Notes under the pieces: model-generated | Seen by the model: the letters and a program-made list of their open reading frames with translations, nothing else | Told to the model about the DNA's origin: nothing | Databases searched by the model: none | Assembly: GCA_022813865.1 (NCBI GenBank) | Contig: JALDZX010000035.1 | Coordinates: forward strand, 124,001-188,000 | Direction of reading: 5' to 3' | DNA length: 64,000 bases | From: Xylographa opegraphella | Lineage: Eukaryota | Shown: piece after piece, positions 1 to 64,000 of the stretch | How positions within the stretch are numbered: the first letter of the stretch is position 1 | Layout: each line of letters starts with the position of its first letter | Position numbers and translations under genes: made by a program

Positions 1-3000
1 AAATTCAGTAACCCGCTGACAGCCATTTGCGTCTTGCACTTTTCGTATGAAGACGCCATGCTTGCCTAGGGACAAGAGCCGGTGAGGAATATGAAAGTTG
101 TAATCGCGAGTATCGATGTGTGGGACGTTCACGATTTCTGGCTTTGCAGTGGCATGCCGTCTTATGCCGATCTCCAAATGGAACGGTGGTGCACCAACCA
201 GCTTAATGGGTATCACTTCATCGCCAGCTTCCTCTTCTTTGCAAAAACAGAAACTGTGAGTCTTTCCTGGCGTCACGAAGTTGGCAGTCGGTCGGTTGTT
301 AACTCTCTGCTCAACGCTCAGTGGTTTGAATTTCCGCTTGTCATACTCATAAAGCTGATCATCGAGCTCATATAATTCATACTCGTATAAGCCAGCAACA
401 GAAGTTTCCATCCTAACAGATGCTGTGTTCAGCCCTGCAGTATCTTTCCGTCTACTCACTGCAACAGTCCCTCGGTCAGGTTTCAAATGCACCTTATATC
501 TGATATTGAAAGGCGGGCTTCCGATGAGCGATAACTCCATCGCATCCTGGTCGCCTTCGCATACTGCTTTTTTGACAAGTTTATTAGCCACAAGTTCGAC
601 ACTCGAGCTCTCAGCAATCTGAACACTGGGTCTTGGGAGCCACGAAACGCTGAAGTGATTTGCTGTTGCGTCCACAGAGCCAGGACATGTCTTGTCGTGG
701 ATGTCTTTAATCTCGTAGAAACCAGGTAATTTGACCCTTATCTCATCATTTTGATATTTAAGTTGTGCAGAGAGAGTAGATGGTGTTGCATCTTGAGCTT
801 CATAATAGTTGTAAGTGATTTTCCATGGGGCATCTCCTGTGAGCCTGATAGGCAGACTTATCTCCTTGCCTTCGAGAGCCTGGATACTTCTTTTGCCCTG
901 TACTTGTCGGAATGCAGCTTCGGGTCTGTGGTTGCGAACGTCGATAACAGCTTCTTGCTGCAGGAAAACTTTGCACCCAGATTTGTCTGTCACACTCGCT
1001 AGACTAAGGAGATGTTTGCCGCCTTCCTTGAGATTATCTGTGTAGAGAGTGTAGAGGTGACTGTCTATACCCTCGATCTTGTGCCTCTGCCGCTTCTTGC
1101 CGTGGACAATCTCGTATTCCAGTGTCCATGGCTCTTCTCCATACAAGAGTATACCGAAGGAGACCGGCTCTTGAATGCATGCAAATCTGTTGGGATACTT
1201 TTCTGTGAAACGGGCGGAGGCCGGCGGCCTAACATCCTGCTCGAACTTCAAGTCCTTGTCACGCAGAGATCGCATTGTGTAGACTCCATCGTTCATATCC
1301 ACAAATTCATACGTGTAATGCCCTGCCTCTGTTGGCTTAAGCTCCAGCTGAGTTCTCATGTGATCAATTCTTACGACCTTGGACTCCAAGGAACCTCCAT
1401 GCCGTTGAATATTGTATGAAACATGGAAAGGTGGAGTTCCAAGCAAGTCAAGGTCCAGAAGAAGTCCAATAGAATGTCCAGCACATTTATCAGGAATTAT
1501 TTCTGATGTGATAGTCAGATCTGGCTCTGGTGGATTGAGAAGCATACAAGATGACGGCTCAAGAACGTCACCTGAGCAGTAATCCGTAGCGACAGAGTTG
1601 AGAGTGTACAGCCCAGGCTCGCTTACCCGAAGCCCCGGGCCACGTTTGGTCATAGAAATCGTGTTTACATGTACCACGGCGTTGTCTTCCGAAGTAGAAA
1701 GCTGCGACTCTGGAGTGTAATAGTATGAAATATGGTATTGTTCTGAACCATTATTATCGTCACCAGTAGAGGCGAGCTGTATAGGAAGAGTTGCAGATTT
1801 TCCTTTGGCCACTTTCAAGGGGGTTTCCAGATTATATCCTGCAAGGGCTATTTTCGGCGGATCTCGCACAACAAAGGCCTGCTCGAGATGAGGATCCACC
1901 CGCGCAAGAGAATCCAAGGCTCTTGTGTAGTTTACAAAATTGCCACATGCATCATGTACCTCGTCAATCGAGTACCGCCAACCACCACTGACACCAAGAG
2001 TTTCGTTTATGGGGATCTCAATATGCTGGTTGCGCGCCCAAGACACGTCCGCACGGTGTGCCGAGTCCAGCTTGACCAGTGCCCCTGATGTCCTCTGCTT
2101 TGCTAGAGGTGAATCAAGGGTTTCAGGATGAATTGTCAAGTAGACATTTGATTGGTCTTCTCTGTTGATAATTTTGCTGTACTTGATCTTAAAGGGAGGT
2201 GTAGCGTCAACCTGGAGGAAAAAATTGGATAGTTGACCCAGACATTTGTTCTGTGATACAGACTTTACTGAAGCTGAAGGACACCGCACAACCAATGTGT
2301 CGGACATTCGTCTTTGAACTTCGAGATTTGATTGATCTACCAATTTCTGCAAGCGATACAAGCCAGTATGCTTGACTGAAAGTTTGAGCGTTTGCGCACT
2401 TGACGGGTCCTTCTTCCCAGATTCACTCTCCGCTTGTCTTTTAAGTCTCTTGATTTCCTTTTTGGAAATTGTAATTGTCTCATTTTGATTCGTATCAAGA
2501 TCGATACGTAAAAGCTCAATCAGAATTGGCGTTGTCTGATTGATCCTCAAAGGCAGATCTACCGAGTTTTGTGAAGAATCAATACAGAAGGGGAGAAGGT
2601 CTGGATTTAGAACGGCTGAACTACAGTCATTCCATCAGTAAAGCACTAGAAAATCGAGTTGTCGACGTACCCTTCCGGCAAGATATGAATTATCTGCTTG
2701 CCCAAAATCAGGGAAGCATTTCTCAGTATGGAAGCTGGCTTGACCCGCCTTTCCGAGACTGCCAGCTCTCTGTCGTACAGCACCTTCGTCAGTGCGATGA
2801 GCCACGCCTCCAATGGTATCTGTGTCCAGTCAGTTTCCGGCAGCTTCTAATGGAGAGCAAAAATGTACTGGTATCCGAAACATCAACACCGCATTCAAAC
2901 AGGCATGTATCAAAAATAGCACGGTCATTGTAGTGGGAGACCACTCAAGCCACGGGACCTTAAGAGTTGGGAGGCCGTAAAGGAATACCCCATCGATGGA

Positions 3001-3258
3001 GACCCATTTCATAAAAAGCCATAACGAATCTGTCTGGTCCGAGACCAGCCTGTAGTAGTCGTAGAGCCGCCATGCTGTTATAGCAATGTAGACCGCTGCA
3101 ACATAAAACCTTTGCGATGGTGCGTCTAAAATATCCAATGGTACCACAGGCCGATCAATGCTCGCCGTGCTTGCTGGTGCGTCTGCATAACTCTTTCCAC
3201 GTTCATCCTTTCGGGGCGTCACTGGATACGCAGAACGAAGTCGCGGAGTATTGCTCAT
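1..3258 (-). CDS. POM152: Transmembrane nucleoporin Pom152 (3' end runs off the window)
   Basis: N-terminus [15 protein letters not shown]...LDAPSQRFY...[27 protein letters not shown]. After introns (donors GTACAT ~2868, GTACGT ~2670) it continues [43 protein letters not shown]. The last exon was not translated in full. Confidence 0.93.
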
Positions 3259-3609
3259 GGCATTATCGGGGAGATGCCTATCTGAGCTGAGGGAGGACCT
3301 ATCAAAAAAATAGCCTGTAGGGCAGCTGTGCTGAACTCAAGCGTCGCGTGCCTGTTTGACGCGCCGGAAAGGAACCTCTCAGAACTTTCGTCTTCACATT
3401 AACACTCAGATATCAATGGCCACCAACCATTTATATCATGAACGAGCTTGAGAAGTTAATATCATACTACAAATGTGCCAGATTAATTAGCTACGCGAGA
3501 TGGCTATACGATTCAACATTGACGGATATGCATCTACACATCCGCACCTGGCAGCTCCGTCCTTACCGTGCCTCACAACCATTCCTCTTGCTACGAATGT
3601 GCAAGGACA

Positions 3610-5247
3610 ATGTCACAAAGATATCCTAAACGGCGACGGCTCAATAAAGGCTCCAGAGATCCTACATTCGACTCGCCATTTCCACAACTACCTGAAGATG
3701 CCTATTATGTCTCTGCAACGGAAGATGACAAGAAGAACTGGCCCGGCTGGTGTGAGATCGAGTCAGAACCTGTATATCTGCGTCGTGAATCTCCTAGGTG
3801 AACTTGCGTTGATCGATCACTAGGCTTTCTTCAATACCATGCTCAAGCGATTCGGTGTAAAGGGTGTCAAGGTGCGAGAAATTGTTTCGCTTGATGAAGA
3901 AATACTGGGGTTTATACCGTGTGTTCAATCCTGAACATTCATTGCAATACGCAAAGCTGACTCTTTGTACTAGTCGGCCAATATATGGAGTGATATTCCT
4001 CTTTAAATGGAGGGAGGATGACCCTATCAACCAGGAGCGCAGCTGTCCCAACAGTGTCTGGTTTGCAAACCAGGTGTGTAGTCACTATTATTTGGGGTTC
4101 TTGCATCGATGTGTATATGTTTGCTAACACAATGGTAGACTGTTGGTAATGCCTGTGCCAGTATCGCGCTTCTGAACATAGTCAACAACATCCCCAACTG
4201 TGATCTGGGCGATCATCTACAAAGTTTCAAAGATTTCACTACCAGCTTTACTCCTGCACTACGGGGCAATGCTATTGGGAACTTCGAGTTCATTCGACAG
4301 ATTCACAACTCCTTTGCCAGGTAAGATCATACATTTCTTGATCTCTTTTCGAATGACCATGTTCGCTCACAGTTCTTCCTTGCCACAACTACTTGATATT
4401 TGAAGAAGCTATATGATCAGTTTCGCTAATCTTTATTCAAGAAAGATGGATATGCTCAACGGAGATCTTTTAATGAAAAACGACGTTGAAGCAGCAAGGA
4501 AGCGTTCAAAAAAGCCTGCTCATAACGATCAAGGCGATGCCGCCTTCCATTTCGTAGCTTTCATTCCGGTAGATGGTACTCTTTGGAAGCTTGATGGGCT
4601 AGAAAGACAACCACATAGCCTTGGTATGATGCCTCGCCGATATCCTTTTTGTGCTTATGTTTTCTAACAATGCGGAATTCCTAGGAAACATAGAAAGTGA
4701 CGATTGGCTAAATCTGGTTAAGCCAGATCTAGAAGCTCGAATGGCTGCGTACGAGGACGGACAGATCGAATTTGCCATATTGGGTCTCGTGAAAGACCCT
4801 CTCATTAACCTCGTCCAGGACCTTGCCAGCAACATAAAAAGCATTCAAGCGTTGGAGGCACATTTGGATAAGAAGGGCACGGATTGGCGGGCTTCCACCG
4901 CCAACACAGGCATCGAAATAGAAGGAATTCCGGAGAGTACGCTGCTTGGGCCCGACATGCAATTCCAGATTGACAAAACGGCTATCGAAAGTGCAAACCT
5001 CTCGCCAGAAGTTCAGCACATGCTAAGTACCGGCTGTACCAGCGCCACCGACATCTCTGACTTCAGAAGGAAACTGGCTCTGGATCAGACGAGACTTCGA
5101 ATGGCAATCAAGGAGGAACAAGCCTTAGATTATCATGACGAAGATAGAGCGGCCGCTCGGCTCCATGATTACGGGCCGGCAGTGAAAACGTGGACTGAGT
5201 TCCTCGCCCGCAAAGGTATCCTCGGTGAACTTCTCGACCCGAAGTAA
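3610..5247 (+). CDS. Ubiquitin C-terminal hydrolase, peptidase C12 (UCH37/UCHL5-like), multi-exon
   Basis: GWCEIESEP, PIYGVIFLFKW, WFANQ-TVGNACASIALLN (catalytic Q and C), FHFVAFIP (H), WKLDGL (D). Five canonical introns. Confidence 0.9.
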
Positions 5248-5743
5248 GAATGTAAGCAAAGGCTTAGAGGACGTTATCTGATTGATGGAGGGCTTTGTTA
5301 CTCTACACCTCATTCATTCAGGGAGAGGGTGACATGTTGTCATATCTTTGACCAACAGGTATTGACCATTTGCAGGTAATACTAGATCCTGATTAGACTA
5401 AAAACTTGGATTCAATAGGTCTGAAACTATGGATTTGCGGATATATGGAAGGAGGATCATCCTGTGACTCGTCCCTCCAGTCTCCATAACTGAAGAACTT
5501 AATGGAGGTAGTGGTCCTGGGGCCGTGGGCAGCTTGAGCCAATTGCGTCATAGAGCGCTAGTATAGCCGCTGCGGCGGCTAAGATATTCCGAGAACGTTC
5601 CCGGAAGCCTAGCTAAGCTCCTAAGGTAGCGCGTCATCGAAGTTCATCATGAAACATACCTAAGCATGCTCATGATTGATGAATCGTGTTGTTGATTCGA
5701 CCAAACATCAGTTCACTAAAGTTGTGGTCCCCTTGGCATAATT

Positions 5744-7739
5744 ATGAGGAGGGATTCGAATACTTTCCCAAGTAAAAAAGAGGACTCAATGGTGTCTACG
5801 AGCATCTCGGATTTGCCGGGTGAGATCATCCAACAGATTCTACTTTACTGCCCTCCCGTTACTCTTGCGGCCTTCCAAAGACTCTCGCGCAAGTATAATG
5901 CGCTTGTCGAGCCGTTCCTCTGGCGGCATCAGTGTCAGACTCAGTATCGATATTGGGATCCTGAGCATCACATCAAGGAGAAGTTTAGTGGTGCCATAAA
6001 CGCTGTTGACTGGCGAAATGTCTTCGCGGAACGGCAGAGGATTGATCGCATTACATCCAGTGCTTTGGAAGGTATACTGGCAAGCCAGATGGGACGGTTG
6101 GACAAGTTTCAGCGAATAGTAGAATGTGGCTATGATGCGAAAGACTGCTTGTTGCGGCATATGGCTGCCGGCGATGATAAGGAAGATGTGCTGGCTCGGC
6201 GGTATATGCTGTTCATCGTGTATTCAATATCTTCTAATACTGGTACAGGTACTACAGTGACACAGTACTAGGCTGTTTGCACCGCATAAGGGCGATCAAA
6301 GAATGGTCATATCTTCAGGATCAGCAAGACGTATCACTCGAAAGAGCTTTGGGAGCTTATGATATGTTTGTTCTACATGATAGAGAAGGCGATTTTGATG
6401 AGGCATTTACATACTTGTTCCAGGGACAGCCATTGTTCTAATTGGATTTAGATTTCTACCCGCCTCGACGCCATTGCAGCCGACATTCGAGCCGAATATA
6501 CCGACATAAATGATCAGAGTCCCCGTCAGAAAGCTATCAGTATTGCCACTTACCTTCGCGCGAACAATCTCACAGGTATTAACGACTTGCATCAATATCA
6601 AGACCTGCAGAACAACTTTCTAGGAATTGCACTTCATGAGGAAGAGCACCCATCTTTGCCATTGATATCAACTGCGATCTATTGCAGTCTTGCCAAGAGA
6701 CTAGATCTGGAAGCTCATGCGTGCGGATTCCCCTTACATGTGTACACAATAGTCAAACCTGCACAGGGTTTTGATCTTAATGGGAACAGACTACTATCAG
6801 ACTCCAATGAGCCACAGTCCATGTACATGGATCCGTTTCGTTCACATAAAGAGATACCTGTTGAGGATCTTCAGACCCAGCTGCGCTCACTAGGCATGCC
6901 AAGGGATATTCATTCTCTTGCTCTTGCCCCAGCCTCTACTGCGGAGATTGTTCTTCGAAGCGGCCGTAATATACTAAACTCGGTTCAAGAAGCGCACCGT
7001 AGCGCCGTAGCACGTAATGGCCATGGAAGCAATAGTCACATAACACTGGTGTCCTCCTTCCCTGACATGGAAAGTGCATTCTACGGTGCTCTCTGGGCAT
7101 CATTGCTACTTGGCCTTCCACCGGATGGCGACGGTCCTGTTATATCCACCTTCGAGCCGAGGAACTTCCTGCAACCAATTGTCCAGCATTTTGAGACGCA
7201 TTTCCCTGGTGATGTCTCGCTTATCGATGAATATATTGTTCCTCTTTTCAGAGATTTCGGCGAATATGCACAGCTTCGTGAGACGGTGAGGGTGATGCGC
7301 GCTGGAGACTCAATACCGAAGCTTGTCCATGAACGTACCGGAGCTGCCTCGGAGCATGTGAAGTATCTAGTGGGACAAGTTTTCAAGCACAAGAGATACA
7401 ACTATATGGCTGTCATCATTGGCTGGGACGCCGAATGTGCCGCTCCCGAACATTGGATGTCTCAAATGCGTGTGCATGAGCTCCCTCACGGCAGGCATCA
7501 GAGCTTCTATCATGTATTGTATGCATCACCACCAAACCCAAATTTTGAAATGGTTTCTAATCATTCCGTACAGAGTCGAAGACAACAGCGTCCGCTACGT
7601 GGCGGAGGAGAATATCGAGATCGTAACCCCGGAAATACCTCACAATCTAATGCCATTAGCTGGTAAACATTTCAAGCGATGGGACAAAGAGGCGCGACGG
7701 TTTGTCAGTAATGTCAGAGACGAATATCCAGACGATTAA
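5744..7739 (+). CDS. F-box protein with transglutaminase-like middle region and C-terminal YccV/hemimethylated-DNA-binding-like domain (FBXO21-like)
   Basis: F-box ISDLPGEIIQQILLY; SLPLISTAIYCSLA.RL...GFP.HV; VGQVFKHKRYNY.AVIIGWD...HQSFYHVL/VEDNSVRYVAEENI. Three introns, the second GC-AG. Confidence 0.88.
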
Positions 7740-8057
7740 ACGAGTGGATTTTGAGTAAAAGCAATCGTCTTCAACAGAATGTCTCCAAGATTGGCGGTTG
7801 GGGCTCACCGTCCGCAGTGATGTCTGGTCATGAGTAATGGTTATTTTGAAGCGGCGCTGATCCCTTTGCATACCGCTAAGAGTTTACTCCTATTGTGTAA
7901 TCTTCATAAGAGCATTCCGAGGTACTCGTCCTCCATTTCATTTTCCGAGCAATCTAATTCCACACGGTCACACGCTCTCCCTCTCATCCTTCCTCAATAC
8001 CGACCCCCGAAAACCACCCCCGCCATTCCCCCACCTTTCCAACCCCCAATCCCCCAG

Positions 8058-9076
8058 CTACCCCCTCTCCACTCTCACCAATTCCGGCACCTCCCCCGCA
8101 CTCAACAAGCCCCTCAGAAACCCCCTCACCTCCGCCTCCACCCCCTTCACACTGTCCCGCTCCCGCTCCACCTCCCGCAACCACTCCCGCACCTCCACTC
8201 CCTCCGGCGGAATGAGCTACTCCCAGTCAGCGTCCCTCTCAAACCACCCACCCATCCTCCATAACACAATAACCCGAGAGAAGTACTCACCGTCCTCACC
8301 ACCTCCGCCCTCTCCCCCTCCCACCCCTCCCACATCCCCTCCTCTCCCTCCGCACTCCCCTCCGCCCCCCACGCAAACGCCTCTCTCAGCGCCCCCGGCC
8401 CCTCCACCCCGCTCACCAAGTACGCCTCCACCGCCGCCGCAGCCATATACCTCCCCGCCAGCGCCCGCCACCCCTGCGTGGCCGCCTCGCCGTACACGTC
8501 CGCAGCCTGCGCGACGAGGTCGATGAACAGCGGCAGCGTGTCCAGAAGCAACAGCTGCGGCACGGGTTGCTCGGATGCCCCTGCCGGGCGTTCGGATCCA
8601 ACCTCAGTGCGCTCGTACGCAGCCACATCATAACCGGAAATAGGGTCGCGCCTTTCCAGGAAGGCGGCGGCGCGGGCGACGTGCGTGCGACGTAGGGTGG
8701 CGAGCGCGGTGGGGGAGGGGGTGCTGGTGCAGGGATGGTGCCGGAGGGTGAAGAGCGCGGTGAAGCGGAGGAGGCGGAGGCGGAGCGCGAGACTCAACGG
8801 GTGTGCGGTGGAGGGGTGGGAGGCGCGGAAGAGGGTGAGGAATGCTGGGAAGGGGTGGGGGGTCAGTGGAGGGTGGGGATTGTGGGGCGAGAGGGACGCA
8901 CAGTCGACCATTTGGAGGGGGAGCTCGAGCTTGCGGGCGGAGGCGAGAGGGAGGGGTTCGGAGCGGGAGGTGGGCGCGTCGCGGAGGAGGGTGTGCGTGC
9001 TGGTGTGGAGGAGGTAGGAGAGGATGGCGGTGTCGACGGCTAGTTGGGTGGCAGGGTCGGCGCGTTTGGCTGCCAT
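8058..9076 (-). CDS. Hypothetical protein in a GC-rich island
   Basis: ORF from ATG 9076 with an in-frame 57-nt intron (GTGCGT...ACTGAC...CCCAG) and an intron at 8290-8217. The last exon LIPPEG...VPELVRVERG ends at TAG 8060-8058. Confidence 0.65.
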
Positions 9077-10612
9077 CTTTTGGGGGGGGTCCGCTGGTGC
9101 GGTTCAGGAGGTGCCGAGGGCTGTGTGGTGTCGGTTGGGCGTTTGCGGTACTATGAGTGAGAATTGATTGCGGGATTGACGTATTGGTATGTAGGAATAG
9201 ACTGGCAAAGTGAGAAATGAGAGATATGCTGAGACGCACGGTCGGCGAGGTCGAACTGAAGTGGCATTCTGCCAACGCATCGGACTCACTGTGGTGGATA
9301 TGTAGGAGCTGAAGATGTGACAGGTTACAATGTGAGATACAACAGTTTATAGACCATGCTGAAGCAGATAGGACAATCAAAATACCCTGTTATCCTCTTC
9401 CTACGTATATTAAATCTATTAGCAATGTTGTACTCACGTCTACAACAGATTTGTAGCGCTGGAATTATTTCTAATTGGCGCATTTATTGTATTATATCGA
9501 GGGAAGCTAGTTCTAGGCAGTACATGTAAATTTATATTATACAGCCTTCTGATTCTACGTATGTTATGTTTGCGCTTCTACCGTATATGGAAGCCAATTT
9601 ATCCTAACGTAGCATCCGACAGGACTCCTCCAGCAATTCTCGGTCTTCTAGTTCTCCAAGATTAGCAATGAATTATTTGCTGATTTCCTAATTTGTTGAA
9701 AGTATAAACCTCCCTGATCCGCTCATTAAAGCCTCAGATGGCTATACAACTGAGTCCTTTGTGACAATGTATATCTTGAAGATGTCCAAATACAGCCATA
9801 GGAGCTGGCAGGAGGTTGCCGCGCAATAGCCACGTGGTCCAACAGACCGTCAACTGGCTCAAGCTTTGCTGTCAACTTAATTTTGTCACTAGATATACAA
9901 TTGCTACCTCAGTTTGTGGTACATGGAGCCATAGGCTTATACATGGCTGTACTGTAGCCTCTGAGCTCGTAAGGCTCAATCCCGTAAACGAACTCGATAC
10001 TCACCTACACACAATCTGTGGTACGATTGCTGCAATAAGTACTTCAAGGCCCCTGTTAATAGCTGAATACACAGGCGTACAAGTCGGACACACAGTTTAG
10101 AACACACTCCACTATCAACATGGTCACATGTCTGAATAGAGGAGCGAGCCACTACAGCCCCGTACATGATATGTGGCACAAATCAGAATTGATCTGCGTC
10201 GTCGACATGTAATGAAGAAGGGAGAACGCCGTTATGGACGGTCACCTTGTCCAGTGCCAGCAATTATTTCTGTCGTCGGGTAAGCCCGACTCACGATACC
10301 AGGCCTTTTCTTTTGGAAAGATGGAAAACGTTTGCAAACAAAAGATGAGAATACGCCTCTCCAAGTCCCTGTGGTTAGACAAGTAGAACGGTACTCCCGC
10401 ATACTGTTGGATATAATACGCAGAGCCTCTTTCCGGTAATGGTGACTCTAGGCATCCGGAAAGTCCAGTTTCATGTAGTGAAGGCTGTACTACTTATAAA
10501 TCAGAGGCTGCGTGACAAAGAAACGAGTGGTAGAGAGTGGTAGCAGATCATCCTCCGTGGCAGAATGACCTTTTAGGCAAGCCGTTGGGCACCGGCGGAC
10601 CTTGTTGGGATC

Positions 10613-13108
10613 TCAGGAGATGGAATTCTCTCCAATTCCATCTTCCTGCTGCAGCTCAAAGTCCTTGATAACATCATCCCAGACTGCCCAGTCAATAGGT
10701 GTCAAGTCCATTGGCGTCGAATCGGAAAGAAGTGGAAAATCAAAGCCAACACGGTCGTTATTCAAGGTATTCGTGCTGGCCGTGCTTTCACCATAAGCCA
10801 TGCTATTTACGGGCCTGTGCTCTTCCGACGCCCATTCCTGAGTACCAGTGACAACCTCCTTTTGCAAATTTGTACCCATTTCGGCTGTGCTCTGCGAGTA
10901 CAGTTTATTGATGAAGTCGGGTCGTACAAAGTGTGGTACATTTTGCTGTCGTCGTCCAAGTTCCACCTCACGCACTTCCCATGCTCGCTTGGTTAGTCGT
11001 GCCACCGCTGCATAAAAACTCCCTTTCTTGTCTATAATCATTTCCGGGTGATTTTTGAACACTTCTCCAACCTGCCGCCAGGCTTGGTCAATCTGCTCTC
11101 CGGCTCTCCGGAATTGTAATTCACCGAGAATATATATAAATGCGTGCCATTGAAAATGAGTCCCAATGTGCCACAAGTATCGCCGCATACTCTCAACGGA
11201 ATAAGCCAAATTGGCATACTCGATAAGCTTCAGACAATTGTTGAACAATTCATCTTTCTCCACTTGGGACATATGAATCCCGCCATCGGGCTGTTGTCGT
11301 GGATGATGTGCCGTCACCCGCATTGAATAGACAAATGATCTTGCAAGCGAGGCCGCTAAGAAATGTAACGGTATAACAGGATCGCAATACTTGATATATT
11401 TGTTTTCCAAAAGGTTCTGGAGGTCGTCGATTCGTTTGTCTTTGTCGAGAATTGAAAATTCCTTACTCCGTTTTTGGCAGTTGTTATCAAGTACTCGTGA
11501 ACGTTCGAAATGATGTCCGGCAGTGTACCTGATCAAGCAGAATATCATTTCTGTCGCACCAGCAGATTCTACTGGATTCTCTTGCATTTCGGGACATATA
11601 TCACTGTCGTTCACATTGGAGGGTAATAATATGTCCCAACCATAAGAAATAGCTGAAGCGCCCTGACCTGCTATCTGAGCGCTGCGTCCGTCAACGACAG
11701 CAATCAGCCATGATAAACGTCGGCGCATTTCTGTCTCGAACACTGGCAGACCAAGAGATAAACCGTCACGGTGTAGACCGAGTCTCTGCGCAATGCGAAC
11801 GGCTATACCCGAGAGAACCCAAAATGTACCAGGGTCATACGAAGAACGCATTGTGAGCTTGAATCTCCTTGTTAGAGCAGTAACATCAGCAGTAACATCA
11901 ACAATGCCTTCAAGTGATGGTGAATAACATGATTTTATGCGACTATAAAAGAGTGTTCTGGATAACGATACAACAAGGAAGAGGGATTACTTACCAAGAA
12001 TAGTAAGAATGCTTGGAGAACTACCATATCCGAGGTCTTAAGGAATTTTGCTCTTAGTAGGGCCTGATGTGTTGCAAATGTGTATCGGTCTAATAGCGTT
12101 AATTTGGCTTCACCGATCATTCTTTGGCACTCTTCTTCTGTCATCGAATTCACAGCGGAGGAATAAATGGCAAACATCAGTGCTTCCAGTGCTTTTGAGA
12201 CATTGTCAAGATCGCCACTTGCTTCAAAGATCTGCTTTTGCATGGTGGGCTTATGTAGAATTTTGGTCAGCGGATTGACGTTTTCTAGGTAAATCTGCCA
12301 CAAGAGCATTATGTTTGTTCGGCACGGATGATGGCGCCATATGAAAGTTTCCGTAGGCCGAACCCCTATCACGAGATCTACGTCTGGTTGACTCGTGAAG
12401 GATACCTGTTGCTTTGTATGTTCAACCGTATCATCCTCAGACGATTGATGGAAAATCTCTTTGGGATCTTGGAGCTTGATAATTAGTCAGCATCTATCGT
12501 GAGCTGCTGGTGATCAACCGGTGCAATGTTAAAATGGTGAATCGAACCTCATCGCTCAGGTTCCTCCATAGGGTGCTTCAACACATAAGTTAGCAAAATG
12601 CCACCATGTTTATGATTTTGCTGGCCACTAACCTATCGAGATATCTCGATTGTCCCTCATTGACGACCAGTCTGCCCCTAGCATCTATTGGTCGTACTCT
12701 GTCATTCACATCACGACAAGTAACAAGGTCCTGGCCTTGCACAGACTTGTTCACGTCTATATCGTCACTTTGAGGATCTTCCACACGACCCTCGTCGTCG
12801 TTAGCATCAAGCCTAACGCCATGGCTTTGCAGTAGATCTTCCGCTCTCTTCAGACGAGAAAGTAGTGCGGCTTCGGGCGACGTTTTCTTTCGGCGCCGAG
12901 GAGGTGCTGGAGTGCGAAATACACATTCAACCCCTTTCCTTCTACAATTTGAGCATGGATAACGCTTGTCGCACTTCACTTTCCTGCGCGAGCATAGGAC
13001 GCAAGAGTAAGATCTCAGTGCTGTATCATTCAATGTACTTCGTACAGGAGATGCTGGATGGCTAGCAGGCCCCGATGGTGAAGTAACGCGTGCAGACGAG
13101 CCAAGCAT
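10613..13108 (-). CDS. Zn(II)2Cys6 transcription factor with fungal-specific TF (middle homology) domain
   Basis: CVLCSRRKVKCDKRYPCSNCRRKGVEC; LWQIYLENVNPLTKILH; GIAVRIAQRLGLHRDG...ETEMRRRL; LPSNVNDSD. Three introns. Confidence 0.95.
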
Positions 13109-13404
13109 TATGGAGAGGTTTCTACCAAATTGTGGGCATCAAGAGCTATACTCCGAATACACATAAGCATCGTATGTTGGTGAGATGGCTGAACAGAGAT
13201 TGAATACTTACTTTACTTCGTAAGTAGGAGGTCTTCAAGCCTCAAACCAACCATGGCAGTTCTTAGCGGGACGCGTAGCGGGGCCGGGAGCAAGCGTGGC
13301 ACCCCTGCTAGCCCCATATCAAAATATTTTTGCGCTCACAAACCCAACTGTGATTCCACAATGCATGCCATTGACCCAGGACACACGCACAAAAGCGCCA
13401 AAAT

Positions 13405-15474
13405 ATGGCTGGGCTGAAGCGATCGGCCGATGTAGATGGACGAACAAGTTTATCTACTGCTAAAACCAAGAAAGGACGGTCAAATGAGAAAATCTCGGCT
13501 TTGAGTGCGGAGTACATCGTGGACTCTGACAGCGATACATCAGCCAACAACGCGATATCAGCAGTAACAGCCCGGAACACTTCTAGCATACCTGTTCAAC
13601 GATCATCACAACCGCCTTTGACCAAAAGCTCCGCAAAGCCAGTTCCAAAAGCAACTCTTCCAATAAAGCGTAAGAGTCCTGACTCGAATGAAGATATTCC
13701 TGCAGCGAATAAAAAGCTCAAAACGTCGAGTACAAAGGGGCAAAATACGGAGAAATCCGAAGCCCCCAAGGAAAGGCTGAAGAACACCGCGCCCGCTGAA
13801 TCGCGTCCTGCAACTTCCAATCATCGAGAAAAGAAGGCCTCTGGATTTACTACAAACAGTTCTACCGGTCCCAATTCCAAAGCAAACGGTACATCAAAAT
13901 CAAAGCACGACGCTAAAAACACACCGAAGGCCAGAGCTCCAGTCCCAACTGCACTCCAGAACGGCGCGCACAATGACAGCAGCAGCGACGAAGAGGAGAG
14001 CGAGGCCGAACGGCGAAGGACAGGGAAGCTTACAAACCAGCTAGCAGTCCTCACAAACGGATCTGGCGTTTCAGTTTCTCAAAAGCCACATAGCTCACCA
14101 GAAGTCATACAGAAGGCTCCACCACGACCAAGCAAGCAACAAGACTCCGAGGCGCACACGATCAGCTCCGCAAGTGATGACAGCGGCGGTGAAAGAGAAC
14201 ATTCAGAGTCTGGAAGCGATAGTGAAAGCGAATCCAGCCAGAGCCAACAGAAGGCAACTTCGAAAAATCCTCCTCCTATAACTAAGCCCTCCGCCCCTCC
14301 TATTCCACAATACAAACCCCCCCCCGGCTTCACAACCGCCAGCAATACCTCTCACCCTTCATCTTCACCCAACTTCACAAGAGTCTTCTCCCAATCCAAC
14401 CTTGCATCAAAGCAGATATGGCACTTCACCCTTCCCGCCTCTGTTCCCGTTTCTGCCATCAAGTCAGTATCCATGGACAGCATTGAAAAAGGCACCTCCG
14501 CTTTCACCTACAAGGGTACAGATTACGCACTCATCAGCGATACCAGCCGCAAGCAAGCTACCACACATCTGCTGATCCCCACTGAGAATGGGAGCGAGTA
14601 CAAAGCCGCTCCGAGAAGCATAGCACGAACATTACACCTGCAGCAAGTATTACGACTACCTGACCTATCGAACGCGAAAGCGAAAAATACAAATGAAGCT
14701 CAGAGCAGCCAGGGAACAGGCGAATCACACAATATTTCAAGCCCGTTAACAATAAGGCTGCCCCCTCCAAACACACTCCACGAACAGCCCAAGGGCCTAA
14801 GGATGCGATACATACCCTTCGGCGACCAGAGCAACGACCCGATCAATCTCAGATTAGATTCCGACGAAGAGGGCGCCATGGATCTCGATACCGCCAGCCC
14901 GGCTAAATTCCGTATGCCAGCCGGCTACAGAGCAACCCTGCCACAAGAGACGCCCAGGCACGATGAAGCAGGCAGTTCCCAAGCCGAGAGACGTGAATCG
15001 CCGGTGAAGAAACGGAAGAAACACCGAAAGGAAAGGGAAGGGTCGAGCCAAGTGCCCGTCGCGTCACAGTCCTCGATCGCGGTACCTAACTCCCAAGTAG
15101 CCGACCCTGTGAGTCAACATAGGAAACACCGAAAGGATATGGAAGGGTCGAGCCAAGTGCCCGTCGCGTCACAGTCCTCGATAGCGATACCCAACTCGCA
15201 AGTAACCAACCCCAAAGATCAACGGAAGGAACACAAAAAGGATAGAGAAGCGTCGAGCCAAGTGACCGTTACATCACAGTCCTCGATAGCAATATCCAGC
15301 TCGCAGGCAGCCGACCCTGGGAACCACCTTGCAGAAGGCGCGGGCGCGGACGGTGGCTCGCGTAAGCATAACGGGGAGACGGCGGAGGAAGCAGCTAAGC
15401 GACGGGCAGAGCGGCAGAGGAGGAAGCAGGAACGGCGGAGGGAGAAGGCGGAAAGGGAGGGTGCTTCGTCATAG
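13405..15474 (+). CDS. RPA34: RNA polymerase I subunit RPA34/A34.5-like
   Basis: Intronless 689 aa. Family motifs YKPPPGF, KQIWHFTLPASVP, QPKGLRMRYIPFG. Low-complexity N-terminus and K/R-rich C-terminus. Confidence 0.82.
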   Translation: MAGLKRSADVDGRTSLSTAKTKKGRSNEKISALSAEYIVDSDSDTSANNAISAVTARNTSSIPVQRSSQPPLTKSSAKPVPKATLPIKRKSPDSNEDIPAANKKLKTSSTKGQNTEKSEAPKERLKNTAPAESRPATSNHREKKASGFTTNSSTGPNSKANGTSKSKHDAKNTPKARAPVPTALQNGAHNDSSSDEEESEAERRRTGKLTNQLAVLTNGSGVSVSQKPHSSPEVIQKAPPRPSKQQDSEAHTISSASDDSGGEREHSESGSDSESESSQSQQKATSKNPPPITKPSAPPIPQYKPPPGFTTASNTSHPSSSPNFTRVFSQSNLASKQIWHFTLPASVPVSAIKSVSMDSIEKGTSAFTYKGTDYALISDTSRKQATTHLLIPTENGSEYKAAPRSIARTLHLQQVLRLPDLSNAKAKNTNEAQSSQGTGESHNISSPLTIRLPPPNTLHEQPKGLRMRYIPFGDQSNDPINLRLDSDEEGAMDLDTASPAKFRMPAGYRATLPQETPRHDEAGSSQAERRESPVKKRKKHRKEREGSSQVPVASQSSIAVPNSQVADPVSQHRKHRKDMEGSSQVPVASQSSIAIPNSQVTNPKDQRKEHKKDREASSQVTVTSQSSIAISSSQAADPGNHLAEGAGADGGSRKHNGETAEEAAKRRAERQRRKQERRREKAEREGASS
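15016..15318 (+). repeat. Intragenic tandem repeat, 3 x 105 bp (35 aa)
   Basis: Units start at 15016, 15121 and 15226 and share the core GTCGAGCCAAGTG.CCGT..C.TCACAGTCCTCGAT.GC. Confidence 0.95.
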
Positions 15475-15612
15475 GTCGCAGCGACGCAACAGAGCTTTAT
15501 TTGCAATGGGTTCCTCACGCGCGTTAATTGGAAGTGATCGATGCCCCTTTCGGAGCCTGCGATAAAGCGTCTGTAACGTTCCATACAATTCTGCACTAAT
15601 ACCGCTGCTCAG

Positions 15613-16967
15613 CTAAGGCCTGTCCCTCTCCTCCCACTGCACGCCCACCCACTCTTCGACGTATCCAACAGCCCCAGCTTCGCCGCCCCCACAATCGGCG
15701 CTGCATACACCCAGTATCACATTTCCCCACTCCATGCCTTCCAGTCCCACCTCATTGACCTCCAGCTCCATGATCGCCTGTGGCGTCAATTGCATTTCGA
15801 ACACTCGGCCCGCCCCGCAATTTTGACAAGGTGGGAGCCCGATAGCAGCACTTCCGGTGCGATGTGCGGTGGCAATCTTGTTGTTGCCACCAGTGTTGTC
15901 GTGTCCTGCGAAATGGTGTTGGTGGGGCGCCACTAATATGCCAACCGGATCTGTTTTGGAGTAGAGGAGAGGGAAACCGCGGAACTCATAGCGTAGGACC
16001 TGCAATGGGTTCTGAGCCAAACGATCTGCGAAGCGCTGGAATGTCTTGTCGATGGTGGACTCGAATGTATCGGTGTCTTCTTTGGCGGAATTGGATGAGG
16101 CGCCGTTGGGTTCGTCGAGGTCCATCATTGTAGCCGATGGAATAGGCTGCTCAGAGACTTGGTCGAGAGTCTCGTAGTCGGCGTCGAGATGATAAGACGG
16201 GTAAGGCTGGGCCAGGCTAATATCTGATGGCCAAGGCTCCGGTGGTGGCTTGGGAGTTGAGGCTGTAATTGGTGGTGAGGAGAAACGGACTTTTTCAGCG
16301 AAATTATCCGGGAGTTTCGAAATATCTGAAGCTACTGGGTTGATAGATGCCGAGGGATTGGAAGAGCTCCCTGAGGAGGTAGAGACGGGGTTTGAGGAAA
16401 ACGGATTGTTATTTTGACTCATTGTAGGCGAAGAGAATGGATTCGTCTGCCCACTGACAGCGGAAGGTGGCGCTATCCCAAATATACTGCTTCCCAGATT
16501 CTGCAATGGCGCAGCGACTGGGGTTTGACTATGCACAGAGGTCTTCTGGGCTCTCTTATTTTTGGCACTCCGCGCAGTATCCGTAACTCTGACACTTCGG
16601 ATTGCTCTCATACTCCCCTCCTTCCTCCGACAAGTCCTGCGTTTGCAGCCAAACATGTGAAGACGCCGCTCATGACCGGGGAAGTATTCTGGTAGGTCGC
16701 CATGTAGCTGCAACAGGAGGGGCATATAGTCGTTGCAAATCTTGCATCTTGCAAGTGCAGCGGAGGGTGGTTGCGAAGGGTCAAGCCATATCTGAGGAGG
16801 TAATCAGCACATGGTCAAGTAGCTCGATGGAGTGGTCTAACCGGGCGCCCCCCCAGTTGACTTATGATGTCTCCGGTTGGCTCTTTGGAGGCATAACCGA
16901 GGAGAACATCAGTTGTTGTAAAACTCTCGGTGTCTTCGTCGGAAGAGTCGCTGTCTTGTGGCGCCAT
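15613..16967 (-). CDS. TSR4: PDCD2_C-domain protein, Tsr4/PDCD2L ribosomal protein uS5 chaperone
   Basis: MAPQDSDSSDED...VLLGYASKEP...SQLGGRP, one intron, then MPLLLQL.GDLP...HERRL..FGCKRRTC, FQRFADRLAQNPLQVLRYEF.G.PL, C.NCGA.RVFEMQL.P, GMEWG...C. Confidence 0.9.
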
Positions 16968-17436
16968 ATTGATTGGTACGAGTTACGACTCCTGGTGATA
17001 GGGTATATGTATTCAGCCTCGATATTGTCTTGTGTGTAGCAGCAAACTTAGATGTGTTCAGATAAAATTGTTCTCAGTGCTCTAACGTCTGGACTCTGAT
17101 TCGTCAGAGCTTATCCTGGCTCACGGATGATCGACAGCTACCGACCCACTACGCAACAAGCGAGCCCTAACATGTCTATCACAAGTTGTATCCCTCCATC
17201 GCAACTTAGACCCAGACCGATTTTTCCTGCTACTTGAGAAAACTCCATGATACACATAAATACTCTGTCAGCCCACTAGAAACATGAGACGCCATGATCA
17301 AAATCGAAGCCATCCACCTCTATCTACCACGCCATTCTCGGGACATCACAATTGTAGTGCCGACCAACTTCTCCTCCAGCAGCAGCAACGAATCATGCGG
17401 AAAGAATTCTCAAGCTTAATAAACCGCGTTCCTGAA

Positions 17437-17853
17437 TCAACCCTCGATATCTCTTGACAGCAGAACCGGATGACCAATCACGTCCAGCTCCTTAGGCACA
17501 GCACTCCCTCGTGACAGATTACCAACGTTCTCGACAGTCAGAAGGCGTGGCTGGTAGAACCAAGATTCCTCTCGGTACTGCATCAAGTGTTCCTGGTTCG
17601 GATCCCGAAAGCTCACAGCGTCTGTGTATTTCTTCGCAAGCTGCTTAAACGACCGACTGACAAGCCTAAACGATGAGAAGTCCTCGATAGCCAAACTGAG
17701 CAGTATGCGAAGCTGGAGCGAGCAAGGTAACGCCAGTATGAGCTCTCCCATACCAGATACGGGAGAGGAGTTTCCAGTTCGAGGCTTGTAGTAGTATTCA
17801 ATGTTGGCGATCCATCTGCTGACGTTCTGAGGTTTGCCATATATGGAAGGCAT
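17437..17853 (-). CDS. Small orphan ORF with an F-box-like motif (possibly a gene remnant)
   Basis: LILALPCSLQLRILLSLAIEDFSSFRLVSRSF resembles the F-box consensus. No other recognisable domain. Confidence 0.4.
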   Translation of the reverse strand: MPSIYGKPQNVSRWIANIEYYYKPRTGNSSPVSGMGELILALPCSLQLRILLSLAIEDFSSFRLVSRSFKQLAKKYTDAVSFRDPNQEHLMQYREESWFYQPRLLTVENVGNLSRGSAVPKELDVIGHPVLLSRDIEG

Positions 17854-18610
17854 ACTCTGTTTGAGGTGTTTGGAGGGCTGAAGCTAGCTGGTTGCTATTT
17901 ATCGGATGCTAAGATCGAAATGCTTTTGTCTTCTGAGATCAACTTGAGTTGGGTGGTACAAGAAGCAGGTTGTCATTCTCATACTAGAAGTACATAATGT
18001 TTGAAAGTGAATGTATTCTCAATACCCAGCGTACCCCTGCTGCGTCATTCACTGCATCTTGTCCAGTAATATTCACTGGGTCCCTCGGACATCGAATCCG
18101 AGGCCCTTGGAGCATGGTCCTAGCATCACACCAACACGAGGTACATATTCATAGCTTGGCATCAAAAGGAGGACGTCAGAGGAAAGACATTGGGGAGTGA
18201 AGTGCACAACAACGAACGCAGATCCTGAGTGAGAATACATGAACGTATCCCGAATGTAATAATTCTGGTTGTTTGACTTCTCCAATCTTGTCAAGACGTC
18301 CAACACCCTGGTGTCCATCGGTAGACGGAATCGACTTGTACACATGAGATTGCTGGATAGGTTTCAACAGACAATCAGTAAATGGATGCAGAGAATGGAT
18401 GAATACGGTATGCTTCGAAAACGATGAACGATAAATAAGCGACTTTGGGAGGCCCGGTGAAATTAGATCAGCAGGGCGATACATAACCACACAAACTTCT
18501 AGAGGAACACCTGAAGCATAGCTCAATAAGCAGAAAAGAATTCATTTTCGAGCCTCACCCAACGCCAACGCTCAATGCCTATGCAACATATCTCATAACC
18601 ATGCCGCGCC

Positions 18611-21600
18611 CTACCTCACAGACTTTCTCGACCCTCTCCGCATCTGCTCCGCTTTCTTAACCAAGCTCGCCTGTAGCTTTTTCTGTACAGCCCACTCCGC
18701 CTGCATTCTCCGCAACCGAACGCCAGCAATCACCATCAGACCCACAGCCCTCAGACTAGGCCGCTTCTCGCGAGTTTTCCTGTCTGGCGTGACACCCATC
18801 TCCTCAAGCATATGCAAGTCCACATTATTACTATTTCAGGTTAGTCGCAGGTGGGAGCCGAATCGGAGTCGAACAGAAAAAACATACCAAGCTTCAAACA
18901 TCTCGATCTGCAGAAGCAAGAACTTCTTCTCGTAAGCCAATCCCCTTCGGAAGCCCTCCTCCCTCTTACATTTGGCCCTTAACCAGTGTATCTGTTTCGC
19001 TAGACCTTTCAGTTCGCCTTGATGCCTCTTGTCCGTTTTCTGAATTTCCGCTTCCAGCTCCTGCAGCTGCGTGGATTCCGCTCCGGCATGAACACTGCTC
19101 ACCGACATATTGGGAAACCGCACTTTCGAGACAATTGATCTCCGCTCTTCCTCCCAAGCTTGCTGCTGGTGCACCATTTCGTCGAGCTTTTGCTCGAACC
19201 GTAGCTGCAGGTTATCTAGCTCTGTCGACAGTGCTCCAGATTTCTGTATCTGCAAAGTTCTCTCTTGACGAATACGTTTCAGTTGAGCGCGAAGATCCTT
19301 TTCTCGAACAGCAGCGGCCTGCAGTCGTGTTTCTGCGTCGCTCACTTGCACCAGTAAATCTTCCGCTTCGAGCTTTGCATCTTTCAGCATTTCATGAAGA
19401 TCTTTCCGCTCTTCCGCAATGGTACGATCATCAGATTGGTTTAAGCGGGCTGATTGGATGTCCTTCTCTAGGCGTTGTACTCGAATTCGCAGCCTGTTAC
19501 TAGTCTTCTCTGCTGTCTCGAGTTGGGACTGTTGCTCAGCCTTTTGAATCTCAAGACTAGTGATCTGCTGCTCCAGCTGAAAGTTTTGCTCCTCAAACGC
19601 CTCGGTTTGTTGGCGGAGACTCTTGTCAGAAGAAGCCACTTTGCGCTGCGATTCTCGTTCCACGTCTTTCATCTTCTGTCGTAATTCTTTCATTTGCTGA
19701 TGTGCGTCGGCGAGCTGATGCCTGACTTCACCTAGCTCGGCCTTGCGTGCAGAGTTGTTTGGTAATGAGAGTGGAGATTCAGCTGCCAGTTTGGACACTT
19801 CTGACTCATGGATTTGGCGTTCAAGATCTTCTACCTGCCGCTTCAGCTGACGAATATTGTCTTTCTGCATCGCTTCTCGTTGCAGATAGTCCGTCTCTCT
19901 ATTGCGCAAATTCGACACATCTTGACGGAGGACTACCAGTTCGCTATTCTCAACCTCACCAGCAGCTGCCGAAGAGCGCAAAAGCTCGAGATCGTTCTCG
20001 GAATTTGTCAGCTGTCTCCGCAACTCTTGCTTCTCTTCGTGCAAGCGCTTCAATTGGTTATCTAGATCACGCAGTTTTGAATCCATCTGCTCCGTCGTCC
20101 CGTGTCCTGCTCGAATATCATCTTGATATCTTCTGATTTCTGCCAAAGCGTCTGCATTGGACGCCTCTGAACGCGAAAGATCTTGCTTGGACGCTTGGAG
20201 TTGAAGCCGAATTCCATCATTTTCCTGTCTTACAGATGCTATATCTTGACTAGCTCGTTCTGCCTCTTCATCTAAAGCAATCTGCAAGACATCAATTTCA
20301 TCCTCGAGCGCCTGTATCTTTTCTTCCGCAGTAGCCTGATTTCGAGCGCCTACGCGCAACTCCTCCTTGAGCCGAAGGATCTCTAACCTATTTTCGTCCA
20401 AGGTTTGTCGTTTGTTGGCCAAGTCATCTTGTGATTCTTTGATCTGCCGACTCAGTAGCGCTTCTTCGCCTAAATGCCGCTGCTTTTCGCTTTCTAAAGC
20501 CTCATGCAGTCTTAGTTCACGACCGGAAAGCGTACCCTCGCTCTCATGAAGCTTATCGACTGTCCGCTGTAGTCCTTTCGCTTTCTGCTCGGCCTTTTCT
20601 ATTTGCATTTGGAGTTCCTTCTTGAGATCATTCCAGTATTCTTCCTTTGCTACAAAGGTGCTTCGCTCGTCCTCAAGGTCTCGTCTTAGAGTATTCAGAG
20701 CTTTAGACATCTCTTCCACCCTCTCCTTAGCCTCACTCCGTAACGCTAACTCGTTATCCAATGAATGCTGCTTTTCATGTTCTAAACTCTGCTGAAGTTC
20801 GTGAATCTGAGCCTGAGATTGTGACAATTCTCGTTGCAAGCTTTGCAACTCCGTTTTCAAAGCGTCATGGCGGTTCTGCAGTACGTCTCTATCTTCGGTT
20901 CTCCTTTGGAGATCTTTGGTGATGCTCTGCACTTGGTCCATGGAGGCGGTACTTTGCCGTGAAGCAACATCGCGTTCATTACGTAGTAACTCGTTGGTGT
21001 CCTTTAATCTCTGCTCGCGGACTTCGGACTCCCCCTGGGCATCGTGCATTGCATCTTCCAGCCGTTGCAAGTCGCGAGTTTTATTGTCGAGCCGTTGTTG
21101 GACTTCAATGTGTTCTTCGCGAAGACTACCAAGCTCGTCTTCAAGTTTATTAGCTTTTTCCTCGATCTGCCTACTGAGGCCTTTGGTTGTGAAAGATTTG
21201 TTGGCCATTTCGTCCCGTAGCTATTATACAGTCAGCGCCAGCGCTTGTGAAAGTATCGTCAATTGTCTTTCGTATACCTCATTAAGGTCGTCTTCCGCGC
21301 TTTGTCGTTCTTCTTCCGCTTTCTGTCGCTCCTCCTCCGCTGCTTGGCGCTCTCCATTGGCTTCCTCAGCTTCCGCCCTTGCACGCGCGGCGTCTCGTCT
21401 TAAATCTTCAGCTGTCTCGCGTAATTCTCGAAGTTCTTCCATATCTTCGTCTACACTTGCAAGCTGTTCCCGGAGATCAGTGATCGTGTCGCGAGCTTGA
21501 TTCGCCTTCTCATCAAGCTCCTCTTCCTTTGCCTCCAGTTCACGATCTTTTTCTCGGATATCCGCTTCAAGGTCCTCGATCTGCTCCTTGAACTTTCCCT

Positions 21601-22577
21601 CCACGCTTGTATCTCCTTTTGCGTCTTGCAAGTGACGCAGCAAGTCATCAATCTGACGTTCTTGATCGTCACAACGTTTCTGCAACGATTCTCGTTCTTT
21701 TTGCGCGGCTTTTTCGTCCTTCGTGCGTATTCGCTTCTGCTCCATGTCCTGTAAGCTTATCCTGTAATTCTCCAGGTCCCGCTCAGCTTGAATCAGGATT
21801 TTTCTTGTCCTTGAAAGCTCTTTCTGCATTGTGACCTTGTCGACCTTAAGCTCAGTGTTCTCTTTCAGAGCAGCTTGATGGAAGTCAGGCGCAGACTTTC
21901 GTAGCGATTCTTCAAGATAGTGGATCTTCAGTTTGAGCCCGAAGTTTTCTTTCTCGATTTTGTCAATCATCTGACACAACGTTAGCAAGTTAGATAGCGG
22001 TAATTCAGATAAACGAGACTCATCTCACGTTTTCCTGTTCGCGTAAGGTCATCATGTTCCCCTGATCCTGCAGAACCCCATTACCGTCCCTTTTGGGTAA
22101 TACTGGCATGGGAGTCGATTGCGCACTACTGCTTGCGATTTCAGGCAGTGCTGTGACATCCTCTGCCGCCGCAACGTCACTCCTGGTCTCATCTCCGTAG
22201 AGTAGAGAGCTCTCGGGCGCCTGAAGTGCTGGACTGTCCTTTGCTCGATACCCTGGTTTAAGGAATGCGGGGGTCTGCGGCACCGCATTCTCCTTTCCCA
22301 ATTTACTTGCATTCTTTTTCGCGACACTCTTCAGCAGGGGCGTAAACTCGGCCTGAGCTTGAGCTATAGGAAGATTCCACCGATCTGCGAATGGGGCGCG
22401 CATGCGCGGGGTCTTGAGTGTTGTGCCGCGGTGATTACGTAGTTGTGTGAGCAGATCACCTTGCTTTTTGACTGGTGAGAGAAAGGAATTTTCGACAGAG
22501 AGAGCTTCAATGTTGTGGCCATTGTCAAGGTAGGTAGCGTTGCCAGCATCCGTCCGCGGTGTATCGACGAAGGCCAT
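18611..22577 (-). CDS. PCP1: Spindle pole body pericentrin-like protein (Pcp1/Spc110/PcpA) with CM1 and PACT domains
   Basis: CM1 motif MTLREQEN-MIDKIEKENFGLKLKIHYLEESL; long coiled coil; PACT ELKGLAKQIHWLRAKCKREEGFR..LAYEKKFL and calmodulin-binding-like RPSLRAVGLMVIA.VRLRR. Three introns. Confidence 0.92.
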
Positions 22578-22908
22578 TGCACCGGAGGTATTATCTCATG
22601 AGTAAGTGTCTCCAAAATGCTGGACATAAGTTCAATACACCTAAGAAGAGGGTTCAAGCATTCGGTAGTTATGGTAATGATAACAATAATAAACGACCAT
22701 CGCGTAGATATTGTTCATTTGTTTACTTGCTGACCGAGCCAGTAGGGCTGCTAGTGTCCAGTCCACGGCCCAAGCTTCAACTAGTCTAGCGAGAACGCTA
22801 AACAGGAGTCCCTAATTGCAAACCATCATGGACCACTCCGTAAGATAGGGAGGGATTGAGGCTTTGAATTTTATACAGCTTTCCGCAAAGAGTCGGCGTC
22901 TGAAATAC

Positions 22909-24302
22909 TCAATATGCTCTCTTTGGTGCTCGTAAGGACCGCGCCAGCGCATTGGAGCAAGTCGCTGGCGGTCTTATCGCCGACTGGCTACAATGGCAAC
23001 GACATCCTATCCCACCATGCTGTTCCTTGTCCCAAAAGTCTGAACCCAGCTTACCTGAGCCAGGAAGCTGTCCCCCCAAAGCATTCGCAGGACATGTCTG
23101 ATAGACCTCGTGTAGATAGCCAATGTCTTCAAACCAGTGCATTTGCTGCGGTTTCAATAATAGGGCAGCAGCAAGTGAATGTACGGGCGCATCGCCCCAC
23201 TGTTTTCTATCAACTAAGGAAGCGGAAATTTGAAGCGCACGACTTACCCGCTCGAAATAAAAACCTCCTAGCTCATCAAGCATAGCGAAGAAGCCCATGT
23301 ATTCCTTGCTCCGAAACCAATCCATGTCGGCGATCTCAAAGTTACTCCAGTAGTGACACCAGTTCCAGCCGTCGCCATGCGAGTCGCGCCCGCGGAGCCA
23401 GCTCAGCAACGGCCTCAGGGGAAATGGGGCCCATGACGCATCCACGAATGATTTCCAAAGATCGCTAGAGGGTAATTTGAGTCTCTCCTTGTACCTAGCA
23501 ACTTGATAGAAGAGGCTCGGGGCAGTCTCGCCACGCTCCCAAAGGGCCATTGTGTAACCATAGACCTTTTTAGCTTTGGTCATCATCACGAACGGGTCAC
23601 TGTCAGAGGTTATAATATGCTCACACGGCTTCCATGGTGCTTACTAGGTTATAGAACATAGAAACTCTACATCTGGCTCTACCCGCCAATACCATTTGTA
23701 GGGTTTCAGCGCTGGATGGTTGAAAAACATCCTGGGTTCATTAGCTGACGGATTTGGATCATCATAATGGCATACCCAGAATTAAATCTGCACATATGAT
23801 GATAGCTTTCGAGAGCTCCATAAATCAGCCCCTTTTGTCTCGCAACAGCCGCTTTAGCAGCCCGAACGTCCATCCACTCCGGAAATCCCCACATGCTACT
23901 ATCTATTACTTCGAATTTCACCTCGCCACTTGCTATGGGTGTGAGGGCGTCAATGAAGGCAATATCCCATGGTACATCATTCAGAAAGACAATTGGATAC
24001 TTAAACCATCGATTGAACTGTCTCTCGATGGATTCGATCGATCTTATGGCACCGCGTACTTCACTATTGCGTGCCAGCATAACAATAGTAGCATTTGCTC
24101 GTGGCGCACGCACGTCCGGCTCAAGGCATTGAGTTGCAAAAGGTACATCAATGGATTTTCTTAGGGGTGTGACACGTAGATTACGCATATGAAGACAGAC
24201 CTCGAGAAATAATACAGTTGTAACAGAGATGATGAAGTAGATTTTGCGCCTGGAGAGCCTGAAGCGACGGCCACCGATGTGAATGGCGTTATTCCTGAAC
24301 AT
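22909..24302 (-). CDS. GT15 alpha-1,2-mannosyltransferase (KRE2/KTR family)
   Basis: N-terminal TM; NATIVMLARNSE, FNRWFKYP.VFLND, ESYHHMCRFNSG, CHYWSNFEIADMDWFRS, GGFYFER-WGDAPVHSLA. Confidence 0.95.
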
Positions 24303-24517
24303 AGTTTAAAGCACACAGGACTTTAGCAGCAAAGACTCGAAGCCTCCAATTACGAAGACTGCATTTTGTGTTGGAGTACTCGTTGAGAACTTCCAAGGGG
24401 ACGATAAGTATCTTAGCTCCTATTTATGCAAGTTTGACGCTATTCTGCTTTAGGACAGCACTTTACCACGATTTTCAGGCGGGAAACTTTTTCAGACCGG
24501 CGGAATTATCCAGGACC

Positions 24518-26515
24518 ATGGAAAATGTTGCCGACGACTTTGGAGGCTTAGGCAAAGGCTTCCAGGAGTTCCCGAGACGGCTGCCAGATGACTGTGTAGA
24601 ATATAGTATGTATGTGCTGGATCAGCCATTAAAGGACGCCGAGATCCGGGAGAGGCTCCGAAGTGTGCTGTCCGTCGCCAATACTTTGACAAGAAAACTA
24701 TTGAAAGATTTTATATGGCAAAGAGAGGGCTTTGCACTCGAGCTTGTTCGTGAAGATGGTAACGTATTGAACTATTCATCGTCTCCCCTCGGACCGCCTG
24801 ATGATCTGTCGGTTAGGCATTAGTTCTCTCCAAGGGAGGACTAATTATGGCGACTCCATCCAAGATGAATGGCTTATTGTCTATATATTGCGGGAACTAA
24901 GCAAGCAGTTTCAAGACATATGGGTCAAGGTCGTAGATACTGATGGAGAATTCCTGCTCATCGAAGCAGCAAACTCTATTCCGCGGTGGCTAAACCCAGA
25001 GATAGCAGATAATAGAGTGAGAGCGCTGCACTCTGCTTTGACCTTTTCTGAGATGCTCTATAGGTATGGATAAACCGTGGTCAGCTGTTCATCATCCCCA
25101 TGGCTGGTGCGACCGACCGACCAGGGAGATCCAATGTTGATTGTCGCGCATTGACGGTGAAGGAGGCATGCACCTGCATCGGAGAGGCCCGTTCGCAGCT
25201 TTTACACTCCCCAACCATCGACGCAGATGCTTTTTATCGCCTCCGGAATTATCCTCACCAAATTAACGGTAGCCTCCACAATGCTGTGGTTCATGTTCCT
25301 AGAAAGCTTGCCTACGTGTTGCATTCAAAAGCAGCTTACATTTGTCCGGCAGTGGAGGCTTTCTATTTACGGGACCCAATAGCATTGCGGCCCTTGCAAG
25401 CTCAAAATCAGAGTGACCTTGTATTTCCACCTAAAGATCTCGTCACCATGGTTGTAAAATTTACCAAAGTGGGTTTTGCACAAGTCAAGAGCCAGCGATT
25501 CTCTCCGCCTACCACTTGGATCTCGGTTGTGTCAGCGACGAAGGACGAACGGTTAAGGGCGAAAACCGAGATAGGAATGAAAATTACCAGTGGCTTCGAG
25601 ATGCTTATATCTGATCCTCAGAATCAAGATCGCAAAGTTGTGAGAGAGATCAAACTCCTGCTTGAGGATTTAGATTCAGGTGAGGCTCAGCTACCATCTG
25701 ATATCGAGATATCTCATTGGAGTATGGTGGAAGATGATGAAGCCTGGCTAGATGTGAATTTTGAAGACTTTGAGAATGAGTTATCTGGTACAAGGCGAGG
25801 ACAAGGGGCTTCTGGCCCCGGCTTCGGCGACAAATCTGCACAAGAAGACCTTCAAAAAATGGTTGCACGATTCAAAGATTTCCTGGATGACGACGCAGCA
25901 GGAAGCGAAGGTGCTGAGTTTCTCGATGATATGGACAACGACAACGACAACGATGGAGAGGAAGAGGAAGACGACGGTCATGTTTCGGCAGACACTGGTA
26001 GTGAAGAGGACGGGGCAATCGATTTTGACGAAGATAAGTTTGCGACCATGATGAGGGAAATGATGGGGATGCCACCCGGAACGGAACCTGGTCAGAGGAA
26101 CACAAATAAAGGCACTCGAGCACGTATTGTAGGCGATGTCCGTGCGAGTGGCGTCAATTACTCTGCTAGAGAGGAAGAACTAGAAGTTTTCCGCCTTTCA
26201 CAAGCAATGGAAGCCGAACTCAAGGCGGCTGGTGCACTGCAGCTAGATTCTGTCGCGCACGGAAGCGGCCTGAACGGGATCAAAAACGAGTTCCAGGGTG
26301 GAAGAGGAACGGCAGCAGAGGAGGGAGACTCCGAGGATGAAAACGACAACGATGGAGACCTTAACATCGACTTCAACCTTGCAAAGAACCTGCTCGAGAG
26401 CTTCAAGGGCCAGGGGGGCGCTGCGGGCCCTGGGTCAAGTATAATGGGTATGCGCCTGCCTCGCGACGAAGATTGTGCGACCCCACACGATCAATCCACC
26501 GCAGATTTGCGATAA
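24518..26515 (+). CDS. SGT1/Ecdysoneless family protein
   Basis: LPDDCVEY, FIWQREGFAL, GRTNYGDSIQDEWLIVYILRELS, DTDGEFLLIEAA..IPRWLNPE...NR, AVEAFYLRDP, DFNLAKNLLESFKGQ.G.AGP. Two introns. Confidence 0.92.
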
Positions 26516-28093
26516 GCACGTCAGTCCCGTGCGGATGTCTCATTATCTCTGGGAAAGCACTTCTCGGACCGCACCTTAGTTTGTGCACAGTGTAAATCCC
26601 GTGGTAGCCATGCGGGGGCATATCTTTGCAGCCAGACCAGCAGCGTTCGGCAACATGCTTGCTGGATAGTCGGATTTCAGCTAGAGCGAAATTCTAGAAT
26701 AAGGAGACAGAGGGTTCTCTCGTCGACTCAACGGCAGCCGGTACTGCAAGGTGTTCTTCTCCCATACGGAGTCATGCTTTCTATTACCTCATCCATGCGA
26801 TCCGCAGGTCCTTAATGCCGCCAAACTAATCGTGTGGATCAAGTGAGACGGTGCTTGTGTCATGATCAGCCAGCCAGCGCTTTCTGACGGCTACCGACTC
26901 GACGATCCAGACTTGCAATGACTGTTCGCCTGGAAATAAACGCGCTCTGGAACGCAGGCAAAAAAGGAGTGCGTGAAATTGAATACGAGATCATGCACAA
27001 CAATCAGCGATGTTGTGTCCTACAGGTCGCTCCCCACGTGCGTGATTAGAGGCTTGCATCAGATTTAGCACCTCTTCCTACATGCATTAAGGCACCGAGG
27101 GCCTTGGTGGTTGTTTTCATCCCGTTTCTTCATACTATTGTACGTCGTGCATTCCTAGGTCACTGGTGTGAATGCGTGGTATTGCCGACGATATAAGCGC
27201 GGTGAATTCATTTGCGCAAACGGGGCCGTCACTTTAACCTTACACCTTTGGCGGCCCCTCACTGGCCTATTCTCCGATCCTGTACAGGAACTTCGAGGGA
27301 AACGGCGACGAGCCCACTCTAGCAGATTGGCACTTGTCATCGCGGAGCATTGTTCAGACAGTTAATGCGCTACACCGTTGGCACCAGATCCTGAGGGTCA
27401 GGCAGCTTATCGTCCAACTATCGCCTGGTTTTCCTCAGTCACGCAGACATTCGTCTTGACGGGCCGCGGTCTACTCGTTTATGCCTTCTGCTGGCTATGG
27501 CCACCAGCAGTGGTCTAGCCGCATGGTGTTACTTGGGTTTCGAGAGTCATGTTTGGGATTGCTTCTGAGACCTTCACAGCTTGTTCTGGCTCCCGATCTA
27601 GCGACCGGGGTGTTCGACAGAGCGCTCCATTGGTCAACCTTACCCTTAAACGCGAGAAGGTTCGTGAAGAGTGCACAAGGGTTGAAACTTTCAGACGGCA
27701 TCCTGCAGCATTGTCTACAGTTTTGCGAACCTCCCGACGTCGATCAGGGCCCCGAAAAGCTGCTTCTAGGTGCGCTCCACCTTTGTTCCTTTGGACTACC
27801 GATGGGCCAAGGAGCCGCACTCTTATGAACTGCGTTCATCCCTCTTGCGCGCTTTGCGCTGCAATGATCTGAAGCCCATTGTCTTCCCACCACTCCAGAG
27901 TATGCTCATTCGGAAGATTATCTGATAGCTTATCATCAATATTGATACACGTGGCTCATCCGCACCGACTCCTACACTGTGCATGAGTTTGGCTTGGTGT
28001 AATTGTGAGGTCGCTAACACAATATCATCATGGCTCAGCCTTTGACGGAGAAGGTAGGGTAGCATACACTCTGGAAGCTTCGCAATTGTTCTG

Positions 28094-29964
28094 ATGGATT
28101 GTCAGGTGCCTGTTGACAGTAGCGACTACGAGGGACTACAACTCGACACACGGGCAAGAGACCAGATCGAAAAGGACCTCGATACGAGCCAGGACATGAA
28201 GGGCCCAATCAGTCCGGACCCATACCACTTGGGTTGGGACGATGAGAAGAAGCTCCTGTGGGCCCGAGAAGCTCGAGAAGCTCGGGACGCGAGTGCAACC
28301 TGCGATGAGGCCGGGCCGGTGTCTGCGATATCTACCAGAGCGCCAACTTTTCCCACTCTTTCTAATGACAATGAGACATTATCTTCAAGAAAACCACAAC
28401 GGATATGTGGGTTACGGCCAGGATGGTTCTGGACCATCCTTGCCTTGATTTTAGCAAGCATGATTATAGCGGCCATTTTGGGCGGAGTTCTGACAGCACG
28501 ACAAAACCACACATCAACCACGACAACGACACCGGTAAATTCAACAGGGCCTGCGGGAGGGCAATCTTTGGTGCCAGCGGGGTCGAGTAACCCTACACTA
28601 CCGTACGTTTGGACGGCGACCTCACCTATTTTACTTGAGCCATTTCATCTGATACAGTTGCAGTTGGAGTGACGTTATGGTAGAATCACCATTAGCAGCT
28701 CTGTCATATATGTCATCTGATGAACAGTCATATCGGCTGTATTATCAGTCTGCTCATGGAGATATCAAGGAGTCAAGATATGATGATACGAACCCTGGTT
28801 GGCAGGACGCTACGTACGTCGTGATAGCAAATGACTTGTATACCAACGATTCTGATGACCACTCCAGACCTTTATTTACAGACGCAGTCAACAATACTGG
28901 TCTCGCGGTCGTAACATATATGAATGGAACCAGCCAGCAGGTATGGTGTCCTCCCCGTTTGCTATCGGTTGGTTCGATACTGACTGAGAATATCAGTCCA
29001 GCATATTCTACATGGATTGGGGAAATTTACTCGTGCAAGAGAAAAGGCTGCTTCCCAATGCCACAATCTGGACGGACGGCTCGCTTGATAAGAGTAACTT
29101 ACCAGCCTATGGTAACCTTTCCATTTCGGAGAGCAATGCGGAGCAAGATCCGGCCAATACGTGGGATAGTTATCGATTAGCGGCTATCTACTCGAAAGAC
29201 TTCATCGGTGGGCCACAAGCCCGGGTGTATTACCACACTATAAGCAACGGAAGCAGTGTTGTTCCTATCGTACAAGAGATGATCTGGTCGCAGAACAGCG
29301 ACTCCTGGGCGAGCGGCCATCAGTTCTTTGATCCTTGGCCCAACTCCGATTTAGCAATCACCACCGACCTAGATACGAACACGATCCGATTATTCTATTC
29401 ATCCGGGAACCTTACTCTGCAGGAGCAATGGTTCGATCTGAATCACCAGAGTGCGGGATGGCAATCGGGTATTTATCAGCACTCATCTGCACGTACGGCG
29501 TGGCGCTCACACTGAAATCAATAGGCCTTCAGATCCCCACTCTCCTGGCCCACAACGATGCTTCCATCGCCGCGGTGTCCACAAACACGAACACGATGGT
29601 GTACTATTTCGCCAACGACAACGGCGTCATCACCATCCGCGAGCTCACCCTCAGCGGCAACCCCGGCTCCCCGACGTACCCGGAGCGATCGAATTACGCA
29701 TCCCCCGTCATCGTCGCTCAGCCGGCGCTCATCATCGACCTGCAAGTGTCCATCTACCAACCGATCGGCGCCGTGGTCTCGGCCCCGGGCCCGAGCCAGG
29801 ACGTCCTGGTCTTCTGGGCCGAGGGCATCGCGGATATCGGCAGCGGGTACAGTGCCATCAAGACGGTGCAGCGGAGCGTCAACGGCACGTGGTCGTCGGT
29901 CGCTGCGGGCGATGATGCGGTTGCGATACCGCTGGGCCATAATGACCCGCCGGTCAGCTCTTAG
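28094..29964 (+). CDS. Single-pass membrane protein with extracellular fungal fucose-lectin-like beta-propeller repeats
   Basis: RICGL + TM helix (WFWTILALILASMIIAAILGGVL), a Thr-rich stalk, then blades RLYYQSAHGDIKESRY...W, ARVYYH...QEMIW...W, IRLFYSSGNLTLQEQW...W. About 4 introns. Confidence 0.7.
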
Positions 29965-30748
29965 TAACGCGTGATGCTCGGGAGGCGGGTGAATGTAATA
30001 CTATTAGCCGTAGCTGGAAATGACGGATGGTGGCTGGTTTTTTTTTTCCGTTGCACGTGGTGATTAGATCGCATCTCGAGCAACAAAGTCTCGTAATCTA
30101 CAGAAGCCTACATCCAATCCATGCCTCGTAGCCGTGGGTTTCTCGCTCTGCCAGTCACGCAGCGTCACGCAGCGTCGTTTACAGGAGTTGATCCCTCCAC
30201 TCTCGCTTGACTTGTGCGAAAGCCGTAGGTAGGGAGGTGGGTGGGTAGTGAGCAAAGACTCGTCTACGCGAAACTTTACTGGTGCGAGTTGGATCTTACA
30301 CCGTGGGATGGTATACCATAGTACGGTATGAGATAGATTGACTATACATCTCCATCCCGCGCCGCCGGGGGCCACCCCCACGCACGCAACGTAACGCATG
30401 TAACGATGCGGCGTAATTCTCCTTGCATTGACTTCCTGCCGTTGCGGCGTAAATCTCCGTTTGTTGAATCCTTCCGTTGGAGTTGGCGTTGGCGTTTGGA
30501 GGTTCGGCCCGAGAGTGAGGGGGGGGTTGTCGTGCCGTGGGGTAACGTGTGTGTTTTATTGGGTACGGATCGGGTTGGGGTGGAGGATGGGAGTGGGGGA
30601 TGGGGGATGGGAGATGGGAGATGGGAGATGGGTTGGAGTGGATGTGGATGTGATGTGGTGGATGTGGATGTGGTGGATGTGGTGGATGGTTGGTTGCGTA
30701 GCCGAGGATATGCATGGAGGAATGAATGAAGAGAGAGGGGGAGGCGTG

Positions 30749-30813
30749 TTAGGGTTTGATTGCTAGGGCTTGATTGTTAGGGTTTGATTGTTAGGGCTTG
30801 ATTGCTAGGGCTT
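30749..30813 (+). repeat. 14-bp minisatellite (YTAGGGYTTGATTG) x ~4.6 with telomere-like core
   Basis: ttagggtttgattg ctagggcttgattg ttagggtttgattg ttagggcttgattg ctagggctt. Confidence 0.9.
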
Positions 30814-31350
30814 CGAAGAGGGGGGTTTGAGATATATGATATATGATTCCAAAGAACCCATCTCCGCTGCTGTCGAGGGGAGAGAGTTCGTGGGCCTTGT
30901 TCCGTCCCGTCCTTGCTCTATTCGGCTATCGAAGAGGGTTTGTTATAATACGTAACCGGGTGGCGTGGCGAGGATGGGTCGGTTGATGGGTAGTGTAGTG
31001 TAGAGTAGAGTATAAAAAGTGTATGCTATACTAGTTGCTTTCCTCCGGAAGGGGTGGGGTGGAATGGAATGGGTTAAGATATTATGTTGCGTGTTAGAGT
31101 TACGTGCGTATAATGAATGCTATGATAGCAAAAAGAACGGAGAAAGGGGTGATTCTACCTCGTCTCGTTTTACCATCGCCATCACAGTCACCACGAGTGT
31201 TCACAACGGCTGAGAAATATCCCTCCCATACCCTCCCCTCCCATACCCATCCCTCCCCTCCCTCCCTTCATAAAAAATAAAAATATAAAAAATAAAAGTA
31301 GTCAAGTCAACGAACCCAGACCCCCTTCACACATCAAGCTGCGAAATCGT

Positions 31351-31395
31351 CCAGTCCAGTCCAGTCCAGTCCAGTCCAGTCCAGTCCAGTCCAGT
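31351..31395 (+). repeat. Microsatellite (CCAGT)9
   Basis: Nine perfect copies. Neighbouring (GGGAGAT)n, (GGAT)n, (GGTGAT)n, (TCA)n and (CTCCA)n tracts lie within 30.5-32.2 kb. Confidence 0.95.
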
Positions 31396-32244
31396 CCACT
31401 CCCAAGTCCAAATAATCGTTTGCACATTACATCGATATATCAATCTTACCTCCCCCCCCGGCCGTCTGCACGTCTGCACGTCTGCACCCTCCGCTCTCCG
31501 CTCTCCGCTGCTTCCATCCATCCATCCATCCACAGCCCGGTGAAAGGTCACCTTCCGGGATAAGATATGGTCGTGGTTATGGTGATGGTGATGGTGATGG
31601 TAATGGTGTCGGGTACAGACGCAGGTAGAAAAGAAAAGGTAATAGTAAGGAGGAGAAGGAGGGGGAGGAGGAGGAGAAGGAAGAGGAGGGAGAAGACAGA
31701 GGAGAGCCATACAGCCCACTCACACCGCACCAGATCATCATCATCATCAATCCAGAGAAAGAGCCAACTTAAACCGGCATTTCACCAAACCGGTAGTCTA
31801 GTCCAGTCCAGTCTAGATATATCCACTCCACTCCACTCCACCCCACGCCCCGGTGGGAGAAGAAAGAAAAAAATTGAATAGAAAATATCAAAAAAAGATA
31901 TATAAAAAAAGACATCAACCCCAATTCCAAGTGCAGATCCAGATCCATATCCCGCTCGCGCGGTAGTATCAAAATCCACCCCCTTGCCCCCGAAAACCAA
32001 ACACCCATCTCTCCCTTTCATCCATCCTCCCTTTCCCCCCCAACGAAAATCAGAAAGGGAAAAAAAAGGACTCTACACGACGACCGCTCCGCCCTCCTTC
32101 TTTTTCTTCCGCGGACCCCTGATATCCCAGCACCAGCGTTCTCATATTCCCCCACTCGACAACAACACCTCAATCGAACATCCCCAGCCAACACCCACTC
32201 AACCACCCCACCCCATCCCCCATCACTCCCCCCCAACTCAAGAA

Positions 32245-35200
32245 TCAACCCCCCCCCTCCCCCCTAAACTCCTTAATGCCCTCAATCCGCGCATGCAACT
32301 CCGTATCCAAGAAATTATAATACGGATCCAGCCGACAAAACTCACTCGTCTTGAGCGTCTCCGCCGTCGGCCGGACGCCCGGATCGATGGTGAAGCAATC
32401 GAGCATGAAGCCCACAGCCAGCGGACTGATATTCGCACTCACATCGTCCGGGATGGGGGGCGCCTGGTTCAAGGACCCCAGTTTATAAATCGCGCCAATG
32501 GCCTCCTCCTTCGCCCACGGCCGCCGGCCGGCGAACATCTCGAGCACGACGCAGCCGAGGGACCAGATGTCGACCTTGGCGCTGTAGCCGCGGCCCTGGG
32601 AGCGGATGACCTCGGGCGCCATCCAGAAGACGGAGCCCTGCATGGAATTGGAGCTGTCGTTGCCGTAGATGTTGTCGCTGCGCTTGGAGATGCCGAAGTC
32701 GGAGATCTTGCACGTGCCGTCCGTGTCGAGCAGGATGTTGTCGGCCTTGAGGTCGCGGTGCAGGATGCCTTGGCCGTGCAGGTACGAGAGCCCGTCGAGC
32801 GTCTGCCGCGTCAGCGAGCCGACGACGCGCTCCTCGAACTTGCCGTGCTTGCGCAGGCAGCTGCCGATGCTGCCACCGGAGATGTACTCGAGGAAGATGG
32901 AGATGGAGTACTCCTTGCGCTCGCACCCGAGGTACTGCACGATGTTCGGGTGCTCGAGGTGCTGCATCGTGTCGATCTCCAGGTCGAGCGAGCCGACCAT
33001 CTCCTTGATCTTTTCCTTGTCTTGCCCCGCCGCTTTCGGGTTCACCTCGACGTGCTTGATCGCCAGCACTTCGCCCGTGTTCGCGTTGATGCCGAGGTAG
33101 ACGCGGCCGTAGGTGCCCTTCCCGATCATCTCACCGCGGATGATGTTGTACGTATGCCCTTTGGACGACGGCGGCTCGGACGCAACGGCCTCGATCAGGC
33201 TCATCCGACTCCCTCGGCCTTGAGTGATCTGCACGATATTGGCTCCAAACATCTTGGTGCTCTTCCGACGGACAAGGTCGCCGGATTTGCCGCTGCCTTG
33301 GGCTTTCGTGTTGCGCCGTCGAGAGCCTTGATTGGATGCTCGTGCAACTTCACGGATGGACTTCATCCGATTCAGACCGCCAGCCCGACGAACATTCCGT
33401 TGCGCCACCGACTTGATCGTTGAGCCGCTCTTGAGGGTCGAGTCTTGCGAGCCCAGTGTGTCGGAGGAGTCCGGCTCTTCAGCTATCGATTGTTCCGCGA
33501 TCGATAGAGGACGGCCGTTGTGATACAACGAGGAATTGGCCAATCTGTGTGCATGGCCGTGAGGCAACGCCAGCGAGCCGGAGTCCATCGGGTTGTGATC
33601 GACACCGGACATAGGAGAAGCGGGTGGTGAGCCCGTCTGATCTTCCAAAACCGGCTGGTCAAGATCGATGTTCGGGAAATACACATCAAGATTGTCAAGC
33701 AAGGCTTCCGTGGGTGGTCGGTTGGCCCAAACGTCGTCTCTCATCATCAAAGACTTCCTCCTGCCTAGGCCGCCGATGGCTTCCGGCGAACTGCCTGGAT
33801 GCCCGCTGTAGTGATTTGCAGACTCTGGATAGTCGTCTTCGTTGGACATGACAGGGTGGCCATTGCTGTCGAGCTCAGGAGTATCTGCGGATAGGGCGGT
33901 CGTCGCAGTCGTCGCGGTGTTGGGGGTTGCGGCAAAAGTCACAGACTTCACGCGGTCTTGCCGAGTATCGACCGTGATGTTGGGCCTGCGGGTGGGCTTC
34001 GGAACAGGCTTCGCAAGAGGCTTCGCGAAAAGACCGTCGTCCGAGTCTCCGTCGGAATCCTGTTCGGACGCGGGTGCTTTGGCAAAAGTGATTTCACTTT
34101 CATTAAAGGTGAAGGCGGGCCCATAAGATTTTCGATTAGCAAGAGAGGGTCTTCGAATGGGAGTATTGGTACTAGGACTAATTTGCGGCGACGCTTTCTG
34201 TAGGTACTCCACAGATGGGTGGGTCTTGGGGGTCTGCAGAGAAAGGGATGGCCTCCGCGTGTCTTGGACTTCGTCAAGGCCTTGCTCATAGTCAGGAACC
34301 TTGAAGCGCATTTGGTTCTTCCCGTTGGTGAAAGCAGGACTTCTTGGGGACCCACCTGGGCTGTTCTTTCCAGACCCACTGCGGCCAAAATCGATGGACT
34401 CCAGGGCACGTGTTGGCCTGCCTCGTGATTCATTTGTTCCGCCAGCTTCTGGAGAATAGTTGGTGGGAGTAGAAGGTGAACCCTTTGAAGCTTCGTTGGC
34501 TTTCATGACCGCAGAGCCTATACCGGCACTGATTGAGGCTGTCGCCGCTATCGCTCTGCGTCGTCCTCGATCGGCCATTTCTTCCGCAATGGTATCACCA
34601 GCCGACCGCCTTTTGATGCCGTACTCGCTCTGAACTGCATCACCCGCCGAACGGCGCTTGCTACTGTACTCATTCTGGGCTCCCATCGACGCTCTCGCTA
34701 TTTCGGAAGATTTTCTACTCAAAGAATTCGCCTTGATCAGCGTGTTAGACTCTGCTGGAGCCGGAGGTGGCTTTCTCAGAGGGATCAGCGACTCATGCTT
34801 CTTATCCTCGTAAGGTGACTCCCTCGGCATATCGAAATCGATGACCCCCTTGTCTCGCTTGATACTCCAGTGCCCCGAGTCCGGTGGCGAGTCTTTGCGC
34901 AGTTTGGCTTGCTTGGACTGAAAGTAAGCTTGCTGCTTCTTCTGAATCTCTCGCCGATATTCTTGCACGGCAGCCTCGAGCGACGCTTCCCGGTCTGCAT
35001 CCGAAATGATCTCGTTGCTGGGGCTTGTCTCGACGTTCTTGAGACACTCCCGGACCGCATCGACGGACGGACTCTCGAGAGGGAGGCGAGGACTGGGAGC
35101 CCCACTGACCACACCCGTCGAGGTACCATTCGCTTTCACGGTGTTCTGTCGAGAGCTCAACGGCGGTGAACCGGAGCGTGGGTGACCATAAGGTAACAGG

Positions 35201-37243
35201 CGCAACAACGCTTCTTCATCGACGGGCTTTCTTTGAGTGGATATACTGATGGTCGGAGACGGCATCGCCCTACTCGGGTAGTCGAAAAGTCCCAGTCCAG
35301 ACACGGGAAACAGAGGTGCGGATGAGGCTGAAGGAGGGGAAGACGTGGGTCGCACGAAGAATTTCAGAGACGCTTTATTATCAGCTCTTAACCGCCGACA
35401 GAGTTGAAGTTTTTCGTCCGATAAGACGTCTTCATGCTCCATCTGCCCCGCCTCCGTGAGATAGATTTGCACCCCTTCAACGTCGGGAATGTTGAGTGCA
35501 TGACAGATGGTCTCACGGAGCGCGTCAGGAGTCTCTGCGATAGACACATCGACCAGACGATAATTGTATCTGTCAGGAGTCACCAGGATGAACGTCTTCT
35601 CCGTGCCGCTGCGTGTCAAGGTTCTTCCTCGAAGGGCGATCCTTTCTTGGTCAGACATTATGGATGCAGAAGGAGGCCGATCCAGCGAGGTATTACTGCT
35701 GTTCCTGCTTTGACGCACAAATGGAAGATTCGGTGGCATGTGGCGATAGTTGGTAGGGCTTGTCGGAGAATCCGGGTTTTGCTCCTCATGCATGATCTGA
35801 GTCGTATCTTCCTTCTTCTTCTTGCGGAACTTATTCAGGAAACCCTTGTGCTCTTTGGCCGTATTCGTCGTCTCGGCACTGGATTGCCTGTCCATCAACA
35901 TCGGACGCGTTCCTTCTTGACCATGTCTCCGCTGCCGTTCTTCGTGAAGCCTGCTCACAAGCCCAGGTTCACGAGAATCCAGGTAGCCACGAACGGGACA
36001 GGGAATGTTTGTACCAGGAAGATAGGTGATGCCGCTCTGATTGGAAGCTATCGAGTCGGTGCTATTGCTTTTGTGGTGGCCGAACCGTCCCGGCGGAGGT
36101 GCGGCAAGATTGACACTCGTGTTCGTGGAGGCCAAGGTCGCAAAGGAAGTGGCGGGACTTCCACTCTGAGGACTGGTATCATGCTCGGGCCGTAACGTTT
36201 CGCCGCGATAGGCGGAAGCGGAGAAGCCATTCTCCCCTGAATTGCTTGGGCTATGGCGTTTGGACGAAGAGCCGTTGATATCTCGTAGGATCTCTCGGGT
36301 AATTCTGGTATGACTATGAGGTTGTGGCGTCGACTCTGGTAGATTCGAGTCATTATAATTCGGCTTGTTGCTGGCGTACGAAGGATATCCAACATTGCGG
36401 TAACCGGAGGCGTTCCGGCTCGAAAAGGCCGATGCAGGAGACCGGAAATGGTTTTGCGAGCCAGGACTCTCTTCCCCACCCCCTGCTGTACTCGGGGTGT
36501 TCAGGTTCGGGGAATTCTCGACGCCACCATCGGTGCCAGCACTCTGCAATTTCTGCACCGATGCCTGTCGACCATGGTTCACTCGAGGCTCTGCGGGATC
36601 ACTTGATTCTGCAATCTTGCGAATCAGCCTCCGCATGCGTTTGCCCTCCTCTCGTTCTCGGGCTTGATCCCAGCCCGAGCCGCTTTTGGTACATTCCTTT
36701 GCCAGACTCGGATAGACGGTGTTGTGCATCATTCCGAAGTTGCCTCTGCCCCCGTTCGCTCGGCCGAGCTCGAGGAAACTGGTGCCTTGGATGTTCAATA
36801 TCTTGAATGTCTCCTGCCAATCAGTCGAGAAGCCATTGTCAGCGAGCCACCTCAATACGCGGTCAATAGGCCATTGAAGTGCGGGGTCATTCGGGGACAG
36901 AGGGCCATTTGAGCCATTGCTGTTGCTGTACTGATGGGCACTGGACGGAGTCGGGTCGAGGATGCCACCAGGCGTAGTGACTCGATTCTGCGGATTCTGC
37001 CGGGTAGCTGTCTGTGGCGCTGGTGAGTTGTACTCGTCCTTCTCTCTCGGAAAATTGGCTGCATGGTGTCGTGACAATGGAGTTTGAGGATACCCATCGT
37101 ACCCTGGAAACTCAACACTGGGCGAGTCGTTTCGAGCCGAGTCGTAGTACACCCTCTGGTGATCAAGCGGTGGATGTTCCACCATCGGCGTGGACTCCGT
37201 GCTCGTGTAGAACTCATTGCTGTCCCCCCGTGTAAAACTGACC

Positions 37244-37277
<34 letters not shown>

Positions 37278-38139
37278 GCTGTTGCTGTTGCTGTTGCTGG
37301 GAGTGGAAGCCTGGGATGCCAACCCCAGGCCCAAACGAATCTCCACCCGGCACGTACGTGGCTGATGTCAATGGCTGGCCTTCATTCTGGCCCACCTCGT
37401 AGTGCTGTCGAGAAGGGATCGAGATGGGCGGTGGCTGATGATTTTGATAGCCGGGATTGTAGGCAGGGTGCGGCGAATGCGGTTGATTCATACTCATCGG
37501 CGGCGGTGGGGGAAGCGGAAAGCCAACCCGATTCCACCCCTGCTGAACCCAGTTCGCCGAAAGGCCCTGTTGCTGTTGATGGCCCGGGAACGGCCCTGGA
37601 GGCGGGGGCAGCATCATTCCGTGGGACATGTTCTGCAGGGGACGAGGTGGAGGCGGTGGCAAGGACATCATGGGATTCTGCTGCGGGAGGGGGGATACCA
37701 AAGGAGGCGGTCCAGGTATGTATTGGGTCCGGGAATCCAACACCTGTGCTGCCGAAGCGTATCGCTGCCCCGGCTGATAGCCAACCTGTATCTGCGGCGC
37801 CGTACCGACGCGCGCTCCAGAACGATACACATTTGGAGGCCCCGAGCCCGCGTCGGCTCCCGTGCTCGCTCGTGGCCGTGGCTGTGTCAAGCTCTGAGCA
37901 CTTGCGTGTGGGTTGCCTCCGCCAGTCAGGGTCGGGTAAGGCGATCCAGTGCCCGAACTCGAGAGCATGACTGATGAAGACGAGCCATAACTCGGCACGT
38001 CACTCAGAATCAGGTCGTCCGGCAAAGCCGAGTTGGGCTGTTGCTGGGAGTAGACGGAAGGCGACGGGGTCGAGGTTTGCCTCGATTCCAAAGCTGAGCT
38101 GGTGGAACGCCCAGAGGCGGACCGATGTCGAGTGGCCAT
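32245..38139 (-). CDS. BCK1: MAP kinase kinase kinase of the cell wall integrity pathway (Bck1/Mkh1)
   Basis: 1964-aa intronless ORF. SAM-like WPIDRVLRWL..NGFS.DWQETF; DVWA.RPP.EAL..NLD.YFP; RRKSTKMFG; kinase IGKGTYGRVY, HRDLKADN, DFG, GSVFWMAPE. Confidence 0.97.
37243..37299 (-). repeat. Polyglutamine (CAG/CAA)n tract in BCK1
   Basis: (TTG/CTG)n on the + strand, about 18-19 Gln. Confidence 0.95.
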
Positions 38140-39091
38140 GGTCGGTCCGAGGTCACGGTTGTCCCATGAGGTCGATTGGGAGGTACCCGATGGCGTGCGG
38201 AGTGACCAGGCGTTGTTGTCTTATTCACACCGTCCATAAATCCCTTCGGCTCCAGCCATATCGAAGCATATGCCACCCAGCTTGCTTTCCTCGATGGCTT
38301 TCGATGGATTTGTTGATAGATTTCAGGTGATCGGATTCGAGATTAGATGGCCGGTGTGTGGTATGGTAGAACACTTTTCGCGCGAGAATCGACAGAGCAA
38401 AGGACGAGCAAGCTCGAGTTCTGTATAGAACTCGCATCAGCTACAGTTCTCATAGAATAGAGAGCCATCACGCCTCGTGGGGGCATCACTCGAATCTCTT
38501 ACCGATTATGCACAATATGCTGTGTAAGCCCAAGCCAAGAGAGCAGTGGGTAATACTGGCGGGGCACCAGAGCCTTTTGCGATCAGCCCCGAACACAGTT
38601 GTAGCCAAAGAATGCTCGCAAAGCTCCACTCAGCAAGACAAGCAGATACAAAAATTCTCGAGGCAAATATCGCTGTGGCCGGACTGGGCTCCGCCAACGC
38701 ATGATCTGGGGCGCCTTCTCCATTCACGGCTTGGCGCACCTTTTGGGCCGACTGCAGTGCGAAGCGAAGCTCGACCCTAGTCGAAAGCGGTGCGCTTTTG
38801 CACGTCAAGCCCGTCCGACTACATAGTATCAAGTCACAACACAGCAGTTGGCAAAGGATCTAAATAAAGCTCAATTGCTGATATTGTACGGCTCGAAGCA
38901 AAGCCGGTCTATCGAAACCCTCGTGCAGATGCAGCATGGGGGAGCACGTCACTGCAGCCCCAAGTCGTGAAACGCAAAGATCTAAGCTAAGATGAAGCTC
39001 CGTAGCTCAGTGGAGGTGTACATGAAACTCCTCTGTCTCAATGCAGCCAGCCTACCCCAAACGCCGCTGGTCCTCCCATGGGGTGTCTGTG

Positions 39092-40132
39092 TTAGTAGGA
39101 TCGATAAGATGCGGCCAACTGACCCAGTGCTGTTGTCAGGGTTCTCCGCGCACTCACTTCCTTCCCCTCCCGTAACGGCCGATAGTAGCACGTGACAACC
39201 ACCACGGCGGCGCGGTAGCAAGTGTAGCTGCGGGAACACATCAACACCACTGCGGGACGATGGGTGAGCACGGACGGCAGGACTTACAGCAATCCCCTCG
39301 GACCTGTCGCATCGTCGCCATGGATCATGTCGATGTCTCCCCACACGGCCTTCCTGAAGTCGATCATGCCGGTCACCTCCTTGGTCTGGTCGTCGACGAG
39401 CACGTTTTCCGGATCGCCAAGGTCCAGGACGACCAGACGCGCCTCTTGCACCTCGTCCAGCGCGCTTTCGGCTTTGGCCAACAGTTCGCGGATCTGGGTG
39501 TACGGGAGGTTGATGTACATGTCTTCACCGTCCTTGAGCACGCTCCCGAACATGGTCTTGAAGGCCTCGCGCCACTGTCTGAAGCCGTGCCCAGCGTACA
39601 CGGCTGCGACGGGCCCGAAGACGGGGCACAGGTGCTGGGCGATGGTGGCCTCGATCGCGGACAGTTGGCGATCGATGTACATCCGTTCGGGACGGGAGAG
39701 GTAGGGAATCAGCGAGACCAGCTTCGTTCCCGGCAGTCGATTGGTCAGTAGAAAGGGAGATCCCAGCAGTTTCCCGGACGAGTCGTGCGTCAACAGCGTG
39801 GGGATGGGAAGGCCGCTCTCCGCCAGGATGGTCAATGAGTGAGCCTCATTCTCCAATCCGAGGCGCTCGCTCTTCAACATCGGAGTGGTCGGCGACGGGC
39901 TGCTCTTGAGGCTCAGACGCGAGCCGTCGGAGAGATGGAGGAGACGGACCGGGTAGAGGGAGCCCGGAAGATCTTCGACGCGCTGGATGGCCAGGCGTTC
40001 GGAATGCAAGCTGTTCATGACAATGGTCTCCAGCGTGTTGAGTTGGGGGGAGATGAGAGATTGCTCGGACGACGTCTGCGGGGCCGACATGGAGATAAGT
40101 GCATTCCGCTTGTCAGGCGGTAGTAAACGCAT
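39092..40132 (-). CDS. Aminoglycoside phosphotransferase (APH)/kinase-like fold protein
   Basis: LHLSDGSRL.LK, E...L.NEA..L, IP.LL.HD.S...LGSPFLL, FGPV, WREAF, LVVLDLGDPENVLV, TGMIDF..AVWGD. One intron (39287-39228) precedes the last exon YTCYRA...YRSY. The start could be ATG 40090. Confidence 0.85.
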
Positions 40133-41694
40133 TGCAGTCACTCTACCCAGGACGGGAGATCGGAGAGCGGAAAGCGAAGAGTAGGAAAGGTTTCAAGATT
40201 GGTCAGGGAGGTCCACCGCGAGGGTGTCTCGGTGGTGACGAGAAGGAGTTAGAGGACTGCAGGACGGAGGGTGGGGGAAGGTAGAAGAAGTAGAGGTGGG
40301 TGTGGTGGAAGTAAGCGGAGAGGTGTTGAGCATTCTACCGCCGGCATGGGGGCAACAGGTGGAAGAGAACGGGCGACCGACGAGGCGAGCGAGCGAGAGA
40401 GAGACAGAGAGAGAGAGAATTTTTATTCTTTCCTTCACAGTCAACACCAGAAGCGAAGTTTTGCAACAAGCGGCTTTACAGGGTGTGGTGAAGGCATCGA
40501 CAAGCGGGAAGGCTGAAGGGGGGAGCGAATCGGGAGAGCGCAGGAGCGGGCAAAGCAGGGTTAGAGCTGAAAGCTCTGAAGACCCTTTGTCGCTTCTCGC
40601 TTGTTGTGCCGCAGATTGGCCGATGGCAGATGGCAGAGGAGTGATGTGACGCGATGAAGAGGTGGAAGCACTGGAGCGTGAAGGCGAAGCGTGAAGCGTG
40701 AAGGCGTGAAAGCGTGAAAGCGTGGAACGAAGAAGCCTTTCAACTAGTCTAGTCTAGTCTACTTTCAACCGTCAACCGCACACACAAATTAAGGTTCCGG
40801 TAGGGCGGGCCAAGCCTTGCTCCGATGACGAGAGTTACGCGAAAAAGCTAGTCTACCTTAGCCGAGTCACCCTCCTCTCCCTCCCATTGGCCAGCTGTCA
40901 GCGATCTTCGCGGCCAGGCCGGTCTGTCCACGACGACGATTGATCCCGTGCACGCTCGTCTGCCATGTCCGTTTTGGGCCGAGCGAAGCTTGACCGACGA
41001 CGACGAACGCGTTGGCAAAAAGAGCCCCCCGTCCCGTGCCCATTAAGGTACCTAGGCTGCTCGCTTGTGCCGACAAGTGTGAGCAATCGAAGAAAAGGGC
41101 CAACTGGTCGGCCCACACGCGACAAAGAAGCCCTTTCAAAAGGCCGTGGGAGCTCACCCTTTGGCGAAAAAAGAATACTGTCGCAGCTACCTTTACCTTA
41201 CCTTAGTCAGGCTCGTGACGGGGTTCGTGAAGGGTTGAAGGGAAAGCGTCGTGGAAGCCGTCTTTTCTCGCTAAAGCGCGCCGGTGATTGGTGCAAATCG
41301 CGCCCACCCGCCCCTCTGCCCTTTTTGCTTCGTCTGCCAACCGCAGATAACGTGCGTCGTTCGAATGGTGATGGTGGAGAGGCGGAGGGAGGGGGAGGGG
41401 GAGGGGGGGGGAGGGAGCGAGAGAGAGAGGGAGGCGGGGCCCAGTGATTTTAAATCTCCGATACAGGGTTCGCCAGTCGAGGTCGGTGTGGTGGGTGGTT
41501 TTGCGACCCGTGCATCAGGTCATGGGATGATGCCTAGGTAGTCTGGTCGTCTGGCTCAGGGAGATTATCTATCGAAGGTACGTATGACTCTACGGAGTAC
41601 GAGTAATCATACTACATAGAACGCATGTAGCAGTAACAACGTTCCCAATCCTCCCTGCCCATCACCATCACCATCATCCTCCTCCTTCTCCTCC

Positions 41695-43313
41695 TCACCC
41701 TCCTCCTCCTCCTCCTCCATCCGGGCCCGTATCCTTCGTACTCGCCACGCCAGCCCGCGTGGCATGGTAGATCTCCGCGAGATTGTAGCGCTTCAGTTGT
41801 TCGAAGTCGTGGGGCACGACGCTCATTCCACACATGTTCTAGAAGGGAAGCCAGAGCAAAGCATCAGCCGCCCCGCCCCACTTGCATTGACACTGGCACT
41901 GGCACTGGCACTGGTGCACACCTGCGTGGCGCCCGACGACATGGACGCGGGAAGGCCAGGTTTGGGAGGCGGGGGGTGTTGGGGGAGGGTGGGTGTGGAG
42001 GGTGGAGTGGTTGTTGGGATCCTGACGACTTGGGTGGCAAGGCCCACACGCACCTTGTATATCTCGACGAGCACCAACGCATCGTACTTGCTCAGGTCGA
42101 CCGGATGCCGACTGCCGACCGCGTCCGCCACCTGCTTGATGACCGCCTCTCGCCGCAGCGTGTCGTGGTTTCGGCTCGAGAAGCGAATGGCGAACTGCAA
42201 AACCACCCCACCCCCGGAACAGGTTAGCGCCATCGGGGCCCGCGTCGATCATCGCGATGCACAACTCAACTCACCGCCGCCAAGGCAGTCACAGCCGACG
42301 GACGCTTCTCCGCCCGCGAGACAAAGTCAGCCACCGACAGCGCCATCGGTGCAGCTCGTGTCGGGGTCGAAAGCGAAACAAAGTTGACCCCACGTCCCTG
42401 GACTGCATGGGCGGGGGCAGGAAAAGGGAAGGGGAAAAATCAATAATGGGCGGAACACCTACCTTCGTCGGAGCCATGCCGTCGACGTGGAAATGCGGTG
42501 CCAGCACCGCCCGACTGATTTCGTCCAAGCTCTTCTCCGTCGCCTTGCCCATCAGCGTCATGGGGCTCAGTCTCCTCACACAGCGGCTCCGCGTCCGCAG
42601 CGTGCCGTTCATGGCGTCGGTGCAAATCCCATGCACAAACGACACCGGCTCCACCGGGGGCCGCGTTTTGAAGAACAGGACTCGCGCCACGTCAGTAACG
42701 AGCCAAGGGGGAAAGGGAAGTGGGGAAAGAGCACGGCGGCAGAGGCGAGAGAAACACACCGCATTGCACTTCCAGTCGCACCGGCTGGAAGAGAGGCGTG
42801 CGGTGGCCGGTCTGGAGACCCTCAATTTCATGCTTGATATCCGCCTCGATATCCTCCTCCTCCGCCTCGTCATCCTCGCGCGCCGCCACCGCATCCGCGT
42901 CAGCGTGCCCGTAGATTCTCTCTGCATACTGCGTAGACCGCCATTCGTGCCTTAGCGTTCCAATCGCATCTCTGCTGCCCGTGACGCGGTAGCGGAAAAG
43001 CTTCTTACCTCGTTGAATAGGTCGCGCAGTTCCGCCGTGCATTTCCCTTCGGTGTTCTTGTCGCACGTCGCCCAGATGCCCGCGTCCCCGGCCTCGATGC
43101 TTGGACCGCTTCCGCTGGGACCTTTCCGCCCTTTCTTGGCCCCTTGCCATGCCCTGCTGCCCTGATCCGACGTTCAATATCATAAGCTGTCATGTGACGA
43201 GCGTCGGATCCGCGTGGGGGAGTGCATACCTTGCATTTCTTGTTCGCCGCGTGGTCAGTGTTGGCACCTATATCCGCGCCCGTCCCCGCCTTCCTCTTCC
43301 TGTGCTGATCCAT
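41695..43313 (-). CDS. TAN1: THUMP-domain protein Tan1 (ac4C tRNA acetylation adaptor), multi-exon
   Basis: PGDAGIWATC...EGKC.AEL.DLFNE; LFFKTRPPVEPV.FV..IC; RRLSPMT.MGKA; FAIR..SRNH..L.R..VIKQVA..V...H.VDL..YD.LVLVEIYK-NMCGMSVV..DFEQLKRYNLAEIY. Confidence 0.92.
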
Positions 43314-43831
43314 CGCGACGTCAGCTGCTCTCATGTGCACGTGAAGCAAAACCCAGCACACCGCTTCTTGAAACGGACTCGGAGAAGTGTGAGGTGACGC
43401 TTCCGACCTGATCCCAGGTATTTCTCGAGAACCTTAAGCTACTTTACGTTACACTAGTGCGGGAATAGCCGAAAGGCCCGACAGTTGCCCTCATCATTAA
43501 TATGAGGTTTCCCCTTCTCATGCCGCAAAGGAGGGAGGAATTAGGAATGACTGCATGCCGATGCATATGCTACCTCATACGCTTGGATAAGAGTCCACCC
43601 CTCGAATCGAGAGATAAGCCTCCTTGGGACTCGAGTCACACGTGCTTACGCTTTCACCAGACCGCTTGTAGGCGCTTATAGAAGGTGCACCAGCATCAAT
43701 GTTCCTTGACCGTATGTACAGCTCGCTCCGGTAGGCAAATTGGGTCATGGTGTTATTGTAGTCTCTGATCCCGCCCCAAGCATCATACTGACACCTCGCC
43801 TCCGTGGTCTCCGCCCTAGCTAGAAAGCTTC

Positions 43832-45884
43832 CTAGGCCTTGGCGTTGTTCTTAGCCGAAGCCTCGGCCGTAAGCTTCAATGCCACCGGAGCATCCTCCCG
43901 TTCCATGTACAGCTCGACGAACTACGCACGGTCAGTACTGCCGAATGCCTGGGACGAGGGTAGGAAGTGATACCTGAATATAAGGCGCAGACGAGAAATG
44001 CTTATCGTTGAAGAGATCGTGGAGTTCCTGTTTCGTCCTGACTTGATACGTCTTCGACTTGTTTGGGTCGGCTCCGAACACGTCGAGCAAGTCATTGTAC
44101 TTCCATTCCTGGATATCGTTGTACTCGGCATCCATGCCGTGAATGAACCGCTCGATGGTGTAGCCTTTGTTGCAAATCACAAATCTGATAATGTCAGCTT
44201 GTGGGTGGACGAGGAGGCTGGAATGGCCTTACATGATCGGATTCAATTCTCGCCGGATCATCGTGCTAACCTCTTGAGCGGTCAACTGGAAAGAGCCATC
44301 ACCGACAAACAGAATCGTTCGTTTTATGCCAAGCTCTTTTGCGGCCATAGCAGCACCTTGACACGCACCAACCGACCAGCCAATACTGCCCCAAAGAACC
44401 TGACTCAGCGCAGTCACACCCTCTGGAAACCTCGTTTCCCATATGCCGAAGTTTGCCGTTCCCGTCTCGGTGATGACAATGTCATCCTTCTCGAGCCATT
44501 GACCCATTCTGGGCCAGAACCATGCATGGCTGATGATTTGGTCGCCAGACATATCCTGGTCAGCTTTGGGAATGTCGTTAGTCGCCACCGGACCAGGCTT
44601 GACATTCAGCTTCCCCATCTTAGCTATAACCTTCTGAAGCACCCCCTGCATTCTGACACCTGGATACTCTGAATATCGTACCCGAACGTAGTTGCTGTGG
44701 AAGTCAATGGTCGAGAGCTGGCTGACATGATAGGTGAAGCCCTACACATTCTCTCAGTTCTGTAAACACACAAAGACTCGCAAAGTTCATACGCCTTACC
44801 GCAGTATTGAAATCACTCTTGATAGCACCAATGCTGAGGATGAGGTCTGAAGACTCAAGTCGCTCACGTACTTCAGGGTCGCTTCCGTCACCAGCATAAA
44901 CGCCTGTTCTCGTGAGTATAACAAGTCAACATGGGCCATCACCCAGACGTCTATTTTCACTCACCACCAAAGGTAGGCAATGTCTCATTTACAGCCCCTT
45001 TGCCCATAGGTGTAACAAACACGGGGAGACCTGATCGCTTTACCAATTCATGGACTTCATCAAGAACTCGGTGACGGATTGCACATGCGTCCACTAGTAT
45101 TACGGGATTTTTGGCATCATGTAAATACTTCAGTACAACATCAACCACATAGTCTTCCTTTTCTGGGACGTTAGGGGGATAGCTTAGGTCGATAGGGGTG
45201 TCGAGTCTGGCCCCTTCGACTTTTTTCGTCACCATATCTGTAGGGAGGGTGATATAGACTGGACGAGACTGGACCCAGCATTCCCTAATTGCGTGATCAA
45301 TCAAGGTTGCAGCTTCGTGCGGATCGTTCAGCTTGGCCATCGCCACCGAGATATCGCGGTTCATATTCGCAAAGACATCGAAGTTCCCATTCCCCAACGT
45401 ATGATGTAGCAGCATGCCCTCTTTTTGGGCTATTGTGGAGGGAGTACCGACAATATGTATAATAGGGGAGTACTCTGAATACGCGCCGGCGATGGCATTG
45501 ATGGCAGAGAGCTCACCCACCCCAAACGTCGTGACCATGGCAGCAATTCCCTTGACGCGAGCATAGCCGTCGGCGGCATATCCTGTGTGAAGTGAGCTAC
45601 GTTGTTCTTCTTCCCCTCCATAGGCTTCAATAATATCACCTGCGTTGAGCTCATTGCAATTGCCGACCCACGTCAAACCTGCCTCCGGGATGTAATCGAG
45701 GGCAACTTCGTGACTGATAAGCTTCCATGTAAATAGCGGCTATGAGTGATGTAGGCATACCTAGATTATAGTCCCCTGGCAATCCGTGCACGGCTCGAAC
45801 GCCAACTTCATGTAGACGACGAAAAAGGTACTCTGCAACATCGACGGGCTTCTTCAACTCCGAGGTCCTGATATCTGTAGCCAT
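43832..45884 (-). CDS. PDC1: Pyruvate decarboxylase (TPP-dependent), multi-exon
   Basis: [85 protein letters not shown]. Confidence 0.97.
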
Positions 45885-46359
45885 GATGTCTGCACGTAGC
45901 ATGGAAACCGATTGAAGCGATGTGGATGGGGAAAGCAGCAGCAATACGGTGAGTAATCGGAGTTGTTATCCATCGTAATCGCACGTCCCATTCTTACCTA
46001 AGGTAGCTCTAAGGTATGAGCTGTTGATGGAGCGTCCATCGGAGCGCGGCGGAAGCTTGGGCCCCGAGCGGAAGCTAGCGTTAGCTGCCGCTCCAGGTTC
46101 TTGATAGCGCTAAGATACCTGAATAAAGTGACAGGTATGTGCTCCAACATTAAACCGGAGCAATATGCCACAGCTGAGGTCACGCCAGGGTACCCAGCAA
46201 AATTCGTGATGAGATTATAGCTGGGAACCCTATTCAGCTTGCTATGATGAGCCTACATAGGTCTAAGTAACACAGCAAGCCATCACTTCTCAGCGTTACA
46301 CACGCCAGCCTTGGAAGGAACCGAACTCCACCAGGAATCTTCCTGCAAATCCCACCAAT

Positions 46360-49300
46360 ATGGCTCAATTTCTGCGCGGTAAGCAAGCTGGTGTCCAGCA
46401 TGATCTTTCCGTCGGATTGGCGCCTGAGCTGTTCGCTCTGGATCAAGTAGGATAATTCGGGGCAGCATTTGGGTTGGTTCAGACTGATGAAACATTTCAG
46501 GTGGCTCGCTATGGTATCAATTCTCAGATCAGCGCTTTAGCGTATGATCCTGTTCAGTCTTTACTCGCTGTTGGTACCAACGAGTCCCGGTACGGGAGCG
46601 GACAGATCTATGTCTTCGGCGGCAATCGTGTCTCCGTTGTGCTCTCCGCTCCCAGGAAGTCCTCCATCTCAACACTACAGTTCTGCGCCGAGAAACTCCT
46701 TAGTTTGGACTCTAAGAACGATATTGCTGTTTTTTCTCTCGATGCCAACAAGATGGTGGCAAGCTATTCGCCTCCAAGCAAAGTGACCGCACTTTTGACC
46801 GATCCTACACTTGACTATGCTCTGATGGGGCTACAGAACGGTAGGTGGGAATGCTCGACTGTGTATAAGTGAGTGTCGCTTGACTTATGCGACTTCGTAG
46901 GTGATATTATAGCTTATGATCTGGACCGACAGGCACCAGCACCTTTTAAAATTACGAATATGTGGAGAGAGCACGATTCTCGGGCAAGGAATTTACCTGT
47001 TGTAGTGCTGGCTTTGCATCCTCGAGACATTGGTACTTTATTGGTAGGGTATCCCCAAGGAGTCGTCATCTATTCTTTCAAGCAAAACAAGCCGCTGAAC
47101 TACCTTCAATATGAGCTGCAACCGGGAGCACCCGGCGGCATCCCAGATCCGATATCTGCCCGCAGGTTGCGTACGCCACAGCTCGTGCACGCAACATGGC
47201 ATCCAACGGGAACTTTCATTTTGACGGGACACGATGATTCGAGTCTCGTGATCTGGGACACCAAGACTGCAAAGCTAGTACTTGCAAGGACGATACAGGA
47301 TGTGAACATTGATCAACCTGGAAAAGTTCTATCCAGTGCCAGTGCTCAGTCTGGGACAGTCTCTTTGAATGCACCACTCTTTCGGATAGCCTGGTGCTGC
47401 AAACAAAACCCAGACGACACTGGTATACTGATTGCGGGCGGGAGCCCCATGGATACAGCTAATAAAGGCTTCAAGTTCCTAGACTTTGGTCAAACACCGG
47501 TCTACGCAACGTCTTCATGGCAAGTACTCTCAGATCACTTCGCTAAGCCAAAAGCACAATACCGACTAATCACGCCTCCAAATACTGATGCTGTAGATTT
47601 CTGCATCATTCCTCGCAACTCTCCACATTATGCAGGAGCTTCTGATCCCATCGCGGTCATTGCTCTGCTTGCTTCTGGAGAACTTGTTACGATGAGTTTT
47701 CCGTCAGGGCATCCGATTAGTCCGACCAACCAGCTCCATGCATCCCTCACCTTTGTTCATCCTTTCGTGAACTTGATATCCGTTGCTCATGTTCAGCGTA
47801 TTCGATGGCTTAGCATGATAGAAAAAAGGTCTCAAGGTCCGCCCATCCTTGTTGGTGGTGCCGAAGCCACACGACCTATGAAACGCTATGAGGACCGCAA
47901 TATCATTCAGACGGCTCATGCGGATGGTACTGTTCGAATTTGGGATGCAGGTCATGGCGACGAGATCGAGAATGAAGCAATGCTTCAAGTGAATGTAGCA
48001 CGTGCTGTTGGACGAACGGACGCCGTGGATATAAGCCACATGTCGATGTCGGGGGCCACCGGAGAGTTAGCTGTGGGGCTTAAGACTGGAGAGGTCGCCA
48101 TCTTCCGCCATGGTCGAAATCAGATGTTCGGTCAGGAGATCCCTCACGTGCACAAAATGGACTTCGGACTGGAGGGTATAAGAGATCGAGCAGATCCCAT
48201 AGTAAAGGAGGGCTTACTACCCCTAACTCTCTTCTCACAGCCCCGGGGTCCTGTCACTGCCCTTCGCGTTAGCGATGTTGGCTTTGTGGTTGCCGCCTTC
48301 CAAGATGGTAGCATTACGGTAATAGATCTTCGAGGTCCTGCGATTATACACGAAGCCAATCTTCAGGACTTTGCAAAAGCTGTATCACGGGGAAGTATCC
48401 GGAGAAGCACTAGCAACCATAACCAGCCCAGGCCGGAATGGGTAGTAGTCATCGAATTTGCAGTAATGAGCCTGGAAGGAGAAGGTAACATGCAAGATGA
48501 ATCAATTCCCTAAATTAACCACTGCTGTAGGACTAATTTTGTTGCAGAATATTCAAGTATTTTGTTCTTCATGGGAACCAATCTCGGCCGCTTCATAACG
48601 TTCAAGCTCTTTCCAATGCCAAATGGTGGTTATAGTGCGCAACTTGCAGGAACTGTAAACCTCGATGACAAGGTTATATCTATTTCCCCTATTAGTGCGG
48701 ATACTGGAAGCCCAGCATCTGCATCGCCTGATACTTTTGCAAGTCTGCGGAACGGGTTTCGACTCAATGGTGTGGTTGTTGTTGCAACCCAAACAGGAGT
48801 AAGAATATTCAAGCCGGCAGGCGCTAAAGGCGCAAATAAGACATGGAATGAAGTCCTCTGCGACTCTGCACATGTGGTAAGGTATGAAGATCGTGGATAT
48901 GCTCTGGCTGGGCTTTTCGGTGATGGTTCTGTAAAAACATACTCAATACCAAGTTTGAAGGAGATTGCCTCTACCAGGCTGAGCGACACTCTCGATGCAC
49001 GACGGTATTCAGAGGCTATTATTACATCGACTGGTGACATATTTGGCTGGATTGGACCATCCGAAATAGGAGTTGTGAATCCTTGGGGATCGGGTCAAGA
49101 TACGTACGTCGCTTCGGCTGAATCAAATTTGAAGATTGTCATTGACAGGAATAGAACTCTATCACGGGACAAGCTATACAACAAAGAAGCTATCCTCCCT
49201 CCACGACCAACTATTTCTAATATTCAATGGATTTCTGGCACCCAATATGTCACACCGTCAGATCTGGATATGCTCAGTAAGTCTGTCGTTCTCATCTTTC

Positions 49301-49680
49301 TATTACGCTAACAAATATAAGTTGGCGGGCCCGATAGGCCTCCTTCTAAACGTATGGTTGAGCAAATGAGGTCCGAAGAGCAGCAAAGGCGTGCTGCAGG
49401 ACGTTCTGCTGATGTTGCCGAATCGGTTTCCAGCGGGCAAGAGGAAGGCTATTGGGCATACATGCAACGTCAAATACAGGAAAGAACTGAGAGATTGAAC
49501 ATAATGGGCGATTCCATGGACCGGCTTGAAGAACAGAGCTCCAATTGGGCAGACGACGTGGGAAAGTTTGTGAGCCAGCAAAAAAGGAAGGCAGTCATGG
49601 GCAGTATGTGTATTCTCGGAAAGCCTTGTCGTTTATGATACTGACATCTTACAGTAATCGGTAGTAAATTTGGGTTCTGA
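46360..49680 (+). CDS. SRO7: Lethal giant larvae/tomosyn-like SNARE-dependent exocytosis protein
   Basis: MAQFLRGKQAGVQHDLS, RYGINSQISALAYDPVQSLLAVGT, WD40 repeats, PPRPTISNIQWISGTQY, C-terminal R-SNARE-like ERTERLNIMGDSMDRLEEQS. Confidence 0.95.
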
Positions 49681-50037
49681 GCAATGACAACTTTGCTGGG
49701 GAACAGGTGCTTGGAGTCATATGACTGGCGCAATCCTGGGAACGGTGGCAATACGCAAACACGGCCGCCGATTCATTAAACGTGAAGAATTGTATTTTTA
49801 CGTGTCGACGAATGAAGGCAGAGCATTGTCCATAATTGTTCTTTTGCCAGCTCGCACATTCCAGATCCGTCGATTGAGAAACTGTTTGGGAGACGGGAGA
49901 CACAAGTCACTGTCGCATTCACAATGCCAAAAGTGCCACCCATTTCTTTGTTTCACAAGAACTCTTCCACCATAAAGCCGCTTCATTACGGGACCTCCCC
50001 CCCCTTCCCACCGTCCAACTACATCCAACCGTCCACC

Positions 50038-50801
50038 ATGGCCTCCCAACCACCATACCCGATGTAGACCCTCCCGCCCGACAGCTCATATCCCTACCTC
50101 AACCCCCTGACCGGCCTCCCCATCCTTCCACGATCCATCTCGCCAATCCAGCCCTCCGGCCCCATCGTCCCCACCAACCCAAGACCCCAGATCCCGCGCC
50201 TCGTCCTCCCACCCCCGCCACCGCTCCCATGCTGCGAGTACACGCCCCACAACCCCACCGACCCCGTCGGCCCGCTGACGCCCCCGCCCCCGCAACGCCC
50301 CCGCCCCCACAACGCATCCTCGCCGACCCGGTCACCTTTCCCCCTCTCCCCGCCTTCCGCGCTCCCCTCCGCGTCGCCTTCTCCTGCGCCCACACCGCCC
50401 CGCCCTCCGTCCTGCCGATGCTCTACACTACCTCCCACTCCTCCACCCCCTCCACCACCACCGACAACCCCTTCGGCGCGCCCAATCCGCCCCACGCCCT
50501 GCCCTACCCCTGCCGCGAGTGCGCCCTCACCCTCACTCACTCGGCGTTCAACTACGTGCATCGGATGCGCGACCTGGCGATCGCGGCGCTGGAGACGCAG
50601 ATCGCGGACGCGCGGCGCGAAATATGGGTCGGTGGCGGGAGGGTGGTGGGGCTGGATGACCCGTTGCTGGTGGCGTATGAGCGCGCGCATGAGCAGTTGA
50701 GGGTGCTTTTGGGGGAGAGGGCGCACGCGCTGTGGGAGGTGAGGGGGGCGTGGGAGCGGGTGTGGGGGGAATGGGTGGAGGGGGAGGAGGGGGGCGGGTG
50801 A
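50038..50801 (+). pseudogene. Orphan Pro-rich gene, apparently disrupted; a shorter intact ORF spans 50229-50801
   Basis: CCACCATGG start at 50038 with TAG at codon 10. An intron-like segment 50234-50295 has non-canonical ends. The downstream ORF carries FSCAH...CREC and a helical C-terminus. Confidence 0.4.
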
Positions 50802-51178
50802 AAGGCGGTGTGAAGGGGCGAGGTGAGGCGAGAGGGGTTGCTGGGTTGAAGCTGTATGATATGCGGGAAGGCTTAGAAGGAGAACGGGACGTGCGCCTCA
50901 TGGGTGTACTGGCGTTAGGGGACAAAATGGATGTGTTCGTGGTGTGGTGCTGTTCTCGGGGCCGGAAGCTGAAGTATATCTGGCGGATTTGACGTGCGAT
51001 GTTCGGGACCGCGCATCAGGGAGTGGGAGAGAATGCCATTTCGCTGGTGTCTATCCTGTTTATGTTGCTAAGTAACAAGAAACCATATACATCATTAGTG
51101 GTATTCCAAGCTGGTTACCTCCCTTCATAGAACGCCTTCTGAGTAGAACAGCAGTCGCAAAGTAGACGACCGGGAAGT

Positions 51179-52223
51179 CTAATGTACCATGACTTCTCCA
51201 TGACCGGCGTCACCGATCGACTGCCCATTGGGCGCTTCTTGTGGGGCCGCTGTTTTTGCTTCACCATCCTCGCCCATTTCCATATCTTCGTCGCCCTCTC
51301 CTTCGCCTTCCTCGTCCTCGATGTCCTCGTCTTCACTGCCACTGGATTCCGCTTCCAGGTCTTCACTTCCTGCATCTGAATCTTCGTCGTCTTCCGCTTT
51401 GGCCGCTGCACCAGAAGGACCAGCGGTGTCATCGGCGCCAGCCATCTCTTCGTCAGCGTCCTCTGGTCCCAGTGCTGCTTCTTCCTTGATGAGTGCAGCT
51501 TCGAGTTCAGCTTCCTCGGCGCCGTACGCAGTACCATCGTCTTCGATGACATCGGCTTCAGGTTGCTCAGGTGGAAATTCGGCAGGTGCAGAGTCTTCGG
51601 AGTCCCTAAACACAACATCAGCATCGGATTCCGAGGCTCACCGAATGTGGGGGATATTTACCATTTGATAGCGAACCGAGTGACACGGGGCTTCTCTGCA
51701 AGAATATTTCGCCGGACCCGTTCGATGATAGGCTTGGGAGGTGGCTTGCTGTTCAGCTCCTCTGAGTCATACTCGTTATTGACGTAGTATCCCACGCGGA
51801 CAAACTCTCGGTTGTCATAGCTGCATGTGAGGAGAATGACTGTAACTCCGATGATTTCTGAGACGGGTATTCTCTTGAGATCTGGGGCATCTGCTTCGAA
51901 AATGAACTTGTTGACACCTATAGGGATAGGACCGACAAGTAGTGAGTCGAGCTCCTGATCGTGTTCAGATCTGACCCAGTCAATTGAGTGCCCATTATCG
52001 TGTTATGCTGCTACTCACGAAGTAGCTGAGCCAACATATGTAAGCTTCCATTCCAGATCTACCACAGACAATTAGTCTCATGCTCATAGCAGTCCACAGA
52101 AAAATCAAGCATACCCTTCTGTAGCTGCTCTAAACACTCGAAGGTGATTTCGAACTCGTAAGCGTCACCAAACTTGGCCGGGTTATTGAGAACCTTGACA
52201 CCTAACAATGAGACGACAGACAT
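51179..52223 (-). CDS. ASF1: Histone H3-H4 chaperone Asf1
   Basis: [18 protein letters not shown]...[73 protein letters not shown], acidic tail. Three introns. Confidence 0.98.
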
Positions 52224-52335
52224 TTTCGCTCGAATTTAGTGATTGGAGAAATTGTGGAAAGGAATGTGAAAACCGAGGGGTGCTGTAGATAGAGTATCAG
52301 TGTTGGCTAAAGCTCTATGAAGTTGACGTTGGAGG

Positions 52336-52380
52336 TGTCGCGCCTCGTCCTCGAGCAAAGGACGCGCGAAAGGCGTGTCG
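52336..52380. promoter_or_regulatory. CGCG/MCB-like elements in the ASF1-RNA14 divergent promoter
   Basis: GTCGCGCC and GACGCGCGAAAGGCGTGTC lie ~115-155 bp upstream of ASF1. MBF/MCB control of S-phase genes is established in ascomycetes. Confidence 0.4.
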
Positions 52381-52673
52381 AATTGCAACGGCTCTATGGT
52401 CGGGCCGGGGATACGTGATACCGAAACCAGCGACCTTCCGGGCGAGGAAAGAGAAGTTCACCTCTGCTCCTATCCTCGACTTCTTTGTCTCATTCGCAAC
52501 ATCCACACGACTTCCTTCCACCCTATCGATTCTCGATGCGTCGAAGCCAGTGGCGAATAATCTGTTGTTCATTCATGGGCTCGTGATAGTTTCTGGAACG
52601 ACAGACAACCTGTGGGATAGCTTTTCTCAACACACCGCTGCCTTTCATCTACGAGGAACACAACTTGTGGGAA

Positions 52674-55600
52674 ATGGCGGATGCGGAGGCGGTGGCGGCC
52701 TTTCTGAGCTCGATGCAGGTTCTGAACGAGGGCTCTACGAAGTACGAGGCTACAAATGGTGCTAGTGCACAGCAGATAGATTCTTCGTCATCAGATGAAT
52801 ATGATCCTGCCTCAGATGTGCAAGATATGACAATGTCTCCCGGTCCACAATCTCAGTTCCAGCCTGACCCACTTTCCTCTCTTGATTCTTCTAGCAATGC
52901 TATCTCACATCCTGTTTCTACCACTGCGCAACAAACATCCGCTCACGCAAATGGGGTCATTGCTATGACTTCGCTCTCCGAGGTCACCATGCCAAATAAC
53001 AGCAAAAGTGACACCGCTGTCGAAGCGACCGATCAGCAATCGAGCTCGGCAGATTCCCCCATCACTGCACAACCTGATACGAATCCCTCTCTTGATACTA
53101 CTGCCACTGTTACTGATATTGGTCCTACCGCTCATAATGACAGTGTGCCCGCACGAAAAGAAACCTCAAAGAGTGATGCTATAATAGAGTCACCCAGCAC
53201 GATCGCACCTTCTAAAGCTCGTCTACCTCATGATAGAATCGGCTTGTTGGAGGACAGAATCAAAGAAGATGAGAGGGGAGACATGGATGCTTGGTTGAGT
53301 CTGATAAGCGAATATCGGAAACGCGGTAAGGTAGAGGAAGCTCGGAAGGTGTATGAAAGATATTTCGCTGTATTTCCTTGGGCGGTAAGTTACTTCGCGA
53401 ATTTGCTTGAAACTCTGCGGCTGACGCGTAATAAGGCGGAACAATGGGTTGCTTATACACAGTTGGAAAACGAGGCACAGAATCGTCATGGAGTTGAAGC
53501 TATCTTTGGCAAGACACTTCAGGATAGTGCCAGTCTACAACTGTGGACCGCTTACCTCGATCACATCCGTCGCTACTTCAGCATTGCGTCTGACAAGATC
53601 GGAAATGCAGGTCAGATCAACCATCAAGCTTACGAGGCAGTTATTGCGGCCGTTGGCATTGACAAAGATGCTGGTAAGTTATGGCAGGATTATATACAGT
53701 TTATCAAAACTTCCCCAGGCGTACTGGGTGGAAACAACTGGCAAGATCAACAAAAGATGGACTTACTTCGTAAAACATATCAAAGCGCTGTGTGCGTTCC
53801 GACGCAAGCAGTGGAAGGCCTTTGGAGGGACTACAACAGCTTTGAGATGGGTTTGAATAAGTTGACCGTAGGTCTATGGGATGTCCACTTGACTCAAGCT
53901 AGCTAATAGTTTACGACAGGGTCGGAAATTCCTTCAAGATCAGTCGCCAGCCTATATGACTGCACGTAGCTCGTACATGGAAGTACAAAATATCACTCGT
54001 GACCTGAAGCGGACGACGTTACCCGCTTTGCCTCCTGCATTTGGTTTTGAGGGCGATGTCGAGTACATGAAGCAGGTTGATATTTGGAAACGGTGGATTC
54101 AGTGGGAAAAGGATGACCCTCTCGTGCTTAAGCAGGACGAACCAGAAAAATATAAAACACGCATAGTTTTTGTTTATAAGCAAGCTTTGATGGCGCTGCA
54201 GTTTTGGCCTGAGATGTGGTTTGATGCAGCTGAATTTTGTGTCAATAACGATCTAGAAACCCAAGGCAATGATTTCCTCAATCGAGGCATTTCTGCAAAT
54301 CCAGAGAGCTGTTTGTTAGCATTCAAGCGCGCTGATCGTTTAGAGCTTTCGACTACCAACGGAAATGATGACGAGAGTAAGAAGAGACGCGGAGATACCG
54401 TCCGAGAGCCTTACGACAAGGTTCTCGATGCTCTTTATGAGTTGATCAACAAAGCCATGGCGCGCGAAGCCAGAGATCTGGCTCGTATTGAAGCCCATTT
54501 CTCGGAAGCAAGCAATGGCCTCACCAATAAGGGGACTCAAGACACGACCGAGCAAGAGAACGACGAGGTCGAGGAACAGAAAAAAGTTCTCGACCAGCAG
54601 AAAAATGCGCAGTTCGAAATTGTCAAGGCTATGGGTGCAGTACAAATTCGCCTTCTCCACAAGACTATCTCCCACGCATGGATTGCTTTGATGCGCGCCT
54701 TCCACCGAATGCAGGGTAAAGGCAAGGTCGGCGCACTTGTAGGTGGTTCACGACAAATCTTTACAGATTCCCGCAAGAAAGGACGCATCACTAGTGATGT
54801 ATGGATAGCAGCGGCCATGCTAGAATTCCACTCCTTTGAAGCTGAATCAGCGAAGCGAATCTTTGAGCGAGGTGTGAAGCTTTTTCCCGAGGATGACAAT
54901 TTTGCTCTTGAGTACGTGAAACACTTGATTGCTACGAATGATCATACCAGTAAGTCAAATCTGGTATTTTCCGAACCTGATGCTGACGCCGCTAGATGCA
55001 AGAGTTGTCTTTGAGACCGCTGTGGGGAGGTTGACGCAGAAACCGGAAACGGTACCAAAAGCAAAGCCGCTATACGCTTATTTCCATGACTTCCAGTCTC
55101 GCTACGGCGAGCTAGCCCAGATTATCAAATTGGAAAAGCGGATCAGTGAAACGTTCCCAGACGATCCAAGGCTTGCATCTTTCTCAGAACGTTTTGTCCA
55201 TGAAGGATTTGATCCCACAGCTGTTCGGCCAATTATATCCCCTACAACCCAAACACGGCCCAAGGCGATGCCGGTTCCCAGCATTGAGCCTGTCCCCTCC
55301 GCCCCAGACTCCCCACCAAACCGCTTGATTCGTGTCACCAACTCTCCAAAGAGACTGCTACCCATCGAAGAATCCGATAACGAGTCAAGCCGTCCTCGGA
55401 AACTTGCCCGTGGTGAATCACCTCTTAAAGGAGCCGCAGGACGCCGTCTCGACCAGCAGAAACGTAACCGCCAACCGCAAGATATGTCGCAATACGAAGG
55501 ACAACCCAACTCTCATATGATGCCACCACCCCCTCTCCCTCGAGATGTCCTTTTCCTCCTCAGTATCATCCCTAAGTCATCAACATACCACGCGACAAAA

Positions 55601-56100
55601 TTCAATCCCGAAGAGATGGTAAGACTCATACGTGAGACAAACATACCTAACTCGGTAAATCAGTTGCGGCCACCGCCTCCACCACAGAATGGAGGGGTAA
55701 TGCAGCAAATGACGCCAATGCCTCCAGGTCAGTACAATAGTGGTAGGTACCTCCAAATTTCTCAGCAGCCCCATCACGCCTCCTCCCAGCAACAGTCTTT
55801 TCAGCAAAAAAAGTAAGAAGCGCGATCAGGACACGGCCTGCATAGGCCGGTGATCCAGGCGTTAGCGATCTCGAGCACGAGAGGACTGGGAGAGTGATAT
55901 CTTCGGTCTCAGTCAGTCCCATGACTGCCTGCCGAAGTGGTTCTCTCCTCCGCTTCCGCGTGCCATTTCTAAGCTTAATCTCTTGGCCACCATATCGCCC
56001 GATAATCTCGGCACTCTCATGGGTTCACAAAGCTTATCGTTCAGGCTGGATTGATCCTCTGTTAACCTCCTTCTTAGGTCCATACCAGTATGCTCGGTGA
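52674..56100 (+). CDS. RNA14: mRNA 3'-end processing factor Rna14/CstF-77 (HAT repeats); ends at 56100 if the last intron is spliced, at 55816 if retained
   Basis: KARLPHDRIG.LEDRIKED.RGD.DAWL, VGIDKDAGKLWQDYI, WQDQQKMDLLRK.YQ, WIQWEKDDPL, IFERG.KLFPED, RGESPLKGAAGRRL, LPRDV.FLLSIIP. Confidence 0.95.
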
Positions 56101-57857
56101 CGAACATGTTGAAAAGCTAGAGGAGGGTTGCGGCATGGGCGGGGGAGCCTTGTGTCGGAAGCCTGCATATGTCTTTAAGCGAGCGTGTTAGCACATCATC
56201 AACGGCGGGAATTGGCACAGCCCTACCTGCTATGGGAGCTGTGTGTTGCGCAAGTATCATTTTCTTGTAAAGTATGGGGTCATAGTCTCGATAGCTAAAG
56301 CGCAGCTACAGCGAGATCTGCCATAGTGAGCGGGGGAGACCCGAAACGAAGATGGTAACTCAGCTCTACAAAGTCCTCGACGTGTCGGTCTGGTTTCGGA
56401 CAAATATTTTTACATGTAATCAATTCCCGGGGGTGTGTATGCGAAGTGACGTGTAAAGACAAACGAGCAAAGCACGATTGAATAGGTTTAATACATCCTC
56501 TCATAACCGCAGCCTCCCCACGGTCAGCCAGCTCTGGTGCAGAATCATCGTCTTCAACTGTCTGATAGAAGCACGAGAGATCTCGCCCTCGGACAAGCGA
56601 AGGTGATCTAGGGCCTGGACCACACAACCTCATCGCGACAGCAACTCTGAGAGCTATTCACACGTGAGGTGTCCACGTTGAAACGCGTCACAGGTACTGA
56701 GCTTAGATTCTTTCTTATACATGGACCAAATCATCTCTCAACTCGGCTCAGTTGCCGCGGTGCTACAGGAAACCAATCTGCCTTAATTTCCTTCACGTCA
56801 ACGTCAACACCTTCCTCTTTCTTCCTACATCCTGTCCTCAAACCTGCGTCCCACATCTGCCCTCACCTTCATCCACCCTGTTTGACTTCCTTCGGTCCTT
56901 CTTCATTGACCTCATCCTCTATCCTCAGTCTTACCAGGTGCCTTCGTCAGTGTGGCCTCATTAATACCCTTGTCTGATCGTCAACAGCGACGAGGGTGTC
57001 GTGGTCGCCTCATCATTGTACGTACTTGAACCTCAATTTGATGATCGCGACACGGTCTGGCTTCTCTCAACCAGCGATCACAATCCTTCATCCGGTTATC
57101 AGATTCGACCTAGCAAGCTCAATCAAACGCGCAACAATTGGCAAACTGATTCTCTGTTCCTAAGTATCTCGACGATAACCTCAAGGTGAGTGGCCGCATT
57201 TGGATCAACATCACCACAAGACTTCGCCTTTCTCTCTACCTTCTCCTCTTCCTTTCCTTATACATCGGTCGATCATTCCTTCCTTCGTCTTGTCTTCCTG
57301 TATCTTCATCCAAGCACAAACACTCTACAAGCACAACTCTGCAAATTTCTTCACAACATCAACTGGTCTGTCCTCGTCCTGACCGTCAACCTTACGTACC
57401 AGTCCTTTTCATGTCCTTGTACTCGACTGGCTGTCATTTTCTGTTTCGGTTACTCTCTTCACATTATCTTCAACGATTTAGTACGTTTTCCCAAAAGGCT
57501 CGCATTTTGATTAGAAAACGGTAAAGTGGTTAAATATTTCGCGATATACGATTGTCATAGTTCTTAATCCTTGCTGCAGTTCCGCGATAAACGCATTTTC
57601 CGAATCAATTTGCTGCTAAAATTGCTTTCTGGCTTCTTCATATTCTGGTCTTTCATCTTCGCATGAGCCACTCCTGTCGAGAACGGACTAGCACATCACA
57701 CTTGTGGCCCGCTCCTGCTCCTTCGACCAAACAATGTACTTGAATATGCTTCCCATAGAAAGGCTTCATAACCACTTCTTCGTAGTCGTCTACCGGGGGT
57801 AAACATACCGCTAACCTTGTTCGTAATTAGGTCAAGGTCGACACATATTTCTTTAAA

Positions 57858-60800
57858 ATGCCGGGAGCTGTAAAGAAGCGCGAAGCGCAGGCACGAGAGT
57901 CTGTTCGTCCCCAGCGGACAGACAATACGGCATCCCGTTTAGATGCCCCCGAGATTGCCCGAATGGATGGCCCCACAGGATCTTCAGCCGATGATGACGA
58001 TCGTGGACGACGTATGTCGAATGCTCCTGGATCTCGGGCTGGCAGCGCTGTCCGCGCCGGAAGTGCTGCACGACCAATGCTTTTCGACCCGGCGAGGAAG
58101 CCTCCCCTCAATAAGAACATCGACTACCCAGCGAATGTTTACAACATGTTCAGCCAGGTAAGCGGACGCATTTCCATCGGCTTGTGGACGGCCTGCATGT
58201 GATTGTCGTGCCCAAGTATTCACTCGTCCCCAATCTTGCGTGTATTCGAATAGCACCTCGGGAAACCATTGAATGGCGTTTTAAAGGAGTGAATTTGTGC
58301 ACCCCTCTTATTGATGGGATGTTTGCTCGACCTATTCACCATGTGGCCATTGTGGGACGGACGAGCAATCGCTGTTCACAAAACCACATTCTTCTTTCCT
58401 TCGAACTGTTCCTTCTACATCTTCCTTCTACACGCCGAACATCTTTCTATTCTGCTTCCGATGTCTCTTAGGAACTTTGAACCTTGAGACGCGTCTGGTC
58501 AGTACATTCGCTGGCTGGTGTTTGTTTCTTCGTCTGTGCTGTGCCTAGGTGTCTATCTTCCTTGAAAGTAAAGTACCATCCTTTGAGAGATTCCTTAAGG
58601 TTTCCCCATCATCACGGCACTATCTACCATTAGCTAAAATTATTCCTATCATTAACCCATCTTGTCTTCACTATGGAGGACAGTGTCCTCGCAAAAGAGG
58701 CTAAAATCTCCGCGAGCATGTTCCTTGATAACCCTAAGGATCCGTTGGAAGAGGAAGCCATTGAAGCAGCCAAAAAAATGCCACCCGACCCTAATCCAGT
58801 GAAATTTCGTCACCTCAATGTGGATGCTGACACTCATCAGTACGATCTTCCTACAGAATGTGCCTCTCGACCTGGCTTCAATACCTCAGGACAGGGAGTA
58901 TTGGTCAATATCAATTCCTACGCTGTTGTGAAGTTCCCCGATAAGGTCATCTACCAGTATGATGTAAGTTATTCATCTATTGATTCATTTAACTCGAGCA
59001 TTGCTATGTATGTTTTCATTCACAGACTTATCAATGTCATATCCTTGAACTACCACCATCATCCCTAGTTTGGAGGAACTACATTTTATCCATCCTCAAA
59101 AGCCTTGACTGACGAGTTTTCTTTTTCAAGGTCTTGATCGGTTCTGGTGTCGAAAAGCGTGGTCTCGTCACGAAGGTGTGGAATTCGAAAGCTGTCCAAA
59201 AAGCGATTGGTAATGGATGGGTATTTGATGGCAACCGCCTGGCCTGGTATGTGTATCTCTGTTTTTTGCTGGACACATAGTACTCATGATATGTCCAGGA
59301 GCATGGATGCAATTCCTAACCGTCAGTTCACCGTAGACTTAGATGAGGAGCAGTGCACCCCGTCGAGACCTGGACGGTTGAATAGCCACAAGGTCCAGAT
59401 TCGTCCTTCAACAAAAATCAATCTTGCTTCTATCCAGGCCTACCTTGATCGTAAAATGAGCATGGACAATTCAGTGCTCCAAGCTATTGGTATGGTTGAT
59501 GCTGCTTGTTTCTTTCGTCTCAATGCAATTATGCTAACTTACTTAAGATTTCCTTGATCACCTCATGCGTGTGACTCCATCTAAGAACATGTACTCTCTC
59601 AAGCGGTCCTTCTTTGATCCAAAGATGGTGAAGCGTGAGAGACTTGGTGGAGGTGTCGAAGCGATGAAGGGAGTCTACCAGAGTATTCGTATTGCTCATG
59701 TATAATCCCGCTATACACTCTTTCGAGCAATGGCTCTTGGCTAACATTATGTAGGGTAGTCGTCTTGTGGTGAATGTTGATGTCTCCAACTGTGTTTTCT
59801 ATGGCGACTACCCAATGGAGATGATGGCGACTCAAGTCACGGGCAGTGCCAATGCGTTGATATGTGGAGAGATGTCAAAGAAAGTCAAACCAACTTTTCG
59901 GGAAGCGGAGAAGGAATCTCTTACCTTCTTGAAGCTTAAAAAATTGAAGAAGATTAGATTCCGTGTTCGATACCGTGGTGCTTCAGAGAGTACGTCCTCA
60001 TACACTTTCCGGTGATTCTGGCTGACCACTCTCGTATAGAGGTATTGAAGCAAGTGCACATGGTGAAAGAATTCTCGCAAGAGAATTGTTATAACTGGTT
60101 CTTCAACCAAAAGGATAAGGAGACTGGGGTTGAGAAGAGGACGTCAATCTTCGATTACTTCATGGAGAAATACAACATCCATCTCTCGCACCCTACCATG
60201 TGTGTCGTGGAAACAATGAAAAGGGGTATAGCATTCCCTATGGAGGTTTGCTATGTCGAACCGGGTCAAAAATACCCATACAAGATTGATGCTGTCCAGG
60301 TCAGTCATCTCAACGATATTTATGGATCTAACTAACAAGCCCGTGCAGACTGCTTCGATGATAAAGTTTGCTGTCACGAGACCGAAAGAGCGTCGAGAGG
60401 GTATTGAAGGCGGTCTTGCGCTCCTAAACTGGGAAAATGATCCTTATATCAAAAATTATGGTCTCAAGATATCGAAAGACATGTTAGAGACCCAAGCACG
60501 TCTGCTAGCCCCTCCAATTGTTCAATTTGCCAAGACGCAGCAGAAGCCTGGACTTTCTGGTCGTTGGCGTCTCGATGGGCAACAGTTTCTGCTTCCTAAC
60601 AAGAATGATCTTATTCATTGGGGTGTATGCATTATCAACTCCGTGGGGTATGTCCAACAGTCTTATCTCGGATGTGATTGATCTTATGCTAACAGCCCGC
60701 CAGTCGAGACCGCCTTGATAAAGCCGCAGCATCGACCTTCATACGTACGTTTGTTAATACTTACAAAGGCCATGGAGGCAAAGTTTCCAATGCGAATCCT

Positions 60801-62181
60801 CCTATCATGGAAGGTCCCGTAGATGAAGCTAAGTGCGTGACTGACCTTTTCAACGAGATCGTGGCCAAAACCGGAGGTGGAAAGCCTCAAATGATGGTCT
60901 TCTTGTTGGCTGGGAAGGATTCCCTATGTTATGAACGAATCAAGAGGTCTTGTGATTGCCGCTACGGAGTTGTTTCACAGTGCATGCAGAATGCCCACGT
61001 CAAGAGAGGACAAGGGCAGTACATTTCTAACGTTTTAATGAAATTCAATGCCAAGCTCGGTGGTACAACGAGCAAAGTCGCAGGAGTGAGTAGAGCTCTT
61101 GCTCCGTTGCTCGAGACAGATACTAACTCCTTTAGAAACCACCTGGAGGTCATTTCAAAATTCCGACCATGATCGTTGGTGCTGATGTCTCCCATGCTTC
61201 TCCCGGTAGTCTACAGCCTTCAATGGCAGCGCTGACCTGTTCCATGGACAAAACGTGCTGTCGATATGCTGCCGCATGCGAGTCCAACGGTCATCGTGTC
61301 GAGATGGTCACCCAGTTCAATCTCGAGGACATGCTTACCCCACTGTTCCGCCAGTGGATGTCCGAAGTCGGAATGGGACGTATGCCTCAACAGTTCTTCT
61401 ATTTCCGCGACGGTGTCTCTGAAGGCCAATACCAGCATGTGATCCAACAAGAAGTGAAACATATCAAGCGCATTTGGCGTACGCTTGATGAATCTAACAA
61501 ATATGTGAACTACGAGAAGGTTAGTTGGGGACCAATAGTGGTCATCTCACAGTACTGATGAGTCCAGATCAAATTTACTGTGATTGTCGCCTCGAAGCGC
61601 CATCACATCCGCTTTTTCCCTAAAGAACGTAGTCCTGCAGCTGACAAGAATTTGAATCCATGTCCTGGTGTCCTGGTCGAGAAAGACGTTACGCATCCAT
61701 TCGAGTATGATTTCTACCTTAATTCGCACTCCGCTATTCAAGGAACTGCTCGCCCTACACATTATCATGTCTTGATGGACGAATCCAAGTTTCCACCAAA
61801 TGAGTTGCAGAACATGATCTATGAACACTGCTATCAGTACATGCGTTCCACCACTCCTGTGTCCCTCTGTACGAACCTTATGCCCTAAATGATTTGGTAC
61901 TTGCTGACTTGTGATCAGTCCCCGCTGTGTACTATGCACACTTGGCATCCAAGCGCGCCGTGTCGCATGAGAATAGACCCGCTAGTTCCGGAGCGCATCA
62001 GTTCAACGAGGAACAACAGCGTCTTGAGCTCATAAAGCTCAAGGAAGAGGCCGATCGTGAGGGTAAGAAACTGTCGAAGACCAATTCCGAGAAGCTTAAC
62101 CGCTTTACTGAGGCAGAGTCTCGTCCACTGATAAAGATGAAGAATGATACCGGTATCATGTGGGGTATGTGGTACATCTAG
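57858..62181 (+). CDS. Argonaute (N-PAZ-MID-PIWI), probably SMS-2/meiotic-silencing-like clade; 11 introns in the CDS
   Basis: RPGFN..G....NINSY, FDGNRLAW, KGVYQSIR, FPMEVC, YERIKRSCDCRYGVVSQC, NVLMKFNAKLGG, GADVSH, RVEM, FRDGVSEGQ, QGTARPTHYHVL, YYAHLA, MWYI. Clade call is from recalled motif differences versus QDE-2 (GIDVTH/MFYI), not from a tree. Confidence 0.97.
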
Positions 62182-64000
62182 ATGTTCCCCATGGATCCTA
62201 ATACCTACGACTTTCTTGAATGACCTGCGGGACTACTTAGCGAGTGCAGCTTTTCTCCATATGTTTTGCATCTGGTTTGCCTTGCTAGCATGGGCAATGT
62301 TGATTTTCGGCTCTGCAGACCGTTTTACGAGATTTTCGTGTCTCTCTCTGATCTTAACTGGGGAGTTCAGTCTTTGATCTCCTTCGGTACATGTCAAACT
62401 CTTGTCTGATATCCATCACTTTTTCAACACAGCCCGTAGCAACGGCTCAATATTCTCATACACTCTAGACTACAGGCTCGGCCTTTTGCTGCTAATTCCT
62501 GCACTACTTACACCTGCTCAGGCGAGCTCCGTTCGATGGAGAACAGGTCTCAAACACATTACTTGGAGGCTAGCTAGCAAGCTGCTCTTCAGCTCTTTGC
62601 ACTTCTCTCTTTCCTAGGATGGACCATTCTCACACCGACCAGCTGTTGGAGTGGAATCGGACTTTCTCGATGGTCTCGGAGAGTGGGGGCTGAGGATGCA
62701 TATGGGGCCTCAAAAGTGCTTTTTGCTTTTGCTCTTGCTCATTTTGCTTTGAAGAAATGCTGGGGTTTACAGACTTGGTTTCACATAGAAGAAAACATAT
62801 ATCTTAGAAAAACAATCACAAAAAAATTATGAAAAGATTGCAGGTCCCGGTGGGTGGTGTGATGGTTTCTGGTGTGGTGTGTAGTGTTTCAGTGAATCAA
62901 GTTCTTCACGGTGACCAGGACTCATGAAGGGTAGAGTTGTTACATGAGGCTTCACAAGAACTCGAGCACTGACATCAGTGCAAGGAGAAGTCTGTCGCCT
63001 GACCGGTGAGCCTGCTACCTGCCCTCCCATTACATAAGTCAGCCAGCCAGCCAATCTCTCCCCACCCTTCCTCGAACTCATCACTGCAAACCCATCTCAA
63101 ATAGCTTCCCGCCTAGTTCAGCTCGTCATGGAGACGCGCAGAGACTGCACTGGGTAGGTTTGTCTGTGTGTCGAGGAAGAGGGGAAGAAGGGAGGAGTGG
63201 GGAGGGGCATTCTGTTTGGGGTTTGAGTGGTTGTGAGGAGGGTAGGTGGGTGTGGAAAGCAAAGAGTGGACGGAGTAACGACGCACATAGTAGGCTAGAC
63301 GGGCGCTCGCGCAGTTGGCGGGTAGATGGGCTGGGAGGGGGTGAGAGGTCCCGGGCGAGGATAAAGGGGGAGGAGGTAGATGCAGGACAACGAGATAGGG
63401 GACAGGGCACTGGTATACACTCGACACCGCCTCTCGGTCTCGAGTGCACCGCTGTGCGAGCTTGGGATTTACCCTGTATGCCGAAACAGGTTATAAAGGC
63501 GAAGGAATGCAGGGCAGTGCGAACACCAGCTCCGAAAGACGGACGAACGGTTCCGATAGCACGGGATGAGTTGCATTGACAAGATACCGTGCAGCAAGTA
63601 CTTTTTGTAGCGCGCAAGCCTCGTCGGAAACCCAGCAGCTAAAAAGCTTCAGGATTTCAGAAACGATAGGCAGCGTACCGCTGGCTGGAATACAGTGTCG
63701 ATAGACATAAAAACGCCAGAGGGCCGCCCAAACGCCGTGCATGCCAGTGATACCGAACCAAGCCAGCTCGCACCCCCATGGAATCCATGTCGTGACGTGT
63801 CGTACGGGCATAGCGCAGTAGCAGGGGCGACATACCCCGACATGCATCCCCGATCCGGCCGACTCCCATATCGAGTGAAATTACAGCATCGACGAAGCCA
63901 TCAGCTCCTCCTCACCCCGCCGCTCGCCCGTTCCACAGCCCCCGCGCCGTCTCCTGCACCTTGCGCGTCTGCGCTTGTATCTGCGCCTCCGTCTGGCCAC

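Follow-up and report, generated by a model that had tools for sequence, protein, structure and literature searches.

The window analysed here, 64,000 nucleotides of a contig from the lichen fungus Xylographa opegraphella, contains a QDE-2-type Argonaute gene, all of whose features lie on the forward (+) strand. The NCBI model of the product (P0001, 957 aa) starts at an ATG at position 58673 and is 100% identical to the translated window over 58673–58963. An exact exon map reproduces P0001, the remainder of the gene (58964–62181) comprising ten further exons and the stop codon. Pfam identifies the domains expected of an Argonaute, in the expected order ArgoN–L1–PAZ–L2–MID–PIWI (Piwi, E = 2.5e-81; ArgoN, 1.1e-22; ArgoL1, 5.8e-17; ArgoL2, 1.1e-13; PAZ, 2.6e-13; ArgoMid, 1.9e-6), and all six matches exceed the curated cut-offs. 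Residues D659 (in GADVSH), E698, D734 (RDGVSEGQ) and H878 (YYAHL) are invariant in 32 of 32 aligned orthologues, and we take these to be the D-E-D-H slicer tetrad of the PIWI domain, the columns being assigned by motif rather than by structural superposition. At E ≤ 0.001 a search for orthologues recovered 312 proteins; the 120 top-ranking ones are all Pezizomycotina Piwi/PAZ proteins. The Argonaute tree tracks taxonomy, as expected for orthology with the named fungal Argonautes; the QDE-2 name itself is owed in part to labels in the source records, for example [quoted passage not shown].

Two candidate coding 5′ ends lie upstream of this body, one of them within the intron that follows the other. 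The distal one, exon 1A, begins with an ATG at 57858–57860 and stays open for 100 codons to 58157, where it meets a GTAAGC donor at 58158. Its product has an N-terminal MPGAVKKR, a low-complexity stretch containing RG dipeptides and a conserved C-terminal FDPARKPPLNKNIDYPANVYNMFSQ. The 683-nt intron 1 (58158–58840) carries a branch-point-like GCTGAC at 58826–58831 and a CAG acceptor at 58838–58840, and is followed by exon 2 (58841–58963), which opens with YDLPTECASRPGFN, is common to both forms, starts the conserved Argonaute N-terminal region (YDLPTECASRPGFNTSGQG...) and ends at a GTAAGT donor. The join is in phase 0. The spacing of branch site and acceptor (9 nt between GCTGAC and CAG) is comparable with that of the gene's ten other introns, which measure 167, 52, 58, 55, 50, 49, 56, 50, 48 and 50 nt; the initial annotation's remark that most introns are around 50–60 nt therefore holds for this gene, apart from the one of 167 nt, and 683 nt is an outlier. 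The proximal end, exon 1B (58673–58840), is an ATG-initiated frame of 56 codons (168 nt) that is contiguous and in frame with exon 2 and forms the start of P0001. The description of the two peptides as basic and acidic is borne out by their composition, with 17 K/R and 12 D/E in A, and 7 K/R and 12 D/E in B. Every coordinate given in the initial annotation is correct. Its proposal of a single gene whose two coding 5′ ends exclude each other is structurally supported, and the arrangement recurs at orthologous loci in several fungal classes.

Exon 1A is clearly a real, conserved Argonaute exon, judging by sequence similarity that goes beyond chance. A profile built from 50 orthologue N-termini of this type (A-type) had exon 1A as its sole match among 92 ORF pieces, end to end and with E = 2e-8. 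A word-based search with exon 1A returned no relatives; the exhaustive phmmer search that later found them, run against 1.84 billion representatives, gave 11 proteins at E ≤ 0.001. Among the ten of these that are not the exon itself, nine have ORFs running on into V-S, the read-through of a GTAAGY donor at the same position (SQ|GT), while the tenth ends exactly at the last exon residue. Neither the A nor the B peptide matches any Pfam family. The join to exon 2 is well supported by comparison of sequences: in 54 of 117 orthologues an N-terminus homologous to exon 1A is joined directly to exon-2 residues, and in six metagenome loci (L008, L009, L013, L016, L023 and L033) A and exon 2 form one uninterrupted ORF, which we read as natural intron-loss copies of the spliced form. 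The equivalent of exon 2 itself was located in the fetched metagenome loci with an exon-2 profile (55 domain matches). Upstream of exon 1A, a CT-rich tract at 57200–57335 may mark a distal core-promoter or 5′UTR region, with 73.9% pyrimidine over 57225–57335, and 77% and 68% in the 60-nt bins at 57200 and 57260.

The deposited annotation treats exon 1A differently, as part of a 112-aa protein (P0122) that consists of exon 1A (100/100 identical) and the tail HLGKPLNGVLKE, encoded at 58254–58289 after AATAG and followed by TGA. We judge this terminal mini-exon with its stop (58254–58292) to be an annotation artefact and reject exon 1A as a separate gene, the tail being missing from the ORFs of 10 out of 10 relatives. 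The well-supported join of exon 1A to exon 2 means that the deposited annotation is incomplete in treating the locus as two units, one a gene of 112 aa and the other an Argonaute of 957 aa. Both deposited models would nevertheless suit a reading in which X. opegraphella makes the B form only, as P0001 starts at 58673 and P0122 closes exon 1A with a mini-exon and stop of its own; exon 1A would then be a decaying relic of an ancestral start or a separate small gene. We regard this as very unlikely, given an exon that is intact over 100 codons, is matched end to end by the family profile, keeps its ATG and conserved tail, is followed by a GTAAGC donor whose phase agrees with that of exon 2, and has relatives that lack the P0122 tail throughout.

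Several features around exon 1B are those expected of a start used from within the intron. The ATG at 58673 sits in a good start context (−3 A, +4 G). The only ATG within 58401–58672 lies at 58461, leaving a 209-nt ATG-free leader (58464–58672) that is a candidate 5′UTR of a B transcript. Further upstream, the CT-rich tract noted in the initial annotation is confirmed at 58385–58470, with 75.6% pyrimidine against 50.6% window-wide, and is a candidate internal core-promoter element. In the close relative represented by P0002, frame B is 45/56 identical (80%), without indels and with the ATG kept, which equals the value for exon 2 (33/41). The flanking intron, translated in the same way, matches at 27/60 and 35/57 pseudo-residues, or 62/117 in all (~53%), with a frameshift and a stop; the second of these segments, at 35/57, is the alignable stretch with the CT-rich tract. 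Frame B appears moderately above chance, and is probably also used as a start.

The AlphaFold2 model of P0001 has pLDDT values below 50 for B residues 1–29 and 33–55; the peptide is therefore predicted to be disordered, and at this low confidence no structural role could be assigned to it from the model. A search of 57000–59300 against Rfam gave one sub-threshold match to a bacterial sRNA (E = 0.19; 26 bits, with the gathering score at 80); we judge it to be a chance match. A search for sequencing runs that contain the locus turned up three of DNA, one of them probably the source, and none of RNA. At 80% likeness, the genomic reads yielded the source contig and a 37-nt fragment from one other run, with no joints and no variants.

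Could the two peptides instead occur in one protein? Splicing would then take exon 1A to an acceptor further upstream, at the AG (58632–58633) of a TAG, and 13 linker residues and B would follow it in frame. The B frame is open from 58634 and such a join would be in phase 0; six database proteins from other species run from A through into B within one model; and at locus L019 a TAG directly before the residues FRHFD could serve as the acceptor. However, the window's stop at the acceptor site aligns with a leucine in P0002, so that the putative AG is probably not conserved, and the linker LKLFLSLTHLVFT is hydrophobic and only ~56% conserved, like other intron sequence. The six models with both peptides read through intron-like sequence, and the intronless loci join A straight to exon 2. 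We find a combined protein very unlikely.

Among orthologous loci for which DNA was available, 11 distinct ones have an intron longer than 300 nt. In 9 of these, exon 2 is preceded by an in-frame ORF that opens with ATG and spans 17 codons or more, compared with 3 of 11 for the same criterion in the sole usable control frame. Of the four loci whose intron does not exceed 173 nt, none has such an ORF. Across 13 B starts, the −3 position is always a purine (11 A, 2 G) and +4 is G in ten; at 12 of the 13 the start is preceded by an ATG-free leader of 83–550 nt. The depletion of ATG in 150-nt leaders is modest, with 11 observed and 18.9 expected (52 of 2000 shuffles were as low). Some 17 codons ahead of the junction, a start of the form M-E-x-x-x-[FY]-R recurs in Sarea, Pleopsidium/L020, Thelocarpon, several Leotiomycetes and loci L036, L038 and L061. 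Between L038 and L061, identity is 73–80% in the B region, mostly 20–60% in the intron and mostly 76–93% in exon bins, whereas between L005 and L006 frame B is no better conserved than the remaining intron. L006 is open for 70 codons but has no ATG, and in L019 a stop stands directly before FRHFD.

These comparisons bear on the main competing explanation, that only the A isoform exists and the 56-codon frame is an untranslated by-product of splice signals, of the scarcity of stops in CT-rich DNA, and of gene predictors failing on a 683-nt intron where introns of the genome are otherwise around 50 nt. The last four to six codons of B consist of the branch site and acceptor in frame (xCT-RAC ... 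CAG), so that splicing explains part of the conserved pattern, namely its T/A-D/N...Q tail. The control frame is often open as well (median ~32 codons), because CT-rich sequence has few stops. A profile of all 49 B tails did not match the window, and a profile of 24 rows that left out Chaetothyriales, Onygenales and Lecanoromycetidae, whose rows were picked after the sequences had been viewed, matched with E = 0.029, alongside a spurious antisense match at E = 0.022; homology of B across classes is therefore not significant by these searches. The lack of a B ATG at L006 and L019, the absence of excess conservation between L005 and L006, the predicted disorder of the peptide and the demonstrable mishandling of the locus by deposited models (P0122) all point the same way. 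Against this, conservation in the close relative matches that of exon 2 across the full 168 nt of B and not just its final 30, without an indel, while the intron upstream has a frameshift and a stop and falls to ~53% pseudo-identity. Every B start examined has a purine at −3, and the leaders are long and ATG-free; introns are long only in the presence of B; and branch site–acceptor distances of 10, 13 and 16 nt all preserve the frame. On balance we consider a gene with the A isoform alone unlikely, and favour use of both starts. The initial annotation had made its proposal depend in part on conservation of the 56-codon frame in relatives; the outcome is mixed, in that the frame is conserved in the close relative, 2 of 11 more distant loci lack the ATG, and the profile searches show no significant homology across classes.

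Annotated N-termini of the 117 orthologues include 54 of A-type, 49 of B-type and six with both. On a tree of the protein body, the two types are intermingled inside the taxonomic clades (23 and 27 changes), and close sisters carry opposite labels (Blastenia and Loekoesia, Acephala and Phialocephala, Oculimacula and Rhynchosporium, Chaenotheca and Sclerophora). This interspersion leads us to reject A and B forms as paralogues. At locus L007 both ends are found together: its B peptide matches the one in P0098, a B-type protein, and there is an A exon at 551 nt upstream of exon 2. B-type models often come from predictors or ORF callers that take the longest ATG-initiated ORF over an intronless body, and so are not independent evidence of expression. 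A reading of short-contig “lgn” proteins as transcripts was considered and rejected: several metagenome loci have an intronless gene body, from which an ORF caller gives a full-length protein on genomic DNA.

Taken together, the sequence comparisons favour, with a probability of roughly 0.6, one QDE-2-type Argonaute gene whose two first coding exons exclude each other, and in which the B start is used from within the intron. Isoform A would be made from a transcript that starts upstream of 57858, includes exon 1A and is spliced over the 683-nt intron to 58841, giving 100 basic, low-complexity residues with an MxGAxKKR head and a DPAR...N(K/R)NxDxPxNxYN tail. The transcript for isoform B would start in the intron, downstream of the CT-rich tract at ~58385–58470, and be translated from the ATG at 58673; lacking the exon 1A donor, it is proposed to escape splicing at this junction, and would place an acidic, probably disordered peptide of 56 residues before the same exon 2. 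We infer the internal promoter and start from conservation and sequence signals. The net effect would be the same slicer body with or without a conserved N-terminal extension. In plants and animals, N-terminal extensions govern Argonaute localisation, modification and partner choice; it is speculation that the KKR head and RG stretch of A might set the fungal isoforms apart, in where they localise or which partners they bind. The suggestion in the initial annotation that the two forms may serve vegetative and meiotic silencing, or different compartments, is likewise a guess.

A broader reading, which we put forward tentatively, is that in most Pezizomycotina other than Sordariomycetes the QDE-2-type Argonaute may be an ancient two-promoter gene. 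The distal promoter would supply a disordered extension (conserved in its KKR head, RG stretch and DPAR...NRNxDLPxxAYN tail) and the intronic promoter a short, fast-evolving peptide, as a conserved switch between two functionally different silencing effectors, differing for instance in localisation or partners; the half-and-half split of annotations would then reflect a real isoform pair that has escaped notice, and not noise in gene prediction. Should both starts be in use, fungi would control their main siRNA effector through the presence or absence of a conserved N-terminal extension, a mode of control that has been overlooked. There is also a practical consequence. Public Argonaute models from Pezizomycotina show one N-terminus in about half of cases and the other in about half, so comparative studies of fungal RNAi proteins that use them compare non-equivalent isoforms. 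Our literature search for fungal Argonautes with two or alternative N-termini found no report.

The window Argonaute shares the ArgoN–L1–PAZ–L2–MID–PIWI set with the QDE-2-type Argonautes of filamentous ascomycetes, the type being Neurospora crassa QDE-2. Fungal orthologues are 43–71% identical to it in alignment and have a low-complexity N-terminal extension homologous to exon 1A. In the window, as in many Lecanoromycetes, Eurotiomycetes and Leotiomycetes, the extension is followed by a long intron with a second ATG-initiated start, whereas two Sordariomycetes-like loci (L024 and L030, attributed by motif) have an intron of 59–81 nt and no B.

Alternative transcription starts in fungi are known to give proteins with a different or shorter N-terminus from a downstream start, often with altered localisation or function, as described in a review for SUC2, Zeb2L/S and a Cryptococcus superoxide dismutase (PMC9604717). 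The words “argonaute” and “RNAi” do not occur in that text. The Xylographa gene differs in having its second start within an intron, from where it would contribute coding sequence of its own. In plants, the N-terminal extension of Arabidopsis AGO1 is reported to be essential to function and to serve as a hub for modifications and for interaction with PRMT5 (PMC9994745, PMC11317149); the abstracts describe no alternative start. Exon 1A is likewise of low complexity with RG dipeptides, but has no sequence homology to the AGO1 extension; arginine methylation of exon 1A, by analogy, is speculation.

Among animals, Argonaute isoforms are recorded for human AGO1 (AGO1-V2, PMC11270204) and for AGO2 in mouse oocytes (PMC7430632). 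Another parallel is Drosophila Ago2, for which an observed transcript is reported to encode a short isoform without the glutamine-rich N-terminal repeats (PMC3002974). As described there, one locus gives, through an alternative transcript, the same body without a long low-complexity N-terminal domain. The fly protein is an animal siRNA Argonaute with an unrelated N-terminus, and its transcript has been seen where the fungal one is deduced. The two also differ in outcome: rather than being a plain truncation like the short form of fly Ago2, the fungal short form would gain an acidic 56-residue peptide of its own.

The translation of positions 58673–58963 is 100% identical to P0001, the 957-residue "hypothetical protein MMC26_005123 [Xylographa opegraphella]" deposited at NCBI, so the deposited model starts at an ATG within an intron. 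The Pfam regions ArgoN, L1, PAZ, L2, MID and Piwi were found in order, and residues D659, E698, D734 and H878, which we take to be the DEDH tetrad, are invariant across 32 orthologues. The best 120 homologues are Pezizomycotina Argonautes, several of them QDE-2-like by their source labels. The initial annotation proposed two mutually exclusive N-termini for this Argonaute, and its coordinates for the distal first coding exon (exon 1A), the intron, the frame inside it (frame B) and exon 2 were all exact on direct reading. On the forward strand, exon 1A (57858–58157) comprises 100 codons from the ATG at 57858 and is followed directly by a GTAAGC donor. Intron 1 spans 683 nt up to 58840, with GCTGAC at 58826–58831 and CAG at 58838–58840, and is joined in phase 0 to exon 2 (58841–58963), which begins YDLPTECASRPGFN. 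Frame B starts at the ATG at 58673 inside intron 1 and runs for 56 codons, unbroken, into exon 2.

The ten other introns, delimited by exact mapping of the deposited protein to its exons, measure 167, 52, 58, 55, 50, 49, 56, 50, 48 and 50 nt, in agreement with the earlier description of most as about 50–60 nt. In every one, a CTRAY-like branch site lies 9–16 nt from the acceptor, as in the 683-nt intron. The CT-rich tract noted in intron 1 is also present (75.6% pyrimidine at 58385–58470, compared with 50.6% for the whole window), and a second pyrimidine-rich tract (74–77%) lies at 57200–57335, upstream of exon 1A. Intron 2 (58964–59130), at 167 nt, is three times the length of the gene's other nine short introns; a sub-threshold Rfam match (E = 0.19) falls within it on the minus strand at 58977–59070.

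Public data divide the locus between two gene models. P0122, a 112-residue database protein, matches exon 1A at 100 of 100 residues and ends shortly after it, indicating that some deposited model makes exon 1A a separate gene. Its 12 extra residues come from a terminal mini-exon on the forward strand (58254–58289, 12 codons), preceded by a 96-nt intron ending in AATAG and followed by TGA (end 58292). This tail occurs in none of ten exon 1A relatives, and we therefore regard the P0122 gene end as an artefact. Those relatives were identified by phmmer against 1.84 billion representatives, which returned 11 proteins at E ≤ 0.001, ten of them not the window's own (108–276 residues, 38–63% identical to exon 1A); the 100-residue peptide gave no match in a word-based search. 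Nine of the ten align through the last exon 1A residue and continue with V-S, while the tenth ends exactly there. V-S corresponds to a CAG|GTAAGY donor read through, so the donor position is conserved.

A profile of the N-terminal extensions of 50 orthologues carrying an exon-1A-like extension (A-type), built with the window excluded, was tested on 92 ORF pieces from both strands of 56500–59000. The only significant match was the piece at 57831–58199, aligned end to end (E = 2e-8). An A-type extension is joined directly to exon-2 residues in 54 of 117 usable orthologues (121 fetched, minus P0001 itself, the ORF fragment P0002 of a close relative, and the N-truncated P0005 and P0083), for example in Lasallia (...NRNIDLPGTAYNLDRQ|YEVP). 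Six metagenome loci (L008, L009, L013, L016, L023 and L033) hold A and exon 2 within one intron-free ORF, consistent with copies of the spliced form that lost introns through a spliced A-type mRNA; in several of them the entire gene body is intronless. Exon 1A is very probably part of the Argonaute gene, and we consider this correction of the annotation a firm result.

P0002, an ORF call that reads through the relative's own intron, permits a region-by-region comparison for frame B. Identity in B is 45 of 56 residues (80%), with no indel and with the ATG kept, and in exon 2 it is 33 of 41 (80%). Pseudo-translation of the intron upstream of B gives matches at 27/60 and 35/57 residues; that intron also requires a frame change and contains a stop in the window. 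B is thus as conserved as exon 2 and the upstream intron less so, which argues that all 168 nt, not the last 30 alone, are constrained like an exon. The B start codon is flanked by A (−3) and G (+4) and follows a 209-nt leader without ATG.

Of the 117 orthologues, 49 are B-type, with an extension other than A that continues uninterrupted into exon 2. This class is heterogeneous, with doubtful rows including P0011, P0034, P0060 and P0120, and many of its members come from gene predictors or ORF callers on intronless bodies and are not evidence of expression. Six have A then B in a single read-through model, and eight are N-truncated. One B-type orthologue, P0114 from Trichophyton benhamiae, is labelled "TPA_exp"; an RNA-seq-based reannotation of this species exists (PMC5069957). 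The two types might have been paralogues. In a FastTree phylogeny of the protein body (118 rows), however, clades track taxonomy and the labels are interspersed, needing 23 changes for A and 27 for B, with opposite labels in the close sisters Blastenia/Loekoesia, Acephala/Phialocephala, Oculimacula/Rhynchosporium and Chaenotheca/Sclerophora. This rules out paralogy and makes A-type and B-type alternative models of one orthologue.

In the metagenome loci and the window, the stretch between A and exon 2 was scored as B-like where it held an in-frame ORF of 17 codons or more opening with ATG. Such an ORF is present in 9 of 11 distinct loci with introns over 300 nt (367–815 nt; the window, L001, L005, L006, L007, L015, L019, L020=L035, L021, L028=L029 and L034) and in none of four with introns of 173 nt or less (L004, L018, L024 and L030). 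The long-intron exceptions are L006, whose frame is open for 70 codons but lacks an ATG, and L019, in which a stop immediately precedes FRHFD. Frame +2, the only usable control since frame +1 is always shut by the branch site (TGA or TAA), holds such an ORF in 3 of 11 long introns. Among 13 B starts examined, all have a purine at −3 (11 of them A), 10 have G at +4 and 12 have ATG-free leaders of 83–550 nt. ATG is depleted in the 150-nt B leaders (11 observed, 18.9 expected; 52 of 2000 shuffles were as low). Between L038 and L061, identity is 73–80% in B, mostly 20–60% in the intron and mostly 76–93% in exon bins (two at 53–60%). An island of 63–80% identity, 270–300 nt upstream of exon 2 and upstream of the B start, stands in intron of mostly 20–60%; it could be a promoter element.

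Several observations weigh against frame B. The window's B was not detected by either B-tail profile: a first returned no match, and a second, with rows picked post hoc, gave E = 0.029 beside a spurious match at 0.022. The in-register FRH[LY]N common to the window, Sarea, Pleopsidium and L020 is only suggestive. B peptides share a conserved T/A-D/N...Q tail that results from in-frame translation of the branch site (xCT-RAC) and acceptor: CTRAC gives T/A then D/N at nearly every locus (window 58826–58840; L001, L005–L007, L019–L021, L028, L034, L036 and L061). The branch-site-to-acceptor spacing just upstream of exon 2 is 10, 13 or 16 nt, always keeping frame, which weakly suggests coding constraint on B through about three independent changes. 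In the L005–L006 comparison, conservation of B does not exceed that of the remaining intron. These close relatives have an ATG-initiated B of 26 codons (L005:4680–4805) and a 70-codon open frame without ATG (L006:6827–7036), respectively, and B may have been lost in that lineage. At L019:7001–7036, FRHFDTKTNIVK stands ahead of exon 2 with no ATG and with a TAG cutting it off immediately 5′; this TAG could be an alternative acceptor, through which the A form would gain the 12 residues. An AlphaFold2 model of P0001 (32-row alignment; mean pLDDT 81.3, pTM 0.80) gives residues 1–29 and 33–55 a pLDDT under 50, which makes B a predicted disordered segment; the model points to no structural role for it.

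We propose a single gene whose two first coding exons are mutually exclusive. Transcription from distal starts would yield exon 1A messages spliced from 58157 to 58841, and transcription from starts inside intron 1 would yield messages without the donor, with translation beginning at 58673. The two-start interpretation in the initial annotation is supported in part: the layout and its recurrence, the homology of A and the conservation of its splice site, and the exon-like conservation of B in one relative stand as observed; an internal promoter and translation of B are what we infer. We put the probability that both N-terminal forms are in use at roughly 60%. An intron-embedded alternative start probably recurs in several Pezizomycotina classes. 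The A extension is basic overall and has a conserved head (MxGAxKKR), RG dipeptides and a conserved tail, all of which might, speculatively, contribute to localisation, methylation or the binding of partners. The B peptide is acidic overall and evolves faster than A (Circinaria's B, against 38–63% identity for A).

Full-text literature searches turned up no fungal Argonaute described as having two N-termini. N-terminal isoforms from alternative start-site usage in fungi have been reviewed (PMC9604717), in a text that contains neither "argonaute" nor "RNAi". In Drosophila, alternative Ago2 transcripts drop the low-complexity N-terminal domain (PMC3002974), Argonaute isoforms are on record for human AGO1 (PMC11270204) and mouse oocyte AGO2 (PMC7430632), and the unstructured N-terminal extension of Arabidopsis AGO1 is described as important (PMC9994745, PMC11317149).
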